Part shown: positions 1 to 64,000 of the stretch, piece by piece
Layout of the letters: each line of letters begins with the position of its first letter
Numbering within the stretch: the first letter of the stretch is position 1
NCBI GenBank assembly: GCA_000146465.1
Contig: CP001952.1
Reading direction: 5' to 3' (one strand)
Length of the DNA stretch: 64,000 nt
The notes under the pieces: generated by a model
The model's input: only the letters and a program-made list of their open reading frames with translations
Told to the model about the DNA's origin: nothing
Database searches by the model: none
Translations under genes and position numbers: made by a program

Positions 1-384
1 ACACTCGACGGTTTCTTTGGTTATCTTCTCCTCTTCTTCGTACAATATTCCTATTCTGGATGTCCAGCATGGCTTAGGCGAGACAGACTTGAGATAATGC
101 TTGAAGTCATTTAGAGATCTTCTCCAGTCGAACTTGTAGATCTCTATAAGGAACTTGTGTGTATTATCGGGAACAGTGGTTTCAGAGAGGGTTACTTCAA
201 TCTCGGCATGCTGCATAGGTACTATCAGGCCCATGTTTGGTCTTACTATGTAGTCTCTGGGCTTGGTTGTTTTGATCTTGTATCCTACGCTTTCCATGGA
301 GTTGTTATGTACAATAAAAGTCGAGGACTTCTTGTTTCTTTTAACTCTAATCGTTGTTTGCGGTGTGACTTTGATGTCCAGCAT
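1..384 (-). CDS. VAP-family MSP-domain protein, partial (C-terminus runs off the 5' window edge)
   Basis: Manual minus-strand translation from the ATG at 384 to position 1 is open, with no stop. It reads MLDIKVTPQTTIRVKRNKKSSTFIVHNNSMESVGYKIKTTKPRDYIVRPNMGLIVPMQHAEIEVTL...THKFLIEIYKF, which matches the VAP/Scs2 MSP-domain pattern (FKVKTTAPRRYCVRPNSG). The ORF track missed it because the ORF is unterminated. Confidence 0.6.
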   Translation of the reverse strand, partial: MLDIKVTPQTTIRVKRNKKSSTFIVHNNSMESVGYKIKTTKPRDYIVRPNMGLIVPMQHAEIEVTLSETTVPDNTHKFLIEIYKFDWRRSLNDFKHYLKSVSPKPCWTSRIGILYEEEEKITKETVEC

Positions 385-422
385 TTCAAGGGGAATGTCT
401 ATTCCCTTTTAGTAACTATTCG

Positions 423-1088
423 TCATTGTTTATTGTAAAACTTGGCAAGTTCAGCGTATGAGGAGCTGAATATGGAAGATTGTGACCTCTCAACGGAAAA
501 GCAGTCATCGATAAAATGTCTTTTAGATAGGCATATTGGACATGCTTTATATATTGTATACTTCGACGTGTTTCCATTTAGTCTGTATCTTTTCCATGTT
601 CTACAGCAGTCTGCTATGCTATGACTTCCTGTGGGACAGGCTTTGCATATCTTCGATCCGTTTAGATCCTCAGGAAAAGAACAGTTCTTTGAGGAATGTC
701 CGAACCTTCTACACTTTGGGCAGTGTCTGTAGGGACAATAGGTTCTTTCGTGTCCTTCCCGACTGCATAGATCACATACATCCCTTTTAAGAGCCCTGGT
801 ACATTCCCTAAACTCATGCCCTGCCTCCCCACATTGGAAGCATTTTGTGGTATCGCAGAAATATCTCTGTCTTTTGTCTGTTGAGGAGCTTGTTGTTACC
901 ACCTTTTCTTCCATCTTTACATCTTCAAAATGGTAAGCCAGGCTTAGAATGTTGTATAGGGCGTTTGTATCTATTTTTCTTAAAGAAATATGTGGATCAA
1001 GTAAGTGAATATCTAGGTCCTCTAGCTCAACAGTCTTAGTTCCATTGACCTCTTTGGCATAGTCCAGTAGAGAATGTGCTCTCTTCAT
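423..1088 (-). CDS. CCHC zinc-knuckle protein, Air1/Air2 (TRAMP)-like
   Basis: Five consecutive CX2CX3-4HX4C knuckles (CFQCGEAGHEFREC, CDLCSREGHERTYC, CPKCRRFGHSSKNC, CKACPTGSHSIADC, CPICLSKRHFIDDC). Confidence 0.5.
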   Translation of the reverse strand: MKRAHSLLDYAKEVNGTKTVELEDLDIHLLDPHISLRKIDTNALYNILSLAYHFEDVKMEEKVVTTSSSTDKRQRYFCDTTKCFQCGEAGHEFRECTRALKRDVCDLCSREGHERTYCPYRHCPKCRRFGHSSKNCSFPEDLNGSKICKACPTGSHSIADCCRTWKRYRLNGNTSKYTIYKACPICLSKRHFIDDCFSVERSQSSIFSSSYAELAKFYNKQ

Positions 1089-1166
1089 TCCTCCCCCACT
1101 GCAGTAAACATTTATTTGTCACAAAAACCCAAGAAAAGAAAATTTATTGTGAGTATTTCGGCCTCT

Positions 1167-2120
1167 TTACTTCTTACGAGGTATCCCCATTTGTTTCTTC
1201 TTATATTCTGAATTGTTAATGAAATCGGTTGGCTTGAGGACCTGGAACGAGCATACAAGGTCCTTATCTACATCCATTATTGCTCCAGAGTTCTCAAACT
1301 CTCCACAGTAGTTTGGAGCGGAAAACACTGTGACCAAAGATCGGTTTGCAAAAAACTCGTATCCATCCTCTACTACTTGATGTGCCCTGCATATAAGGTC
1401 CAGGTTATGTGTCTCAAGAAACTTCTCCACAGTGTCGGGTCCAAATGTCACCGAAACCCCTCTATCGTTTTCTCCCCATCCTCTTACACCAGGGTCCGGA
1501 TCGCTCCAAAGAAGATCACAGAGAAGCCCTTCATCGGGAACATCGGTGGGTCTTGCAATCGCCTTGATCTGATCCATGTTCTTCAAGTCTGGCGAAATCC
1601 CTCCGTGCATACAGAGAATTCTTCCGTCAACAAGGGCAGATATAGGGATCCAATTGAAGCATTCCGTGAACACTTTCCATATTGTTGTGTTATATCTTCT
1701 CTTGCATTCATCGTAGAACCCATATATCCTATTGATACTGGCACATTCGTGATTTCCACGAAGAAGGAAAAAGTTGTTTGGAAACTTTATCTTGTATGCC
1801 AATAGCAGACAGATCGTCTCCAAAGACTGCTTTCCTCTATCGACATAATCTCCCAGAAACAGGTAGTTGCTGGAGGGTGGAAACCCCCCATGTTCAAACA
1901 ACTTCAAAAGATCATAATATTGCCCGTGAACATCTCCACAGATCTTGACTGGGGCCTTTACTTCAACCAGAGTAGGCTGCTGCTTGAACACCTCCGTCGA
2001 CTTTTCGCACAAGTATCTTATTTCTTCCTCCACAAGATGGACAAGCCTTCCTAGCTTACTGTTTCGAACAGAAAGAAGCTTCTCTATTATCCTGTCCAAG
2101 TCAACCTTTTCGTTACTCAT
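1167..2120 (-). CDS. GLC7: Ser/Thr protein phosphatase PP1 catalytic subunit
   Basis: [82 protein letters not shown] is near-identical to PP1 over its full length. Confidence 0.9.
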
Positions 2121-2224
2121 CCCCGTAACCCCTCTGAAAATTTTAAAAAAATCAATAGAATCCGCGGTGCCTTCAACTCTGGACTAATTCTAATGGAATT
2201 ATAAAGTTTATTTAAAGTCGAAGG

Positions 2225-3658
2225 CTAGTCGAGGCTCTTCAGCTCCCCCTTCAACTTATACTCCTTTAGGATTAAGTTTAATTCCTTTATAGATAATTCT
2301 TCTCCATCCTTCATCCTGTTCTTCAAACTCTCGATCTCCTTGAGAGTGTTCAACAGATCTTCCTTGCTGCTTTTCTTCGGTTTCTCATTAACTGTCTCCT
2401 CCTTCTTCTTGGGCATTCTGCTCTTGGAAGTTGTTTTTGTCATGAAGGTGTGGATGGAGGGGGGAACGTACTTCTTCTGCATCTCAATAATTAGCTTTTC
2501 GGGTTTTTCTATCTCGACAAACTCTTCCTTTTCCCCATAGGAGCAGGCCGAAAACAAAGACTCAAACTTCCTTTCGTCTATCTTTCTTCCGTAGTAGTCG
2601 TAGAGAGTTATTTTGTTATCTTCTTGGAAGTAGCTTGTTGTCGAGACACAGAAATATGATCCATTTTCCTTCCAGTCGATCAAAGATGCTCCAAGCACAT
2701 TGAACTTTGCTATAGGCTTCCTTGAAGGCACATGGAAAACCTCTATGTCTCCAGAGAGATTATCGAAGCCTGCAAACACTGCAATGTTTTCATGCTGGTT
2801 GAAGAACATTCTGTTTCTGATACCTTCTGGGAAGTTGTATCCAGGCTTGCCATCAAGCCTGTGAACAGAAACACTGCTAGGCTGAGGCCCATGGCACACT
2901 GCAAATCCATTAGAGAGAAAGACATAGGAATGGACTGGCGAATATCCAAGACTTTTGAAGGTGCATGCGGCAGTATCATGGAAATACAGGTCAGACTCGG
3001 GGAAGTAGCTGTTGTTCACATAGGATGTCATTAGAAGAAGCAGTATGTATCTGTTTGATGCATGGGCCTTCAAAGAGAAGCCTTGCAGCTCCTTTAAGCT
3101 ATGAAGAACCTCTACCGAATCTTTTCCCATCCGAAGGAGCTTGTGCATTCCATCCTTCTCAAGCTTTTTTGTGGCAAGAAAAACAAACTCTCCGGAAATA
3201 AGGAACTCTAGAATCGAAATCCTGGAAGTATGGAAAGGAGACTCCTCTATCCCATCTTCTCCGATCCGATGAATGAAAAATGATGCCCCCGATATATATG
3301 CAAGCAGGGAATTAGAAATCCTGAACTTGGATACATTCTCCACTCTCAGCATGATGCCATTCTTTCCAAGCACAACCATCTCTCCTTTTCCATTAAGTAT
3401 TCCTACGTTATTTCCGTTTTCAGACGCCTCTATTTCCCTAGGCCTATTTATCTCCATCTCCAGAATCATCTTCTTATTCTTGAGATCATAGTACCTTACT
3501 TGATTGTTCTTAGCCCATGCCACCTTGTTTGACTTCAGAGAGTAGTAATCGCACTCGACCCAGGATGCTCCTTCAGCAAACACATCAAAAGTTAGTCCAT
3601 TTTCACTATGAGCTACAATAGGCATTAGGGGCTTAAGGATGGAGACTGAATCATTCAA
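2225..3658 (-). CDS. translation initiation factor eIF2A (beta-propeller plus C-terminal coiled coil)
   Basis: HENIAVFAGFDNLSGDIEVFHV matches the eIF2A HGHILVLAGFGNLRGQMEVWDV block, and the lysine-rich coiled-coil tail (KEIESLKNRMK...LKGELKSLD) resembles the eIF2A C-terminus. Confidence 0.55.
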   Translation of the reverse strand: MNDSVSILKPLMPIVAHSENGLTFDVFAEGASWVECDYYSLKSNKVAWAKNNQVRYYDLKNKKMILEMEINRPREIEASENGNNVGILNGKGEMVVLGKNGIMLRVENVSKFRISNSLLAYISGASFFIHRIGEDGIEESPFHTSRISILEFLISGEFVFLATKKLEKDGMHKLLRMGKDSVEVLHSLKELQGFSLKAHASNRYILLLLMTSYVNNSYFPESDLYFHDTAACTFKSLGYSPVHSYVFLSNGFAVCHGPQPSSVSVHRLDGKPGYNFPEGIRNRMFFNQHENIAVFAGFDNLSGDIEVFHVPSRKPIAKFNVLGASLIDWKENGSYFCVSTTSYFQEDNKITLYDYYGRKIDERKFESLFSACSYGEKEEFVEIEKPEKLIIEMQKKYVPPSIHTFMTKTTSKSRMPKKKEETVNEKPKKSSKEDLLNTLKEIESLKNRMKDGEELSIKELNLILKEYKLKGELKSLD

Positions 3659-3730
3659 AGCCGTGGGTAATTACAATTCCTTGAAAGAAAGGAGAGCTTT
3701 TCAAGAGGAAATAACATGAAGAAAAGCTGT

Positions 3731-4738
3731 TTAATTCATTATATCTTTTGACATTCCAATATATAACTCCTTGGAAGGGGGAGTTTCGGAATCCAGGACT
3801 TCCAGATATCTTTTGATCGGCACCTCGGGCCAGTTTCTAACTCTGCCCAGTAATTTTTTGGAAGGAAAACGCCCATTCTTACACAAGGTAAGAATTCGAA
3901 GAAGTATCATCTTTGGAGAAAACAGAGGAATTTCTTCGGCCTTGATCCCAAAGTCGCTGTTATAGACCTTTTCGATCCATAAGCATTCGTTTCCCTTCAT
4001 CATTTCTTCTGGTGTACCGGATCCCGGGAAGTTCTTCTGGAAATGTAGTGGATTCGAAAATCTTGATATGGCACCGGTATTAAATTCGACTGTTTCCCTC
4101 TGGTTTCTCAGAAGCACATTAGCATTCGCATCTTCTCCCTTAACATTCTTCAGCTGCTCCTCTACAATTGTTCCCACCATCTCTCGCCTTTCCAATTGAT
4201 TTGAAAGAAAGTTTACAAATGTCTCTTCCTTCGAAAGGTTTTCAAAGGACAGGTTAAATATGAAGTCTACCCGGCTTTCATTCTGACTAAAGTGATATCT
4301 TGTTAAGTCCTCAAACTCCACAAGGTCGTCCTTTTTTCTGAGCTGGAATTTGTTTCCAAACGTATATTGGTTCTTGTCGGCCAATATTGCCAAGCTTTTC
4401 ATAGCTTGAAGGTTGATCACAATCTCATCATCCTTCTTAATTTCAGAAAGCACTTTGTAAGCCGTGTTGTAATATCCCAGATAGTATAGACATTGAGAAG
4501 CAAGAACCTTGCTCCCTTCGGTATCCAAGTACCTCAAAATCCTCAATGCTTTTTTGTATTTCTTCAACTTGTACAATGCATAAGCTCTCTCAAAAGATCT
4601 CTTCTCCGCATACTTCAAAGCCTCTCCAAACTTCCCCATGTTTATGTATGCAACTGCCCTGAATCGGTTGAACTCCGGGTGATCCAAACGAGATATCTCT
4701 TCATGCGAGTTACTTCTCACCAGGTCGTACAAATTCAT
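3731..4738 (-). CDS. TPR-like protein, signal recognition particle SRP72-like
   Basis: SFERAYALYKLKKYKKALRIL matches SRP72 SFEKAYCEYRLNRIENALKTI. The N-terminal half is TPR-like, and the C-terminus has a basic RNWPEVPIKRY segment. Confidence 0.45.
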   Translation of the reverse strand: MNLYDLVRSNSHEEISRLDHPEFNRFRAVAYINMGKFGEALKYAEKRSFERAYALYKLKKYKKALRILRYLDTEGSKVLASQCLYYLGYYNTAYKVLSEIKKDDEIVINLQAMKSLAILADKNQYTFGNKFQLRKKDDLVEFEDLTRYHFSQNESRVDFIFNLSFENLSKEETFVNFLSNQLERREMVGTIVEEQLKNVKGEDANANVLLRNQRETVEFNTGAISRFSNPLHFQKNFPGSGTPEEMMKGNECLWIEKVYNSDFGIKAEEIPLFSPKMILLRILTLCKNGRFPSKKLLGRVRNWPEVPIKRYLEVLDSETPPSKELYIGMSKDIMN

Positions 4739-4900
4739 TAGGGTGGCTCGCCCATGGAATTTTACCTTTCAAGGGGGTTTCTCGGCTTGTTGAGACACAG
4801 GGCATTATTCTTCATATCTTGGCAAACGGTATTTTATAGTCTCAGATGCCAAGGACAATTTATTTAATCTTCTTTATCGATTGTTTACAAAACAAGGGAG

Positions 4901-5941
4901 ATGGTTCATGCCAAGGAACAGATTAAAGCTGTGATTCTTGTGGGTGGATATGGAACCAGATTGAGACCTCTGACGTACACACTTCCAAAACCCCTTGTAC
5001 CCTTTGCCAACAAGCCGATTCTAAGGCATCAGGTGGAAGCTTTAGTCAAAGCAGGCATCAAGGAGATAATCTTGGCTCTCAATTATTACTCCGAAGTTAT
5101 AATAAGGGAAGTCCGGGACTATTCAAACGAATTTGGTATCAACATTATCTATTCCAAAGAACAGGAACCTCTTGGAACAGCTGGTCCCTTGGCCCTTGCA
5201 AGGAAGTATCTTGAAGGCCATACCTTTTTCGTTCTCAACTCAGATATAACATGCAAGTTTCCTCTATCAGAGATGCTTTCATTTCATCGCTCTCATGGAA
5301 AAGAAGGAACTATTCTCTCGACAAGAGTGGACGATCCGAGTAGATATGGACTCGTCATCACCGAGGAGGGTACAAGCGTTGTGGAGACCTTTCTTGAAAA
5401 GCCCAAGGATGCCGTTTCAAACAGGATCAATGCAGGAATATACATACTAAACTCCTCTGTACTAGATAGAGTGGAGCTGAGGGAATGTTCTATCGAAAGG
5501 GAGATCTTTCCAGAAATGGCCAAGGAACGGCAACTTCAAGTATTTGATCTTGAGGGATTCTGGATGGACATAGGCCAGCCTGCAGATTATATTAGAGGAC
5601 AAGGAATGTACTTGAAACATTATAGGGAAGCAAATGTAGATGAGCATTCTGAAGACGGAAGAACGTTCTGTGTCGAGAACAATGTTGTTATAGGGAGGAA
5701 TGTGAAGATAGGAAAGAATGTCACCATCTCAAACAGTGCAATCTTCGACAATGTGGAAATAGGAGACAATGTGACAATAAGAGATAGTATTGTGGGATGG
5801 AATACAAAGATAGAAGATAATGCAACTGTAAACACATGCTGTGTTTTGGGATATGCAACGACTGTTGAAAGGTTTGCCATCTTAAGTTCTGTTAAGACAT
5901 TTCCAAATGAATCTCCATTCAAGTTACTCGAGGATATCTAG
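4901..5941 (+). CDS. PSA1: mannose-1-phosphate guanylyltransferase (GDP-mannose pyrophosphorylase)
   Basis: ILVGGYGTRLRPLTYTLPKPLVPFANKPIL, GTAGPL and FWMDIGQPADY, followed by C-terminal hexapeptide (left-handed beta-helix) repeats. Colinear with yeast Psa1. Confidence 0.85.
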   Translation: MVHAKEQIKAVILVGGYGTRLRPLTYTLPKPLVPFANKPILRHQVEALVKAGIKEIILALNYYSEVIIREVRDYSNEFGINIIYSKEQEPLGTAGPLALARKYLEGHTFFVLNSDITCKFPLSEMLSFHRSHGKEGTILSTRVDDPSRYGLVITEEGTSVVETFLEKPKDAVSNRINAGIYILNSSVLDRVELRECSIEREIFPEMAKERQLQVFDLEGFWMDIGQPADYIRGQGMYLKHYREANVDEHSEDGRTFCVENNVVIGRNVKIGKNVTISNSAIFDNVEIGDNVTIRDSIVGWNTKIEDNATVNTCCVLGYATTVERFAILSSVKTFPNESPFKLLEDI

Positions 5942-5971
5942 AATTGTTTTTAGGCCAGATGTGTGAATAAA

Positions 5972-6376
5972 TCAAAATTGGATTCTTTTATTCTTTGTAG
6001 AAAGAACTTTTTGCTCCTTTCCAGATGGATTCTTCTCTCTAGATTGGAACTCCTCCAAGAAACTTGGGCTTGTACCCGACAGAACGGTGTAAGCAGCGAG
6101 TATCTTCGATTGTATATATGGAGAACCACCTCTTTCCTTAGAGTTGGCCTCATGCATCCTTAGAAATGAATCCTTCATTTTGTTCTTGTTTGCACATGCC
6201 GTGACATCCAGAATCATCTCTGCTTCCGTCTTAGACATCCGATCTCGAAGCATAATATCTGAAATTGTATTTGTGATGGCCTTGAAGAGCACCTTACTAC
6301 CCTCCTCAAAAAGAACCACCAAAGCCTTTCCTGCCTTCATAGGGGTGTTTCCTCTGTACCTTTCCTTATATTTCAA
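5972..6376 (-). CDS. PAM16: mitochondrial/mitosomal import motor subunit Pam16 (TIM16/Magmas)
   Basis: EAEMILDVTAC...FLRMHEANSKERGGSPYIQSKI matches the Magmas core EAQQILNVSK...LFKVNDKSVGGSFYLQSKV. The ATG at 6376 overlaps the upstream gene by 11 nt, so M13 (MKAGK, about 6340) is an alternative start. Confidence 0.6.
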   Translation of the reverse strand: MKYKERYRGNTPMKAGKALVVLFEEGSKVLFKAITNTISDIMLRDRMSKTEAEMILDVTACANKNKMKDSFLRMHEANSKERGGSPYIQSKILAAYTVLSGTSPSFLEEFQSREKNPSGKEQKVLSTKNKRIQF

Positions 6377-7346
6377 TGCAGTCTGCCATCTCCTTATATG
6401 TTACTCCGCTGAAGAGATACTCAAAGCAGATATTCTCTGTTTCCTCCTCTTTAGGAATTTCCTGGCACCGGGGTTCTTTGGAAATCCATCTATGCCCAGG
6501 AATTGCTAAGGATTCCTCTAAGTTTATGTATTTTCCAACTATGGCTTCCATTCCATTTCTATTGTTGGTGGCAATGAGTTGCTGAAGCTTCTTCTTTTCA
6601 GACATGAAGTCTATGAAATGAATTAGGAAGTTGAAAGAACTTTCAACCTTTAAACGTGGATTTAGAGCAATCCAAGCATCTTCATCCCTTATCCATATGC
6701 TAAATGTGGCCTCTTTATGTAGAAGGACTGGCTGGCCTTTCACATCAAAGGATTTGTTTTCCTTTTTACGGATAAGCTCTTCTATGAATAATTTAAACAC
6801 CTCAAAAGCAAGAAACGACAAGCTTCTGTCCCTGCTTCCAAAGAAGGTTATGAAGTACTCTAGATTATGAAACATTGCTGTACGGACCATAAGAACCATC
6901 TGCTTTCTAGCAAGGCTTCTTTTTTTTAGCCCAAGGAACTCCACAACCCAGTTTCTTCTGGATTTCATCAAATCAAAAAAGCTCTTGCATTCGTAATGAG
7001 GCTTGTACAGCAACTTCTGCAAGGCCAAATCAAATAAATGTAAATCCAACTTGGAGATCAGTGGGAACATGTACTCCCGCAGATATAAACTTTTAAAGTG
7101 TCTTCTAAGCAATGATTCAGGTATCTTTGGTGGTATGTCAAGACAGTAAAGGAGACGATAAGTTATGGAAAGAAGCTGGGTGTTTTTGAACATGGCCAGA
7201 GCTTTTACAAGCACCTTAGACACTTCGCAATGACTGGAGGGCTCATTCTTCAAGTAGTTTCTAAAGCAAGTAAAGAACTTCTCATAGTCTGACGGATCAG
7301 TATGATCCTCCTTAATTTCAAGGAAGTTCCTCGCCCAGTGGTCCAT
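6366..7346 (-). CDS. hypothetical protein (326 aa, no recognisable domain)
   Basis: Long uninterrupted ORF whose boundaries fit the neighbouring genes. No family recognised by eye. Confidence 0.4.
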   Translation of the reverse strand: MDHWARNFLEIKEDHTDPSDYEKFFTCFRNYLKNEPSSHCEVSKVLVKALAMFKNTQLLSITYRLLYCLDIPPKIPESLLRRHFKSLYLREYMFPLISKLDLHLFDLALQKLLYKPHYECKSFFDLMKSRRNWVVEFLGLKKRSLARKQMVLMVRTAMFHNLEYFITFFGSRDRSLSFLAFEVFKLFIEELIRKKENKSFDVKGQPVLLHKEATFSIWIRDEDAWIALNPRLKVESSFNFLIHFIDFMSEKKKLQQLIATNNRNGMEAIVGKYINLEESLAIPGHRWISKEPRCQEIPKEEETENICFEYLFSGVTYKEMADCIEI

Positions 7347-7414
7347 AGAAGTATAACTATTGTTAAGGGCTTTCCCAGGGCTGAATTAGTAGGGCTTCCC
7401 TAAGACATCTTGAT

Positions 7415-7834
7415 GTGTCTTGCCCCGTGGAGAGTCTGCAGAAAAAATTTTCAGGGAAGGGTCCCCTTGAAATGGATGTTGAGATGAAAAAACAAGACAT
7501 AGATGTAACAGTCTCCATGGAGACTATGAAGGTCTGCATAGATATGGCAAGCCTCGAGGAAAAGAGAATCAACAAGGTGTGCAGAGAGTTCTACGAGTAT
7601 GGGAAGACATTCATTGACAATCTGGAGCGCGAGACAGTTTTGCCTAAAAAGATTGAAAGCATCACGACCTTAAGAAACCCGTCCGGACAAGGTACAAAGA
7701 AATGGAGCCGATATAAAATGATTGTCCACCTTAGGAACTTCTATCTCGAGGCCACACATCAGCAGCTGGAAAAGGTGGTCCAGTTCCTCAGGAACTTTCC
7801 GCATGTTGAAATTAACCTAAGCATTCAGAATTAA
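7415..7834 (+). CDS. hypothetical protein (139 aa)
   Basis: ORF fills the gap between flanking genes. No family recognised. Confidence 0.35.
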   Translation: MSCPVESLQKKFSGKGPLEMDVEMKKQDIDVTVSMETMKVCIDMASLEEKRINKVCREFYEYGKTFIDNLERETVLPKKIESITTLRNPSGQGTKKWSRYKMIVHLRNFYLEATHQQLEKVVQFLRNFPHVEINLSIQN

Positions 7835-7910
7835 AGTTCGTTGAGTTACGCTATTAAGATTTTATTGGTCGCAAGGCCATGTATCTAAAGGCCCCCCTTC
7901 CAGATCATCT

Positions 7911-8351
7911 TCATTCCTCATTCCCATCATAATGGTCATCTTCAAAGGATTTCTCAAACTGGAGCTTTGCATTTTGAAAGAGCTTGATTTGCTGGTTGTG
8001 GAGCTCTTCCATGGACAGCCCAGAGTCCTTGAATTTATCGATTTTCGACGGTTTCTGCTTGATATAATTCTCATAGTTCCCATGCTCCTTCATGCAGCTA
8101 TCGACGTAGTCTTCAAACCCAAGGTTTTTCAGAGCCTTGTAGATATGTTCATAACTGATTGTCTTCTTCTTTTCTTCCTCACAAGCTTTGTTTGCTTCCA
8201 GTGTTAACATATTCAAGAAATAGATGCACGCATTCTGGAAAATCTCCTTGGATTCCTTTGGGACAATGGAGTTCTTGGGAAGCATAGATGACACCATCTT
8301 GTCCACTGTAGCTTTTGGTAGTGTGTTTTCATCATCGTTCCTTTCCATATT
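7911..8351 (-). CDS. NC2-beta / Dr1 histone-fold transcription regulator
   Basis: LPKATVDKMVSSMLPKNSIVPKESKEIFQNACIYFLNMLTLEANKACEEEKKKTISYEHIYKALKNLGFEDY aligns with human Dr1 IPRAAINKMIKETLP...SEANEICNKSEKKTISPEHVIQALESLGFGSY. The start is placed at MERNDDENTLP, which matches the Dr1 N-terminus. The ORF itself extends to 8492. Confidence 0.7.
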   Translation of the reverse strand, partial: NMERNDDENTLPKATVDKMVSSMLPKNSIVPKESKEIFQNACIYFLNMLTLEANKACEEEKKKTISYEHIYKALKNLGFEDYVDSCMKEHGNYENYIKQKPSKIDKFKDSGLSMEELHNQQIKLFQNAKLQFEKSFEDDHYDGNEE

Positions 8352-8439
8352 TATACCTCGATTCCCTTGCTTAGGATGATATTTATGGTTTTGGAATAAG
8401 TTTGTTTTGTAGGAAATAAATGCGGTTCTGGAAAGAGGA

Positions 8440-8868
8440 ATGCTTTTGAATATTTCCAATCTGTTTATGCATAATATGGACACCGAATTCATAAGCGGAG
8501 TTGTTGTCTCCTACACCAAGCTTCTAAGAGAGATAAGCAATATGAAGAAGGAAATCAAAGAGGTTTTGGGAACTGCCCAGGCTGTTTTATCACTTATAAG
8601 CGCATGCCATTCCACAGAAGCATCTTGCAGATCTTCCGGTTGTAGATGTTCACACAGCCTAGCAGAAGCTGGAGAGAAAATAGGCTTAGGATCCTACAAA
8701 AGAACACTTAAGAGCCCCAAGAAGCCTCTAACAGGGAAGAAAGAACCCAGTCGTCGCAAAGGGACAGGTAAGAATAGTTCATTAATAACAGACAGCCATC
8801 CTAGTTTCTTTGAGGAGGTTGGAGGTGAGGTATGCAGCCCACAGAAAGAAGGGGATTCATCTTGTTGA
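8440..8868 (+). CDS. hypothetical protein (142 aa, basic/Ser-rich C-terminus)
   Basis: ORF only. It contains an in-frame intron-like segment at 8768..8791 (see findings). Confidence 0.3.
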   Translation: MLLNISNLFMHNMDTEFISGVVVSYTKLLREISNMKKEIKEVLGTAQAVLSLISACHSTEASCRSSGCRCSHSLAEAGEKIGLGSYKRTLKSPKKPLTGKKEPSRRKGTGKNSSLITDSHPSFFEEVGGEVCSPQKEGDSSC

Positions 8869-8928
8869 ACCGGAAGTTTGGCTCAAAAGTGATTATATCA
8901 TTCTAAATTCCTTGTATTATCTTGCCCC

Positions 8929-9519
8929 ATGACCGAGATCCAAACCAGATCGGTTCCTATCCATCCCAAGAAGATGAGAGGGATGAAGGAAGAATGGATG
9001 AAAATCTATACACCAATAGTCGAAATATGCAAGATCCAAATCCGCATGAACATCAAAGGAAGATGTGTGGAAATGAGAACTTGCGATCATACCGAGGATT
9101 CCTCCTACTTAGAGAGGTCTGCGCAATACATTAATGCGGTGAACATCGGATTTCCTATTGAAGATGCAATTGCAATATTGAAGTTTGCCGACGTGTTTCT
9201 AGATCATTTTGAGATCTCAGAGGTAAAGACGCTGAGGGGGCTACATATTGAAAGAGCCATTGGAAGAATCATAGGAAGAGAAGGGAAGACAAAAAGCGCC
9301 ATAGAAGAGTTCAGTAGATCGAAAATTATTGTCCAAGACCAAACAATACATTTTCTTGGGACGATCGAAAACATAAGAATAGCAAAGGATGCAGTGTGCA
9401 GGCTAATAATGGGGTCTCAACCGGGAAGTATCTTCAACAGACTCCGGATTATTAACTCGAGACTTAAGGAGAAGTATGGAGGGATCCAGACGGTATATAG
9501 TGAGTTTGAGAAGAGATAG
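8929..9519 (+). CDS. PNO1: KH-domain pre-rRNA processing protein PNO1/Dim2
   Basis: EEWMKIYTPIVEICKIQIRMNIKGRCVEMRT and IGRIIGREGKTKSAIEEFSRSKIIVQDQTIHFLGTIENIRIAKDAVCRLIMGSQPGSIFNRLR match the PNO1 KH-KH core. Confidence 0.7.
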   Translation: MTEIQTRSVPIHPKKMRGMKEEWMKIYTPIVEICKIQIRMNIKGRCVEMRTCDHTEDSSYLERSAQYINAVNIGFPIEDAIAILKFADVFLDHFEISEVKTLRGLHIERAIGRIIGREGKTKSAIEEFSRSKIIVQDQTIHFLGTIENIRIAKDAVCRLIMGSQPGSIFNRLRIINSRLKEKYGGIQTVYSEFEKR

Positions 9520-9581
9520 GGCGATATACGAAAATAAACGTTTGGACACTTTTATTATTTTTGCAGGAGATTAAACCCTAG

Positions 9582-10673
9582 ATGGGGATTTCAGGGCTTT
9601 TACCTATTGTGGCTTCCAAGCTGGTGAAGATGCATATATCAAGCTATCGCCACAAGAGGTTAGGAATAGACGGCCATGCATGGCTATATCAAATTCTCTC
9701 TTGCGTGGCAGAAGAGATGTTTTTCAGGATTCCTACCAAAAGATATGTAAGCATGTTTGAGGAGAAGGTGAAGCTACTAGAAAACTATGGAATCACACCA
9801 ATTATTGTTTTGGATGGGGATTTGCTGTCCAGTAAGGAAGAGACAAACAGAAAAAGACAGATCAGAAAAGAAAAGAGTAGAAAAGAGGCTGAGTATTGGC
9901 TAATGAAGAATGATCCTGAAAAGGCCAAAGCATTTATGCGGCAGTGCATAAGTGTCACAAGAGGAGTGGTGTCTGACATTACGAAGATGTTGGAAAGAAT
10001 AGATGTTGAGTATATTATTTCGCCCTACGAGTCCGATGCCCAACTCTGCTATTTGGAGAGAATAGGGTACATAGACTACATTCTCACAGAGGATAGCGAT
10101 TTAATTCCTTATGGGTCGAATAGGATACTTTATAAGTTTGACAACACCTTTGTACGGGAATTTAGTAGGAGCTGCCTTGCCGAGGTAAGAGGTAAAGATT
10201 TTGAAGAGAATATTCTCGACATCTCCATACTGAGTGGATGCGACTACCTGTCTTCCATACAAGGTGTTGGCATTGTAACTGCCCACAAGCTTCTCTCCAG
10301 GGAAAGAACAATTGAAAGGGTGGTTGAATATCTGAAACACCGAAAGCCTGTCCCAAAGAACTATTTAGATGACTTTTTCAAAGCAAGAAAGACATTTCTG
10401 TACCAGATTGTATATGATCCCATAGAACGAAAGAGAAGGTATCTCCAGGACGTAACGGAGGAAATGGAATTTTTGGGCTCCTTGAAGGAGGAGGAGTATA
10501 AGGTTGAGGAAGGACCTCTGGGATTGTTTTTCAAGTCTTGCATGCAGACAAAAACAGTCAAGAGGCATTTTGTCCCTTCTCCAAAGAAGGTGATACCCGA
10601 GGTGATGAAAATAAAAAGAAGAGAGGAGTTCATCAAGGTAGATGCCCACATACACTCTCCATATTTTAAGTAA
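9582..10673 (+). CDS. XPG-family 5' nuclease, EXO1-like
   Basis: N-terminal MGISGLLPIV (EXO1 MGIQGLLP), an XPG-N region, XPG-I acidic residues (ILTEDSDLIPYG) and an H3TH region. Confidence 0.7.
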   Translation: MGISGLLPIVASKLVKMHISSYRHKRLGIDGHAWLYQILSCVAEEMFFRIPTKRYVSMFEEKVKLLENYGITPIIVLDGDLLSSKEETNRKRQIRKEKSRKEAEYWLMKNDPEKAKAFMRQCISVTRGVVSDITKMLERIDVEYIISPYESDAQLCYLERIGYIDYILTEDSDLIPYGSNRILYKFDNTFVREFSRSCLAEVRGKDFEENILDISILSGCDYLSSIQGVGIVTAHKLLSRERTIERVVEYLKHRKPVPKNYLDDFFKARKTFLYQIVYDPIERKRRYLQDVTEEMEFLGSLKEEEYKVEEGPLGLFFKSCMQTKTVKRHFVPSPKKVIPEVMKIKRREEFIKVDAHIHSPYFK

Positions 10674-10819
10674 TAAAATTGAAGAATCAGAAGAAAGTCT
10701 TCATCACTATTCAGCCAGGGATAACTTTGACTTCATCACTTTCTTGGGGTGATTCTTTTCACGTTTCTTATTGTTCTTACAAGCCGGGAAATGTTGTTAT
10801 GATACAAAAGACTGCTTTA

Positions 10820-12310
10820 TTACCTTGTGTTTCTGCCAAACGAATTTTGGTTTGGACTTCTGTAAGGAAGGGTGAACTTCGCGCCCAAGAAGATGTGGTC
10901 CGAAGGAAAATGCATGTTGGGAAGGCCTGCTATGTTTTCTGCATATTCATCCTCGACCGGAGCCAGTACAGACGTTAACGTTACTTTACTGTCATAAAAT
11001 ATGTAGTCAATAACATCCTTGAAGAGAGGTGTAAAGTTTGTGAATCCAAGGTCTTGGTTCCGATACGAGTCGTTGAGCTTTAGACCCTCGCCAAACTCCT
11101 GGCTGGAAAGATGGTGCATAGTTCCTCGAAAGTCTGCTAAATCTATTGTTTGGGTTGTTATTGACTTGTAGACAGATGAGGATTTGAGGGAGTTGAAGTC
11201 TCCCTGCAGTAGCAGACATGCATTTGGATGCCGAGAACTGATCTTTCTTACTTCTTCAATCAGGAGGATCACTTGAAGCAGCTTTACATCGGAATAATCG
11301 GGATCCCAAAATATATGAGTGTTCACCACCAGAACCTGCTGTCCATTGGGTCTCTCAAGAAGAGCTCCAATGGCTATATTGTCTTTCTTTCCATACCTAT
11401 CGAGGAGCTCCTGATTGATGTTGAACCTTGTGTCCTGAGTTATCTTCTGGCAGAAATCAATTGGAAATTGCGCAATCAATCTGAACTTGCTCCTCCTCCA
11501 AAAGATTGCACATCCATCCACATTCTTCTTGTCTGCAACGTTTTTAATCCTTCCTCGAGGATAGATGATTGAGTCGTAGTTGCATCTCATCTCAAGTTGC
11601 TCCTTGTAGAAGTCGAAGAAACTATACAGTTCTATCTCTTGGAGACACAATATGTCCACGTTGTACAGAACTATTTCCTGGAGAATCCCTTCTCTTCGGA
11701 ACTCTGGATTGATCACCCACGATGGCGCATAGGTCGACCTTGCAGCCCAGACATTCGACAGAATATTGAAGGTTCCGACGCTTATTGTGTCGCCATACAA
11801 AACGTCCTTATTTAAACACTCGATCCATGGCCTATCGTTTGGTGGAGGATATCCTGTGTTGTGCTCTCTGCAGAACTGAAGAAGCTTCTTTTCTCTCAGA
11901 AGAGTGTTGAATGGCACTATCAACGGGTTGTTGGATATTTCAAGGACTTCCAGGTTATACAAGGTCCCTATTTCCATGGGAATATTTGAAATCAAGTTAT
12001 CATTTAGGTTAAGCTCCTTCAAGCTAACAATTTTCCCGATATCTGGTGGAATGCTTCTAATCTTATTTTTACTAAGATTCAAGACTTCAAGATGTCTCAG
12101 CTTGCATATCTCCTTTGGAATCACCTCTATCTCGTTATTTGTAAAGTTCAGGACTCTGATGAACCTCATGTCAAATAGAGACCTGGATATATTTCTTATT
12201 CCTTGGGAGCAGAGGTCCAAGGCAGTCCAAGGATCCTCTTGGGCCTCTGTAGTTTTTTCAAAAAACTTTCTTCTTAATGCTAAGCATTCCTCTGCCATGC
12301 CCAAGGGCAT
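10820..12310 (-). CDS. CCR4: CCR4 deadenylase (CCR4-NOT complex): N-terminal LRR plus EEP nuclease domain
   Basis: Leucine-rich repeats (LNFTNNEIEVIPKEICKLRHLEVLNLSKNKIRSIPPDIGKIVSLKELNLNDNLISNIP) followed by an endonuclease/exonuclease/phosphatase domain (ILCLQE...NTHIFWDP...SDHIFL). Confidence 0.8.
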   Translation of the reverse strand: MPLGMAEECLALRRKFFEKTTEAQEDPWTALDLCSQGIRNISRSLFDMRFIRVLNFTNNEIEVIPKEICKLRHLEVLNLSKNKIRSIPPDIGKIVSLKELNLNDNLISNIPMEIGTLYNLEVLEISNNPLIVPFNTLLREKKLLQFCREHNTGYPPPNDRPWIECLNKDVLYGDTISVGTFNILSNVWAARSTYAPSWVINPEFRREGILQEIVLYNVDILCLQEIELYSFFDFYKEQLEMRCNYDSIIYPRGRIKNVADKKNVDGCAIFWRRSKFRLIAQFPIDFCQKITQDTRFNINQELLDRYGKKDNIAIGALLERPNGQQVLVVNTHIFWDPDYSDVKLLQVILLIEEVRKISSRHPNACLLLQGDFNSLKSSSVYKSITTQTIDLADFRGTMHHLSSQEFGEGLKLNDSYRNQDLGFTNFTPLFKDVIDYIFYDSKVTLTSVLAPVEDEYAENIAGLPNMHFPSDHIFLGAKFTLPYRSPNQNSFGRNTR

Positions 12311-12401
12311 TCCCGGGAAAAACTTTCACAATCGGTACAAAAATTTGTAATCTCAAGGCCATTCTCGAAATCGTCGGCAAGTCTAAGATTCCTAAGCGTC
12401 T

Positions 12402-12938
12402 TTAATTCTTGGTGTGATGGTTAACATCAACAATATAATTCTTTCCGAGTAGCTTGTTGAGGCCAGCCCCTATGGTATCCATCTCGGCTCTACTGAAGGA
12501 TGTCCTTCTCTCCAGAAGAACATTTACAACCATATCATCAACTCCCCGGACATCTGTCCTTGTTCCTGTGAGTAGAAACGGGAAACAGGCATTGGCCAGC
12601 CATTCCTTCTCAATCTCCTTTGGCTTACAATGGGCTCCTTCCGGGACATCGCTCTCAATCTCGAAGTTTCTAATGAAAATTATATAGTAATCGTGGAACT
12701 GCTGCTTGGCTGCCTTGATGATATTGCTGTAGTTCATCTGCACCCCATGAAGAATACTCTTTGGAACCTTAACAACCATAACCTTCTCTCCTCCGTCGCA
12801 TATTATTATCTGGATGGCTATCTTCCCAAAAAGCTCGGGTCGAACAGAAATATCCTTTGTATACTTCTTGATGATCTCGGAAATATTCGCTTCAGCCTCG
12901 GTTTGTGTGCTCATAGACAAAGGGTGAAAATTTTTCAT
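12402..12938 (-). CDS. RPS7: 40S ribosomal protein S7e
   Basis: DGGEKVMVVKVPKSILHGVQ...AKQQFHDYYIIFIRNFEI parallels RPS7 [23 protein letters not shown]...EKKFSGKHVVFIAQRRI, and FPFLLTGTRTDVRGVDDMVVNVLLE parallels [25 protein letters not shown]. The start may be the internal MSTQT (about 12914). Confidence 0.55.
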   Translation of the reverse strand: MKNFHPLSMSTQTEAEANISEIIKKYTKDISVRPELFGKIAIQIIICDGGEKVMVVKVPKSILHGVQMNYSNIIKAAKQQFHDYYIIFIRNFEIESDVPEGAHCKPKEIEKEWLANACFPFLLTGTRTDVRGVDDMVVNVLLERRTSFSRAEMDTIGAGLNKLLGKNYIVDVNHHTKN

Positions 12939-13004
12939 CTTTTTGAGGAGAGCTTAACGGCCGTCCTGATCGGAAATCAAAACCTATGAACAAAACAGTC
13001 TCCT

Positions 13005-15176
13005 TTATTCGCTATTGAAAACAACAACCCTACGCAACGCCTCCTCAAACTTCTCATAGTTGATGTTCTCTGTAATTATAGAGCCTCCTCCGCTGGGATT
13101 AACATAGTGGTGGAGAATCCTTTGCTGCGACTTGTTCTGCTCGGTAATGCAGAACTGGGGTGTTGGCAGTCTTTCGTTGCATAAGGTTCGGGCTCTTTCC
13201 TCGCTGCTCTTCAATATATTCTTGAGGAACTCGTATTCCGCCTGTTCATGGTATCCTTCTTTGACCCACTGTGCAACATACTCTCCTCTCCATACAACTA
13301 CGTTGTGGAATGTATCCAGGACAAGAACCACATCTGGCATCAAAGACTTACTGTCTACTTCCACCGCTTCAACCCCGCCTTGATAGTGGTATGAAACAAG
13401 CGTAGGCTTGATGAGCTTCAGTGCATCCGACACTTTTTGGTTGTACAGAAGTGATGAGTAGTATGCTGTTTCATCAGGAGAGTTGTTTCCTGTTTGGACC
13501 AGGAGACTCCTTCGGAAAAAGAACATATAGTTTGGATAGTATGCCATGGAATCGGGAAGAGACAACGAAGAAGGCTCCCCCTTATCGTATCTGGCAAACG
13601 TCTTAGTGAATCTGATAAGGTTCTTATCGATCATTCTTTCACAGTCCTTTATCTCCTCATATTTCTTTAGAAGGAGGAATCTAGCTTGAAAGACTGCAAC
13701 TGCTTCCTGGTCGAATCCACATACTACATCCTCCCTTGAATCTGTAAATAGTCGAGCAAAAGTTGTTACCCTCACCAGAAGTTTCTTATCACTTCTTTGA
13801 TATTGCGTAACCAGCTGTACATATCCAAACTCCCCATGCTTTGCATCTGGCTTTTTATCAAGAAGAATCGAAATGTTTGTGCATGGAAATATAGATCCTA
13901 TTCTCCAGCATCCTCCTAAGGATCTTCCCTGCCCAATAATCCCCTTGTATTCGAGATTCTTACTTGTCTTAACTTGTATCTTTGCATTAAATCCTTGTGC
14001 CAGGTATCCTTCCTTGCTTCTATTCAGTACTTTATTACATGATGAGATATAAATATCTCTGTCAAAGTCCTGTGCCATTATAAGCATCCCTCCAGTCATT
14101 GTGGTCAACCGCTCCATGTGGCATATTCCAACATCAACAATTGTGGCTGCAAGAATGTCAAGACTGTGCCCTACACTATTCATCCTTTCCGCAAGCCCTG
14201 TATAGAACTTTCTTGCAGGCCCTGCATACATCGGATCATTTTCCTCAAGATGTTCGTTTCTTCCCTTCTCCTTAAATTTTATAGGTGTTGTCGTCCCAGG
14301 CCCGAATGTGCAGGGTCCTTGTGTAAACAGAAGGTACTTTACAGCCGTATCAGGAAAGCTTGTTTCTAACAGCGAAAGAGCCAACGACACGGCAGAGCCC
14401 GTACATCTTACAGGCTTGTATGCAGGAAGAACAGGAAATGGATCCTTCTCAAGACCTTCCACTATGTTCTGTAGAAAGTCACGGCATTCCTCTTTTCTCC
14501 TCAGAAACCTTCCCACAACTTGCGATTCAGACTTCGAGGCTGCATTCAAGGACTTGAGGACTTCTGCTGTATATTCCTTCTTGCCAGAAAACAGATGTGT
14601 TTTCCGTGGCGATGCCGTACTTAGCTCCAGAAGTTCGATGTTTGTTCCATACTTGATAAGCCCAATTAGAGCATCTTCGGGAATCCCCTCCACCACCGTC
14701 TTAAGTGCATCCTTAAGAAGTATGTGTCTCTGCTCATCAAACGTGCATATGTCAACAATAAGAAAGAATACCGTAGGAAACACGCTTTCCCTATTCAAAA
14801 CATATTCAATTGTCGAATTCTGTGGTAATAGCTCAGGCAGAAGATTGTCTGGTGTTATTCCTCGTGCATGGCTTGGTAGCGCTGTATTGTTGTTGCATAT
14901 TATACAGTTCCAGGTTTGTCTCCCAAAGTCGATGTTACAATGAGGATTTAGGACACTTTTACAACTCATGCAGTATATGGGCTCACATTCAAGAACCCCC
15001 GTCTCCTGATGAATGTTGTACAAACATGCTAATGGAACCTTTGTTGTAGCATCTCCCTTGGAAGGCCATACATTCCAGGTAAGCCTTATTCCATCATTTT
15101 CCTCTATGTTTCTAATCTCCTCCTCCATAAGGGTTAACAAAAATTTCTGTAAACATCTTAAGCCAAGGACTTCCAT
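13005..15176 (-). CDS. SEC23: COPII coat subunit Sec23
   Basis: N-terminus IRLTWNVWPSKGDATTKVPLACLYN, a CX2C...CX2C zinc finger, then trunk, helical and gelsolin-like regions colinear with Sec23. Confidence 0.85.
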   Translation of the reverse strand: MEVLGLRCLQKFLLTLMEEEIRNIEENDGIRLTWNVWPSKGDATTKVPLACLYNIHQETGVLECEPIYCMSCKSVLNPHCNIDFGRQTWNCIICNNNTALPSHARGITPDNLLPELLPQNSTIEYVLNRESVFPTVFFLIVDICTFDEQRHILLKDALKTVVEGIPEDALIGLIKYGTNIELLELSTASPRKTHLFSGKKEYTAEVLKSLNAASKSESQVVGRFLRRKEECRDFLQNIVEGLEKDPFPVLPAYKPVRCTGSAVSLALSLLETSFPDTAVKYLLFTQGPCTFGPGTTTPIKFKEKGRNEHLEENDPMYAGPARKFYTGLAERMNSVGHSLDILAATIVDVGICHMERLTTMTGGMLIMAQDFDRDIYISSCNKVLNRSKEGYLAQGFNAKIQVKTSKNLEYKGIIGQGRSLGGCWRIGSIFPCTNISILLDKKPDAKHGEFGYVQLVTQYQRSDKKLLVRVTTFARLFTDSREDVVCGFDQEAVAVFQARFLLLKKYEEIKDCERMIDKNLIRFTKTFARYDKGEPSSLSLPDSMAYYPNYMFFFRRSLLVQTGNNSPDETAYYSSLLYNQKVSDALKLIKPTLVSYHYQGGVEAVEVDSKSLMPDVVLVLDTFHNVVVWRGEYVAQWVKEGYHEQAEYEFLKNILKSSEERARTLCNERLPTPQFCITEQNKSQQRILHHYVNPSGGGSIITENINYEKFEEALRRVVVFNSE

Positions 15177-15258
15177 AAGATCGCCCTTAATTCCTTCTGG
15201 TCCAAGACATCCCAGTGCTTTTCAAGAAACATGTTCTCCATTCAAATTCTATCCAGCA

Positions 15259-17328
15259 TCATCGAGTTATCTTGTACATTCCTGCACCTTTCTTTATGAT
15301 AAGCCCGTTGTGGTTGAGTGCTTCTATAAAATCATTGGCAGGCTTTCCGGAATCAAAAGATATTATTAGTCTACGTAGCTCCTCAACACTAACTACCCAT
15401 TCTCCCTTCTTCCTTCCATATTCCTTAAGCACCTGAGAAAAATCCCCATTTCTTCTACTATTAGACATCTTTTCTCTAGGAACAAACGTCCTCCTATGTA
15501 GTTCGATACAAAAAACTGCATCTGCTCTTGTAGCTATACTCCTCAATTCTGCTTTCGCTCGAGCTTCTGTTAGTCTAATCAACGACTCCAGATCCCTTGC
15601 AGAAACCCCTCCCTGCTTCCGGATCTCAACATAATATTCTCTTATGGCTTCTTTTGCCGATTTGCTCAGAACAGGAAACACATTTGCACGTGCATAGGAA
15701 ATATACTTCCTCATTATCTCCATTGGATAAACATCTCCTCTACTTCGGACTTCCTCAATAAAGTCATCTCTTCTAATCGTCTCCATAATATCGTCAAATT
15801 CACTTCCTATTCCTGGAGACAATGTCTGCCTTTTCTTCAGAATTTGCCCAGATATCATGTAGCTCTCCTTTTCAGACAGGTCGTCTAGAAGGAGAAAGAC
15901 AAGATCAAACCTTGACAAAAGGCCTGGGTCAAATCTTATGTTTTCCATCATTGATTTGGTTCTATCGAAGTGTCCATGCCTTGGATTAGTTGCTGCTATC
16001 ACAGTAGACCTTGTTGGAACACTACAGATCACTCCTCCCTTTGCTATGCTTACTTTCTGATCTTCCATGGCTTCAAATAAAGCTGCATGGTCGTCTATCT
16101 TGTCAAACTCATCCAAACAGCATATTCCATTGTCGGCCACCACCAGTGCTCCTGCATCCGCCATATATTCCCCAGAAACAGGATCGTGTGTCAAGGAAAC
16201 CGTTAATCCAGCTGTTGTGGTGAAGCTCCCACTCACGTAACTGCTCTTCGGAAGAATACTACATGTCCCCAACAGCAGCCTGCTTTTTCCAAGCCCGGGA
16301 TCTCCGATTATAAGGACATGTGTTTCAGACCTAATCAGATGCTGTCCTGCCATCTTCCTGGTTCCCCCAAATAAAGAAAGCACTAGTCCGATCTTTATCA
16401 GTTCATTTCCATACACGGACGAATAAAGCGAGCGCACAAGAGAGGCCAGCGTGTTTTTTCCCTTTGCTATTCTTCTAAATTCCGCAAAGTCTCTACTTTG
16501 ATATTCCAGGCTCTCTATAAAAAAATTCTTGTTCTTGACAATTTGAAGATTGTTTATATGGACCATCAATCTGTAGAGGCCGTCGTTTTCTAATTCAACT
16601 CCAAGCACTCCTACAATCTGCACAATGTCTCCTGGCACTAGAATCCCCACAAATTCATCGTAAAGAATGCAGTCCACAGCCTTTGGGATTCCCTTTCCAT
16701 CTTCTCCTATTCCCCCATAGAGCTCCTGTATTTTGATTTCCTGCATGTCTCTGCATTCCATCTCTGGATGATTTCGCATAAGAACAAAACTCCTTGAGTT
16801 ACACGAACCTTTGCATCCTGCCGGAGGTCTGTAAACGTTGTTCTTTACATTCACGTATATTACGTCTCCACACTTGGAACACTCAAAAAACATCTTACTG
16901 ATAATTACTCTTCTGAACCCCACTCGGCATACTGTTCCTGCCATAAAGACCAGCTTCCCAAGATTGGCTCTGTCAACATCTCCAAAATTTCCTTCCTTGT
17001 TCACTGTCTCGACCCTAGTACAGATCTTTACCGACAAATACCCTTTGTCATAGAGTAGCTCGGAAACAGCACAGGAAACACACAGAAGTAAGTTTCCTGC
17101 GTTTGTATCAAGAAGATTCTTTTCAACAAGACTCTCGAGATACTGCTCCGATATATAGTAGACTCTTGCTTCTAGAATCCTCTCCAGTTTATCCTCTGAT
17201 AAAACGTCTTTCAATTTCTTCTTTACTGCAAGTATTATCTGGACAAGCTCGTTGAAAGCAGTGAACTCTTCCTCGGGGAAATACATGTTCCATGTTTCTA
17301 TGTGCATCCCCTTGGATCTAGTACTCAT
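15259..17328 (-). CDS. MCM-family replicative helicase subunit (MCM2-7 paralog not assigned)
   Basis: MCM box IIGDPGLGKSRLL...CCLDEFDKIDD...VIAATNP and an N-terminal C4 zinc finger (CSKCGD...CKGSC). Confidence 0.8.
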   Translation of the reverse strand: MSTRSKGMHIETWNMYFPEEEFTAFNELVQIILAVKKKLKDVLSEDKLERILEARVYYISEQYLESLVEKNLLDTNAGNLLLCVSCAVSELLYDKGYLSVKICTRVETVNKEGNFGDVDRANLGKLVFMAGTVCRVGFRRVIISKMFFECSKCGDVIYVNVKNNVYRPPAGCKGSCNSRSFVLMRNHPEMECRDMQEIKIQELYGGIGEDGKGIPKAVDCILYDEFVGILVPGDIVQIVGVLGVELENDGLYRLMVHINNLQIVKNKNFFIESLEYQSRDFAEFRRIAKGKNTLASLVRSLYSSVYGNELIKIGLVLSLFGGTRKMAGQHLIRSETHVLIIGDPGLGKSRLLLGTCSILPKSSYVSGSFTTTAGLTVSLTHDPVSGEYMADAGALVVADNGICCLDEFDKIDDHAALFEAMEDQKVSIAKGGVICSVPTRSTVIAATNPRHGHFDRTKSMMENIRFDPGLLSRFDLVFLLLDDLSEKESYMISGQILKKRQTLSPGIGSEFDDIMETIRRDDFIEEVRSRGDVYPMEIMRKYISYARANVFPVLSKSAKEAIREYYVEIRKQGGVSARDLESLIRLTEARAKAELRSIATRADAVFCIELHRRTFVPREKMSNSRRNGDFSQVLKEYGRKKGEWVVSVEELRRLIISFDSGKPANDFIEALNHNGLIIKKGAGMYKITR

Positions 17329-17452
17329 TTAAATATTTCCGAGGCTTCAGGAAACCATGATGTAACCGGCTTGGATGGAAACAGAATCTTTGAATGGAAA
17401 ACACCAGCCTTTTTACCAAGAACAAAACCATCTATTTTTTTTCCCCTGGAAA

Positions 17453-18229
17453 ATGCCTCAAAACGACTTTGTGGAAAGACATATAAAAAAGTATGGAAGG
17501 CGTCTGGACCACGAGCTAAGGCAGTATAAGAAGGACAGAAGAGAAGAGAAAATGGTTTCAAGAAAGGCCGAGAAGCTGTTTGGGCTGAAGGCTAAGCTGT
17601 TTGCCAAGAAGCAGCGTGCTTCAAAGATCCAGCTAAAGAAGGATCAGAAGATGAAGGAATTCAAGGAGAAAAAGATGGAGGTTAGTATTGAGAGCAATCC
17701 ACTTCCTCACTTCCTCCTTGACAGGGAAATGGAAGAAAGGGCCAGGGACATCAACAACAAGATCAAGCAGCAGAGGCAGGAAAAGGGATCGAAGTATTCT
17801 GTTCCATTACCTAAGATTCATCCTCTCCCAGAAAAGGAAGTATTTGGGGTAGTTTCAAGCGGAAAGCGACGATCAAAGCACTGGAAGAGAATGGTTACTA
17901 AGCCTTGCTTTGTGGGAAGTGACTTCACAAGAAAACCTCCGAAGTATGAGAGATTCATAAGGCCGATGGCAATGAGATTTAGAACTGCACATGTAAGCCA
18001 TCCTGAACTGAGCTCTACATTCAATCTCAAGATAATAGGGCTAAAGAAAAATCCCCATTCCGAGGTTTATACAGGGCTTGGAATATTGAGCAAGGGGACC
18101 ATTATAGAGGTGGATGTCAGTCCCCTTGGGCTTGTCAATGGAGCAGGGAAAATCATATGGGGTAAGTATGCTCAGATAACCAACAACCCCGAGAATGACG
18201 GATGTGTGAATGCTGTTCTTCTGGTATAG
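17453..18229 (+). CDS. NSA2: ribosome biogenesis protein NSA2
   Basis: MPQNDFVERHIKKYGRRLDHELRQYKKDRRE...KIQLKKDQKMKEFKEKK matches the NSA2 N-terminus MPQNEYIEEHRKRHGRRLD. The C-terminus GKYAQITNNPENDGCVNAVLLV is also conserved. The ORF extends upstream to 17375, but homology begins at the MPQN methionine. Confidence 0.85.
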   Translation: MPQNDFVERHIKKYGRRLDHELRQYKKDRREEKMVSRKAEKLFGLKAKLFAKKQRASKIQLKKDQKMKEFKEKKMEVSIESNPLPHFLLDREMEERARDINNKIKQQRQEKGSKYSVPLPKIHPLPEKEVFGVVSSGKRRSKHWKRMVTKPCFVGSDFTRKPPKYERFIRPMAMRFRTAHVSHPELSSTFNLKIIGLKKNPHSEVYTGLGILSKGTIIEVDVSPLGLVNGAGKIIWGKYAQITNNPENDGCVNAVLLV

Positions 18230-18348
18230 AAAAGTAGATTTGCCTAAATAGATTATGTTTACAGGCTTCCTTCAACAGCTAAAGAGAGAGAAGTGGAGTG
18301 TTATCGACTTGACTAAACATATTTAGTTTTTGGAATTATTTGGATTTT

Positions 18349-19353
18349 TTACTCATCAGGGTCGTTGATACCCTGCTCGGTGATGGCAAAGACTGCCTCG
18401 GACTCGGGGAGACAGGGCGAATCATATATCTTGCATATCCTTGTTTCTCCTCTCCCCTTACGCAGATACAATCTTGTTGTGCTTGCATGTGCCATAATGT
18501 TCCCCCCTATAGGCTTCTTGATGTCTCCAGCAAACATCCCTACAGCTCCATCCACATTGGACACTACCTGATTGGTGATTATGACAGCAACCCGGAATGT
18601 CTCTGCAAGATTAACAAGACTTCGGAGATACTTTGCCAAGTGCAGCTGCCTAGCCCCAAGCTCCCCTCTCCCACTGAAGTCTGTTCTGTATAGAGCAGTT
18701 GCAGAATCAATTATAAGAACCGAATACTTTGACTCCGACATCATTGCCGATGCTTTGATTAGAAGTTGAGATTGATGGTCGGAATTATATGCTCTTGCAT
18801 ATGATATGTTGTCCATGACCTCATCTGGATCTAATCCAAATCTCTCTGCTATTGGAATGAGCCTCTCCGATCGGAATGTTCCCTCGGTGTCTATGTACAT
18901 AGCCTTTCCCCCTCCGCCTCCCTGTTCTGGAGGAAGCTGGCATGTGACAGCAACAGTATGGCAGAGCTGCGTCTTTCCTGTCCGAAACTCCCCAAAGATC
19001 TCTGTTATGCTCCCAGACTCAAATCCACCATTCAGTAACTTGTCGACCTCCGAGGATCCTGTGGTGAGGTAAACAAGCTCGGACCTTCTCTGGTGATATG
19101 CCGATGCCGTTGTAAACCCCATTGGAACCAGTTTTGCAGCCTCCTTGATTAGCTTATCCACCTTAACATCCGAAAATCCCTTTATCGAAAGAAGCTGTCT
19201 CTTCGGAGCAAATGCCAGCGACTCGACTGTTGTAAACCCTGCTTCTATCAGCTTTGCTATGTCCACAGCTAATATCCCCCCGTTCTTCAGTTCTGATATA
19301 GAGATGCTCTCGGAATGATACTCTGCGTCCTGATATTGGTACTCCTCGCTCAT
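18349..19353 (-). CDS. RAD51: RAD51 recombinase
   Basis: [76 protein letters not shown] and [24 protein letters not shown] are near-identical to RAD51. The start is taken at MSEEYQ. The longest ORF (to 19497) would overlap TAF10. Confidence 0.9.
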
Positions 19354-19453
19354 GGGCAAATTTTTTCTCTCCACTTTATGCGCTTGCCATTGACTCCTTG
19401 GCCCCATCATTCCATCATGAAAGGATTGTAAAAACACCCACTGAAGCAGCCCC

Positions 19454-19780
19454 ATGAAGGAGGAAGAGTTCAATGAGCTCAAGCAGAATCTAGACAACTA
19501 TACCCCCCTGCTTCCCGAATCAGTGATCGACTACTTTATGGAAAAGGCCGGAATGGTTACCTCAGACCAGAGTATGAAAAAGCTTGTTTCCCTACTGGCC
19601 CACAAGTTTGTCACCGACATCGCCATCTCTTCCTTTCAGTATCACAGAATAAACCAGAAGGCTGCACAGAAGGATAAGAGGTTTGCAAAAGAGAAGAAAC
19701 CCACATTCCAACTCATAGATCTTGAAAAGGCCCTTGAGGAGGTGGGAATAAGCATCTCAAGACCCCACTACTACATGTAG
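19454..19780 (+). CDS. TAF10: TFIID subunit TAF10 (histone fold)
   Basis: [53 protein letters not shown]...[10 protein letters not shown] matches TAF10 [22 protein letters not shown]...RLISLAAQKFISDIANDALQHCK...INVKKPHYFT. Confidence 0.75.
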
Positions 19781-19826
19781 ACAGGTTGCACAGAAACATA
19801 AACATTTAAAATTTTTACTAGTCTCT

Positions 19827-21188
19827 TTATTCTTTGGTAATTAGTATTTCCGCATCCCTTCTCTTGGGCTTTGGCTCTAGGAAATAGAACTTCTTCAAGG
19901 ATTTCGCCACACTAACATCGCTTCCATCTGTTCCTTTCTTCTTCGGGTCTCCATCCTCTAAAGCCCTTACTAGGTCATTCCAACTAATTCTATCAACATT
20001 TCCATCATTTGCAAACGATATCTTCTTCAAAACATCCACAATCCTAGACTGTGCCATTCCATTCGTCATTCTAATCAAATCGTTGAATCTGTTTGTTATT
20101 TCCTTCTTACAATCTCCAAGATACTCCTCAAGAATCTCCAATCTTTCTTCGTCGTTTGGAAGCTGGAACTCGTAAACTCCCGAAAATCGACGCTTGAAAG
20201 CATCGTCAAGTGAGTCGTATAGATTGGTGGCTCCAAAGAGAAACACATTGCTGTTCACCTTATCGCATGCTCCCCCAATCGTGTTCAAAAACTCGGTTTG
20301 TGCCTTTAACGTGTAATCCTGTGATCTATCCGATCTCTTAGAAAAGAACACATCCACTTCGTCGATAAACACAAAGCTCGCCCAGTAGTTCCCATCATTT
20401 GCACTCTGGAACAACGCACGGATGTTCTTTTCTGTTTCTCCAACATATTTGTTGTTCAGCGAAGATGGTGTCACAAATGTTATTCTGGTGAGCGATTCCA
20501 TTTGCCTTGCCCTTACCAGCTTCTCATTGTGATCCATTCGGTCAAACTCCTCTTCCCCTATCTCGCTTCTCATCTTTAAGAACTTGATATTTAGATCAAC
20601 AAGATATATTAACTTCTTCATGAAAAGGGTCTTTCCTGTTCCAGGAGGCCCATGAAAAAGGAAGTTTCTTTGTGTTGTTTCTATGGTCTTGTGGAGTTCC
20701 TTCTCGGGAACAGTCCTTAGAAGGCTAACAATCTTTGTCACTTGTGAAATCACTTGTATCATCAAATCCTCCTTCCCAAAATAAGGAACATTCTCAAATG
20801 TTGATCCATCACGGAACGAAGGCTTGTCTTGATCTTCCATCTTCTCATCCTTCTCCTTAGACGTCTTTCCAATGCTCCCTCCTCCTTCTGAGACAATTAT
20901 TCTGTATATTACATATGCAAACACAAGGATAATTATTATAAGATAAAGGACTCCCTTTGTGCCTCCACTTGTATCTTTTGTCTTCTCTGTTTTGGGCTTT
21001 TTCTTTATTCCATAGTCCTTTAAGATCTTTCTATATATCAATGCTCCAAGAATATCGTTATTGATGTCTCTTTTCTTTTCCTCTGGTTTATTATCCTTTG
21101 TTCTGTTTTTCACTTTCTCATACTCTTCTTCATCCTCTGCCGTTTTGTTTTCTACTTTGTAGTTCTTGGACGCTTCTAAATCTCTCAT
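19827..21188 (-). CDS. membrane-anchored AAA+ ATPase (Msp1/ATAD1-like), single N-terminal TM helix
   Basis: TM segment VLYLIIIILVFAYVIYRIIV, Walker A GPPGTGKT, Walker B FVFIDEVD, sensor-1 GATN and arginine finger FKRRF. There is an unusual insertion of about 45 aa between Walker A and the KYVGETEK segment. Confidence 0.55.
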   Translation of the reverse strand: MRDLEASKNYKVENKTAEDEEEYEKVKNRTKDNKPEEKKRDINNDILGALIYRKILKDYGIKKKPKTEKTKDTSGGTKGVLYLIIIILVFAYVIYRIIVSEGGGSIGKTSKEKDEKMEDQDKPSFRDGSTFENVPYFGKEDLMIQVISQVTKIVSLLRTVPEKELHKTIETTQRNFLFHGPPGTGKTLFMKKLIYLVDLNIKFLKMRSEIGEEEFDRMDHNEKLVRARQMESLTRITFVTPSSLNNKYVGETEKNIRALFQSANDGNYWASFVFIDEVDVFFSKRSDRSQDYTLKAQTEFLNTIGGACDKVNSNVFLFGATNLYDSLDDAFKRRFSGVYEFQLPNDEERLEILEEYLGDCKKEITNRFNDLIRMTNGMAQSRIVDVLKKISFANDGNVDRISWNDLVRALEDGDPKKKGTDGSDVSVAKSLKKFYFLEPKPKRRDAEILITKE

Positions 21189-21396
21189 AAACCTCCGATT
21201 CTATGGGTATTCCAAAAAGATTTCAAGAATCAATGTCCAAAACCAACTCCTGGACTACTCCTTACATTATTTTTGCGAGGCTCTAATAGGACTCGACTCC
21301 CCTCGGCCTATGGGAGCTCCAGACTGTTCATAAGCCCTAGACTCCTTTTGAGCTCCTTTTCCAGATCTTTTTAACAACCGACCAAGGAATGCCAAA

Positions 21397-22561
21397 ATGG
21401 ATATCTCCGAAGAAAAGTTCGATGTACTGGATTCTGTGCATGTCTCTGGATTCCGAATATTGAAAGACAGTGGGGAGTTCTACCAAAGAATTAAGTTTCT
21501 TATGCAGAACTCGACATCAGTATGTATAGCATCCCTATTCTTTGGAAAGAACGGAGAAATGGAGGACATCATCGACATTCTCGAAGAAAGAAAGAGGAAG
21601 AATCTCATGACAATCATCTTCATCGATAAAAACAGAGGGACAGTCTTCGAAAGTCTGGAGTCTATAAAAAGAAGGGGTCTTGGCTCATTTTTTCATCTTG
21701 TAGATCTCTCTACGTCTTTCCTGCTTCCAAGGAGACTAAATGAACTTCTCAGAACCTTCCATACTAAGGCCTTGGTTTTCGATGGCCTAACCATATTATC
21801 TGGTGCAAACATGGATGCATCGTACATGACAAACAGAGTAGATAGGTAAGTGAAGCATTTTAATTTTAAGATATCTCGAGATTGACAGTAGGGAGCTGGC
21901 GGATATGATCAGATCTAGAGTCTTTGGAATAAGGCCCCCTTTGGAGGCTGGAAAAACTATATGCCAGGGCCTTCCAGTGTATGTAGGTATGTTTAAAGAG
22001 AAAGAGGAGCCTGCCATAGTCCAGTCGTTTCTGGAAGACTTCGACGAGATACACATTTCCACAGGATATCTGAACTTTCCGGCTCGCTATTTCAAAATGC
22101 TCCAAGGAAAGAAGGTGTCTCTCTATGCTTCATGCCCAGATAAGAACACCTTCGACTCGTTTGGACCCTTGGAGCGATTCATAGGCCCAGCTTATTCATA
22201 TAGCTTCTACAGAACTCTCAGATCAATTTCAAGCCTTTCCATTCACGAGCTGAAGAGGGACGGCCATTCATTCCATCTGAAAGGTAAGTGGAATTGTTAA
22301 TTTCTAGGCTTCTGGGGATTCAAGGGCAGAACAGCTGCAACCATCATAGGCTCATCAAACTTCAACAGGAGAAGCGTAGAAAGAGATGACGAAACAAATT
22401 ATCTAATAATCACATCCGACCCAGACCACGTTCAGAAGCTGAGGACTGAGGTGGAATATCTCAAGAGTAACTCAGAGGCAAGGACCTTGAAGCAGCTTAG
22501 AGGAAGGACATACCAGTTGGCCGTAATTCTATTGTTTCTGATTTTCAACAGATTCTTCTAA
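21397..22561 (+). CDS. PGS1: CDP-diacylglycerol--glycerol-3-phosphate 3-phosphatidyltransferase (PGS1-like, PLD superfamily), spliced as join(21397..21845,21871..22283,22308..22561)
   Basis: Three consecutive ORF pieces in different frames, each ending in a stop codon that lies inside a GTAAGT 5' splice site. Removing 21846..21870 and 22284..22307 gives a continuous 378-aa protein. It has HKD motif 1 (HTKALVFDG...SGANMDASYMTNRVDR|Y, compare PGS1 SGANLSxDYFTNRQDRY) and motif 2 (HLK|GFWGFKGRTAATIIGSSNFNRRSVERDDE). Confidence 0.7.
21846..21870 (+). other. spliceosomal intron (25 nt) GTAAGTGAAGCATTTTAATTTTAAG, phase 2
   Basis: The GT..AG boundaries restore the reading frame exactly (codon AG|A), and the ORF 1 stop codon TAA lies within GTAAGT. 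Confidence 0.7.
22284..22307 (+). other. spliceosomal intron (24 nt) GTAAGTGGAATTGTTAATTTCTAG, phase 1
   Basis: Splicing joins HLK to GFWGFKG...GSSNFNRRS (second HKD-like motif). The unspliced read hits a stop 5 codons later. Confidence 0.7.
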
Positions 22562-22582
22562 TCTAGTATGGCACCAAATAAA

Positions 22583-24610
22583 TCAGCATCTATCCAAATC
22601 CTTCTCAACCTTGCTGAACATGTGGTTAGCCCCCTTGAGCAGATCTTCCAGAGTCACCTCCACACAGCATCTTACAAACTCTCTCCCTGTCCTGCATAGG
22701 CTGTGGTATAAAATGTACTTTGCACGTTTTCTCGACATGCAGCTTGTGTTATGGACAAAGAACTGTGTATCGTTGAATATAGAGACATACGAGGATCCCT
22801 CGACAAGCTTTGCAACGTTCATGAAATATCCTGCACAGAACGACAGAACAATCTTACTTTCATCAGACTTGCATGGCCCATTGAACATGGAACATAGTTG
22901 CTTCTTTATCTTCACTGTCTGAAGCATTGCTCTAACATTTAGAAATGATCTCTTGAGATGTGATATCTTGAATCCAGTTCTTTCCCACATCCTATATATC
23001 TTAAGAAACGAGAAATGGTCTCCTCTTCTATCAAAATACAATGACTTTGCATCCAAAAACGCCTTGTGAGATTGGCTGTACTTTGGAATGTCCAGCCATA
23101 TGTTTCCCACACTTAGCATGGCTGCAATGATTGAAACATCCTCAAGGCACCCCAGATCCGAAGATACAATCAGGGAAATCGCTAGCTCCGGCTCTAGAGG
23201 GATTTTCGAGGCTCTGGCTCCAATCGGTGTTATCTTTCCATCTCCTCCTATGGCCTTGAGGTAGTACAGCAACTCTAGGGCCTTCCTCACATTCGAGGTA
23301 TCGGGCTTATCTATAAGGTCGAAGTTCACTATGTCATTCACTCCAATCGACTTCAGTTCAAGCACTGCCTTGGCAAGATTGCAGCAGAAAATCTCTGGTA
23401 TTGTATTCTCGCTCATCTCTTGGAATTCCTCTTTGGAGTATAACCGAAACACCTTTCCTTCCTGGGTTCTCCCTGCTCTCCCTGCCCTCTGCTTGGCCTG
23501 TGCCTTCGATATCCATGCCACCTCCAAGATGTCCATTCCAAAGGCCCCAGAGTATCTCATCTGCTTGGCTCGCCCGCAGTCCACAACATATTTTATACCC
23601 TCAATGGTTATCGATGTCTCCGCAATGTTTGTTGCAAGGACAATCTTTCTTTTCTTCGTCTTCTTGAACACAAGCTCCTGCTCCTCGGGTGAAAGCATGC
23701 TGTATATGCAATACACCTCGGCGTCGTTCCCTAAGATCTCTACAAGGATGTTTCTCCCGTTGTTGATCTCCTCCTTTCCCGTTAGAAACACCAATATGTC
23801 TCCTTCTTCCTCTGTCCTATGTATCTGTACCACTGTCTTCACAGCTTCGTCCAGATAATCCAAAGCCCCAGCCTTCTTCAAGAAAAATATCTCCAATGGA
23901 AACATTCTGTGGCGAATCTCAACCGTTTGGCATCTAAAAAACGAAATAAACTTCTCAGAGCTTAGCGTTGCACTCATTATAATCACCCGAAGATCCTTCC
24001 TCTTGCTCAGAATCGATTTCAGATATCCCAGAAGAATGTCTATGTTGACACTTCTTTCATGTGCCTCGTCGATAATCACAACATCATATCTATTGAGGCA
24101 TTTATCACTGACTATCTCCCGAAGCAAAATCCCGTCTGTAGCATATTTAAGCCTCGTTTTCTTACTCGATACATCGTTAAATCTTACAGAGTATCCAACC
24201 TCCATCCCTATCTTCACATTCATATCCTGGGCAACCTTCTTGGCAACACTTACAGCTGCAATCCTTCTGGGCTGCGTGCACACTATGCTCTTGTATCTCT
24301 CAAGAAGATATCTCGGGACTTTCGTTGTCTTCCCACATCCTGTGTCTCCTTCAATCAACAGAACTTGGCTCTTTTCAAGCTTCGAGAAAATCTCCCCCAT
24401 CTTATCTTTAACACTCTCTTCTCCAGATCTCTCCTCCTTCTTCTCCGTACTTATTAGCAAGTCCATTATTTCCTCCTCTGCTATGGAGTCCTTCTTGTCT
24501 TTGGCTAGGGGAAACAGTTCTGGAGGAATCTCTCGATTGATGCGTATTTCTGTTTCCATCCCTTTGAACACCGTTCTTTCTTCCATTCCCAATTCTCCAG
24601 GGGTCCGCAC
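22583..24610 (-). CDS. DEAH-box ATP-dependent RNA helicase (Prp43/Prp2-like)
   Basis: GDTGCGKTTKVPRYLLE (motif I), IIDEAHERS (motif II DEAH), SAT, TNIAETSITIEGIKYVVD and QRAGRAGR, with a short N-terminal extension. Confidence 0.8.
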   Translation of the reverse strand: MRTPGELGMEERTVFKGMETEIRINREIPPELFPLAKDKKDSIAEEEIMDLLISTEKKEERSGEESVKDKMGEIFSKLEKSQVLLIEGDTGCGKTTKVPRYLLERYKSIVCTQPRRIAAVSVAKKVAQDMNVKIGMEVGYSVRFNDVSSKKTRLKYATDGILLREIVSDKCLNRYDVVIIDEAHERSVNIDILLGYLKSILSKRKDLRVIIMSATLSSEKFISFFRCQTVEIRHRMFPLEIFFLKKAGALDYLDEAVKTVVQIHRTEEEGDILVFLTGKEEINNGRNILVEILGNDAEVYCIYSMLSPEEQELVFKKTKKRKIVLATNIAETSITIEGIKYVVDCGRAKQMRYSGAFGMDILEVAWISKAQAKQRAGRAGRTQEGKVFRLYSKEEFQEMSENTIPEIFCCNLAKAVLELKSIGVNDIVNFDLIDKPDTSNVRKALELLYYLKAIGGDGKITPIGARASKIPLEPELAISLIVSSDLGCLEDVSIIAAMLSVGNIWLDIPKYSQSHKAFLDAKSLYFDRRGDHFSFLKIYRMWERTGFKISHLKRSFLNVRAMLQTVKIKKQLCSMFNGPCKSDESKIVLSFCAGYFMNVAKLVEGSSYVSIFNDTQFFVHNTSCMSRKRAKYILYHSLCRTGREFVRCCVEVTLEDLLKGANHMFSKVEKDLDRC

Positions 24611-24818
24611 TTATCTTCCCTATCCCCAGAAACATATATTTTTTTTGAAAAGACCCCTTGCTTGCCTAGCCGATAAGAACGAGTCTTTTGCCTTTTACTG
24701 AAGACTCCCATGGCTAGACACCGTGCCACACAGCAATTTTTGGAATGCTGATCAACTCAGCCTTGTTGTCGTAACATCTTCATCTAGCTTCTAAGATACA
24801 TCATCAAAAAAGAATACT

Positions 24819-25787
24819 TTAATTCTTCATCCTTTTCTTCTGTCTGTTTGCATAATCCTGGTAGTTCGAGATTATCCTGTTAACTATGTGCTCCGCAGAG
24901 AGATAGCTGAACCTATTTTCGGCATAGCTGTGCTCCACAACCTCTTTAATGCTATCGTATCTCGATAGATCCTTTGTGTCGAAAGAGGTCCCTACAATGT
25001 CGATTCCATGCTTCTCAATAAACTCCTTTCCAATCAGATAGGGCGAAATAATTACCTCGTCAACATATTTACATGACACCAATGTAAGCATTCTCTCCTT
25101 GGTCGTCATCACGGGATAGTTTCTAGTGTATTCCCTTGTGGTCTCGTCGTCATGTATCCCAACAACAAGATAGTCTCCCATTTCTCTTGCTATTTTCAAG
25201 GATACAACATGTCCGGCATGGAACAAATCAAAATTCCCATCTATAAACACCACTTTTCCTTTCCTTTCCCTTTTCATCGAGCTCACAAATAGCTCAAGCA
25301 ACTGATCATGGTATCTAGAGTTTTTGTTGCTTTCTTTGTGTTCTCCATCCAAGCAGGTTCCCCTATTCTTCAGCATCATCCGCCCGACAGTCTCAGTCGT
25401 CGAGATTCCAACCGTCCTCTCCACCTCTCTGAATATACCTGTCCTTCTCACTTGGAAGTACGAGTCCTGTCCCTTCGAATCGAGTATTATGTCGTTTCCA
25501 TGTGCTACTATACTTGCCCCGTATTCCCTAACCATGCTCATCTCTGTGACAAATGGTGCATCCTTGACAATCTCATCTACGTATCTGCATCTCTGGACGA
25601 CCTCATACCTCTCGTCATCCTCCATCACAGGTAATCCCTTTTCTCGGTTTATGCTGAGAGATGAATGAACTCCGGCTATCAGATAATCCCCCAATGCTTT
25701 GGACTGCCTTAGCGCATTTGCATGGCCGTAGTGGAACATATCAAAGCACCCGTCAGCCCAGACCTTTTGGATCTCCTTGGATGCCAT
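24819..25787 (-). CDS. ECT1: ethanolamine-phosphate cytidylyltransferase (tandem CTP-transferase domains)
   Basis: Two HxGH cytidylyltransferase cores: WADGCFDMFHYGHANALRQSKALG and FIDGNFDLFHAGHVVSLKIAREMG. Confidence 0.8.
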   Translation of the reverse strand: MASKEIQKVWADGCFDMFHYGHANALRQSKALGDYLIAGVHSSLSINREKGLPVMEDDERYEVVQRCRYVDEIVKDAPFVTEMSMVREYGASIVAHGNDIILDSKGQDSYFQVRRTGIFREVERTVGISTTETVGRMMLKNRGTCLDGEHKESNKNSRYHDQLLELFVSSMKRERKGKVVFIDGNFDLFHAGHVVSLKIAREMGDYLVVGIHDDETTREYTRNYPVMTTKERMLTLVSCKYVDEVIISPYLIGKEFIEKHGIDIVGTSFDTKDLSRYDSIKEVVEHSYAENRFSYLSAEHIVNRIISNYQDYANRQKKRMKN

Positions 25788-26112
25788 TTGTTTGGGAAAG
25801 GTTCTACTTAATTATAAAGAAATTAAAATGTTTTAGATTAAAACTAGATGGATGCCCAAGAGTAAGCCTCATTCAGTTGGGTAGAACCATACCTAACAGC
25901 ATTATTCTATTGCAATGATGAAAGAAATCACTTAAGATGGCCCTTTCGGCATCGTCCGAGGACTTTCCATAGAGCTCATATGTGCTCCAACGCTGTTCTT
26001 CGGACATCCATGGGCATTTCTGGAAACTCCTAAAAATATAAAATTTTTGCTTCCAGCTTCCAACCAGAGTCCAACTAAAAAAGAAGCAGTACCAACATTA
26101 TTTAAGATTAAT

Positions 26113-27720
26113 TTAATTCAATTTCCGGCAGGATGCAGATATTAAACCAGTTATTAGTGGATGCGGCTGGTTAGGCCTTGCAGTGAACTCAGGATGGAAT
26201 TGTACTCCGACAAAAAACGGATGCGATGTAAGCTCAAAGATCTTTGCTGCTCTTCTCTCGTCGCTGAATCCTACAAACCTCAGGCCATACGAACATAGTG
26301 AGGAAACCTCGGATCGAACAACCTCGAACCGATGTCGGTGCCTCTCTCGGATCTTCTCCGCTCCAGAGTACAACCTCTTCACAAGTCCGTCCTCAAGCTC
26401 CACCTCGTATCCCCCAACTCGCAGTTTCTTATCAACCACTCCGTTCTTGTCGCTGATAAACCTGACAACAAGGTTCTTCCCAGACGGGTTAAACTCCTCG
26501 GAAGATGCATCCTTCATCCCAAGAACGTTCCTGCACATCTCGATAATCGATAGTTGGTATCCAAGACAGATCCCAAGAAGAGGAATCCTGTTTTCCCGTG
26601 CATACCGGATCGCCGAGATCTTCCCCTCGATCCCCCGTGCTCCAAATCCTCCCGGAATGATAATTCCATTGCACTTCTCAAGATCCTCTGTGGTGTACGA
26701 GTCTGCATTGATCCATTCAATCTCAACATTCACCCCCACAGACGCCCCAGAGAACCTCAATGCATGCACAAGAGACGTGTAGCTGTCAAACTCCGGCGAG
26801 TACTTCCCCACTATCCCGATCCTTACTGTGTCCTCGTGCTTCTGCACAAGTCGTTCAAACGTCTCAAGTATCTCCCGATCCCCCTCCTTCGACGAAATCC
26901 CAAGCACCTTGTTCAGCGACTCAACCATTCCGTGCTCTTCAAGGAACTTCGGCACAAGATACACCGACTCCAGATTCGGAAGCCCAAACACATTCCCAGG
27001 CTCCACCCAGCAGTTCTTCGATATCTTCTCCCGCGTCTCCTTGCTGGGGTCCCGCACTCCCCTGCACACAATGATGTCGTAGCTGAGCCCGAATCTCCTG
27101 AAGTTCCTGCACCCCATCTGGATACTCTTTGTTTTCTGCTCCCCACTCTCTAGCTCTACAAGATGGTCTACAGACACAAATGCACAGTTGCTCCTTCCAA
27201 CAATTCTCTGGAACTTTGCAAAGGCGTCTGTGTATATAGACGACTCGCTCTCTCCAACAGTTCCCCCAAGCTCGATAATCACCACGTCTGGGATGACCCT
27301 ACGTCCGCTCTTGAAGTCTTCCACAGGAGTCTCCGCCACCATCTTAATTCTTCTGATAACATCGTCTATTGCATGTGGATTAATCTGTAATGTCTTTCCA
27401 AGAAAATGACCCTCCTTCTCACGCTTGATCATTTCAAAAAAAATCTTTCCAGACGTTATTGCATTTGAAGCCTCAAGGTTGATGCTACTGAATCTTTCGT
27501 AGTTTCCAAGATCAAGATCGCACTCAGACCCATCTTCAAGGACATAGACCTCGCCATGCTCAGAAGGTGCAAGCATCCCTGCATTATAATTGAAGTATGG
27601 ATCAATCTTTATATGTGTTACGACGTGTCCTCTTGACTTTAGTAAAGCACCCACGCTACTACTTACTACGCCTTTTCCGGCTCCAGAGATAACTCCTCCG
27701 GAAACAAAAATGTACTTCAT
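26113..27720 (-). CDS. URA7: CTP synthase
   Basis: MKYIFVSGGVISGAGKGVVSSSVGALLKSRG at the N-terminus, and a C-terminal glutamine amidotransferase domain (GIIIPGGFGARGIEGKI, LGICLGYQ). Confidence 0.9.
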   Translation of the reverse strand: MKYIFVSGGVISGAGKGVVSSSVGALLKSRGHVVTHIKIDPYFNYNAGMLAPSEHGEVYVLEDGSECDLDLGNYERFSSINLEASNAITSGKIFFEMIKREKEGHFLGKTLQINPHAIDDVIRRIKMVAETPVEDFKSGRRVIPDVVIIELGGTVGESESSIYTDAFAKFQRIVGRSNCAFVSVDHLVELESGEQKTKSIQMGCRNFRRFGLSYDIIVCRGVRDPSKETREKISKNCWVEPGNVFGLPNLESVYLVPKFLEEHGMVESLNKVLGISSKEGDREILETFERLVQKHEDTVRIGIVGKYSPEFDSYTSLVHALRFSGASVGVNVEIEWINADSYTTEDLEKCNGIIIPGGFGARGIEGKISAIRYARENRIPLLGICLGYQLSIIEMCRNVLGMKDASSEEFNPSGKNLVVRFISDKNGVVDKKLRVGGYEVELEDGLVKRLYSGAEKIRERHRHRFEVVRSEVSSLCSYGLRFVGFSDERRAAKIFELTSHPFFVGVQFHPEFTARPNQPHPLITGLISASCRKLN

Positions 27721-27889
27721 TTTAGGGGAGTGCTTTTGATTCTTTAAATACTTATAAATTGCTTAACGCTTATATTAATAATGTCAAAGATAAATATTTA
27801 ACAGTTCTGGATTACCGTTGGAATGTAAACGGGCTTAGGTAGCCAAGAACGAATACGCTTCTAGCGAAATTTATGGAAGCCCTTCGAGA

Positions 27890-29521
27890 ATGAAGAAATT
27901 TATAACGAGTGCTTTACCTTATGTAAACAATCAGCCGCATCTTGGAAACGTCATAGGAAGCGTTCTTAGCGGGGATGTGTACAGCAAATACTGCAAAAAG
28001 AAGGGAGAGACTTGCCTGTATATCTGTGGAACAGACGAATATGGGACAGCCATTGAGATGGAGGCTGTTTCTCAAGGACGACCTCCTTTGGAGATTTGTG
28101 AGGAGAACAGGAGGCTTCACAAACAGGTCTATGACTGGTTCAACATCGACTTCGATTACTTTGGATTTACTTCGACACCCGAACACACAGAGATGGTGCA
28201 GAGTCTCTTCATGAAGATGTACAACAACGGACATTTCAAGGAGCTGGAGATTGAGCAGTTCTATTGTGGGAACTGTGGGATATTTCTTGCAGACAGGTAT
28301 GTTGTGGGAGAATGCAAGTTCTGTGGAGATCTGGGAGCCAAAGGAGACCAATGTGATGCATGTGGGCAGACATACAATTTTCTCGAGCTCCTGTCTCCAA
28401 AGTGTTCTATATGCAGTACTGTGCCTATTATTAGATCTACTTGCCATCTGTTCTTTGATCTAGAGATGTTCCGGCCTCATCTTTTGGAGACCTACAAGGA
28501 AAATGGTCATCTGTGGAGCCAGAATGCTCAGAATATATTCAACCAGTGGATTTCGATGGAATTCCACCCAAGATGTATGACAAGAGATTTGAAGTTCAGG
28601 TGGGGGGTTCCTGTTCCTTTGGAAAAGTTTAAGGAAAAGGTTTTCTATGTGTGGTTTGATGCGCCGATAGGATATCTGACGTTTTTAAAGGAGCTTGTTG
28701 GAGAGGACTTTTCTGAATGGTGCAAGGACTCGGAGCTTGTACAGTTTATGGGGAAGGACAATGTGGCGTTCCACACCATTATATTTCCCGCCATGATCTA
28801 TGCAACTGGAGAGAAGTATCCGATAATCAAAAGACTGTCTGCAACCGAGTACCTACAGTTTGAGAACCAAAAGTTCTCGAAGAGCAGAAGACATGGGATC
28901 TTTGGGCTGGATCTTGTTAAGGGGAACCTCGGGAAGCCCTGCATCTGGAGATACTATCTGATGAAGATACGGCCGGAGTCAACAAAGGATTCTAACTTCA
29001 CCTTTTACGACTTCCAGCAGTCTGTGACGGCAGACTTGATCAACAACCTTGGGAATTTTGTGAACCGTGTGTTGAAATATATAGAATCCAGGTGCAACTC
29101 GAGAGTATCGCTTCTCGAGCTTGATGAAAAGGATAAGGAGTTTGTTGAGGACATTAATGGGCTTTATCGTAGATATATAACAAAGATGGACGAGATAAAG
29201 CTGAGAGAGGGACTACAGGTGGTCATGGAGATCTCAAGACGCGGGAACGAGTATATTCAGGAGGGAGTCCGGAACAAAGCCAGGAAGTCTCATTTTTTCT
29301 GCCTTGGATTTAGTGTGGTTGGGTTTTTGGCGACTCTCTTGTATCCCTTTATGCCTGTTGCTTCTGTAGAAATTTTAAGGATGTGTAATCTCGAGGAGAC
29401 AGGGCTTCCAGAGTCGATTCAGATAATTGATGGACATATGATAGGAGGCAGGATATGCCCATTGTTTGAAAACTTCACTCCCGAGCAGCTTGAAGAAATG
29501 AAGAAGTATGGCAGCTCGTAA
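27890..29521 (+). CDS. MES1: methionyl-tRNA synthetase
   Basis: ALPYVNNQPHLGNVIGSVLSGDVYSKYCK (HIGH-type), CX2C zinc knuckles, and KFSKSRRHGIFG (KMSKS). Confidence 0.85.
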   Translation: MKKFITSALPYVNNQPHLGNVIGSVLSGDVYSKYCKKKGETCLYICGTDEYGTAIEMEAVSQGRPPLEICEENRRLHKQVYDWFNIDFDYFGFTSTPEHTEMVQSLFMKMYNNGHFKELEIEQFYCGNCGIFLADRYVVGECKFCGDLGAKGDQCDACGQTYNFLELLSPKCSICSTVPIIRSTCHLFFDLEMFRPHLLETYKENGHLWSQNAQNIFNQWISMEFHPRCMTRDLKFRWGVPVPLEKFKEKVFYVWFDAPIGYLTFLKELVGEDFSEWCKDSELVQFMGKDNVAFHTIIFPAMIYATGEKYPIIKRLSATEYLQFENQKFSKSRRHGIFGLDLVKGNLGKPCIWRYYLMKIRPESTKDSNFTFYDFQQSVTADLINNLGNFVNRVLKYIESRCNSRVSLLELDEKDKEFVEDINGLYRRYITKMDEIKLREGLQVVMEISRRGNEYIQEGVRNKARKSHFFCLGFSVVGFLATLLYPFMPVASVEILRMCNLEETGLPESIQIIDGHMIGGRICPLFENFTPEQLEEMKKYGSS

Positions 29522-29579
29522 CATATGGAATTTCCAAATAAACTTTTCTTAATATTTGTCATTGGAGTCTTGAGTCCTT

Positions 29580-32294
29580 GTGATGAGCAATGAGGATCAT
29601 TCAAGGGAGTCGGCTCGGAAAAGGATGTCTGAATGGGACGAAGAAGTAGACCCTGGGAGGGAGAATGTAAGCAAATGGGAGATTACACCACGCACAGCAA
29701 CACAGTCGAAGAGGTTGAAATGGGATCAGACGCCCTTGGGATACATAAGGGTAGAAGACGACTTGTGGAGGAGATCCGGAATGGGCTCTGGAGCGATTTG
29801 GGACAGAGAAACCCAAGACACGGGAGGGATGGCCGAGTACTCCGAGATGTCTTTAAGAGAGATAAACATGTGTCTACCGTCGAAAGGTTACAGGAGATAC
29901 GATTTTGTCCAGACCTTTGGAAATGAAGATCCAAGCATAGCAGATTTGCCTGATATTCCAGCCGAGGAAAGAGATTTCTTCATGCCTTTACTCGAGGCTG
30001 GGGATGGGGATGAGGTTGATATATACAAGGGCATACTACTAGTGAAGAATGGAAGTAAGAAGATGAGCATCCGTGGTCTTAGGATTCTTAAAAGCAAGGA
30101 AGTGAACCATGTGCTGGAGAAAGTGCTTCTTATGGCAATGAGCCTGGAACTTGACGACAAAGATAAAGGAAAGATAGGAGGTTTACTTTATTCTCTTTTG
30201 GATGGAGTGGACATGGATGGAGTAAAGTATGTACGGGAAATATTATTTGTGGTGGGGTCATACTCCTACTTTCTTTCTCTCCGAAGGATGTGTATACCTG
30301 TACTCGCTCTTGTCTATAAGCGAGGATTTGATTTTTCAGTAAAGAGCATTGAAGGAGCTTTTGGAAGTAAGGAGGGATATGTTCGGGAGATGGCAGGACA
30401 TGTAGTGGGCACTTTTGTGGATCATTTTGGGATGGAAAGAACCCACACTCTCCTGGAATCTTTAGCAGGAAGGAAGGACACTGAGTCTAGAAGAGCCTGT
30501 GCAAAATGTATCACAGCAATCTGTGAGTTCATAGGAAGGAGAGTTGTTCCCTACCTGGGGCCAGTGCTAGGAACACTTTGTAAACTGATTACAGACAGAA
30601 ATAGATTTGTAAGAATGGATGCAGCCAACACAATGTCCTACATATCCAAGGTTGTGAGCCCGGTCAGGACTGCACAGATGGACAGTGTTTTTGAACTTCT
30701 TAAGAAGGAGATATCGAGGTCTGGAGAAATCGAGTTCAACTCTCTCTTGAATGCGATGTCGCATCTATGTTCCAATAATAAGGAGCATTCCAAGGTAGTT
30801 TTTGGCTTCCTGAAAGCTTCTAGGAAGAAAGAGATTCCAAATATTAAGGCCTTCGAGAGGATCTGCAATGAAATTGAAGCCGAAGACTCTTGGGAGTACT
30901 TTGACCAAATTTCCGGGATTCTTTTTTCCTCTAAGGGAAGAGACAATGCAAATCTGGTTATAAGCATCTGTATTAAGATTGGAAGTGAGCCTAGAGTATT
31001 CAAAAGAATTCTGGACCACTATAGCAATCCTTTGAATGCAGGAATGATCTCAAGGATATTTAGCAAAGTCCAAAAGCTGAAGTTTGAGGGAGAGGAGGTG
31101 GAGATATACTTGAGGGCCATATGTAATGCCATCCGCAGTGATGAAACTACAGCTAGTCTTGTACTTCCGCTTGCCTCTAAGATGTTTCTACAAAAGAGAC
31201 ATGTGTCGGTACTGGCATCCGAGTCATTCAAGCTTCTAAAGAATCCCTCACAGGACGTCCGAATCAGAAGTCTCAAAGCCATCGATGGCCTTGCGAAGAT
31301 CTTAGAAAGAAAAGAACTGATGCACTATGGAAACATTCTGATGGAGAATGTGGATGGAAGCGACCAGGACACACTATCCTTTGTTATTAAGGCAATATGC
31401 AGTATATACAACTCTTATCGGTTCCGGCCGGCCTCGGAGATTGTACCAACCATCCTTCCGATTCTAAAGTCCAGAGAGCAAAGGACGGTTGCATCTTGTG
31501 TGGCTCTCCTTCGCACTATATGCATGAATGCACCTGAGGAATGTGAAAAGATAAGCATGAGAGAATGGATGAGGATATCTTATGAGTTGATTGCTACACT
31601 GTCTTCCTGGAGCAAAGAGATTCGAAGGAACACCACAGTGTCACTAGGATGCATCTCCAGGATAGTTGGCCCCCAAGAGATACTGGACATCCTTATGGAC
31701 AGTCTTGAATCCGAGGACAAGAACCAAAGGGCCGGGTCCTCACTCGGGATTTCTGTGGTAGGGGAGTACAATGGGATATTTTCTATTCTCCCAACTCTCT
31801 TGGCAGACTACGGAGCACCAAGTGCCTTTGTACAACAAGGAATACTTAAGGCCATGTGCCACTTCTTCCAACAGACATATCGGGTTCCTCTCAGATATGT
31901 ATACTCGATACTCCCTATGATCGAAGATGCAATGATGGATGAGGACCCGTCATATCGAAGTCTTGGAATGGACCTTATTAGACACATAGTGTTGAACCAT
32001 TCCCCATCGACTATGGACATAGAACTTGCCATACATCTGCTCAATCTGGTCTGGGCAAACATTCTTGACCCCAGCTTGGCGGTACAACAATCCTTTGACG
32101 GATGTATGGAATCTTTTGTTACAATCCTATCCTCGCAGGCTGTATATGGATATGTGCTTCAGGGTCTTTTCCACCCCTCGAGTGCTGTAAGAAGGAGATA
32201 CCATACTGTCTTGGAAGCGATGGAGCATTTCGACAGCACCTCGCTCGCACAGTGTTTCCTTGTGGAGGAAGACCTCCTTGGTCTTGAAAAGTAA
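29580..32294 (+). CDS. SF3B1: splicing factor 3B subunit 1 (SF3B1/Hsh155), reduced
   Basis: N-terminal RLKWDQTPLG (SF3B1 RWDETP motifs), a long HEAT-repeat body, and C-terminal YVLQGLFHPSSAVRRRYHTVLEAM matching SF3B1 [21 protein letters not shown]. Confidence 0.75.
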   Translation: MMSNEDHSRESARKRMSEWDEEVDPGRENVSKWEITPRTATQSKRLKWDQTPLGYIRVEDDLWRRSGMGSGAIWDRETQDTGGMAEYSEMSLREINMCLPSKGYRRYDFVQTFGNEDPSIADLPDIPAEERDFFMPLLEAGDGDEVDIYKGILLVKNGSKKMSIRGLRILKSKEVNHVLEKVLLMAMSLELDDKDKGKIGGLLYSLLDGVDMDGVKYVREILFVVGSYSYFLSLRRMCIPVLALVYKRGFDFSVKSIEGAFGSKEGYVREMAGHVVGTFVDHFGMERTHTLLESLAGRKDTESRRACAKCITAICEFIGRRVVPYLGPVLGTLCKLITDRNRFVRMDAANTMSYISKVVSPVRTAQMDSVFELLKKEISRSGEIEFNSLLNAMSHLCSNNKEHSKVVFGFLKASRKKEIPNIKAFERICNEIEAEDSWEYFDQISGILFSSKGRDNANLVISICIKIGSEPRVFKRILDHYSNPLNAGMISRIFSKVQKLKFEGEEVEIYLRAICNAIRSDETTASLVLPLASKMFLQKRHVSVLASESFKLLKNPSQDVRIRSLKAIDGLAKILERKELMHYGNILMENVDGSDQDTLSFVIKAICSIYNSYRFRPASEIVPTILPILKSREQRTVASCVALLRTICMNAPEECEKISMREWMRISYELIATLSSWSKEIRRNTTVSLGCISRIVGPQEILDILMDSLESEDKNQRAGSSLGISVVGEYNGIFSILPTLLADYGAPSAFVQQGILKAMCHFFQQTYRVPLRYVYSILPMIEDAMMDEDPSYRSLGMDLIRHIVLNHSPSTMDIELAIHLLNLVWANILDPSLAVQQSFDGCMESFVTILSSQAVYGYVLQGLFHPSSAVRRRYHTVLEAMEHFDSTSLAQCFLVEEDLLGLEK

Positions 32295-32315
32295 ATCATT
32301 AATTTTTTATTGTCC

Positions 32316-33287
32316 TCATTCAAGGTTGTAGTGGAACGGTTCGATTACTTCTCCGTTTCTATATCCTGTTTTTGTTCGGACAAGCTTTCTAAAAATTCGA
32401 AGTGTATTTCTCTCTCTGGATATGGAAGCATCGATCTTTTCGTTGTACTCGCCCTCGGTATATCCAAAGGGTAGCTCTGCTAGGAATTTCTTGTCTACAG
32501 AAGATATGTTTTCATTGATTATAACGTGTGATCTATTGAAGTCTTTTCTGTTGGAATACTTTATTCCTTCCACGACATTTCTTATGGTATTACTCTTTGT
32601 TTTGACAATCTCCAACCCTGGACCTGCCCATTCTCCCCATCCAGGAAGGACAGTCTCCTCTATTCTTGGCGCTTCCTTCTCCACAGTCTCTGCCTTTTCC
32701 TTTATAAAGGCTTTTTCGTTCTCCTCCATATCATCCTTAAATGCAAGCCTTACAAGTTTCTCCTGGCCGTCTTCCTCTTCCTCATCTCCCCCAAAGCTGA
32801 GTATGGGTGTCTTCTCATCCTCAGGTTCTTCTATCTCCTTGAGGAGTATGTCTGGAATGCGTTTTTGTCTTTCGTCCTCATGAACATCCTCCCCTTCTTT
32901 TTCTTCTCCTGCCTCCTTGCTCTTAAGTTTGCTCTGTCTTCGGATACGCCTATATGTCTTGCTTTTTATTCTTTTGATCCTTCTCATCTTCTTATCAAAC
33001 TCATACTTGAGGTTCTTTTCAAAGACTATTGCCCTTGATTCCTTCTTTCTTTCTCCATGAAGAATCCTGTCCATAGACTTCTCCAAATTCGTCGACGGAA
33101 TAATCTCATAGAAATCCTCGTCTTTCTTCTTCGCCATCTTCCTTCGGCCTTGCTCAATTGCATCAAAGGCTTCTTCTCTTACCGCTGCATACACAGATTC
33201 CTTGTTCTCCTCAAGCTCTCCAATATCAATCCTATCTCCCTCCTCAAACTTAACAAGATCTGCAACTGAAATTTTATTAACCACCAT
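32316..33287 (-). CDS. UTP14: U3 snoRNP / SSU processome protein UTP14 (reduced)
   Basis: C-terminal LPGWGEWAGPG (UTP14 PGWGSW motif) and a lysine/glutamate-rich middle region. The start is taken at MVVNKISVADL (33287). The longest ORF would overlap Psf3. Confidence 0.5.
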   Translation of the reverse strand: MVVNKISVADLVKFEEGDRIDIGELEENKESVYAAVREEAFDAIEQGRRKMAKKKDEDFYEIIPSTNLEKSMDRILHGERKKESRAIVFEKNLKYEFDKKMRRIKRIKSKTYRRIRRQSKLKSKEAGEEKEGEDVHEDERQKRIPDILLKEIEEPEDEKTPILSFGGDEEEEDGQEKLVRLAFKDDMEENEKAFIKEKAETVEKEAPRIEETVLPGWGEWAGPGLEIVKTKSNTIRNVVEGIKYSNRKDFNRSHVIINENISSVDKKFLAELPFGYTEGEYNEKIDASISRERNTLRIFRKLVRTKTGYRNGEVIEPFHYNLE

Positions 33288-33344
33288 GGGCTCTGGAGAT
33301 GGCCCATAGATCAATTTTTCCAAGGATCCAATCCCAGACAGCCC

Positions 33345-33824
33345 ATGGAATACTACGACCCCGACGATATCCTTCTGAACGAAACAAGAATACAGGTTGT
33401 ATTCAAGCACAAGGTGCAGAACTTCGGATTTCTTGGACAGAGATCCAGGATCCTTCCAGAAAACAAGAAGGTGGAGGTCCCATACTTCCTTGTAGCCTTT
33501 CTTCTGAAAAACGACCATTGTAAGCTGGCCGAGGGCTTCCCAGATAAGTCCCTGCTGGAGGATATAAGCGCCAAGCCTGGAGTAATTGACCTGAGGTCGG
33601 TGTGTCCTTACTTCTTCTACTTGCACTCCATTCTTCTCAAAGAGGAAGTGTCTCTGCCGGAGTTCTTCTATGAAAGAATAGGAGACCATTCTTCTCTAGT
33701 TCTCAAGAAGGCGTTTTCCGAAGATGATGTATGGAGGTTGGACGTGATTGAAAGAGGTCTTATTGTACGCAGCAGGAGAACTTTCCAGAGATTTCATAAC
33801 TTCCTTATCTTGGGTCATAACTAG
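33345..33824 (+). CDS. GINS complex subunit Psf3-like
   Basis: YYDPDDILLNETRIQV...VEVPYFLVAFLLKN...AKPGVIDLRSVCPYFFY parallels Psf3 YFSLDDIL...LELPLWLAKGL...ADPNVVDLHKMGPHFY. Confidence 0.5.
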   Translation: MEYYDPDDILLNETRIQVVFKHKVQNFGFLGQRSRILPENKKVEVPYFLVAFLLKNDHCKLAEGFPDKSLLEDISAKPGVIDLRSVCPYFFYLHSILLKEEVSLPEFFYERIGDHSSLVLKKAFSEDDVWRLDVIERGLIVRSRRTFQRFHNFLILGHN

Positions 33825-33857
33825 AGGCTGGCCCAAGCAGTACGCCGGTGCCACCCA

Positions 33858-34739
33858 ATGATAAAATATTTCGAAAATTATTTGGCCATGATAAAATACG
33901 AATGTAGGCTCCACTCCAGGAAGTATCCCCGAGAGGGAGAAATAGTCATGGGAAGGGTTGTGTCCATAGGGGGAGAAGGCTTGACCTTGAATCTCCTAGA
34001 GTATGGAGATCTAGAAGGACTAGTTCTTCTGGGAGAGTTGTCGAAAAGAAGGGTGAAGAGCATACAGCATGTGACCAAGATTGGGAACATCGAGATATGC
34101 AATGTCCTGAAGGTGGATGAGCAAAAGGGATACATAGACCTGAGCATGTCGAAGGTCACAGAAAGCGAGAAGTCCGAATGCAAGGAGACGAGTGCAAAGA
34201 ATAAGCTTGCATACCATATCATGCTCAAGGCTGCAAAGAAGTTAGGGATGGAAGTATCAGAGCTGTATGAAAAGATGGGATATGACAAAGAGGAAGAGTT
34301 TGGGTCATTGTACTACTTCTTTGCAAGGGTTAAGGATAACGGAGACATCATAGAAGATGATGAGGTAGGGCTAACAATTAAGAGCTTGATTCGAGAGCAG
34401 TTCCAGGCTTCTACATATAAAGTGCGTGCGGATATAGATGTTGTGTGTTCGTCTCGAGGAGGGATAATCTCGATAAAGAAGGTCTTCGATGATGCTTTGA
34501 AGCTGGATCCAAGGCTTGAGTTTTGTCTGATCAAGACACCTACATATTCAGTGACACGTGTATCCAGCAATAAGGACAAGGCCTATGAAGTGGTGAGAGA
34601 GGCATGCGACATTCTAATTTCAAACATCAAGAAGGAGGGGGGAACTGCCTCTGTGGTAAGCCAACCAAAGCTGTATGGAGAGAAGTCAAGATACAACCTG
34701 TTGAACTTTGAGGAAAATGAGATTTCTTCTTCCGAGTAA
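33858..34739 (+). CDS. SUI2: translation initiation factor eIF2 alpha subunit
   Basis: CRLHSRKYPREGEIVMGRVVSIGGEGLTLNLLEYGDLEGLVLLGELSKRRVKSIQHVTKIGNIEICNVLKVDEQKGYIDLSMSKV matches the eIF2-alpha S1 domain including the KRRVKSIQ regulatory region. Confidence 0.85.
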   Translation: MIKYFENYLAMIKYECRLHSRKYPREGEIVMGRVVSIGGEGLTLNLLEYGDLEGLVLLGELSKRRVKSIQHVTKIGNIEICNVLKVDEQKGYIDLSMSKVTESEKSECKETSAKNKLAYHIMLKAAKKLGMEVSELYEKMGYDKEEEFGSLYYFFARVKDNGDIIEDDEVGLTIKSLIREQFQASTYKVRADIDVVCSSRGGIISIKKVFDDALKLDPRLEFCLIKTPTYSVTRVSSNKDKAYEVVREACDILISNIKKEGGTASVVSQPKLYGEKSRYNLLNFEENEISSSE

Positions 34740-34751
34740 AATCTTGTCTTT

Positions 34752-35000
34752 TTGCAACCAGACTACAAAGAATCTCTTTATTGCCCTTCTATGAACAAGA
34801 AGTTTATGTCCAGTGGGGTATTCCAGTTTCTGGACGAGGTTTACGAGCAGGATGGGCCTTTGGTAAGATATGGTGTCCTTGTGGGGAAGGGAGAGCTGAT
34901 CTTTGATGAGACATTGATTACAAACAGGACAACCTTATACAATGTCCTCAAGAAGACGGAAAAGGGAAGATATTCCTCGGATGGGCTGATGGATTGGTAA
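34752..35000 (+). CDS. hypothetical small protein (82 aa)
   Basis: ORF only. It starts 13 nt after the eIF2-alpha stop and ends 37 nt before the Snu13 stop. Confidence 0.3.
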   Translation: MQPDYKESLYCPSMNKKFMSSGVFQFLDEVYEQDGPLVRYGVLVGKGELIFDETLITNRTTLYNVLKKTEKGRYSSDGLMDW

Positions 35001-35036
35001 GGAGTGATTTATTAGAAATATGATCTATTCCAGCAA

Positions 35037-35366
35037 TCAAGCAAGTGTCTCGAGCACTTTGGCGAGCATGTCGCTTCCATCCATCTCGAGAAAGACACAG
35101 GTGAATCCGTTTGGAAGGGAAACCTTCCGCCTTACAAAGACATACTTAATGCCTCTGTCTTCACAGACTGCAGGAAGGTGTGTGATGAGGTCCATGGGTG
35201 TTGTGTCTGCCGTTAGGACCAGCAAGCCTCTTGACCCCTCTAAAATGCGTTTTTGGCACTTCTTGATTCCTGTGGACAGAACTCCTCTTTCTGCCTGGTC
35301 TCTTACAAGGCTGGCTATCATCTCTGTGGTGGACTCTGATGCTATTGGGCTTGCTATTGGAATCAT
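35037..35366 (-). CDS. SNU13: L7Ae-family RNA-binding protein (Snu13/Nhp2-like)
   Basis: KKCQKRILEGSRGLLVLTADTTPMDLITHLPAVCEDRGIKYVFVRRKVSLPNGF matches Snu13 [60 protein letters not shown]. Confidence 0.6.
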   Translation of the reverse strand: MIPIASPIASESTTEMIASLVRDQAERGVLSTGIKKCQKRILEGSRGLLVLTADTTPMDLITHLPAVCEDRGIKYVFVRRKVSLPNGFTCVFLEMDGSDMLAKVLETLA

Positions 35367-35435
35367 CTCTGGGCAAATTTTTGCGGCAAAATATGAATGC
35401 AGGACATGATATATGTAAGGAGAAGGAGCCCCTGA

Positions 35436-36344
35436 ATGGGGGGAAAGAACTTCATGACGTCCAAAGAAAAGGACTACGTTGCCGAGTGCCTCAAAAGAAA
35501 TATGAGATACTTTCGATCCGACATCGACTATGCAGTGCTTTTTCGAGAGGGGGAAGAGAAGATTGAGGTGAAGTGTGATGATGGAGAGCCAAAGAGAAGT
35601 GTTAACCTGATATTTGGAAAGGAGAATAAGAAGTCTTCAAGGAGGCCAAGGCCGTTCTGTGGGGTGGAAGTGGAGAACATCAGGGAGCCGATGCGGGATA
35701 TGTTTCTGCTTGAGGAGCTGATTGATTTGTACACAGCCAGGAGATATTGCAAACTCTCCCCAGAGGATCTCCGGGAGAATATCGAAATGTTCCGGGAGAA
35801 ACTTCTTTGTAAGTTTGACGTGTTTATCTCTATCGCAAAGTTTGTTAGTTTTCTCGGGGAGTATTTTCCTTTTGCAGAGGAAGAGGAGAAGAAGGAGGTT
35901 GTAGTTTTGCTTCTAAGAACATTCCATCTAGTCAAGGATGTTCCTTCGTTCTATAATTCTATTGGGTCTTTAGCCGGGTGTATGCCCCAGGTTTCCGAGG
36001 CTGAGTTGGAGGAGGGATTTGTTTCTACATTCCTTTTCTTTCCAAGCGGGTTGATCCTGGCCACTCTACTGCTTATCCAAAACGAGGCCTTGTGTGGTGT
36101 ATTTTATGAGGCTATTATCAAGGAGTCTGGTTGGTCCTTTACAAAGAGCAAGCATGGATGGCAGTTTCTTTCTGTTATGATTTCGATTGCAGATGAAGAA
36201 AAACAAAAGTCTATTGTGAGAAAAGCAAGACCTTACCTATCGGAGGTATCCAAGGAACCCGAGAGTGATGAGGCAAAGGGTGCAAGATTGTTTTTAGAAG
36301 CGATAGGCATCGACATGGAAGACCTTAGATGTTGGGGCGAATGA
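35436..36344 (+). CDS. hypothetical protein (302 aa)
   Basis: Long ORF bounded by neighbouring genes. No family recognised. Confidence 0.4.
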   Translation: MGGKNFMTSKEKDYVAECLKRNMRYFRSDIDYAVLFREGEEKIEVKCDDGEPKRSVNLIFGKENKKSSRRPRPFCGVEVENIREPMRDMFLLEELIDLYTARRYCKLSPEDLRENIEMFREKLLCKFDVFISIAKFVSFLGEYFPFAEEEEKKEVVVLLLRTFHLVKDVPSFYNSIGSLAGCMPQVSEAELEEGFVSTFLFFPSGLILATLLLIQNEALCGVFYEAIIKESGWSFTKSKHGWQFLSVMISIADEEKQKSIVRKARPYLSEVSKEPESDEAKGARLFLEAIGIDMEDLRCWGE

Positions 36345-36397
36345 TGGGATGGGTTTGGAACATGATGTTTAGAGATAAATTCCTACAGGTGACTTAT

Positions 36398-37387
36398 TTA
36401 ATCGTCGTTTTTCCTTTTACAGAGGCTAGATTCGTCTTCTTTGGGATTGAAGTTGCGAAGCGGTGCATTCGAGGCATCCTTGCAGGATCTGTCTTTAAGA
36501 TATTCATCCTTAACAATTTGGTCTATAGTTATTCTGTTTGAAGGGTCAAGACAGAGCATCCTACTGATTATCTGAACTGCCGACTCGTCGTGGCTTTCAA
36601 TGATTTTTTCAATCCTTCGGGGAGATTGGGGAAGCCTGAAGTTGCGGAAGCCGGGAAGATTCTGCACGCCTGGATAGCTATTCTCGTTAATGGATCCACA
36701 GGCATGTATGATCATCTCCAGCTGTGAAATCTCTGTATTTCCCTGGAATATCATGTATCCCAGATACATTTCCGTCAATATACAGCCCAATGACCAGATA
36801 TCCACAGCATAGGTGTAGTTATAAGATCCTAGAAGGATCTCTGGAGGTCTATACCATAAGGTCACTGTTCCCGGGGTATGCATGCCTGCCTTTGCCACAT
36901 ATCTTGCCATTCCAAAGTCTGCAATGGCGGCATTCAGCTTATGGTCTAAAAGAATATTCGCACTCTTTAGGTCTCTGTGCATAATCCCCTTGTTGTGAAT
37001 GTACCACACACCTTTGGCAATCTGATGGAATATATGCTTGACCTCTTCGGGTGCTAGTCTGTTGTTTCTTATGAATCTATTTAAATCATATGGAAAGTAC
37101 GGAAACACCATGTAGACATCTCCTCCAGGCTCAACCACCATCTCCATGAGTCTTATTATGCTTGGATGGCTCATTGCTCGAAGGACTTGAATTTCCCGGA
37201 TTGTTGTCACTGGTATTCCTTCTTTCTCTTTGGTTACCTTCTTCAGTGCATATCTAGCCCTTCCCTTCCTTGCAAGAATGACTTGGCCAAAGGTCCCCTC
37301 TCCTATGACCCTTATCTTCTCATAGCTCATTTCTGTTACAGTGAACCTCTTGTGTGCTAAGATTTCCCCCTCTTCTGGTAACTCCAT
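36398..37387 (-). CDS. cyclin-dependent kinase, PITAIRE-type (CDK9/CDK12/Ctk1-like)
   Basis: IGEGTFGQV, KEGIPVTTIREIQVL (PITAIRE-like), HRDLKSANILL, DFGMAR and GTVTLWYRPPEILLG. The start is taken at MELPEEGE. The longest ORF (to 37456) overlaps DCP1. Confidence 0.8.
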   Translation of the reverse strand: MELPEEGEILAHKRFTVTEMSYEKIRVIGEGTFGQVILARKGRARYALKKVTKEKEGIPVTTIREIQVLRAMSHPSIIRLMEMVVEPGGDVYMVFPYFPYDLNRFIRNNRLAPEEVKHIFHQIAKGVWYIHNKGIMHRDLKSANILLDHKLNAAIADFGMARYVAKAGMHTPGTVTLWYRPPEILLGSYNYTYAVDIWSLGCILTEMYLGYMIFQGNTEISQLEMIIHACGSINENSYPGVQNLPGFRNFRLPQSPRRIEKIIESHDESAVQIISRMLCLDPSNRITIDQIVKDEYLKDRSCKDASNAPLRNFNPKEDESSLCKRKNDD

Positions 37388-37415
37388 CGCTTGGGTGGAG
37401 GAGCAATAAGTTTTA

Positions 37416-37805
37416 TTGTTAGAAGCGCCCCAAATGCTAGGGGAGAAAGAGGGCAAAATCTTAATGAGGGAGGTTAGGAAGACAGATCAATCTCTCAGGG
37501 ACCTTTTATATGTGTCTAACTTTGTCTCTGTGTACTACTATACTGATGGGAATTGGGATAAGGCAGGAATTGAAGGGACGTTTGTGATGTATAGCAGGGA
37601 ATGCTACCCTCTGGTTGGAATACATGTTTTTAATAGGAAAGATCTGAAAGACTTTTCCCTTTACTTATCAAAGGAGCTATCCTTCGGGATAAAAGGAAAT
37701 CTTATGACAATAACCGAACAAGAGGAAAACAGAATCCATGGCCTTTGGTTCCACAACGATGTCCATCCCAAGGCGATTCTGGAGTGTCTAGAAAGTTCTC
37801 TGTAA
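37416..37805 (+). CDS. DCP1: mRNA-decapping enzyme subunit DCP1 (EVH1 domain)
   Basis: VSVYYYTDGNWDKAGIEGTFVMYSRECYPLVGIHVFNR...IHGLWFHNDVHPKAILECLES parallels Dcp1 VALYTFSHKANEWEKTDVEGTLFVYTRSASPKHGFTIMNR...IYGIWFYDKEECQRIAELM. Confidence 0.55.
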   Translation: MLEAPQMLGEKEGKILMREVRKTDQSLRDLLYVSNFVSVYYYTDGNWDKAGIEGTFVMYSRECYPLVGIHVFNRKDLKDFSLYLSKELSFGIKGNLMTITEQEENRIHGLWFHNDVHPKAILECLESSL

Positions 37806-37875
37806 TTACTGTCCATGCCGGCTTTTACCCCATGAGCCCCTACCCAATAATTAAAGCTGAATACCATAGCCCTGA

Positions 37876-38511
37876 ATGGCAATTCTTTATACGCAGATAA
37901 TAAAGCTTCCAGACTATAGGATTCTTTCAGGAGAGTATTCGCCTCAGAGCAACTCCCTTAGACCGGGAAACGACATAGTCAAAGAGTTGAGAAACACCAT
38001 TAAGTCGATCCCAGGTAGTGGGACTTCGTCTTTTTACACATTCAACTCTTTGGACACAAGATTTGTCTTCTACTTCAAGGTCCATACTGGGATTGTTTTT
38101 GCAGTGATAAGCGACAGGTACACCTCTTCAAAACTGGCATCCGAGTATATGGATCTGGTTGTGGAAGGCTTTGCGAAGATATATGTGGATAACCCAAAGA
38201 CAACATACTACACTTTTGACCCCACAATCAAAGCCATGTCTGACAGGTTCAACAGAGACTCAAACTATGCCCAGGGAATGGCAGTTGTTGAGGAAACTAA
38301 GGGACTTCTGGCGGAATCTCTCAACATGATAATTAAGAGAGACGAGAACATAAACAACTTGAAAGGTCTTGCAAGCAGGATGACTGTCGAGGCACAGATG
38401 ATGCAGAAGAACATTCAGAGGATGCATCTAAAGAGTATGTTGAACGACTACTGGATCTATGTAGTGTTTGCAGTTCTGATTATTCTCTTTGTGTACTATA
38501 TAGCCCATTAA
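37876..38511 (+). CDS. longin-domain R-SNARE (Sec22-like)
   Basis: N-terminal longin-like domain, a SNARE heptad region (NLKGLASRMTVEAQMMQKNIQRM) and a C-terminal TM (YWIYVVFAVLIILFVYYIAH). Confidence 0.6.
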   Translation: MAILYTQIIKLPDYRILSGEYSPQSNSLRPGNDIVKELRNTIKSIPGSGTSSFYTFNSLDTRFVFYFKVHTGIVFAVISDRYTSSKLASEYMDLVVEGFAKIYVDNPKTTYYTFDPTIKAMSDRFNRDSNYAQGMAVVEETKGLLAESLNMIIKRDENINNLKGLASRMTVEAQMMQKNIQRMHLKSMLNDYWIYVVFAVLIILFVYYIAH

Positions 38512-38578
38512 ATTAGTCTTGTCTAAGCTATGGTTTCTGATTTCAATGAGAAATCTTGTCTGATCTTTCCCTTGAACA

Positions 38579-39073
38579 ATGGAGATCGGAAGTCCGAGGA
38601 AGGAGGAACAAGCTACGGCCGGAGAGAATTTGAATGGAGAATCTGGGGCAAGGGAAAGAGAGGGCCAGTCAATGCGAAAGGCCAGGGGTTCGGATGTTCC
38701 CCAGGTGCTGGAGTCTCAGTCGTGTGCAGCAAGAGAATGTGCAAGAGATGAGATAAGAAAGTTTGTTAGGGTTCCTGTAGAGGTGGACACGGTCGGAGGA
38801 AAGCCATTGATGTTTACAATGTGGGCATCGGAAGAGAAGCCTATCCACAAAAAGAAGCATGCCACAGAGGCGTACCGGGATGTTTTTGGATGCGAGTCTT
38901 GTGAAGGGGTGTTTGACTCCTTCAAGAAGCTGGAGCTTCACAGGGCTCTTCACAAGGGTTCCTCTGATGTGCCCAATCCCCTTTTCTGTCCTGTTTGCAA
39001 GAAAACATTTGACGAAAAGCGTAAGCTGATGCTCCACTCCAGGTATCACAAGATAAACAAGGACGGAGAATAA
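38579..39073 (+). CDS. C2H2 zinc-finger protein
   Basis: Two C2H2 fingers: FGCESCEGVFDSFKKLELHRALH and FCPVCKKTFDEKRKLMLHSRYH. The N-terminal region is low complexity. Confidence 0.55.
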   Translation: MEIGSPRKEEQATAGENLNGESGAREREGQSMRKARGSDVPQVLESQSCAARECARDEIRKFVRVPVEVDTVGGKPLMFTMWASEEKPIHKKKHATEAYRDVFGCESCEGVFDSFKKLELHRALHKGSSDVPNPLFCPVCKKTFDEKRKLMLHSRYHKINKDGE

Positions 39074-39086
39074 ACTGTGAAATGTC

Positions 39087-39407
39087 TTGAATGCTTATAT
39101 TGGCTTATGGTGGGGTTTATGCCACGCTATGGGAAACGACTTTGAGGAAGGAGTTGAGGACATTGTTAGAGAGCTCTTCTTCATAGAAGAGCGTATGGAT
39201 CCAGAACTCCCACTCATATTTCAAGAAAAGACCAAGGAGCTGGAAGAAGAACCGGAAGAAATATGCTGCATATGTCTCGAGTACATTAAAGGGTCGCAAG
39301 CATTGCTTGTATGTAGACATTCCTTTCACCTGACGTGCATTTATTCATGGTTGGACACAAAGAGAGTATGTCCAAGCTGTAGAATGGCAATAAAATGGGA
39401 AGAGTAA
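39087..39407 (+). CDS. RING-H2 finger protein (putative E3 ubiquitin ligase)
   Basis: CCICLEYIKGSQALLVCRHSFHLTCIYSWLDTKRVCPSCR has C3H2C3 spacing. Confidence 0.6.
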   Translation: MNAYIGLWWGLCHAMGNDFEEGVEDIVRELFFIEERMDPELPLIFQEKTKELEEEPEEICCICLEYIKGSQALLVCRHSFHLTCIYSWLDTKRVCPSCRMAIKWEE

Positions 39408-39437
39408 GGTCTCTCTTCCCCTAAACAAGCCCTTTAA

Positions 39438-39836
39438 ATGCCAAAGAATAAATATAACATCTTGGCAGAAAAGCCTCAGGATCCAAAGGATTCTCCAGCG
39501 AATGAGGAGAACTTGAGTCTTGCATTTGAGTCGTCCTTGATTCTTTCTGGAACAAAATATCCCGAACCTAGAACGAGAATTGCATTCAACTTCATATCTA
39601 CATGCGAGCATGGTGTGGTCAAGCTTTTCTTTGTCACAGTAACCCACGCCAAGTCAGATCAGGAGTACTATGGATTGGATGCATCGGATAACTGTGTGAT
39701 TGTCTCGTCGGACAAATTAGAGACCGGAAAGAGATATGAAATTTATGGGAGGCTTGAGGGCGGAACACCTAAAACCCTCCACTGTGTAGAGATCAGGGAG
39801 ATATGTTATAGAAGACTGTGCTACGAAATATTCTGA
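39438..39836 (+). CDS. hypothetical protein (132 aa)
   Basis: ORF only, possibly a small OB-fold protein. No confident family. Confidence 0.3.
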   Translation: MPKNKYNILAEKPQDPKDSPANEENLSLAFESSLILSGTKYPEPRTRIAFNFISTCEHGVVKLFFVTVTHAKSDQEYYGLDASDNCVIVSSDKLETGKRYEIYGRLEGGTPKTLHCVEIREICYRRLCYEIF

Positions 39837-39881
39837 GTCACTTAATTTACTTTCTTCAATAAATATATATGCAGAGGATGA

Positions 39882-40970
39882 CTATTTAGAGACAGGGCTT
39901 TTTTTAACCGTCCTTCTTGCTGTCGGCGGCGTCCTACCTCCCTTTTGGGTTTTTTTGATTATATTTCTTCCGGCCACTTCCCAGTTGGGGCCTGTTCCCC
40001 ATTTCGCCTCTCCCCCGTTGGTGTCCAAAATCCCCTTAAACTTGGATTTTATCATTCTAAGGAGATTTTTCGAGGAATCAAACTTGGTGTGCATCCATCC
40101 ATACCTTACACTCTTTTTAGGCTTTGAGTCCTTCTTCTCTTCTTGGCTATTTGACGATTCTTCATTTTTGTTACTCTCACCCTTGCTTGCACATTCCTCC
40201 TTGATCTTTGGAGTGGATAGGCCCTCGATTTCTATCACCATCTTCCTTCGGGTACCCTCGTCTTCAGACTGTTTGCTCTTTTCGTCGTCAAAGCTTTCTT
40301 CCTCATGGCCCTTTGCGGAGCACTTCCCCGAATCCTTTTTGTGTTCCTTCCCAACCACACTTGAGTAGGCGTCCTCGTTCTCCTCCGACATCCCAAGACC
40401 TCGTTCCTCAAGCCTGTGGGGATCCGTAGTCGTGGATAGCATTATTTCCTTCTCAATCTTCTTTGCCATCGAGAGCTTTCTCTTGTACGATTCTGAGTTC
40501 TTGTCAAGGACCTCCATGTACTCCGACTCGTCAAACTTATTGTCTATGTTGAAGAGCTTTGAGTTTGCTTCAAATTGGTTCCAGTCCTTGCTTCCTTCCT
40601 CTGAAAATCTTTCAAGAGTTGCAGATTCGTTTGGGGGAGTTGGAGGAGGAGCAGTTACCTCGACCGCTCTGGATATCTGAGAATCTGTTTTGAACGAATC
40701 CCAAGATGAAGTCTCCTTTCCTTTGCTGGCCTTCTCCGTCGTCTCCAAGGGAATGCTCTTGTCTTCACTCTTCTCTCTTACACCCTCATTTGTCTTCTTC
40801 ACCGTGATTATGTCACTTTCGGAAATAGAGATTGTAGGAAACACAATCCCAGGGTTCATCTCGAAAAATGCATTCTCCAGCTTCACCATTCCATCTTCGT
40901 TCGAAAGAAATGTACCTATCATTCTGCTTGGGTTGTTCTTGAAGCATATAGCAATCGTGTAATTATCCAT
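39882..40970 (-). CDS. ataxin-2/Pbp1 homolog (Lsm plus LsmAD domains, Ser/Glu-rich tail)
   Basis: The LsmAD signature DWNQFEANSKLFNIDNKFDESEYMEVLDKNSESYKRKLSMAKKIEKEI...DPHRLEERGL matches ataxin-2 WDQF..NE.LFG..STFDE..YTT.L......Y..RE..A.RIAREIE...N.HLAEERG. An N-terminal Lsm-like fold precedes it. Confidence 0.55.
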   Translation of the reverse strand: MDNYTIAICFKNNPSRMIGTFLSNEDGMVKLENAFFEMNPGIVFPTISISESDIITVKKTNEGVREKSEDKSIPLETTEKASKGKETSSWDSFKTDSQISRAVEVTAPPPTPPNESATLERFSEEGSKDWNQFEANSKLFNIDNKFDESEYMEVLDKNSESYKRKLSMAKKIEKEIMLSTTTDPHRLEERGLGMSEENEDAYSSVVGKEHKKDSGKCSAKGHEEESFDDEKSKQSEDEGTRRKMVIEIEGLSTPKIKEECASKGESNKNEESSNSQEEKKDSKPKKSVRYGWMHTKFDSSKNLLRMIKSKFKGILDTNGGEAKWGTGPNWEVAGRNIIKKTQKGGRTPPTARRTVKKSPVSK

Positions 40971-41010
40971 CTGCTCCTAAGGGCTTTTGCACTAGAGTTT
41001 ATTTCTTTTC

Positions 41011-42327
41011 ATGAAGAGACCGATAATAAACATCTTCTCCCCATACTCCATGGATGCAAGCTTCTATAGTCTACAAAAGGCCCTTGGAAAAAAAGGGATT
41101 CCAGAGTTTCCATCTCTTCTACCACACCAGCTCAGAGATCTCGAAACAACTTGCTGCTTAGGGGATTTTTACGAAAAGGTCATCTGTGAGGTTTCTCGAG
41201 ATAACAATTTGATTCCAATCCTTTCGTTTGTGACTGGACTCCCTATTGAGATCGATATAAAGGAAGTCGAAAAGCTCTTGGCAGAATACAAGCCTGTAAA
41301 GGGCGAGTTTTTCCGGGCCGGCCAGCACCTCCACCCTCTCCTTCCGGAAAAGGACGGATATCCGGACTTTGTAACAGGAAGTGGTAAGAAGATTGCCAAG
41401 AAAGAGCAGAGAGATAAGAACGAAGTGGATGGAGAGTGTAACGTAGAAAGCTACATAGTGGATAGGATTCGGAACGAAATTCTCGAAAAGGTGATGGACA
41501 TTGGATGGGATGATATCATCGGACTAAAGGATGTTAAGAAAACCATCAACGAGATTGTTCTTTGGCCCATGCAGCGTCCAGATCTGTTTACTGGCCTTCG
41601 GGGCCCCCCAAAGGGGCTTCTTCTTTTCGGACCTCCTGGAACAGGAAAGACTATGATAGGAAAATGCATTGCAAGCCAGTGCAAGGCAACTTTCTTTTCG
41701 ATAAGTGCTTCATCTTTGACCTCGAAGTGGGTTGGAGAGGGAGAAAAGATGGTCCGGGCGCTGTTCTATCTAGCAAGGTCAATGCAGCCATCGGTTGTTT
41801 TTATCGACGAGATTGACTCACTCCTTTCTCAGAGAAGCGACAACGAGAACGAAGGAAGCAGGAGAATCAAGACAGAGTTTCTGGTCCAGTTTGATGGAGC
41901 ATCAACTTCCAATTCCGACCGAATACTAGTGATCGGCGCAACAAACAGGCCCCACGAGATAGACGAAGCTGCAAGACGCAGGTTGGTGAAGAGAATTTAT
42001 GTTCCTCTGCCCGAGCATCTGGGCAGGAGGCAAATGATAGAGCATCTGATCAGAGATTACAGAAACATCCTCGGGCCCCAAGAATTCGATGAAGTTGCAG
42101 GAATGACAGAGGGATACTCTGGATCTGATATCTTTAATCTATGCAGAGAGGCTTCCCTAGAACCTTTGAGGGAAATCGATGACATCAAAGACTTCAAGAA
42201 TGAAGACACAAGGCCTATTTCCCTCGAAGACTTTAAGAAGGCTACAAGGCAGATAAAGAAAAGTGTTTCCGAAAGAGATCTTGAGATCTATTCCGACTGG
42301 AATTCTAAGTTCGGGTCTGTTTCATAG
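41011..42327 (+). CDS. meiotic-clade AAA ATPase (katanin p60/fidgetin/Sap1-like)
   Basis: [61 protein letters not shown], plus a C-terminal helix. No MIT domain seen. Confidence 0.7.
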
Positions 42328-42747
42328 ACCAACTGGTGAGTCGAACAAGTCGAGATCGAGCTTTACAGTCTGATAGCTTTGGCCCTCTATCGTGTGGTCT
42401 TTTTGTGCACCTGAAAACAAGAAGATAGACTTCCTGTTGGCTATGCAAGCCTGCCTTAGGAATTCGTGCTCAAAGTCATTAAATTCAAAATCCAGCAATA
42501 TAAACATGTTGAAGTTTCCCAGATGGTCAACAATCACCTGAAATGGCTCTTCTGTCACAACGATTTTTACTCGGCCTCTGCACATCCTCAACAGCTTAAA
42601 TGGAGGCACAGTCCCAGGCTTTCTATGCACAACCAGTGTAGAATCAAAATATGGAAGGAAAGAGTATATTCTGTCAAAACTCTTTTCAATCGGAGTATAT
42701 TGGAATCTTACGTATCCGTGGGAAATCTGTTTTAGAAAATCCTCCAT
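42322..42747 (-). CDS. hypothetical protein (141 aa from MEDFLKQ)
   Basis: ORF. The start is taken at the internal Met because the longest ORF (to 42984) would overlap the POT transporter start on the other strand. Confidence 0.3.
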
Positions 42748-42828
42748 CTGGCCTATATAAGCTCGAGGCCTCAACCTAAAGATGATATAGAAAACAAAAC
42801 TTGTTTCAAGACAGAGATAAAATACTTT

Positions 42829-44268
42829 ATGAACACCACAACAATGAATAGAACAACCCTGTTCCTCATAATATGCAATGAATTCTGCGAGCGGTTCTGC
42901 TTCTACGGTCTGAAGTCCCTTCTCTTTTCTTTTGCAAAAACAGAGTACAACTTCTCCATAAAGGCCTCGACCATGATCCTCCATTTCTTCATTTCCATGA
43001 GCTATCTGTTCACTCTTCTTGGAGCACTTCTTGCAGACAGGTTCTTGGGACGATACAACACTATCCTGGTGCTTAGTCCTCTATACCTTACAGGAACTTC
43101 CATCCTCACTTACTGCTCCGTTGTCTCGGGGTCCCCTTGGGTCCTGATGGCAAGCCTGGCCATGGTGGCTGTTGGCACAGGGGGGATCAAACCCTGTATT
43201 GCTACATTTGGTGGAGACCAGTTTGGTCCCAACGAAGCGGAAGGCCTGAGAAAGTTCTTTGACATCTTTTACTTTGTTATAAACATTGGCAGCATGGTCT
43301 CCATGATGCTCGTCCCTGCCATGTCAAACGTCGCTTGCCTTGGGAAGCTGTCTTGCTATCCTCTGGCATTTGGAATGTCGAGTGCATTGCTTGGAGCCTC
43401 CATATTTTTATTTGTTGCTGGAGAAAAGCTTTACGTCATCAAGCCAGCAAGAAAAGAACAATTTTCAAATGAGTTTCGTTTCTTGGTGGAGAACTTGAAG
43501 AGCTTATTCCAAAAAAGGCCTGAAAGCTGCGAGGAGCAAACTCAGGAAAGTGGGAAGACAGCTGCAGAGGCCGTCTCCGCATCACATTCGCAAGATACAA
43601 AAAAAAGGATTTGGAAGATACTCAAGATCTTGGGGCCGGCAATGTTCTTCTGGACACTTAGCGATCAGCAGTCCTCCTCATGGGTGGAACAGGGCCAGAA
43701 GATGGGTATACGCCAAAGCATATTTGGCTATGGAGTAGATATCCTTCCCTCCCAGATGCAGGCCCTCAATCCTATATTTATTCTTTTCTTCATACCTATA
43801 TTTTCAGGATTTGTCTATCCGCTGCTTGGATGGCTTGGAGTCTTCTCCTCTCGAGAAGACAAGATGGGGCTTGGGATTGTATTTGGATCTCTTGCCTTCT
43901 TCTATTCTGGATATCTGGAGCATCGGATAGTTCAGCTTGTATCTTCGGAAGAGAAGCTGTCGATCCTATGGCAAGTACCTCAATATGCCATAATGACGGT
44001 TGGAGAAATAATGTTGAATGTGACTGGAATGGAGTACATGTATGTCGAGGCTCCAGAGACAATGAAGTCTCTAGCCCTATCCATGTGGCTCTTGGCTGTG
44101 GCTGTAGGAAACCTCCTAATTATGGCACTGACATTTCTAGACCCAATCTCTCTGCTTTCCTCTCATCGCCATGACATGTGGAGCTTTGCAATGTACGGAG
44201 CCCTAGGACTTGTAGCGTCCAGTTATATGTTCAAGACTTCAAGATCAAACCGCAACTCCAAAGGATAG
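42829..44268 (+). CDS. proton-dependent oligopeptide transporter (POT/PTR2 family, MFS)
   Basis: About 12 predicted TM helices, GALLADRFLGRYNTIL (PTR2-type motif) and FYFVINIGS. Confidence 0.75.
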   Translation: MNTTTMNRTTLFLIICNEFCERFCFYGLKSLLFSFAKTEYNFSIKASTMILHFFISMSYLFTLLGALLADRFLGRYNTILVLSPLYLTGTSILTYCSVVSGSPWVLMASLAMVAVGTGGIKPCIATFGGDQFGPNEAEGLRKFFDIFYFVINIGSMVSMMLVPAMSNVACLGKLSCYPLAFGMSSALLGASIFLFVAGEKLYVIKPARKEQFSNEFRFLVENLKSLFQKRPESCEEQTQESGKTAAEAVSASHSQDTKKRIWKILKILGPAMFFWTLSDQQSSSWVEQGQKMGIRQSIFGYGVDILPSQMQALNPIFILFFIPIFSGFVYPLLGWLGVFSSREDKMGLGIVFGSLAFFYSGYLEHRIVQLVSSEEKLSILWQVPQYAIMTVGEIMLNVTGMEYMYVEAPETMKSLALSMWLLAVAVGNLLIMALTFLDPISLLSSHRHDMWSFAMYGALGLVASSYMFKTSRSNRNSKG

Positions 44269-44395
44269 TTCCAAATAGACTCAAGAGTCTGGCTGGTGCA
44301 AGATAGACTATTGCCATCCGAAAAAGGTTATTGGCTTTTAGGAGAAGAAAGGGCCTGGGCCCTAAGGAGATCTAAAAATTAAGCCAACCCATAAA

Positions 44396-44937
44396 ATGAT
44401 GAGAACAACATTCAAGACTCTATGCCTTCTTCTCACCAACATCTTGTTGCTACTATCCAGCTGTGTTCTCGGAGCACTAATATCCTCAATCCCAAACTCC
44501 AAAAGCATATACAAGAATGCAAATATACAGATCACTTACATGCTCCTTCTTGCAAATGCAGGCCTTTCTCTTTTTACTTTTGTGATAGTTCAGAACCTCA
44601 ACGATGTATTTCTTCACAGGGCAAGGTCTCCAAGAGGTGTTGAGACGAAGATGAAGATCCAATGGATAATTCTCTCGATAGTGACGTTTTTTTTCGGGGT
44701 CTTCCACTTGCCACTAATTACATCCAACACAGAGAAGTTTCTCAAAATGGACATCATGGCCTTAATGACTGCCACGATCTTAGCTCTACAAGTAAGTGAA
44801 AAAGTTAATTTTAGATTGTTATGCTCTTCATTGTATACTCCATGCATCCAGACTTGTTTGGAATCAAGTATAACCGAGAGATTCGGAACTATGTGGAAAG
44901 ACTTGAAGCAGAGTCTAGTAGGGAAAACAGGATGTGA
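44396..44937 (+). CDS. hypothetical multi-pass membrane protein, probably spliced as join(44396..44791,44815..44937)
   Basis: Four hydrophobic helices. GTAAGTGAAAAAGTTAATTTTAG at 44792..44814 has the same architecture as the two PGS1 introns. The spliced reading continues with a hydrophobic helix (IVMLFIVYSMHPDLFGI). The unspliced ORF would instead run to 45007. Confidence 0.45.
44792..44814 (+). other. candidate spliceosomal intron (23 nt), phase 0
   Basis: Shares the GTAAGTG 5' end and a TTAATTT element 2-3 nt before the AG with the introns at 21846 and 22284. Confidence 0.5.
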
Positions 44938-45046
44938 CAGCAGGCTTTTACAAACAATATCCTTTAAGAATAAACTTCGTTTTACTCCTATTTACAGGAA
45001 CTTTTAGAAAGAGAAGATCCGAGGCTTTATTGGATAAACACATACT

Positions 45047-45295
45047 TTAGGTACTATGCTTCTCATCCATTTTCCTCTTTATCTTTGATAGGAAGTCACG
45101 ACACTTGAGAAGATCGCTCACCGGTAACCTGAAGGAGTTCCGGTCCATCTCTCTCATCACAGTACGTATCTTCTTTCCAATGTTCATTCTGTACTTTTCC
45201 TCTCTTACTCCAAAGTCCTCCCCACAGGTCCCTATCAATGCCATTTGGGAATTCAGTGTCATGAAGTTGTTGTGGCTCATCATGTTAAACTGCAA
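45047..45295 (-). CDS. hypothetical small protein (82 aa)
   Basis: ORF only, bounded by neighbouring genes. Confidence 0.3.
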   Translation of the reverse strand: MQFNMMSHNNFMTLNSQMALIGTCGEDFGVREEKYRMNIGKKIRTVMREMDRNSFRLPVSDLLKCRDFLSKIKRKMDEKHST

Positions 45296-45546
45296 ATAAA
45301 ACTTTTTATTTATATTTTCGTCGCAGAGATTACTGCCGTTTCCAACAAATGAAGAATATTTGTTTTAGACCAAATTAAATATTGTTTTTGGCCTTAAAAA
45401 ATTTCCAAATTAAATCTACAATCTCCCGCCATCGCAAACGTGCTATACCTGTTAATTAAACGAACTCCCACATTCCCCTCTCTAAGCAATTGGTTCTCTA
45501 TTTTTACGCATTAGAGAAAATATAATTCTCTCCATCAAAACAAAAG

Positions 45547-46407
45547 ATGTTTGCTATTTCTTTGATATTTGTGGCTCTTGCCATTGCTTACTTTGCTGTA
45601 AGACTCGGCACCACACATGAAATAAAGAATAAAAAAATTCTAGTAATCGGAGGTAGCAGCGGACTTGGCCTGGCCTTTGCTCGTGTGTTGAAAAAGGAAG
45701 GAAACAACGTCACAATAACATCAAGATCAATGGAAAGACTCGTGCCACTTGGAAAGAAATGGGGCTTTGAAACCAAGGTACTGGATATAAATGTTGTAGG
45801 CGGGCAGGAATCCACAGACTTCGACTACATATTCTGCTGTCCAGGTGTCTCATATCCTGCATACTTTGTCGACCAACCGCTTGAAACTTTTCAGGATACG
45901 ATGAGTACAAACTACCTAGGGACTGTTGCCATGCTGAAGCACTACGCAGAAGTTAACAAAAAGCCTTTTAAGTTTGTCATGATAGGATCGACACTTGTTC
46001 TACTTACATTTCCTGGGTTTTCTTCATACTCCCCAACAAAGACTGCTCTCCTTTCGCTCTTCTGTACTGTTCGTGATGAAATGGAGAGGCAAGGAGTGGA
46101 GCTCTATCTTTACAATACGGCATCCATCCTGACTCCGGGCTTTGAGAGAGAAAACAAGACAAAGCCTTCATACACAAAGGCCATTGAAGAGATGGTCCCT
46201 CCATCCTCGGCTGAGGAGAGGGCTGTAGCATTTCTGATTGGGATGAAAAAGAGAAGAATGGTGGCATCGGATGTCTTCACATACTTGTGCCAAATAAGAT
46301 TTGAATGTGAATGTCTTATCGACTACATCCTATTCCCTGTTTCTGTTGCCGTTGTATTTATTGTGCGGGCTTATGTGAAATGGAGGTTCATGGCCGAGAA
46401 AATGTAG
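45547..46407 (+). CDS. short-chain dehydrogenase/reductase, 3-ketodihydrosphingosine reductase-like
   Basis: N-terminal TM, ILVIGGSSGLGLAFARVL (NAD(P)-binding TGxxxGxG), a catalytic Y-x3-K region (SYSPTKTAL) and a C-terminal TM, as in KDSR/Tsc10. Confidence 0.55.
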   Translation: MFAISLIFVALAIAYFAVRLGTTHEIKNKKILVIGGSSGLGLAFARVLKKEGNNVTITSRSMERLVPLGKKWGFETKVLDINVVGGQESTDFDYIFCCPGVSYPAYFVDQPLETFQDTMSTNYLGTVAMLKHYAEVNKKPFKFVMIGSTLVLLTFPGFSSYSPTKTALLSLFCTVRDEMERQGVELYLYNTASILTPGFERENKTKPSYTKAIEEMVPPSSAEERAVAFLIGMKKRRMVASDVFTYLCQIRFECECLIDYILFPVSVAVVFIVRAYVKWRFMAEKM

Positions 46408-46444
46408 ACTGTGAAAAATGTTTGCCGAAAAGTAAATGGTAGCT

Positions 46445-47125
46445 TCAATTGAATTTAATCGATCCGTCAGACATAACACATAGTTTTTTGTTTCCAAGAG
46501 CAATCTCCTCAAATAGCTTGTTGACTGTTCCCCAGTTCACAACATTCCACCACTTTTCTACATATTCGGCCCTTGCACTCTTATACTTCAGGTAGTATGC
46601 ATGCTCCCATACATCCAAGCCAAGTATCGGAATTGTGTTTGAGGTTTTCATACATATCGAGTCCTGGTTATGTGTCTTTCTGATAACAAGAATACCCTCG
46701 CTCTGTCTGTAGCATATCCACACCCATCCCGAGCCAAATAAAGACACTGCAGCACTATTGAATTCCTCAACCATCTTCTCATAGGATCCAAAGGACTTAT
46801 TAATATACTCCTGGAGAGTCGGACTTATGGGATCGCTAGTTCCAGGAGGACACATCATCTTCCAGAACAGGCTATGGTTGTAGTGTCCTCCAGAGAAGTT
46901 TGATATGTCTCTTCTTACACTACTTCGAACTCCCACAATTCCCCGGCTCTTTGTAACACAGTAGTTGAGGCTTCTCCCCTTAATGTTGTTACTCTGGAGT
47001 GTCTTTTCGAGATTGTTGATGTATCCCTGGTGGTGCTTTGTATGGTGAATCTTCATTGTTTCTGCATCGATAAAGGGCTCAAGTGCATCATATGGATAGT
47101 CGAGTTCCGGAAGTTTAAATTCCAT
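46445..47125 (-). CDS. SOD2: Mn/Fe superoxide dismutase
   Basis: LPELDYPYDALEPFIDAETMKIHHTKHHQGYINNL and GLDVWEHAYYLKYKSARAEYV are diagnostic. Confidence 0.85.
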   Translation of the reverse strand: MEFKLPELDYPYDALEPFIDAETMKIHHTKHHQGYINNLEKTLQSNNIKGRSLNYCVTKSRGIVGVRSSVRRDISNFSGGHYNHSLFWKMMCPPGTSDPISPTLQEYINKSFGSYEKMVEEFNSAAVSLFGSGWVWICYRQSEGILVIRKTHNQDSICMKTSNTIPILGLDVWEHAYYLKYKSARAEYVEKWWNVVNWGTVNKLFEEIALGNKKLCVMSDGSIKFN

Positions 47126-47217
47126 GGGTATCTCATCTGGAACAATTTAGAAGTCCTCCTCTCTAAATATTGCATGCCAGAGGCCTTCACCATAAAAGGA
47201 ATATGAGAAGGAACTCC

Positions 47218-47556
47218 ATGTATATACAAATACCCAGGGACCCGAGAACAGACAGAACCTCGTTTATAGTATCGATGCCTGAGCAGATGAAAGGGAAGAT
47301 CGAAAGCCAGAAGTGGGAGGAGATAGTATCTGGGCTGAACAATATATTCTACGAACTTGAGTCTCCATCCTTGATGTCTTTTATCAAAACCGTGTTTATT
47401 ATTCCATTTCTGGTAGGGAGTCCAAAAAATGTCTTCGTAAGGGTTGAGGAATATCTATCGGATGCAAACAAGCTTTTGGGGAAGCACGGACTCCGCATAG
47501 TCCATCCGGGGAATCACCAGTATGTTGAGCTTGAGGTGGAGATCTATCAAGATTGA
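47218..47556 (+). CDS. Erf4/GOLGA7-like palmitoyltransferase accessory subunit
   Basis: MYIQIPRDPRTDRTSF...MPEQMKGKIESQKWEEIVSGLNNIFYELE parallels GOLGA7 [45 protein letters not shown]. The C-terminal LRIVHPGNHQYVELEVEIYQD parallels [21 protein letters not shown]. The ORF starts further upstream at 47170. Confidence 0.5.
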   Translation: MYIQIPRDPRTDRTSFIVSMPEQMKGKIESQKWEEIVSGLNNIFYELESPSLMSFIKTVFIIPFLVGSPKNVFVRVEEYLSDANKLLGKHGLRIVHPGNHQYVELEVEIYQD

Positions 47557-47638
47557 TGGCTGGACTCTGGATGGGCTGGAGATGGAATATCTTTAATGTG
47601 CCTTGATCTATAATTATAATTTTTTCTGATCCTCAGGA

Positions 47639-50600
47639 ATGTACAAGAAGAATGCCAACTTTGTTGAGTGCGAAGAAGAGGTACTTGAATATTGGAAAAG
47701 TAGAAGGTGCTTTGAAAGGGCATGTGAGATGAGTAAGGGCAGGAAGAAGTTCACCTTCTACGATGGTCCTCCGTTTGCAACAGGACTGCCACACTACGGC
47801 CACATCCTTAGCGGGACAATCAAGGATACTGTTACAAGATTCTTCTACCAACAGGGGTATGATGTGGACAGGAGGTTTGGATGGGATTGCCACGGTCTTC
47901 CTGTTGAGTATGAGATTGACAAGAAGTTGGGTATAAGTAGTAGAGATGAGGTTTTGAAGATGGGAATCGACAAGTACAACAAGGAGTGCAGAGGAATTGT
48001 GATGAAGTATAGCAGTGAATGGGAGAAGGTTGTGGAGAGGCTGGGACGATGGATAAGTTTTGAGAATGGGTATAAGACTATGGACAAGACGTTTATGGAA
48101 AGTGTGTGGAACATCTTCAAGGAGCTTTTTAACAGGGGGCTAGTGTACAGAGGGTTCCGAGTGATGCCTTTTTCTACGGCATGCTCGACGCCTCTGAGTA
48201 ACTTCGAGTCCAACCAAAACTACAAGGACGTCAGCGACCCATCTGTTCTTATTGCCTTTCCTCTTCTCAAGCCTTTTGAGGGTTACAAGCTATCTCTGGT
48301 TGCATGGACAACCACTCCCTGGACACTGCCGTCGAACTGTGCACTTGTGGTGAACCCCGAGTTTTCGTACGGAATCTTCGAAGAGAAGCAGAAGTTCTAC
48401 CTGATGCATGTTAATAGAGTTGAAGAATATTTCAAGGATGCCAAGATTCTGAAGAGGATTTCAGGAAGCGAGCTTGAAGGTCTTGAGTATGAACAACCGT
48501 TTCCTTATTTTGAGGAGTATAGGAAGAAGGGGTTTTTCCGAGTCTATGGATCTGGATTTGTCACGGATACAGATGGAACAGGGATTGTTCACTCTGCACC
48601 TGGATTTGGGGAGAGCGACTACAACGTGTTTGTCGAGAAAGGACTAATACGTGAGAACGACCTTGTTCCCTGTCCTGTTGATGAGAACGGGAGATACACA
48701 AGTGAGGTAAAGGACTATGCAGGGAAGTATGTCAAAGACTGCGATAAGGCCATTCTTTTGGACATCAAGGACAAGGTCCTCTTGAACCAAAGGATAGTGC
48801 ACAAGTATCCGTTCTGCTGGAGATCTGACACACCTCTTTTATACAAGCTTGTTCCAAACTGGTTTGTCAGGGTTAAGGACCACGTGGATTCTCTTTTGAG
48901 AAACAACGAGGAAATAAATTGGGTACCTCCGGACATAAAATACAAGAGATTCCACAACTGGCTGGAGAATGCAAGAGACTGGTCGGTCTCAAGAAACAGG
49001 TTTTGGGGAACACCTATTCCCTTGTGGACCACTCTCGACTACAAGGATGTAATATGTGTGGGGTCTGTGGAAGAGCTTGAAAGACTGAGTGGAAGGAAGA
49101 TTGATGACATCCACAGGGAGTTTATTGATGACATTGTCATACACAAGGATGGGAAGGAGTACAGAAGAGTTGAGGAGGTTCTTGACTGCTGGTTTGAAAG
49201 CGGAAGCATGCCTTATGCACAAGACCACTGGCCATTCAAGGAGAGGCTAGAAGCAGGCCTTAAGAACCTCTCTGTGGAAGAAGGAAAGGAAGGAAAACTT
49301 GTGAAGGAGAACTTTCCGGCCGACTTTATTGGAGAAGGAGTCGACCAAACAAGAGGATGGTTCTATACTCTTCATGTGGTGTCTTCGCTTCTATTTGGGC
49401 AACCGGCATTCCTCAATGTGATTGTCAACGGAATAGTGCTTGCAGAGGATGGGCGAAAGATGAGCAAAAGGCTGAAGAACTACCCAGATCCTTCTGTTAT
49501 ATTCAACACCTATGGTGCAGACTCTCTCAGAATGTATCTGATATCAAGTCCTGTTGTTGAGGCGGAAAATCTAAAGTTCAATGAGAACGGGGTCAAGGAG
49601 GTTTTGAAGACATTGATTATTCCATGGTACAATTCTTTAGGATTCTACCTTGAAAACAGGCATTTGGAGCCCCGGGGAGAACGTCTACTTATGGACGACT
49701 GGATAAGAACAACATTTGACAATTTCACTGTGTCTTTGACCGACAAAATGAAGAGATATGAGCTTTCTTCGGTGCTTTCTTTGGCACTAAGATTTGTCGA
49801 TGACCTATCCAACTGGTACATCAGGATGCACAGAAAAGAAATAAGGGCAGGCCATCATACTGTTCTTGGAGATACACTCCGGAAGTTCTCCATAGTGATG
49901 GCCCCATTTACTCCTTTTTTCAGTGAGTACTCCTATCAATCGATTAATCCTGGAGAGAGTGTCCATTTCCAGCAGTATCCGGTATGCAAAAGTGGAATCC
50001 ATCCCTTTGAGACGGCCAAGAGCATTATAACTGCAGTGAGACGTCTTAGGGAAATGAACTCGATATCTCTGAAGACTCCGCTCAAAAGCGCCACGTTGAT
50101 AAGTAGTACCGAATTATATCAGAAAATCAGGGATTATATGGATTTAATCAAGTCGGAGTGCAATGTCCTGGAGCTGCTCCATAAGGAAGAAGGAAAGTCT
50201 ATGTTCGACATTACGGTGAAGCCCAACTTCCAGAATCTGAAAAAGAACAAAGATACCATGAAGAGAAAAATGGAGCTTATCCGAAAGTTAACAAGTGATG
50301 AGGCATATGTCCTTTTAAGCTCGTCTCTGAATATGGAAGGCCTTGAGATCCTTCAAGACGACGTATTGATTGTGAAGAAAATCAAACATGCAGAGGGTAT
50401 CTCCCAGGAGTTTGGAGACTTCAGTATAGCCATTGATAACACTCTGAACGAGGACATAGTTGAAATGAAGGTTGCAAGGGAATTCCACAGCTATGTTCAA
50501 AAGCTAAGAAAGAGCATGGGCCTAAGCATCAGTGACGATGTGGTGGTGGATGTTGAGTGCTCTGATCTAAAGAGTATTGTGGGAAAGCACTTCGATATCT

Positions 50601-50689
50601 CCTTTGGAAATCTGGGAGTCCTGTGCGGAAAGGGAGAATATGAGTTTGATGGCACTTTGTACTCTGTCTCCCTCTACAAAAAGGCCTAA
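47639..50689 (+). CDS. ILS1: isoleucyl-tRNA synthetase
   Basis: PPFATGLPHYGHIL (HIGH), a CP1 editing domain and KMSKRLKNYP (KMSKS). 1016 aa. Confidence 0.9.
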   Translation: MYKKNANFVECEEEVLEYWKSRRCFERACEMSKGRKKFTFYDGPPFATGLPHYGHILSGTIKDTVTRFFYQQGYDVDRRFGWDCHGLPVEYEIDKKLGISSRDEVLKMGIDKYNKECRGIVMKYSSEWEKVVERLGRWISFENGYKTMDKTFMESVWNIFKELFNRGLVYRGFRVMPFSTACSTPLSNFESNQNYKDVSDPSVLIAFPLLKPFEGYKLSLVAWTTTPWTLPSNCALVVNPEFSYGIFEEKQKFYLMHVNRVEEYFKDAKILKRISGSELEGLEYEQPFPYFEEYRKKGFFRVYGSGFVTDTDGTGIVHSAPGFGESDYNVFVEKGLIRENDLVPCPVDENGRYTSEVKDYAGKYVKDCDKAILLDIKDKVLLNQRIVHKYPFCWRSDTPLLYKLVPNWFVRVKDHVDSLLRNNEEINWVPPDIKYKRFHNWLENARDWSVSRNRFWGTPIPLWTTLDYKDVICVGSVEELERLSGRKIDDIHREFIDDIVIHKDGKEYRRVEEVLDCWFESGSMPYAQDHWPFKERLEAGLKNLSVEEGKEGKLVKENFPADFIGEGVDQTRGWFYTLHVVSSLLFGQPAFLNVIVNGIVLAEDGRKMSKRLKNYPDPSVIFNTYGADSLRMYLISSPVVEAENLKFNENGVKEVLKTLIIPWYNSLGFYLENRHLEPRGERLLMDDWIRTTFDNFTVSLTDKMKRYELSSVLSLALRFVDDLSNWYIRMHRKEIRAGHHTVLGDTLRKFSIVMAPFTPFFSEYSYQSINPGESVHFQQYPVCKSGIHPFETAKSIITAVRRLREMNSISLKTPLKSATLISSTELYQKIRDYMDLIKSECNVLELLHKEEGKSMFDITVKPNFQNLKKNKDTMKRKMELIRKLTSDEAYVLLSSSLNMEGLEILQDDVLIVKKIKHAEGISQEFGDFSIAIDNTLNEDIVEMKVAREFHSYVQKLRKSMGLSISDDVVVDVECSDLKSIVGKHFDISFGNLGVLCGKGEYEFDGTLYSVSLYKKA

Positions 50690-50728
50690 CCACAAACACC
50701 ATTAAACACCCAACTTACTCGAGTCTGT

Positions 50729-51997
50729 TTATTTGCTTACCCTGTTCATAAGAGATATGAAATCAGACATTCTTCTTTCATAGTCAGTGATTTCGTCCTC
50801 CAGTCTTCTTTTTTTATCCGAATCGGGCTCGGCATCGGCTCTTCTCTTGATTTCGTCAATCTTCGATTGTAGCTCGTTGACCGGAAGCACATAGCCATCT
50901 CCAACCCTGCTCTGAAGAATATCAATGATCTTCTTCTGCCTATCTATGGTAATGCTTTTCCTCTTGCTAGACTCAAGAGTTCTCTTTAGTGTCTCTCTCA
51001 GAGTATCGTAATCTCTTCTGATCTTGGAATTTTTGCTACTGAGCTTTGCCACTGCTTCAGAAAAGTTGGAGTTTTCAGCTTTGATCCCATCCATCCCCTT
51101 CTTCAGCTCCAAATAGTCTCTGAGGACTTTCTCGTGTTCTTTTTCCTTCTGTTGCACTTCCAGTCCAGAAGACTCCATGTTCTTGATTCTCCGTCTCATC
51201 TCCTTGAACACGCTTCTTAAGGCTTTTTGCACACCATGCAGGTCATCATCTCTTATATCCACATCAACCCCAAAATCCTCTGCTGCTTCAGTAATATCCT
51301 TACTAACCAGACCATTTATTTTCCTCATGCCCTCCATTTCTCTTGAGCACTTGTCTAGTTGCTTCACAAACTCCCCTGTGGCTTTAGCATATCCTAGCTC
51401 TGCTTCAAAGCTCCTACTTCTCATCTCAAAGAAAATTCGATGAAGCTTATGGCTTATCTCCTCGATCTCTTTTAGGTCTTCCATCAGCTCATGGGTCCTT
51501 CTTGATAGCTCTCCTACAGAGTTCCATCCTCCACTCTCAACCAAATATGTATCTGGAGAAAAAAAAGGATCCCTTTCTTGCAGCTCTTGGCATATGATGC
51601 TTCTTGCCCCTTCCAAGTTTCCTCGGCACACCTCTCGGAGAATACACTTTACAAATTCCTTGCTAAAGTACTCCCCCTTTATAAGTCTGTCGATCTTCTC
51701 GCTGACCTTTACATAGGTCTTATATATACTTGGAAGATATACACAGTCTTCGTTGCTTTCCCCTGAAAGGCTTCCAAACCCAGACAGGGTATCTGGGCTC
51801 TCACTGGAAACACTATCCAACGAGGTTTTCTTTTCATCCACAACAACCTTGATATCCGACAAGGAAAGCATCTCCAATCCGTTCACAATGTACTTTCCCA
51901 GTTGCTGAGATGTGTCTGGAGATCCCAGAGAGACATCCCGGGTATTTTCGCACGGCGGAAAAGGTTTCTTTCCATTATCCTCTGCAAAGAGCCTCAT
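50729..51997 (-). CDS. hypothetical coiled-coil protein (422 aa)
   Basis: Long ORF with extended heptad-like charged segments. No specific family recognised. Confidence 0.4.
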   Translation of the reverse strand: MRLFAEDNGKKPFPPCENTRDVSLGSPDTSQQLGKYIVNGLEMLSLSDIKVVVDEKKTSLDSVSSESPDTLSGFGSLSGESNEDCVYLPSIYKTYVKVSEKIDRLIKGEYFSKEFVKCILREVCRGNLEGARSIICQELQERDPFFSPDTYLVESGGWNSVGELSRRTHELMEDLKEIEEISHKLHRIFFEMRSRSFEAELGYAKATGEFVKQLDKCSREMEGMRKINGLVSKDITEAAEDFGVDVDIRDDDLHGVQKALRSVFKEMRRRIKNMESSGLEVQQKEKEHEKVLRDYLELKKGMDGIKAENSNFSEAVAKLSSKNSKIRRDYDTLRETLKRTLESSKRKSITIDRQKKIIDILQSRVGDGYVLPVNELQSKIDEIKRRADAEPDSDKKRRLEDEITDYERRMSDFISLMNRVSK

Positions 51998-52064
51998 AGG
52001 TCTAGGGATCCGAGCAAAAATTCAGGCCATCAGAAGATGTATTCGAGAGGATAGAACCCCCACC

Positions 52065-54098
52065 ATGGAAAGCAGAGACACTACAATAACTAGTATAGTG
52101 GCGCATATAGACCATGGAAAGACCTCACTAATGGACAGCCTTGTTGCATCCCAAGGACGCATATCAAAGGCGCTTGCCGGGTCCATAAGATTCCTCGACA
52201 CAAGGGAGGACGAGCAAGCCAGAGGAATAACTCTAAAGTTAAGCGCTATCTCCCTGGACTACGGAGGACACAGATATGTGTTCATTGACACACCAGGACA
52301 CGTCGACTTTGAGTCCTTGATCCAATCTAGTTCCATACTCTCCGATAATTTTCTTATTCTTGTAGATGTTAATGAGGGAATAACACCGAGAACTTATTCA
52401 CTTGTGAAGTATGCCAAAGGAAAGAGATGTGTTCTTGCCATAAACAAAATTGACAAGATATCTTCTCCCCAGGAGCTACTTCAAAAGACACAATCTGTGG
52501 TGACTTCGATCAACGGGCTTTCTGGTAGAGAAGTTTTTGGATGGGATGCTAATAACATCATATTGTGCTGTGCAACACTGTGCTATGGAATCAACAAAAA
52601 GATGTTCCAGAAAGTTGTTGGAAGGGATGGAAGTTTGAAGAACGCCATCGACCTTCTGTTCCATGTTTACAACAGAATAGACCAGAAAGATGTGGCCAGG
52701 ATATGCGAGAGATTCAAGGTGGCGGTCCGAAGCAGGAAGAATATTCTTTTGGCAATGCTCCCTCTATCTGAGTGTGTGTTCAATTCAATAGGAGTAGACA
52801 CCGAGGACTGTATGAAACAGTTTTATGGATCTGATCTAATAAAGCTGAATCCAATACCATCGGATAAGAAGCCTTCGCTAATGGGAGTTACTGTCTATGG
52901 AGTCCTCAAAACGCCTCGAGAGTACAGTAAGTCCTCTGTACTTTTTGTCACAAGACTGTTCTATGGGACTCTAAGGGTGGGAGACACAGTATATTCTGCC
53001 GATGGAGAAAATATCTCGGAATGTGCAGTAGAAAGCCTGTACCGGTTCGGAATAAATGAGTTGATTGAACGGGATGAGGTGTCTGGGCCGGACCTTATCT
53101 GTATTGGAGGCAGCTTTCGAAAGAACTCAGTGATAACCGATGTTCCTGCATATAGGATGGATATTCAGAGTAAGATAACACCCTTCTACAAGTTCAAGAT
53201 TGTCCTAAACAACATAGACAGGCTCGATGAACTAAAGGAGGTTTTTCGGGTGATGTCTTGTACTGAGCAGTTTCTAAAGGTGAAGCTTAATAAATACAAG
53301 GAGATAGAGGTTTCATGCACAGGGAAGGTACAGTCTGAAAAGATAATTACAGATCTTGGAGACTCTGGATTTGAATTCTCGGTTGGAGATCTTGAAGAAA
53401 AGTTTTGTGAGTATTCCACGAAGTCCTCGAGTGGAGTCTTTACCCTTGAAGATCTCAGCCTGAGGGTATGGATTTCCCAGGTATGTGGAGTAGAAGAAAG
53501 CGCTGTTCACTTCAGGAGATGGGAGGATAAGAATGGAAATCGGTTTGGTCTTGTATCTACCCTGTGCTTAGAGATGGCAACCAATGTTCTGGAGATGTTT
53601 GTTTCTAGTGGGGCGTTGATAAGAGAGAATATATACAGCACAAGATTTGTTTTAGATATACAGGGGAATGCAGATGCCATTGAACCAGACCTACTATATT
53701 CATTCTTGAAGAATTCGCTTGTTTCGGTATATCTTTCTAGTTCTCCATCTATTGCACCAACCTTCTATGAGTGTACAATATCGATCCAGGAGATGTTTAT
53801 TGGAGAGACATACAAAAGCCTACCGAAGGATAGCTATGTTGTTATCCAAGAATCCTACGAAGACAAGACCGGCTTCTACGTCCTTACAGTGCTCATTCCG
53901 CAGTTTCTGTATTCAAACTTCCTTGAGGAAATCAGAATAAGGACCAAGGGAACAGCATATCTCCTGGTGAAAGATGTAGGATACAAGTTTGGACTGGACT
54001 TCAGCAAGCAGATAGAGGGAATAAGAAAGAAAAAAGGTTTGTTTGTCGAAGAGAAGATTGTCGAGAGACCTTCCCAGCAAAGGACATATAAAAAATAG
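52065..54098 (+). CDS. EF-G/EF-2 superfamily translational-type GTPase (Snu114 or EFL1/Ria1 candidate)
   Basis: G1 AHIDHGKTSLMDSLV, G3 DTPGHVDF, G4 NKID, and domain II (LFVTRLFYGTLRVGDTVY). It is far more divergent than eEF2. The start is taken at MESRD. The ORF begins at 51912, overlapping the upstream gene. Confidence 0.6.
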   Translation: MESRDTTITSIVAHIDHGKTSLMDSLVASQGRISKALAGSIRFLDTREDEQARGITLKLSAISLDYGGHRYVFIDTPGHVDFESLIQSSSILSDNFLILVDVNEGITPRTYSLVKYAKGKRCVLAINKIDKISSPQELLQKTQSVVTSINGLSGREVFGWDANNIILCCATLCYGINKKMFQKVVGRDGSLKNAIDLLFHVYNRIDQKDVARICERFKVAVRSRKNILLAMLPLSECVFNSIGVDTEDCMKQFYGSDLIKLNPIPSDKKPSLMGVTVYGVLKTPREYSKSSVLFVTRLFYGTLRVGDTVYSADGENISECAVESLYRFGINELIERDEVSGPDLICIGGSFRKNSVITDVPAYRMDIQSKITPFYKFKIVLNNIDRLDELKEVFRVMSCTEQFLKVKLNKYKEIEVSCTGKVQSEKIITDLGDSGFEFSVGDLEEKFCEYSTKSSSGVFTLEDLSLRVWISQVCGVEESAVHFRRWEDKNGNRFGLVSTLCLEMATNVLEMFVSSGALIRENIYSTRFVLDIQGNADAIEPDLLYSFLKNSLVSVYLSSSPSIAPTFYECTISIQEMFIGETYKSLPKDSYVVIQESYEDKTGFYVLTVLIPQFLYSNFLEEIRIRTKGTAYLLVKDVGYKFGLDFSKQIEGIRKKKGLFVEEKIVERPSQQRTYKK

Positions 54099-54134
54099 TA
54101 TCATATTTAATAATAATAAAAAGTTTGGCGGATT

Positions 54135-54638
54135 TCAACAATCAGGTCCATACGACCTAAGAGTTATGGAAATAAGGAGGCACATAAGCGTAAATAGCCC
54201 TATAGCTGTCCTGTAAGAGAACACATTTGTCTCTTCTTCCTGCAAAAGGCAGTTTCCAAATCTTGTACCGTTGATCTTTACTCCAGGTGTTATTACTTTC
54301 ACAAGTTTTCTATTATTGGCCGGCCTTGGAGGAGGTCCTCTGCTCTCCTTCTTCGAGTCCACAGCTAACACAGATATAACTTCTTCAATCCCCATTCTAC
54401 TTCTGCATGAAGGACAGAATTTGCATCCTCTGATCGACTGAGACCATATGTATAAACATCCCCAACAGAACAGATGTCCACATGGCGTCAGCACAGGGCC
54501 TTCGGGGCGTGAGTAGCATATATTGCATGCATATTCCCGTCCGACACGTCTTCTTTCCTTTTCTCTGCAGTTATCTTCTATGTATGTGCTCCTTGGAGCT
54601 TTATCGCCCCACTCTTCAGACTTTTCCCTGGTTTTCAT
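54135..54638 (-). CDS. RING (C3HC4) membrane-anchored E3 ligase, RNF5/RNF185-like
   Basis: CNICYSRPEGPVLTPCGHLFCWGCLYIWSQSIRGCKFCPSCR plus a C-terminal TM (AIGLFTLMCLLISITL). The start is taken at an internal Met. The ORF extends to 54956, overlapping Rrp6. Confidence 0.5.
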   Translation of the reverse strand: MKTREKSEEWGDKAPRSTYIEDNCREKERRRVGREYACNICYSRPEGPVLTPCGHLFCWGCLYIWSQSIRGCKFCPSCRSRMGIEEVISVLAVDSKKESRGPPPRPANNRKLVKVITPGVKINGTRFGNCLLQEEETNVFSYRTAIGLFTLMCLLISITLRSYGPDC

Positions 54639-54660
54639 GGGATAGTCATTCCCCTTTCTC

Positions 54661-55746
54661 ATGAATCTGCTAGACTTAAGTGTCAAGCTGGTGGAAGAGG
54701 TCAATTTATTTCTACGCCAGGGAAGACATAGTTTAGATGTTTTGGAAATGGAGAAGCTTGTCAACAAGATCAACGAAGTGCAGCTTCTTGTGAAGGACTC
54801 GGAAAGGAACTTCAAGCAGATTCTCAAGGAAATCGAAGGAGAACATGCCAGGTCTGATTCTGTTGTAATCGTAACAAAAAACAAAAAGCTTGTCTGCGTC
54901 CTAGGAGAAGAGATAGTTAAGCCAAGAATAGAATCCATTGATGCGGAAGATTCCAAGTGCAGCCATACTCCATTTTTCTACGAGTTCAAGCCATTTGGAA
55001 GTACAGTGTATGTAGAGACACTTGATCAATTGCTGGATGTAGACAAGAGAATCACCCAGGCAGCCATCGAGGTATTTGATCACACTTATAGGTCCTATAG
55101 AGGATTTTCATGTTTAATTTCGGTGGGAGACACAGAGGGCTGCATCTACATAATAGATGCGATAAGATTCAGGGCAGCCATTCCTAGACTTGCATTGCTG
55201 AAATGTGGAGTTCCAAAGATAGTCCATTGCGAGCAGTGTGTCCAAAGGCTTCTACAGGACTTTAAACACATTGGATGCTTCCGAAATTATGAAATCTCTT
55301 CGGATATGGTTTTCATTGATTGGAGGATACGCCCGGTGCCAAAGTTTCTTCTTGAAGTTCTGTGTAAAGGAGTTCAAAAGATAAGAGAGATGCTAGAAAG
55401 AGGTGTCGAGACAAGAACCTATTGCTCCAAAGAGATTGATGAGGTGGAGGATATTGCCGTGAGGTACGGAATCAAGAGTAATAATGACAACGACATTCTT
55501 AAGGCTCTCCTAAAGCTTCGGAGATTTCTTGCAAAGAACAACGATGAATCCGTTCACTATGTCATGACAGATGACCAGGTTGTCCGGTTGTTGAGAGTCA
55601 AGCCAGACACACAAGATAAGTTTCTTGGAGAGATAGGAAGGCTCTCCCCTCTGGCAAGACAGCATGCTATGGACTTCTTGCTTGTGTTTAATGGCAAAAA
55701 AGGGAGTTTTCAGTTACAAGATCTCCTCCCTCCAAGTCAAAAATGA
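54661..55746 (+). CDS. RRP6: exosome 3'-5' exoribonuclease Rrp6-like (DEDD-Y exonuclease domain)
   Basis: SVGDTEGCIYIIDAIRF...LLKCGVPKIVHCEQCVQRLLQDFKH...DWRIRPVP parallels the Rrp6/EXOSC10 exonuclease core, with a helical (PMC2NT-like) N-terminus. Confidence 0.55.
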   Translation: MNLLDLSVKLVEEVNLFLRQGRHSLDVLEMEKLVNKINEVQLLVKDSERNFKQILKEIEGEHARSDSVVIVTKNKKLVCVLGEEIVKPRIESIDAEDSKCSHTPFFYEFKPFGSTVYVETLDQLLDVDKRITQAAIEVFDHTYRSYRGFSCLISVGDTEGCIYIIDAIRFRAAIPRLALLKCGVPKIVHCEQCVQRLLQDFKHIGCFRNYEISSDMVFIDWRIRPVPKFLLEVLCKGVQKIREMLERGVETRTYCSKEIDEVEDIAVRYGIKSNNDNDILKALLKLRRFLAKNNDESVHYVMTDDQVVRLLRVKPDTQDKFLGEIGRLSPLARQHAMDFLLVFNGKKGSFQLQDLLPPSQK

Positions 55747-55830
55747 CGGGTCAGCCATCTTGCTGTTGAGAGGCCCCCTGACCTGAAACAAGACAAATAA
55801 ACCATCTGGAATAACGTCTGATAAAATCGA

Positions 55831-56277
55831 ATGGGGAGTAAAAATAAAGGCAGGAAAGTCGATGTCTCCCAAAATGTGGCCTGGACGTTGCAACGAGGAA
55901 GTTGGATAATCCATGTGCTGGTTATACTTCTCCTCAAGATGACGCTTTCGGTGGTTTTCAACGACAGCATAGGATGGCAGCTCTCACTAATTATCTACAA
56001 CATCTCCACCTTTGTTTTCTTCCACATGATCCCCGGGGATCCCTTCAACGACAGATACAGCCTCTATACATTTTGGGAACAGATTTCCGAGCAACTGGAG
56101 GGCACACCCGATCTCATCTTCATAGCTCTGTTCCCTCTGATAGCATTTACAGCTGTCAACTTCATTATAAGGTGGAACATCTTCTTGTTCTGGATTTGTG
56201 TTGCAAGTCTGTTCATTGTGACTATTCCAAAGTTTGGATTCATGCATCTCAGGAGAATCTTGATATTCAAAGAGTAG
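55831..56277 (+). CDS. ORM1: ORMDL/Orm1 sphingolipid-synthesis regulator
   Basis: Four TM segments. NISTFVFFHMIPGDPFNDR...YTFWEQI matches ORMDL [24 protein letters not shown]...LTHWEQM. Confidence 0.75.
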   Translation: MGSKNKGRKVDVSQNVAWTLQRGSWIIHVLVILLLKMTLSVVFNDSIGWQLSLIIYNISTFVFFHMIPGDPFNDRYSLYTFWEQISEQLEGTPDLIFIALFPLIAFTAVNFIIRWNIFLFWICVASLFIVTIPKFGFMHLRRILIFKE

Positions 56278-56308
56278 AACGGTAGGCCCTGCGATCAATA
56301 AACTTATG

Positions 56309-57736
56309 CTATTCTACCTTGTCCATCAGAAGCTCCTTCTTTTTACTGTAGGACTCTCCTCTATATTCTACACAGCCTAAGACATCTGCTGCAAGTTTGG
56401 ATAGGTTTTGAAGAACAAGGATCTCCACAAACTCGAGGATCAGAAACTCCTCAACACTGCTGAAGCTCCCCTTTCTGGACAGAATGCATTCGACAATCTT
56501 GTGGATATCTGTGTACTTCATACCAAACGCTTCTTTGAAGAGCCTTATCGACTGATCTGTAAGCCCTTTTCTGGTGTAGAACTTCATTGCATGCACTTTG
56601 ATCTGGAGATTCCCGGGATTTGTCTCTACGGCTTTCTTCAGAAAAAACTCCGCATTTTCCATCTTCTCTGTCTTGGTGTAAACAAGCCCACATCCAAACA
56701 TTGCTCTATAGTTATCTCCAAGCATCTTCAACGATAGATTAAAGTATTTCATGGCTATGTCGTATTCGTTTCTTTGGATCGATTCATATCCAAGAAGTGT
56801 GTAGGTGTATGAGTCTTCTTCTATCCTCAGGCTTCTTTTGAAGCAGAGGATGCTCTTCTGGTAATCGCCCTGATGGCTGTAGAAATTCCCTAAAGCCTTC
56901 CATGTGATGGGAGAATCAGGTGCATGCTTAATCAGATTCTTGCATAGCATTCCAAGCTCATAGACATCTTTCGAATGCCAGAGAATAGTTGAGTAGTAGT
57001 CCATACTGTAGAGAAACATCGGATCTTTTCTTCTCACCAGCTCAAAACATGCCTTACTCTTATCGTTCATCCCAAGGTTGAAGTATCTTCGTGCCGCATT
57101 CGAAATAAAATAAGATCCGATCCCAGGAACATACTCCAAATACTTTTTCACAAGAGAGTTCGCTAGGCTTTCGTGGAATTCAATGCTGTCCCACACATAC
57201 TCCTCTTCAATCCCTCCTTTCCCTGCTTGCTGAATGTTCTCCTTGTCCCTCTTCTGAGGAATCTTGTTCTCAAGAAGGAGGTTTTCCATAGGAGAGAACA
57301 GAAAGCTCTTCCCAAAGGACCTTAGATAGTGTCCAATCCCTTCTTCTCTGCATCCAAACAAGGTATATAAGTCTCCGAGGAGAGACTCAAGAAACTCGTC
57401 ATCGTCCGGATCAACAAACATCTCTTGTATTCTTGCATCCACGTCGGGATCCCTCTCCACCTTTCCCTCGAGAATAAGCTCTAGACTCTTAATGGCCTTC
57501 TTGTAGTCTTTTCTCTTTTTGTAGCAAAGAGATTCGTAGTACTTGGAAGTACATGTGTTAAGCTTATGGAGATGAAAGAGGGCACGGGAATACTCTCCGT
57601 TCAGATAGAGCACTATAGACATGAGTGTCCTGTATTCAGGCCTGTCATGGAGTAGACATGATGCTAGGAAAATAGCAGTCTCGTAGTCCCTGTATCTTAT
57701 TGACTTGCATATCTTTCCAATCAGCTTGGTGTCCAT
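56309..57736 (-). CDS. TPR-repeat protein, APC/C subunit Cdc23 (APC8)-like
   Basis: TPR array. LGNFYSHQGDYQKSILCFKRSLRI...YTLLGYESIQ...YRAMFGCGLVY parallels Cdc23 IGNYYSLRSQHEKAALYFQRALKL...WTLMGHEYME...YRAWYGLGQTY. Confidence 0.45.
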   Translation of the reverse strand: MDTKLIGKICKSIRYRDYETAIFLASCLLHDRPEYRTLMSIVLYLNGEYSRALFHLHKLNTCTSKYYESLCYKKRKDYKKAIKSLELILEGKVERDPDVDARIQEMFVDPDDDEFLESLLGDLYTLFGCREEGIGHYLRSFGKSFLFSPMENLLLENKIPQKRDKENIQQAGKGGIEEEYVWDSIEFHESLANSLVKKYLEYVPGIGSYFISNAARRYFNLGMNDKSKACFELVRRKDPMFLYSMDYYSTILWHSKDVYELGMLCKNLIKHAPDSPITWKALGNFYSHQGDYQKSILCFKRSLRIEEDSYTYTLLGYESIQRNEYDIAMKYFNLSLKMLGDNYRAMFGCGLVYTKTEKMENAEFFLKKAVETNPGNLQIKVHAMKFYTRKGLTDQSIRLFKEAFGMKYTDIHKIVECILSRKGSFSSVEEFLILEFVEILVLQNLSKLAADVLGCVEYRGESYSKKKELLMDKVE

Positions 57737-57804
57737 TTGAGGGCAAGCTCTTGTTGTTTGAAGACTATTCTAATATTCTAAGGATCTTTATTGTCCAATT
57801 GTAG

Positions 57805-59310
57805 TTATCTTAGAAAACATTCGAGAAAGGCTATCGATCGGAGGTTTTGCTCCTGGAAGCACAACTCGTCGTCAATGACAGATCCAAGAATTTCTATTTT
57901 CTTGCAAAGCATGCCATCATCCTTTATGTCTCTTTCATATAGGAAAAGAATAAATCCAATGAATTCAGAGAAGACTGGTACAAGCTCCTTGACCGTAAAG
58001 AACTCAATCATTACATCAAGGACACTTTCTAGTTCTCTTCTATTCAGATCTTGAAGCGCATGTACAAATTCCCGTCTTTCATATATGTAGCTCATCACCG
58101 AGAACACCTCCTGAATATCTCTTTTCCTTACTGCATGCATCATCGATTTCTTGTACTCAAATGCATTCAGCTTCTTTTCTAAGTATGTTAACTTGGTTTG
58201 GCGGTTCCGAACAATCTCAATCTTTATCTCGTCGTGAATACCATCTTCTCTATCCTTCAGCTGGGGAGAATCCTTCTCCGTCTTATTCCTTGCCAGCTCC
58301 AGCACCCCTCCATCCTCTATCCCAAGGTACAACACATCGTTGAAGATACTAAGACTCAGGATTCCTCCTCGAACTCCAACCTTTGATATCATCTTAAGAT
58401 CTCTTGTAAATACCCTTACATTTCCATCCACTGACGCCGTATACAGCCTGCCTTCGTAAAACACCATAGACGTCGCCTCCTTGATATGGAAGGCTCTTCC
58501 AACCTCTACTCCCCCGTTCTGGACGTCAATTGCACAAACCTCGTTCTCAGATAAAAAAGCCACACGCCCACTTCCAAGCATGCAAATCCTCGACACACGG
58601 CGGTGGGTATTGTATCCAAACACCTTTTTGAACGTTGTTAGGCAGTATCCGTTGATGAATCCATCGTAAGACCCCGAAAACACAACCCCATCTCCAACAG
58701 CAATGCTTTTAACATAGTCTGTGTTGTCAAGTATGGTGGCAACAGACTCCTCCTTTGATAGCTCAAATATTTTTATCTTCATATCGTCGCTACAACTTAT
58801 TATCATTGTTCCATTAAGTTTTACTTCATTAACCCTGGCTTCATGTTCGTGGTACTGCCGGACAATGCTCCTCATCTTTCCAACCACTTTGACACATCCA
58901 CTTTCATCCCCGCACACCGTTAGTTCTTCATATACATCTATGGCGCTTACGTCTCTATGGAACTTAACTATCTTCTTCTTCCTTCCTTCTTCTTTTCTGA
59001 TCACTGCCACATAGTTCTTGTTGACCACAAAAACTCCATCCTTCCCACTGCATAGGTGGAAGACTCCCTCCTTCTGCTCGTAGATGGTGTCGAAGTTTTC
59101 CCTTGATGAATCCTTTATCCCAAAATTATTGCTTCGGAAGTACACCATATGGGCTTCGACAAGACAGAAAATAACTCCTGGAGCTTTTCGGTCTCTGCAG
59201 ATGTAAGAACCATGAATCAGAAAGCAGATGCCTTCTTCAGAGCTAGACAAAACTCTAATCCTGTGGTCTCGACAAAGAAGAAGATCCTCCAGTTTGCAAA
59301 AGATAGCCAA
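57805..59310 (-). CDS. UTP15: WD40 SSU-processome protein UTP15-like
   Basis: N-terminal WD40 beta-propeller repeats and a C-terminal helical UTP15_C-like region (LTYLEKKLNAFEYKKSMMHAVRKRD...). Confidence 0.5.
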   Translation of the reverse strand: MAIFCKLEDLLLCRDHRIRVLSSSEEGICFLIHGSYICRDRKAPGVIFCLVEAHMVYFRSNNFGIKDSSRENFDTIYEQKEGVFHLCSGKDGVFVVNKNYVAVIRKEEGRKKKIVKFHRDVSAIDVYEELTVCGDESGCVKVVGKMRSIVRQYHEHEARVNEVKLNGTMIISCSDDMKIKIFELSKEESVATILDNTDYVKSIAVGDGVVFSGSYDGFINGYCLTTFKKVFGYNTHRRVSRICMLGSGRVAFLSENEVCAIDVQNGGVEVGRAFHIKEATSMVFYEGRLYTASVDGNVRVFTRDLKMISKVGVRGGILSLSIFNDVLYLGIEDGGVLELARNKTEKDSPQLKDREDGIHDEIKIEIVRNRQTKLTYLEKKLNAFEYKKSMMHAVRKRDIQEVFSVMSYIYERREFVHALQDLNRRELESVLDVMIEFFTVKELVPVFSEFIGFILFLYERDIKDDGMLCKKIEILGSVIDDELCFQEQNLRSIAFLECFLR

Positions 59311-59399
59311 GTGGATATGAACAAATCTTTAATCGAAATAGAGGAGTTTCCGAGGAATGCATATGCAGACGAACTGGAGAGATTTCCTGTTCTAAAGGA

Positions 59400-61943
59400 C
59401 TAATAGTAAATCACCGATGGAATCAATGCTTGGATGCCGAAAATACTCCTCCCAACCTCCCTGTCAACCGGAAAGTTGTCTGTAAACAGAACCAGGTGGC
59501 CCTTTATTCCGTTTAGCACTTCCCAGATGAAGTCACTTTCCACCGAATAAAGATTCAGATGCCCTCCTGCATAGCTTTTGATGTTTCCAAACATCTTTTC
59601 AAACATCTCTGTGTTCCCTCTTGCCCTAGCCACAATCCTAGTAAAGACGTCGTCACTTGCAAGATCAAGTTCGTTGCCGAGAAGCCAGCTCTCCAAAAAG
59701 TCTTTTGGTCCGTATCTGTTTTGGTCTTCCTCCCAGGCTCCGAGATGTTCTTTCAACAGCCTCTTCAACAGCTTACAGACAACCTCTCTTTCGTCCCTCA
59801 CCAGTAACGCTACTTCTGTGTCCCTGTTTCCCAGCATGCTTCTGTCATTAAGATTTGCACTTCCTACTATTGCCGATGTCCCATCTGCAATGATCATCTT
59901 GGAATGCACGTAGATTTGCTCCTGTCCAATTCTTTTCCCATCAAAGTGGATCTTCCTCAAACACATAAATACAATATACCGTCCTGAATCAACCCCATTC
60001 CTCTTTAGCACCTGATGCAAGCAAGTGTCTCCCCTTGATATCGATTCTGATTGGATTCTTACTATCTCAGCTGCAGGAGTCAAACCAACCATGAATCCCC
60101 CATCAAATATGGGACAGAGAGGAATCACAACATACACTTTGAATTCCTCCTTAGCTCTATCTGCCTGGATTATTCTCTCCACAAGTGCCCTTCCAATGGT
60201 ATTTTCCGGATATCCTGGTGCAAGGTCGCATTTTGTGATGAAAAACTGGTTCTCCATGTATATAAACCTCTTGGAGTTACGAATCACCTCGGAATATCCT
60301 CTTGATATCGAATCTTCATCATATCCAAGAGACCATTTCCCAACAGATCTCAGCACTTGAGTTTTTGGAAATGCTCTGTTTACCTCCAGGTCTCCGAGTG
60401 TCTGCTCTATTTCTATGAATTCTTCATTTGGGATTAAGAGCCTTGCACTCCCTCCCTCTCCATCATACTTGGAAATAACAAAGTTCCATCGTTCGATGAA
60501 ATGCTGCGATATGTCAAATGCAGAACCCCCCACAACCTTGCACTGGACATCATGCCATGGTAATTCCAGTATCTTGGAAAACACTTCTTCTTTCCTTCTG
60601 TCTGTTCCCAGGCCTCCACACGCCCATTCCGTCCTAAAGAGAGAATGTTCCTGTGTGTCGTACCTCCCTGGTGCCAAATCTATCCCTCCAACATATGCTA
60701 TCCTTTGGTCTATAACAACCAGCTTTTCATGGTGTGTCCAGTATATCGGTGCATGTCCTATACTGTCAGGATGCCTGAGAACCTCGATTCTCTTGTGCAG
60801 GTTCGACAGAAACTCGCAGGTGTGGTTGGAGTTCATCTTGAGTGCCCCAAATACTTCTCCATATACAAGTATTCTTATTCTTATTCCTTCCTCGGCCAAC
60901 TCTTTCAAGACATAGTCAATCCTGTATTTCTCATCCAACTTCCCTCCAACATACTCCCTTCGAAGATAAAGCGTAGGATAAATCCACCATCCAGCAATGA
61001 AAACCTCTCTCCGGGCAAGATGCAATGTCTCGTAAAGATTCCAAAAATAGCTTTTCCCATCCACATAAAAGTTTATCATGCTTCCTCTCCTCACTGGGCT
61101 GAAGGAGAAAAGCCTCTCCGATCCCCTTCTTTCCTCCAACCCCTTCTGAATCTCATTGAACAATTGCAGTACAGAATCGTGTCTAAACGACTTAATTACA
61201 TATTTCCTCCCGTCTCTCACCATGGTTATCTTACTGTAAAACACATCTGCTTTATACTTGACATCCAGATCCCTTCTATAGAACAGAACATTCATGTCTC
61301 TGTAGCCGTTTCTGTAATCAACAAACACTAGATGCGATCTCTTACTGACAACATATATCTTCCCTGAGATTTCCAGGACTCCATAACAGGAAGTCCTGCA
61401 TCTGCTCTCGTTTAGGTCCATTATGCTTACATGGAACTTATCTTCAAACATCTTTGTACCATTGAACGAATATCTGGATATCCTGAAGAAGTCATACACC
61501 TTGCCAATATCCAAGATCCGGGATCGATGGAGGACAGTCCTAAGAAACTCCTCAACACCTCTAAACTGTCCCTCTCCACATATGTTGGGCTTGTCCCTCC
61601 TTAAATCCGTGACTCCTCTGTAATGGAGATATGCATTCAAGGAAAACAATTGCACTATCCCTACATTTATTTTCCATTTCTGTCTCCCGTAGCTCAGATT
61701 TACTGTATACTTTGTGGCTGACGAAGATTGGCTGTCCACATTCACCTTAATCTGATCTAGTAAAACAGGAAACACAGGAGCCGAGGACTGAAATCCAAGC
61801 CTCCTGAAAGGAATCATGAAAACAGACTCCAGCAACCCTCCGTACACACAAGCACTCTTCGACACAAAATTCCCATCTTCAAACTCACTTTCCATCGACC
61901 TTCTAGGTATCCCATCTTCCGAGGTTTTATCTGGAATTTCCAT
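59400..61943 (-). CDS. SPO14: phospholipase D (PX/PH plus two HKD motifs)
   Basis: HKD1 HHEKLVVIDQRIAYVGGIDLAPGRYDT and HKD2 YVHSKMIIADGTSAIVGSANLNDRSMLGNRDTE. The start is taken at MEIPDKT. The longest ORF (to 62426) overlaps NUBP1 on the opposite strand. Confidence 0.75.
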   Translation of the reverse strand: MEIPDKTSEDGIPRRSMESEFEDGNFVSKSACVYGGLLESVFMIPFRRLGFQSSAPVFPVLLDQIKVNVDSQSSSATKYTVNLSYGRQKWKINVGIVQLFSLNAYLHYRGVTDLRRDKPNICGEGQFRGVEEFLRTVLHRSRILDIGKVYDFFRISRYSFNGTKMFEDKFHVSIMDLNESRCRTSCYGVLEISGKIYVVSKRSHLVFVDYRNGYRDMNVLFYRRDLDVKYKADVFYSKITMVRDGRKYVIKSFRHDSVLQLFNEIQKGLEERRGSERLFSFSPVRRGSMINFYVDGKSYFWNLYETLHLARREVFIAGWWIYPTLYLRREYVGGKLDEKYRIDYVLKELAEEGIRIRILVYGEVFGALKMNSNHTCEFLSNLHKRIEVLRHPDSIGHAPIYWTHHEKLVVIDQRIAYVGGIDLAPGRYDTQEHSLFRTEWACGGLGTDRRKEEVFSKILELPWHDVQCKVVGGSAFDISQHFIERWNFVISKYDGEGGSARLLIPNEEFIEIEQTLGDLEVNRAFPKTQVLRSVGKWSLGYDEDSISRGYSEVIRNSKRFIYMENQFFITKCDLAPGYPENTIGRALVERIIQADRAKEEFKVYVVIPLCPIFDGGFMVGLTPAAEIVRIQSESISRGDTCLHQVLKRNGVDSGRYIVFMCLRKIHFDGKRIGQEQIYVHSKMIIADGTSAIVGSANLNDRSMLGNRDTEVALLVRDEREVVCKLLKRLLKEHLGAWEEDQNRYGPKDFLESWLLGNELDLASDDVFTRIVARARGNTEMFEKMFGNIKSYAGGHLNLYSVESDFIWEVLNGIKGHLVLFTDNFPVDREVGRSIFGIQALIPSVIYY

Positions 61944-61965
61944 AACCAGAGGACCACCTCTCAAA

Positions 61966-62859
61966 ATGAAATATATCTTAGGCCTGAAGATGGGAGAGAG
62001 CTGTCCCGGTGTGTCAAGTAAAGATGCAGGAAAAGCTAAGGAATGCAAAGGGTGTCCGAATGCGTCATACTGCTCGCAACCAGCCCAGCCAGACCCAGAC
62101 ATCAAGATAATCCAAGAGAATCTTCGAGGAGTAAAGACCATTGTTGCTATTATGAGCGGAAAGGGAGGCGTTGGAAAAAGCACAGTTGTCCGGAACATAG
62201 CAGAGTCGGTGTCTTCAAGGGGAATCACAACATGCATTCTGGACTTAGATCTATCTGGGCCAAGCATCCCGAGGCTTACGGGAACAGACGGAATGTCGAT
62301 GTGTGAAACAAGTGGCATCATACAGCCAATAGAGGTGAACAAGTTTTTGAAAGTAGTTTCTGTTGGATATCTCCAAGACTGTGGAGAAGGAATCATGTTC
62401 AGCTCTAGCTTTAAGACAGGAATCATAAAGAAGTTTCTGGCACAGTGTAACTACGAGGGTGTGGATGTACTGCTTCTGGATACTCCTCCAAATGTGACGG
62501 ACGAACATCTTGGGATGGTGAACTTCATAAAACCTAAGTTTGCAATTGTTGTCACAACACCGCAGAAGTTCTCTCTGCAGGACGTTATCAGGCAGATTGA
62601 CTTCTGCAGGAAAGCAAAGATCTCTGTGCTTGGGGTGATAGAGAACATGAAAAGGTTTGTATGTCCAAGATGCAGCCATCAAAAAAACGTGTTTGTCAAT
62701 ACAGAGGTTGAGTCTTATTCTAAATCAAACGGTATTCCTTATCTGGGCTCTATAGACCTCAGGCAGGACATAGCTAAAGCATCTGATATTGGAAGGCCGA
62801 CGCGAGAAGAGATCTTCGACAGGATGGCAGATGCCGTCCTATCAATCCATGAATCATGA
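61966..62859 (+). CDS. NBP35: cytosolic Fe-S cluster assembly P-loop NTPase Nbp35/NUBP1
   Basis: N-terminal CPGVSSKDAGKAKECKGCPNASYC (CX13CX2CX5C), the Mrp/NBP35 P-loop GKGGVGKST, and the CPRC motif (FVCPRCSHQ). The start is taken at MKYILGLKMGE. The ORF begins at 61816. Confidence 0.75.
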   Translation: MKYILGLKMGESCPGVSSKDAGKAKECKGCPNASYCSQPAQPDPDIKIIQENLRGVKTIVAIMSGKGGVGKSTVVRNIAESVSSRGITTCILDLDLSGPSIPRLTGTDGMSMCETSGIIQPIEVNKFLKVVSVGYLQDCGEGIMFSSSFKTGIIKKFLAQCNYEGVDVLLLDTPPNVTDEHLGMVNFIKPKFAIVVTTPQKFSLQDVIRQIDFCRKAKISVLGVIENMKRFVCPRCSHQKNVFVNTEVESYSKSNGIPYLGSIDLRQDIAKASDIGRPTREEIFDRMADAVLSIHES

Positions 62860-62905
62860 GTCTTATTCTATATAAATAAATCCCAAAAGAATATGGCGAA
62901 TATAT

Positions 62906-64000
62906 TTATTTAACTCCTGGTATTTCATAACTCCTCAGCCCCTCTGCTGCAGATTCACTGCTTGTGCCTGTCTGGTCTATCATCCTGACGGATCCTCTGT
63001 CGACAAAGCAGACCTTGTTAAATAATGGAAGCAGATCGAGGTTGTGGACTATGGCCATCACGGTAACCGAGCTTTCGAAATCTATGATATTCTTTATGAT
63101 GTCTATCTCCGCCTCCTTGTCGAGATTGGAGGTTGGTTCATCCATGGCAAGGATTTCTGGCCTTCTTAGCAGAGCTCTCAGTATTATAATCTTCTGTCTC
63201 TCTCCTCCGCTGATGTGTCTTCCTGCCTCCCCAACATTGGTAAAATACCCTTTCTCAAGCCTCATAATGCTATCATGGATGTTGAATCTCTTTGCAAGCT
63301 CGACAACAGTATAGTCCGAAACATTGGGGTTTCCATACTTAATGTTGTACATCACAGTCTCGTTGAACAGAGAGGAGTTCTGAGGCACATATCCTATGAT
63401 CCTCCTGAACGAACCGTTTTCTATGGCGTCGATACTGATTCCATCGATGCATATCGAGCCTTGGTACCTGTTGAACCTCAGGAAGGTCTTTAGAATGGTC
63501 GACTTTCCAGATCCGTTAGACCCCACAATTGCCACCTTATCCCCCTTTTTGATTGTAAGATTCACATCGTTGAGAATCTTCTTGTCTCCGTAATACAGGC
63601 GGACGTTTTTAAACACAATGTTCTTCCCAAACCTTACCATGGAAATATTTTCATTTGTTTTCAGATCATAATCCTCCGATAGAACTTCCCGAGCATTCAG
63701 CATGGCCTCTGTGAATCGGCAGTATGTGTATCCGAGATTGTTGAGGTTTATAAGTAGAATCCTGCTTGTTGTGACATAGAAGATCAAAACCCTTCCATCC
63801 ATCTTACTTGAAAGCAGTCCATACACTCCAAGTGCAATCATAGAAGAGTTCAAAAATGCAAATATAAGCTTCTGCAGCATGTTTAGAATGTACAGTCCTC
63901 GGAATAGGTTTGTTCCAAACCTCTCAATCTCCATCAGCTTTCCATCGTATCTTCTTACCTCAATGCAGTAGTTGTTGAATGACATAACAGACTCGTGATT
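62906..64000 (-). CDS. ABC transporter, ABCB-type half transporter, C-terminal part (N-terminus beyond the window; Atm1-like candidate)
   Basis: Walker A GSNGSGKST, Q-loop, signature ISGGERQKI, Walker B ILAMDEPTSNLD and H-loop. A TM segment precedes the NBD. The ORF is open to the window edge. Confidence 0.7.
   Translation of the reverse strand, partial: NHESVMSFNNYCIEVRRYDGKLMEIERFGTNLFRGLYILNMLQKLIFAFLNSSMIALGVYGLLSSKMDGRVLIFYVTTSRILLINLNNLGYTYCRFTEAMLNAREVLSEDYDLKTNENISMVRFGKNIVFKNVRLYYGDKKILNDVNLTIKKGDKVAIVGSNGSGKSTILKTFLRFNRYQGSICIDGISIDAIENGSFRRIIGYVPQNSSLFNETVMYNIKYGNPNVSDYTVVELAKRFNIHDSIMRLEKGYFTNVGEAGRHISGGERQKIIILRALLRRPEILAMDEPTSNLDKEAEIDIIKNIIDFESSVTVMAIVHNLDLLPLFNKVCFVDRGSVRMIDQTGTSSESAAEGLRSYEIPGVK

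What the first reader, a model, noticed from the sequence alone, without database searches (positions are those of the whole stretch)
21397..22561. PGS1-like gene is split by two ultrashort (25 and 24 nt) spliceosomal introns whose 5' splice sites contain the apparent stop codons
Three ORF fragments (21397..21849, 21905..22300 and the remainder to 22561) lie in three different frames. Both junctions have a GTAAGT whose TAA is the stop called by the ORF track. Removing GTAAGTGAAGCATTTTAATTTTAAG (21846..21870) and GTAAGTGGAATTGTTAATTTCTAG (22284..22307) restores one continuous frame. The first junction leaves the HKD1-region motif SGANMDASYMTNRVDR|Y contiguous, and the second rebuilds HKD2 (HLK|GFWGFKG...GSSNFNRRS). 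Introns this short (23-52 nt, starting GTAAGT) are the hallmark of microsporidian-type reduced spliceosomes. An ORF-only annotation would report three fragments or a pseudogene.
Basis: partly seen in the sequence, partly recalled or inferred. Interest (0 to 1): 0.75.

Follow-up and report, generated by a model that had tools for sequence, protein, structure and literature searches.

The report
Known two-intron PGS1 gene, Encephalitozoon
The gene really is interrupted by two tiny (25 and 24 nt) spliceosomal introns, but this is the ordinary, already annotated structure of the PGS1-type phospholipid synthase gene of the microsporidian Encephalitozoon intestinalis and its sister species, so it is correct but not new.

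Summary
The window is Encephalitozoon intestinalis DNA: it is identical over 3904 nt to a contig of GCA_051312795.1. Removing them gives one 1116-nt CDS of 371 aa, not 378.

That product is 371/371 identical to the deposited E. intestinalis ATCC 50506 protein (ADM12572.1 / XP_003073932.1 / UTX46428.1). The two-intron model is therefore already public.

- **Sister species:** E. cuniculi (ECU11_0850), E. hellem and E. romaleae carry and annotate the same two introns at the same codons.
- **Transcript evidence:** published E. cuniculi RNA-seq (Grisdale 2013) confirmed splicing of all annotated introns and found the upstream ECU11_0850 intron more efficiently spliced than the downstream one.
- **Boundaries:** intronless orthologues in Vairimorpha bombi and Nucleospora cyclopteri are co-linear across both junctions.

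Exons 2 and 3 share one genomic frame. The stop inside intron 2 is the TAA of the TTAATTT branch-site-like motif, not of GTAAGT.

Two annotation faults came out of the check. Two 2025 draft E. intestinalis assemblies carry a truncated 292-aa model that misses intron 2. A third intron of the same type (44792..44814) is unspliced in every E. intestinalis model I found.

Verdict: real, interpretation correct, already known, low interest.

The parts
21397..21845 (+). Exon 1 of the PGS1-type gene (aa 1-149 plus 2 nt of codon 150). It contains the HKD1 motif HTKALVFDGLTILSGANMD at 21760..21816.
   Evidence: Pfam PLDc hit at aa 120-141. Third-position-biased substitutions across four species: 0.22/0.18/0.49 at codon positions 1/2/3.
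21846..21870 (+). Intron 1, 25 nt, phase 2: GTAAGTGAAGCATTTTAATTTTAAG. It has a 5' GTAAGT, a TTAATTT branch-site-like motif and a 3' AG. The TAA of GTAAGT (21847..21849) ends the unspliced ORF.
   Evidence: Same position and length in E. cuniculi, E. hellem and E. romaleae, with 22/25 columns invariant. Present in L006 and absent in L005, V. bombi and N. cyclopteri.
21871..22283 (+). Exon 2 (aa 150-288, partial codons at both ends).
   Evidence: Substitution pattern 0.24/0.15/0.48 at codon positions 1/2/3.
22284..22307 (+). Intron 2, 24 nt, phase 1: GTAAGTGGAATTGTTAATTTCTAG. It splits HKD2 after H-L-K-G. The in-frame stop is the TAA at 22298..22300, inside the TTAATTT motif.
   Evidence: Length is 25/23/24/24 nt in E. 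cuniculi/hellem/romaleae/intestinalis, 25 nt in L005 and 24 nt in L006, while the flanking codons stay fixed.
22308..22561 (+). Exon 3 (aa 288-371 plus the stop codon at 22559..22561). It carries the rest of HKD2 (FWGF...IGSSNFNRRS) and a hydrophobic C-terminal tail.
   Evidence: Pfam PLDc_2 hit at aa 263-338. Substitution pattern 0.19/0.12/0.43.

Best explanation
Window 21397..22561 (+) is the single-copy E. intestinalis orthologue of E. cuniculi ECU11_0850. It encodes a 371-aa PLD-superfamily (two HKD motifs) CDP-diacylglycerol phosphatidyltransferase of the eukaryotic PGS1 / bacterial PssA type.

Two canonical microsporidian mini-introns of 25 and 24 nt interrupt the pre-mRNA. Each consists of little more than a GUAAGU 5' splice site, a UUAAUUU branch-site-like motif and a 3' AG a few nucleotides further on. 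The reduced microsporidian spliceosome removes them and joins codons ...VDR|YLE... and ...HLKG|FWGF.... Only the doubly spliced mRNA encodes both HKD motifs.

Unspliced or partly spliced transcripts end at a TAA inside the retained intron, giving 150-aa or 292-aa products. These are expected to be common, because short Encephalitozoon introns are spliced inefficiently.

Shown here: gene structure, conservation, co-linearity with intronless orthologues, and identity to the deposited protein. Taken from the literature: actual splicing, measured in E. cuniculi. Inferred: that splicing happens in E. intestinalis, the position of the branch adenosine, and the enzyme's substrate (glycerol-3-phosphate rather than serine).
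For: - **Organism:** the window is identical over 3904 nt to E. intestinalis contig JBLUPK010000031.1.
- **Product:** the spliced product is 371/371 identical to P0013 = ADM12572.1 / XP_003073932.1 / UTX46428.1.
- **Orthologue models:** gene span exceeds the CDS by 50, 48 and 49 nt in E. cuniculi, E. hellem and E. romaleae. This matches a GTAAGT...AG element at each of the same two codons.
- **Intron 2 length:** it varies (23, 24 or 25 nt) while the flanking reading frames are preserved. Coding sequence could not do this.
- **Selection:** all three exons show third-position-biased divergence in the spliced frame.
- **Boundaries:** intronless orthologues (V. bombi 366 aa, N. cyclopteri 380 aa, translated directly from DNA) and chytrid PGS1 proteins align without gaps across both junctions.
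- **Motif:** 3 hits against 0.06 expected by chance.
- **Family:** Pfam PLDc_2 at 2.6e-11 and PLDc at 1.1e-4, both above their cut-offs.
- **Transcripts:** E. cuniculi RNA-seq confirmed splicing of all annotated introns and singles out ECU11_0850 for its better-spliced upstream intron (PMC3629993). ECU11_0850 is the orthologue.
Against: - No E. intestinalis transcript data were available, so splicing in this species rests on conservation and on E. cuniculi RNA-seq.
- Average splicing of short E. cuniculi introns is reported as under 20% (PMC6349667). Most transcripts may therefore not encode the full enzyme.
- Frame restoration alone is not diagnostic: 234 alternative GT..AG pairings also give an open frame.
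- Substrate specificity is unresolved. Old annotations call the protein a phosphatidylserine synthase. The bacterial PssA NCBIfam model scores 59.9 bits, far below its 314-bit cut-off.
Confidence: 0.96

Rival explanations
1. A decaying pseudogene: the frame shift and stops are inactivating mutations, and the GT..AG flanks are coincidence.
For: The unspliced sequence has an in-frame stop at each junction. Two GenBank models end at the second one.
Against: - The same interruptions, with the same GTAAGT...TAATTT...AG architecture, sit at the same codons in at least six genomes.
- All three exons show purifying selection in the spliced frame.
- The motif is about 50 times more frequent than chance.
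- The E. cuniculi orthologue is expressed and spliced.
Confidence: 0.01
2. Recoding instead of splicing: programmed ribosomal frameshifting at junction 1 and stop-codon read-through at junction 2, on an unspliced mRNA.
For: Intron 2 is a multiple of 3 in E. intestinalis. Read-through of its single TAA would keep the frame. In L006 the 24-nt element has no stop at all, and a gene caller read straight through it (P0008).
Against: - Intron 2 is 23 nt in E. hellem and 25 nt in E. cuniculi and L005, so read-through fails there.
- Intronless orthologues lack the extra 8 residues inside HKD2.
- Spliced reads were reported for E. cuniculi.
Confidence: 0.01
3. Regulated intron retention: the poorly spliced intron 2 is kept on purpose, to make a 292-aa single-HKD protein or to throttle enzyme output.
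For: Grisdale et al. report lower splicing of the downstream ECU11_0850 intron and suggest the truncated product is 'potentially still functional'. They also report significant time-point changes in both introns of an unnamed two-intron gene.
Against: - PLD-superfamily catalysis needs two HKD motifs (established knowledge). The 292-aa product lacks the second one and the C-terminal hydrophobic tail.
- Low splicing is a general property of short Encephalitozoon introns, not a feature of this gene.
- V. bombi and N. cyclopteri manage without either intron.
Confidence: 0.05
4. Three separate small genes, or an assembly or sequencing artefact that introduced indels.
For: An ORF caller lists separate fragments. 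A Logan assembly yielded the 131-aa middle ORF as a separate protein (P0014).
Against: - Independent E. intestinalis assemblies give the identical sequence.
- All homologues are single proteins covering all three parts.
Confidence: 0.005

Closest known systems
E. intestinalis ATCC 50506 protein ADM12572.1 / XP_003073932.1 / UTX46428.1 (371 aa; named 'CDP diacylglycerol serine' by NCBI and CDP-diacylglycerol--glycerol-3-phosphate 3-phosphatidyltransferase by UniRef)
   Same: 371/371 identical to the product obtained by removing the two proposed introns. It is the same gene in the same species with the same splice model.
   Different: Nothing differs. Only the models KAL7346555.1 and KAL7348492.1 from two 2025 draft isolates differ: they splice intron 1 and stop inside intron 2 at 292 aa.
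E. cuniculi ECU11_0850 (CAD25995.2 / NP_001402250.1), a two-intron gene studied by RNA-seq in Grisdale et al. 2013 (PMC3629993)
   Same: - Orthologue at 69% identity, with the same AAA-ATPase and DEAH-helicase neighbours.
- Introns at the same two codons: GTAAGTGAAGCATTTTAATTTCAAG and GTAAGTAGACAACACTAATTTCTAG.
   Different: Intron 2 is 25 nt rather than 24 nt, so it shifts the frame in E. cuniculi. Splicing levels were measured only in E. cuniculi.
[quoted passage not shown]
   Same: Length of 24-25 nt, a GTAAGT 5' site, a TAATTT motif a few nucleotides before the AG, and GT-AG ends.
   Different: Nothing of note. [quoted passage not shown]
Eukaryotic PGS1 / bacterial PssA (PLD-superfamily CDP-diacylglycerol phosphatidyltransferases)
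   Same: Two HKD-type motifs. The best non-microsporidian hits are chytrid proteins named PGS1 (E = 3.6e-21 and 8.1e-18). Both halves align to Haemophilus PssA 3HSI (E = 1.1e-7).
   Different: Much shorter than chytrid PGS1 (371 aa against about 540 aa), with no N-terminal extension and a deleted inter-domain region. It falls far below the NCBIfam PssA equivalog cut-off. The substrate is untested.

Membership tests
Microsporidian (Encephalitozoon-type) short spliceosomal intron | GT...AG boundaries with a strict GTAAGT 5' splice site | tested here: met
   Both elements start with GTAAGT and end with AG. The same holds in five other genomes.
Microsporidian (Encephalitozoon-type) short spliceosomal intron | Length within the range reported for the genus (22-76 nt in E. 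cuniculi; PMC3629993) | tested here: met
   25 and 24 nt.
Microsporidian (Encephalitozoon-type) short spliceosomal intron | Conserved branch-point motif close to the 3' AG | tested here: met
   TTAATTT lies 2-4 nt before the AG in both introns. TAATTT is present in all 11 orthologous intron copies examined. The composite motif gives 3 hits against 0.06 expected. The published logo could not be read (figure only), so the match to the consensus is judged from these copies.
Microsporidian (Encephalitozoon-type) short spliceosomal intron | Removal restores a reading frame co-linear with intronless homologues | tested here: met
   There are no gaps at either junction against V. bombi, N. cyclopteri or chytrid PGS1.
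Microsporidian (Encephalitozoon-type) short spliceosomal intron | Spliced transcripts observed | not testable with these tools
   No E. intestinalis transcript data were available. For the E. cuniculi orthologue ECU11_0850, splicing of both introns is reported in PMC3629993.
PLD superfamily (PGS1 / PssA-type phosphatidyltransferase) | Two HKD (HxK...D...G[SA]xN) motifs in one chain | tested here: met
   HTKALVFD...SGAN at aa 122-138 and HLKGFWGF...GSSN at aa 285-304. Pfam PLDc_2 scores 43.9 bits against a cut-off of 27, and PLDc 22.5 against 21.9. The second motif lacks the Asp four residues after the Lys (a Gly in the microsporidian orthologues), and the chytrid PGS1 proteins lack it too.
Eukaryotic PGS1 (CDP-DAG--glycerol-3-phosphate 3-phosphatidyltransferase) | Orthology to characterised PGS1 and use of glycerol-3-phosphate as acceptor | tested here: inconclusive
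   The nearest non-microsporidian relatives are chytrid proteins that their sources name PGS1, and UniRef uses the same name. No characterised PGS1 was compared, and activity cannot be tested here.
Bacterial type I phosphatidylserine synthase PssA (NCBIfam NF006946) | Score at or above the equivalog cut-off (314 bits) | tested here: not met
   59.9 bits. The protein is homologous to PssA but not a member of the equivalog.

The most novel reading that the evidence does not exclude
Differential retention of intron 2 might be a conserved post-transcriptional control. Intron 2 splits the second HKD motif and is the less efficiently spliced intron in E. cuniculi. It survives in lineage L005, which has no intron 1 in this gene. 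Retention could set the level of active enzyme or yield a 292-aa single-HKD protein with its own role. Such a role would explain why this intron persists in one of the most reduced eukaryotic genomes.
Probability: 0.05. Interest if true: 0.45.

Novelty: already known. Interest (0 to 1): 0.1.

Why it matters
For biology it matters little. The gene structure, the intron class and the unequal splicing of these two introns in the orthologue are already published and deposited.

The practical value is quality control of annotation.
- The check shows that a sequence-only reader can recover Encephalitozoon mini-introns correctly.
- It flags two deposited E. intestinalis models (KAL7346555.1, KAL7348492.1) that lose the second catalytic motif because intron 2 was missed.
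- It flags a second gene, the ECU11_1060 orthologue at 44396..44937, whose intron is unspliced in every E. intestinalis model found.

A simple motif scan (GTAAGT-N5-30-TAATTT-N0-6-AG) found all three introns in 64 kb and nothing else. It would be a cheap audit for these Prodigal-based, manually curated annotations.

Tried and rejected
- **Splice-site uniqueness by frame restoration.** I enumerated all GT..AG pairs around both junctions. 234 combinations give an open frame, so frame restoration alone is not evidence. The boundaries rest on the motif and on homology.
- **GTAAGT enrichment or avoidance.** A mononucleotide expectation of about 39 suggested depletion. Dinucleotide shuffles give 19.7 +/- 4.2 against 15 observed, so I rejected it as unremarkable.
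- **Published intron lists.** I looked for the list of E. cuniculi intron-containing genes and the motif logo. The supplements held for PMC3629993 contain only expression values and a figure stub. Lee et al. 2010 ('Constrained intron structures in a microsporidian') is cited by 15 papers in the library but did not appear among the 10 listed results, so I did not read it.
- **Looser motif scan.** A Python scan of all 15 GTAAGT sites replaced it. It found no short candidate beyond the three introns, only a 66-nt loose match at 46007 (-) that I did not examine.
- **Enzyme specificity.** The NCBIfam and PDB sequence searches show only distant homology to PssA. Substrate is left as an inference.
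- **Pseudogene, recoding, separate-gene and assembly-error readings.** I considered and rejected all four (see rivals).
- **Not run.** Structure prediction, fold search and the large representative-protein search, because the identity of the gene was settled by exact matches.

Full report
**What is in the sequence**

ORFs 21397..21849 (150 aa) and 21905..22300 (131 aa) are present as described. GTAAGTGAAGCATTTTAATTTTAAG occupies 21846..21870 (25 nt). GTAAGTGGAATTGTTAATTTCTAG occupies 22284..22307 (24 nt). Removing both gives one 1116-nt frame ending at 22561 and encoding 371 aa.

Two details in the finding are wrong.
- Intron 2 is a multiple of 3, so exons 2 and 3 share one genomic frame. Positions 21905, 22310 and 22451 are all 2 mod 3. 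The fragments therefore lie in two frames, not three.
- The stop that ends the middle ORF (22298..22300) is the TAA inside GTTAATTT near the 3' end of intron 2. Only the first ORF stops at the TAA of GTAAGT (21847..21849).

**Is it more than chance?**

The hexamer GTAAGT alone is unremarkable: 15 copies against 19.7 +/- 4.2 in dinucleotide shuffles. Frame restoration alone is also weak, because 234 GT..AG pair combinations give an open frame.

The composite signal GTAAGT-N(5-30)-TAATTT-N(0-6)-AG is different. It occurs 3 times against 0.06 expected, and no shuffle reached 3. Of the 15 GTAAGT sites, only these three are followed at short range by the TAATTT...AG tail.

**Organism and gene**

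The spliced protein hits Pfam PLDc_2 (2.6e-11) and PLDc (1.1e-4), both above their cut-offs. Its relatives are Encephalitozoon proteins. The window is identical over 3904 nt to contig JBLUPK010000031.1 of E. intestinalis assembly GCA_051312795.1.

The 371-aa product is 371/371 identical to P0013 = ADM12572.1 / XP_003073932.1 / UTX46428.1 / KAL7344580.1 of E. intestinalis ATCC 50506.

**Comparative evidence**

The orthologues keep the same neighbours: an AAA ATPase upstream and a DEAH helicase downstream, both on the opposite strand. Their annotated gene spans exceed the CDS by an amount that equals the two GTAAGT...AG elements found at the same codons.

| Species | Protein | Span minus CDS | Intron 1 / intron 2 |
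|---|---|---|---|
| E. cuniculi | 370 aa | 50 nt | 25 / 25 nt |
| E. hellem | 371 aa | 48 nt | 25 / 23 nt |
| E. romaleae | 371 aa | 49 nt | 25 / 24 nt |

- **Intron 1** has 22 of 25 columns invariant among the four Encephalitozoon species.
- **Intron 2** varies in length (23, 24 or 25 nt) while the flanking codons stay fixed. Coding sequence could not tolerate that.
- **Exons** all diverge mainly at third codon positions in the spliced frame: 0.49, 0.48 and 0.43, against 0.12-0.24 at positions 1 and 2.
- **More distant relatives.** A JGI metagenome contig (L006) has both introns. A Logan contig from SRR21023573 (L005) has exons 1 and 2 fused but keeps a 25-nt intron 2.
- **Intronless orthologues.** The Vairimorpha bombi and Nucleospora cyclopteri genes translate directly from the DNA. 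In a protein alignment, these two and two chytrid PGS1 proteins cross both junctions without a gap: NRVDRY against DRQDRY, and HLKGFWGF against HAKGLWC. This fixes the splice boundaries independently of the motif.

**Transcript evidence (literature)**

The E. cuniculi orthologue is ECU11_0850. Grisdale et al. 2013 (PMC3629993) make four relevant points.
- All previously annotated introns were confirmed as spliced by RNA-seq.
- One of the few two-intron genes, not named in the text, showed significant changes in splicing of both introns between time points.

Whelan et al. 2018 (PMC6349667) give average splicing of the short introns as under 20%. No E. intestinalis transcript data were available to me.

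**Mechanism**

- **Shown:** one gene with two conserved mini-introns. Only the doubly spliced message carries both HKD motifs, HTKALVFD...GAN at aa 122-138 and HLKG|FWGF...GSSN at aa 285-304. Intron 2 falls right inside the second.
- **From the literature:** removal by the reduced microsporidian spliceosome, at low efficiency.
- **Inferred:** a branch adenosine within UUAAU about 7 nt from the 3' end. Also inferred is that retention products of 150 or 292 aa are inactive, because PLD-family catalysis needs both HKD motifs (established knowledge).
- **Open:** whether the enzyme is PGS1 or a serine transferase. The best non-microsporidian hits are chytrid proteins named PGS1. Similarity to bacterial PssA is distant: 59.9 bits against a 314-bit cut-off, and E = 1.1e-7 to 3HSI. 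I read it as PGS1-like with its substrate untested.

**Rivals**

Four alternatives are contradicted: pseudogene, recoding, separate genes, and assembly error. The evidence against them is the multi-species conservation of the intron architecture, the non-triplet length changes in intron 2, purifying selection on all three exons, the single-protein homologues, and identical sequence in independent assemblies.

Regulated retention of intron 2 cannot be excluded. It has no specific support beyond the unequal splicing reported in E. cuniculi.

**By-products**

1. Two GenBank models from 2025 draft isolates, KAL7346555.1 and KAL7348492.1 (292 aa), splice intron 1 but end at ...HLKGKWNC* inside intron 2. 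These genomes are annotated with Prodigal, with introns added by hand (PMC12697097 and PMC10158259).
2. The third motif hit, 44792..44814 (GTAAGTGAAAAAGTTAATTTTAG, 23 nt), is the intron of the ECU11_1060 orthologue.
   - Spliced models exist for E. cuniculi GB-M1 (P0033) and EcunIII-L (P0034), and for E. hellem (P0035, P0036).
   - Every E. intestinalis model found is unspliced: Eint_110930 at 118 aa, and UTX46450.1 with three KAL accessions at 202 aa.
   - The spliced 172-aa product is absent from the collection.
   - Its C-terminus (...LQ|IVMLFIVYSMHPDLFGIK...) is conserved and co-linear with an intronless orthologue.
3. A U5 snRNA gene (24658..24763 +) and an RNase MRP RNA gene (25850..26010 -) lie just beyond the DEAH helicase gene that follows the intron-containing gene.

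**Verdict**

The structure is already annotated in this species and its relatives and is supported by published RNA-seq in the orthologue. Novelty: already known. Interest: low (0.1).

Noticed in passing
window 44792..44814 (+), within ORF 44396..45007; spliced CDS 44396..44791 + 44815..44937: A third mini-intron (GTAAGTGAAAAAGTTAATTTTAG, 23 nt) sits in the orthologue of E. cuniculi ECU11_1060, a small hypothetical membrane protein.
- The intron is spliced in the E. cuniculi GB-M1 and E. hellem models.
- Every E. intestinalis model found reads through it: Eint_110930 (118 aa), and UTX46450.1 with three KAL accessions (202 aa).
- The spliced 172-aa product is not in the 15-billion-protein collection.
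- Its C-terminus is conserved and co-linear with an intronless orthologue.
   Followed up: yes
window 21397..22300 (= L004 1501..2404): Two GenBank E. intestinalis models from 2025 draft isolates (KAL7346555.1, KAL7348492.1; 292 aa) splice intron 1 but miss intron 2. They therefore lack the second HKD motif. A third 2025 accession (KAL7344580.1) and ATCC 50506 have the full 371-aa model.
   Followed up: yes
L005 1501..2700 and L009 601..1209 (Logan contigs from SRR21023573): An unidentified Encephalitozoon-like microsporidian has the same gene order and 55% identity in PGS1. It lacks intron 1 of the PGS1 gene and the ECU11_1060-type intron, but keeps PGS1 intron 2. This suggests lineage-specific precise intron loss, or gain in the other lineage. 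I did not determine the organism.
   Followed up: partly
L006 1976..1999 (JGI metagenome 3300073837): In this relative the 24-nt intron 2 contains no in-frame stop. A gene caller translated straight through it (P0008...HLKGKWAFLISGFWGF...). Retention there would insert 8 residues into HKD2 instead of truncating the protein.
   Followed up: partly
window 24658..24763 (+) and 25850..26010 (-): A U5 spliceosomal snRNA gene (54.9 bits, gathering score 40) and an RNase MRP RNA gene (63.7 bits, gathering score 50) lie just beyond the DEAH-box helicase gene (22583..24610, -) that follows the intron-containing gene.
   Followed up: no
window 46007 (-): This GTAAGT site gave a loose 66-nt match (GTAAGT...TTAACT...AG) in the Python scan of all 15 GTAAGT sites. 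It is within the published 22-76 nt intron range. I did not check it for frame restoration or conservation.
   Followed up: no

Follow-up and report, generated by a model that had tools for sequence, protein, structure and literature searches.

A Predicted 23-nt Intron in a Small Membrane Protein Gene of Encephalitozoon intestinalis

The 23-nt sequence GTAAGTGAAAAAGTTAATTTTAG, located at positions 44792-44814 (+ strand) of the 64,000-nt stretch of DNA analyzed here (the window), is almost certainly a spliceosomal intron (U2-type, phase 0) belonging to the class of short Encephalitozoon introns. The E. intestinalis gene that contains it is orthologous to ECU11_1060 of E. cuniculi. The assignment draws on a composite splice motif, on inserts at nine orthologous loci, and on the annotation of sister species. 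The motif, its positional conservation, and the selection acting on the downstream reading frame can be observed directly, and from these we infer that the intron is spliced in E. intestinalis, a species of microsporidia whose genome measures 2.3 Mb. P7C65_11s1g18890 of E. intestinalis shares 99% identity with the ORF at 44396-45007, which has a PTR2 transporter gene upstream and is followed downstream by a short-chain reductase gene and a gene for a Mn/Fe superoxide dismutase; this gene order is syntenic with the corresponding loci of E. cuniculi, E. hellem, and Ordospora. On the basis of this identity and these neighbors, the window is assigned to chromosome 11 of E. intestinalis.

Exon 1 (44396-44791, + strand), delimited by ORF translation and ortholog alignment, comprises 132 codons, which encode three hydrophobic segments plus the N-terminal half of the next. 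Its ATG at 44396 is followed by a second ATG at 44399, the one used by the GenBank models. A preliminary description, made from the sequence alone, had proposed a 23-nt phase 0 candidate at 44792-44814, and the sequence was found there, on the + strand and after 132 complete codons. It begins with the 5′ splice site GTAAGTG (44792-44798, + strand), which is invariant in all nine intron-bearing orthologs and in two further introns of the window (those of PGS1, described below), contains the putative branch-point element TTAATTT (44805-44811, + strand), whose core TAATTT (44806-44811) is invariant across orthologs, and ends with the 3′ splice site AG (44813-44814, + strand), which reads TAG in the window and YAG in all orthologs. 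Exon 2 (44815-44937, + strand) contributes 40 codons and a TGA stop at 44935-44937, completing the fourth transmembrane helix and adding a short charged tail. The codons for an H-P-D-L-F-G motif occupy 44845-44862 (+ strand), with H143, P144, D145, and G148 being invariant.

Removal of the 23 nt yields a product of 172 amino acids that terminates at TGA 44935-44937, as compared with 203 amino acids ending at 45007 when the sequence is left in place, in agreement with the earlier claim that splicing moves the end of the protein from 45007 to 44937. The same description had foreseen a hydrophobic helix at the new C terminus, and the last hydrophobic segment does become more hydrophobic, its hydropathy peak being 1.58 in the unspliced product and 2.44 in the spliced one. 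On excision, codon 132 (CAA, Gln132) is followed directly by ATT (Ile133). The unspliced reading passes into a shifted frame and acquires a 71-residue tail, which includes the peptide LLCSSLYTPCIQTCLESSITER.

The 5′ motif of Encephalitozoon U1 snRNA is ACUUACC (Belkorchia et al. 2017, PMC5499648), the ACUUAC of which is complementary to GTAAGT, and we propose that this motif would pair with the GUAAGU of the donor, with UAAUUU, separated from the terminal AG by a single nucleotide, supplying the branch adenosine with almost no spacing to the acceptor; we infer the position of that adenosine by analogy with UACUAAC. Excision would then join Gln132 to Ile133, complete the fourth transmembrane helix, bring HPDLFG and the charged tail into frame, and allow the TGA at 44935-44937 to be reached. 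An unspliced message would instead be frameshifted into a non-conserved 71-residue tail running to 45007. The last codon of exon 1 (44789-44791) is CAA in E. intestinalis and CAG in all 8 other intron-bearing orthologs; this change may remove the pairing of a −1 G with the second C of U1 ACUUACC and may thereby make the E. intestinalis donor weaker.

Conservation of the Insert across Orthologous Loci

DNA was compared at ten orthologous loci. An insert is present at nine of them, exactly after ..CTACAG (ending CAA in E. intestinalis), and the intron-bearing set includes E. cuniculi, two E. hellem-type loci, four Encephalitozoon-like lineages, and Ordospora colligata. The insert is 23 nt long at seven loci, 25 nt at locus L006, and 26 nt at locus L007. 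Across all nine, only GTAAGTG, TAATTT, and the terminal AG (with T or C before it) are invariant; within the seven 23-nt inserts a single A at position 9 is also unchanged. The base preceding TAATTT varies among T, C, A, and G, being T in E. intestinalis, E. cuniculi, and Ordospora and C in E. hellem, and the first T of TTAATTT, which the preliminary description had counted as part of an intron code, has to be dropped from it.

Because the insert lengths differ modulo 3, the frame into which an unspliced read passes varies from species to species. The resulting tails range from 8 to 141 residues, with the E. hellem-type unspliced read stopping directly after the insert. Conservation of the unspliced C terminus among orthologs had been named beforehand as the observation that would speak against an intron, and no such conservation is seen, the tails differing in both frame and length. 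The apparent 'VS.x.NFR' conservation between unspliced products is simply the translation of the splice signals themselves.

The spliced frame behaves quite differently. It is free of stop codons over the first 33 codons in all ten species, as compared with stops in 6/10 and 7/10 species in the other two frames. Pairwise differences in exon 2 at codon positions 1, 2, and 3 amount to 0.32, 0.24, and 0.48, respectively, a pattern like that of exon 1 (0.41, 0.30, and 0.59). The spliced tail is exactly 40 residues long in 7 of the 10 species, and a conserved spliced tail of 40-49 residues is common to E. intestinalis, E. cuniculi (Q8SU40), E. hellem, and E. romaleae. Judged by these substitution patterns, exon 2 is under purifying selection in the spliced frame.

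The tenth locus, from an Encephalitozoon-like lineage (L001; Logan SRR21023573, gene at 2501-3109), lacks the insert precisely and reads from ..LLQ straight into SAKLVVIYQMHPDMFG.., which is the spliced frame. In a neighbor-joining tree of the adjacent PTR2 gene (a single gene, midpoint-rooted), L001 clusters with L007 and L008, both of which carry the intron, and Ordospora, also intron-bearing, is outermost. Since L001 is thus nested among intron-bearing lineages, the tree suggests that the intron was lost precisely in L001. The region downstream of the L001 gene contains acetyltransferase, ORMDL, and HRDC genes in place of the 76-residue gene, the reductase, and the superoxide dismutase.

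The Host Protein and Its Distant Homologs

In a Pfam search, the spliced products match DUF5090 weakly, with scores of 19.3-21.3 bits (E = 3e-4 to 1e-3) that fall below the 27-bit gathering threshold, in a match that runs to the C terminus; no DUF5090 match was obtained for the unspliced products or for the distant homologs. As this match is sub-threshold, the host protein is treated here simply as a four-helix membrane protein of ∼172 residues belonging to a microsporidia-specific family.

A profile built from database-derived spliced or intron-less orthologs was searched against 1.84 billion representatives and retrieved proteins of ∼170 residues, 17-27% identical, from Vairimorpha necatrix, V. 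apis, Pancytospora philotis, and metagenomic microsporidia. At the DNA level no intron interrupts the ORF in V. necatrix or P. philotis, and the intron-less homologs have no extra residues at the junction. A joint alignment contains only ten invariant columns, and four of these (H143, P144, D145, and G148) are encoded by exon 2 when it is read in the spliced frame, the HPD..G signature being invariant both in the Encephalitozoon/Ordospora orthologs and in the intron-less Vairimorpha and Pancytospora homologs. Consequently, E. intestinalis encodes the signature of the family only when the 23 nt are removed. Taken together, the shared position at nine orthologous loci, the intron-less L001, the frame-specific purifying selection, and HPD..G support the original proposal that this sequence is a third intron in the window.

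In V. necatrix (CP142726.1), the homolog at 601-1134 adjoins a PTR2 transporter gene at 1300-1734 in the opposite orientation, and the pairing of the small membrane protein with a peptide transporter may, from this arrangement, be conserved across distant microsporidia.

The distribution of the intron also bears on its origin. It was seen only in the Encephalitozoon/Ordospora clade, with the Vairimorpha and Pancytospora homologs being continuous at the site, and it is conceivable, if rather unlikely, that it was gained in the Encephalitozoon/Ordospora ancestor and then removed from the L001 lineage by an exact, reverse transcriptase-mediated deletion. Microsporidia are otherwise known for wholesale intron loss. 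Were this history correct, it would provide a dated gain-and-loss pair for a mid-gene, non-ribosomal intron in the smallest eukaryotic genomes.

The Composite Motif in the Window and the PGS1 Introns

GTAAGT occurs at 15 sites in the window and TTAATTT at 14, and neither is more common than in shuffled sequence. The composite GTAAGT-N(3-30)-TTAATTT-N(1-6)-AG, by comparison, was observed three times in the 64 kb, always on the + strand, against an expectation of 0.02 taken from shuffled-sequence statistics. The two other matches are the introns of PGS1, a PLD-domain phosphatidyltransferase gene that is broken into three ORFs by intron 1 (21846-21870, + strand, 25 nt) and intron 2 (22284-22307, + strand, 24 nt); a PLDc_2 domain match crosses the junction at the latter. 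When both are removed, a continuous protein of 371 residues results, identical to the annotated E. intestinalis ADM12572.1/XP_003073932.1.

The predicted intron at 44792-44814 is like the PGS1 introns in strand, in length (23-25 nt for the three), and in the GTAAGTG donor and TTAATTT element, which the preliminary description had reported as shared and which are identical in all three. Its account of the spacing proved less accurate. The gap between TTAATTT and AG is 2 nt in both PGS1 introns and 1 nt in the intron at 44792-44814, so that 1-2 nt, rather than the claimed 2-3 nt, holds in general, and the literal formula GTAAGTG-N(5-8)-TTAATTT-N(2-3)-AG matches the two PGS1 introns and not the very intron from which it had been extended. 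Neither is the code genome-specific, as had been suggested, because it corresponds to the published Encephalitozoon and microsporidian consensus (PMC2483917, PMC3486916). The three introns differ also in their annotation, those of PGS1 being already annotated in E. intestinalis ATCC 50506 and that at 44792-44814 appearing in no public E. intestinalis model found. PGS1 itself (21397-22600) is given as 292 residues in two newer E. intestinalis draft isolates (KAL7346555.1 and KAL7348492.1) versus 371 in ATCC 50506, and one PGS1 intron has probably been missed or mis-set in these two models.

A looser scan returned four additional matches. Three were rejected: 7300-7322 (+ strand) has no + strand frame open across it, 45942-46007 (− strand) is antisense to the reductase ORF that contains it (45547-46407, + strand), and 44372-44440 (− strand) overlaps in antisense the 5′ end of the gene starting at 44396 (+ strand). 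The fourth, at 52233-52293 (− strand), is 61 nt long with a non-consensus GTGTGT donor.

Two structural RNA genes were identified in the window. A U5 spliceosomal snRNA gene at 24658-24763 (+ strand; Rfam RF00020, 54.9 bits, full-length model match) sits in a short gap beside a minus-strand DEAH-box helicase ORF that starts at 24610, and its presence is consistent with an active spliceosome. The RNase MRP RNA gene at 25850-26010 (− strand; Rfam RF00030, 63.7 bits) is very compact, at ∼160 nt compared with the 266 positions of the model.

Relation to Known Microsporidian Introns

The predicted intron resembles the short-class introns of Encephalitozoon in its GT-AG ends, (GT)AAGT donor, TAAYTT hexamer near the acceptor, and the frameshift that follows if it is retained; introns of this class were reportedly also described by Katinka (2001) and Lee et al. 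(2010). GT is found at 44792-44793 as part of the (GT)AAGT donor and AG at 44813-44814, with TAATTT, an instance of TAAYTT, 1 nt before it. The 23-nt length is not a multiple of 3, its removal restores the conserved frame, and the position falls at an identical codon boundary in nine loci, annotated as spliced in three sister species.

These properties match the E. cuniculi consensus of (GT)AAGT with TAAYTT or CTAAYTT (Irimia & Roy 2008, PMC2483917) and the published intron expression GTA[AG]GT...TAATT..{0,4}AG (Heinz et al., PMC3486916). According to Grisdale et al. (2013, PMC3629993), E. cuniculi has 37 introns of 22-76 nt, a range that includes 23 nt, and all annotated introns of that species are confirmed by RNA-seq, a statement made there for the set as a whole. 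The intron is unlike the ribosomal-protein introns of the short class in that it is not 5′-biased, being located at codon 132 of 172, and in that it resides in a non-ribosomal gene; a set of non-ribosomal introns, to which the codon 132 position is akin, is attributed to Lee et al. (2010) by Whelan et al. The long microsporidian introns (Poly-A-binding/S23 family; Whelan et al. 2018) are likewise spliceosomal and kept in reduced genomes. They differ in being ∼76 nt long and ∼80% spliced and in having an internal stem-loop as well as an extended U2-pairing branch point, whereas 23 nt is too short for any internal structure to form.

In E. cuniculi, most short introns are reported to be poorly spliced (PMC3629993, PMC6349667). 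By analogy with these, the splicing efficiency in E. intestinalis is probably low, and since the E. cuniculi introns behave in this way, unspliced E. intestinalis mRNA may be abundant. It could accordingly be argued that the intron is real and that its retention is a functional state, giving rise to an alternative or truncated isoform with splicing as a regulatory switch; in E. cuniculi, splicing stays <50% for 30 of the 37 introns and <20% for 22 (Grisdale et al. 2013, PMC3629993), and short introns are spliced <20% on average (Whelan et al. 2018). We consider a functional role of retention improbable. The unspliced C termini are conserved in neither length nor frame, and in sequence no further than the overlapping spliced frame requires, L001 appears to have lost the intron outright, and the distant homologs never had the option of retaining it. 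The spliced product alone would thus be sufficient for function, given that the intron is absent from L001 and the distant homologs.

Existing Gene Models

The intron at 44792-44814 is in itself already known, being annotated in E. cuniculi, E. hellem, and E. romaleae and fitting the published consensus. Splicing at the same junction is annotated for ECU11_1060 of E. cuniculi GB-M1 (CAD26016.2, 181 residues), M970_111050 (EcunIII-L), EHEL_110940, and EROM_110930. The introns of ECU11_1060, EHEL_110940, PFJ87_11g01110, and EROM_110930 share with that of E. intestinalis the ..LQ/I.. boundary, the length of 23 nt, and the arrangement GTAAGTG...TAATTT.AG, and an exact look-up showed the predicted spliced E. 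hellem protein to be identical to GenBank PFJ87_11g01110. A full-text literature search found no mention of ECU11_1060, which is transcribed at ∼130-140 FPKM in E. cuniculi.

The sole new point, and a modest one, is that every E. intestinalis gene model found misses the intron. All three, Eint_110930 (118 residues) and GPK93_11g20600 and P7C65_11s1g18890 (202 residues each), are unspliced, and their C termini are, by the comparison above, wrong for that reason. The spliced E. intestinalis protein, whether of 172 or 171 residues, had no exact match in a collection of 15 billion sequences. The 2010 annotation of E. intestinalis included only 14 introns, which were detected manually, and the later assemblies were annotated with Prodigal, with introns added by hand, a history that explains why the intron is missing from the E. 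intestinalis models.

The three models, together with an unspliced frame that remains open for 71 codons in E. intestinalis, might be taken to mean that there is no intron and that 44396-45007 is a continuous ORF of 203 codons in which the motif arose by chance. We find this very improbable, and regard it as effectively refuted already by the comparative sequence data: the composite motif is expected only 0.02 times per window, the unspliced tails of 8-141 residues lie in differing frames and in the E. hellem-type genes stop directly after the insert, the family-invariant HPD..G comes into frame only once the 23 nt have been taken out, and the annotation history accounts for the omission. It might also be supposed that the gene is decaying and that the 23 nt are a lineage-specific insertion, a frameshift, or an error of assembly, or else that ribosomes skip them by frameshifting. 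This explanation has nothing specific in its favor other than that two frames need to be joined and can be given almost no weight, as the same insert with GT..AG and the branch motif recurs in independent assemblies of at least nine lineages, exon 2 is under purifying selection, and frameshifting would keep ∼7 codons, as opposed to the exact excision that fits intron-less homologs without extra residues.

With the spliceosomal intron as the preferred reading, the corrected E. intestinalis coding sequence is join(44396..44791,44815..44937) in window coordinates, encoding 172 residues with a complete fourth helix and HPDLFG. The practical value of this result lies in curation, the biology being ordinary in that it adds one more tiny Encephalitozoon intron. 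In addition to the three E. intestinalis models, wrong C termini are predicted for five others. Four of these are unspliced, namely E. cuniculi J0A71_01g01280 and AGE94978.1 and Ordospora M896_120950 and CWI42_120950. In the fifth, E. hellem KMI_09g14370 (KAG5859010.1; L003 2501-2867), a 19-nt 'intron', GTGGAAAAACTAATTTTAG, has been removed, for which the acceptor is correct and the donor is placed 4 nt too far 3′, and this misplacement puts exon 2 in the wrong frame. A consensus scan for GTAAGT..TAAYTT..AG, combined with cross-species conservation of frame, recovers missed introns in such genomes.

The O. colligata gene (M896_120950/CWI42_120950; L009 1501-2304) has an unspliced read of 267 residues, of which 141 are run-on, and a spliced product of 170 residues. 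The tail of M896_120950, ..RYLIFLPMFILYLSSLMPKSS.., resembles the + strand ORF at 45105-45299 of the window, which overlaps an 82-residue minus-strand ORF at 45047-45295, and the run-on seems to extend across a conserved small downstream gene on its antisense strand.
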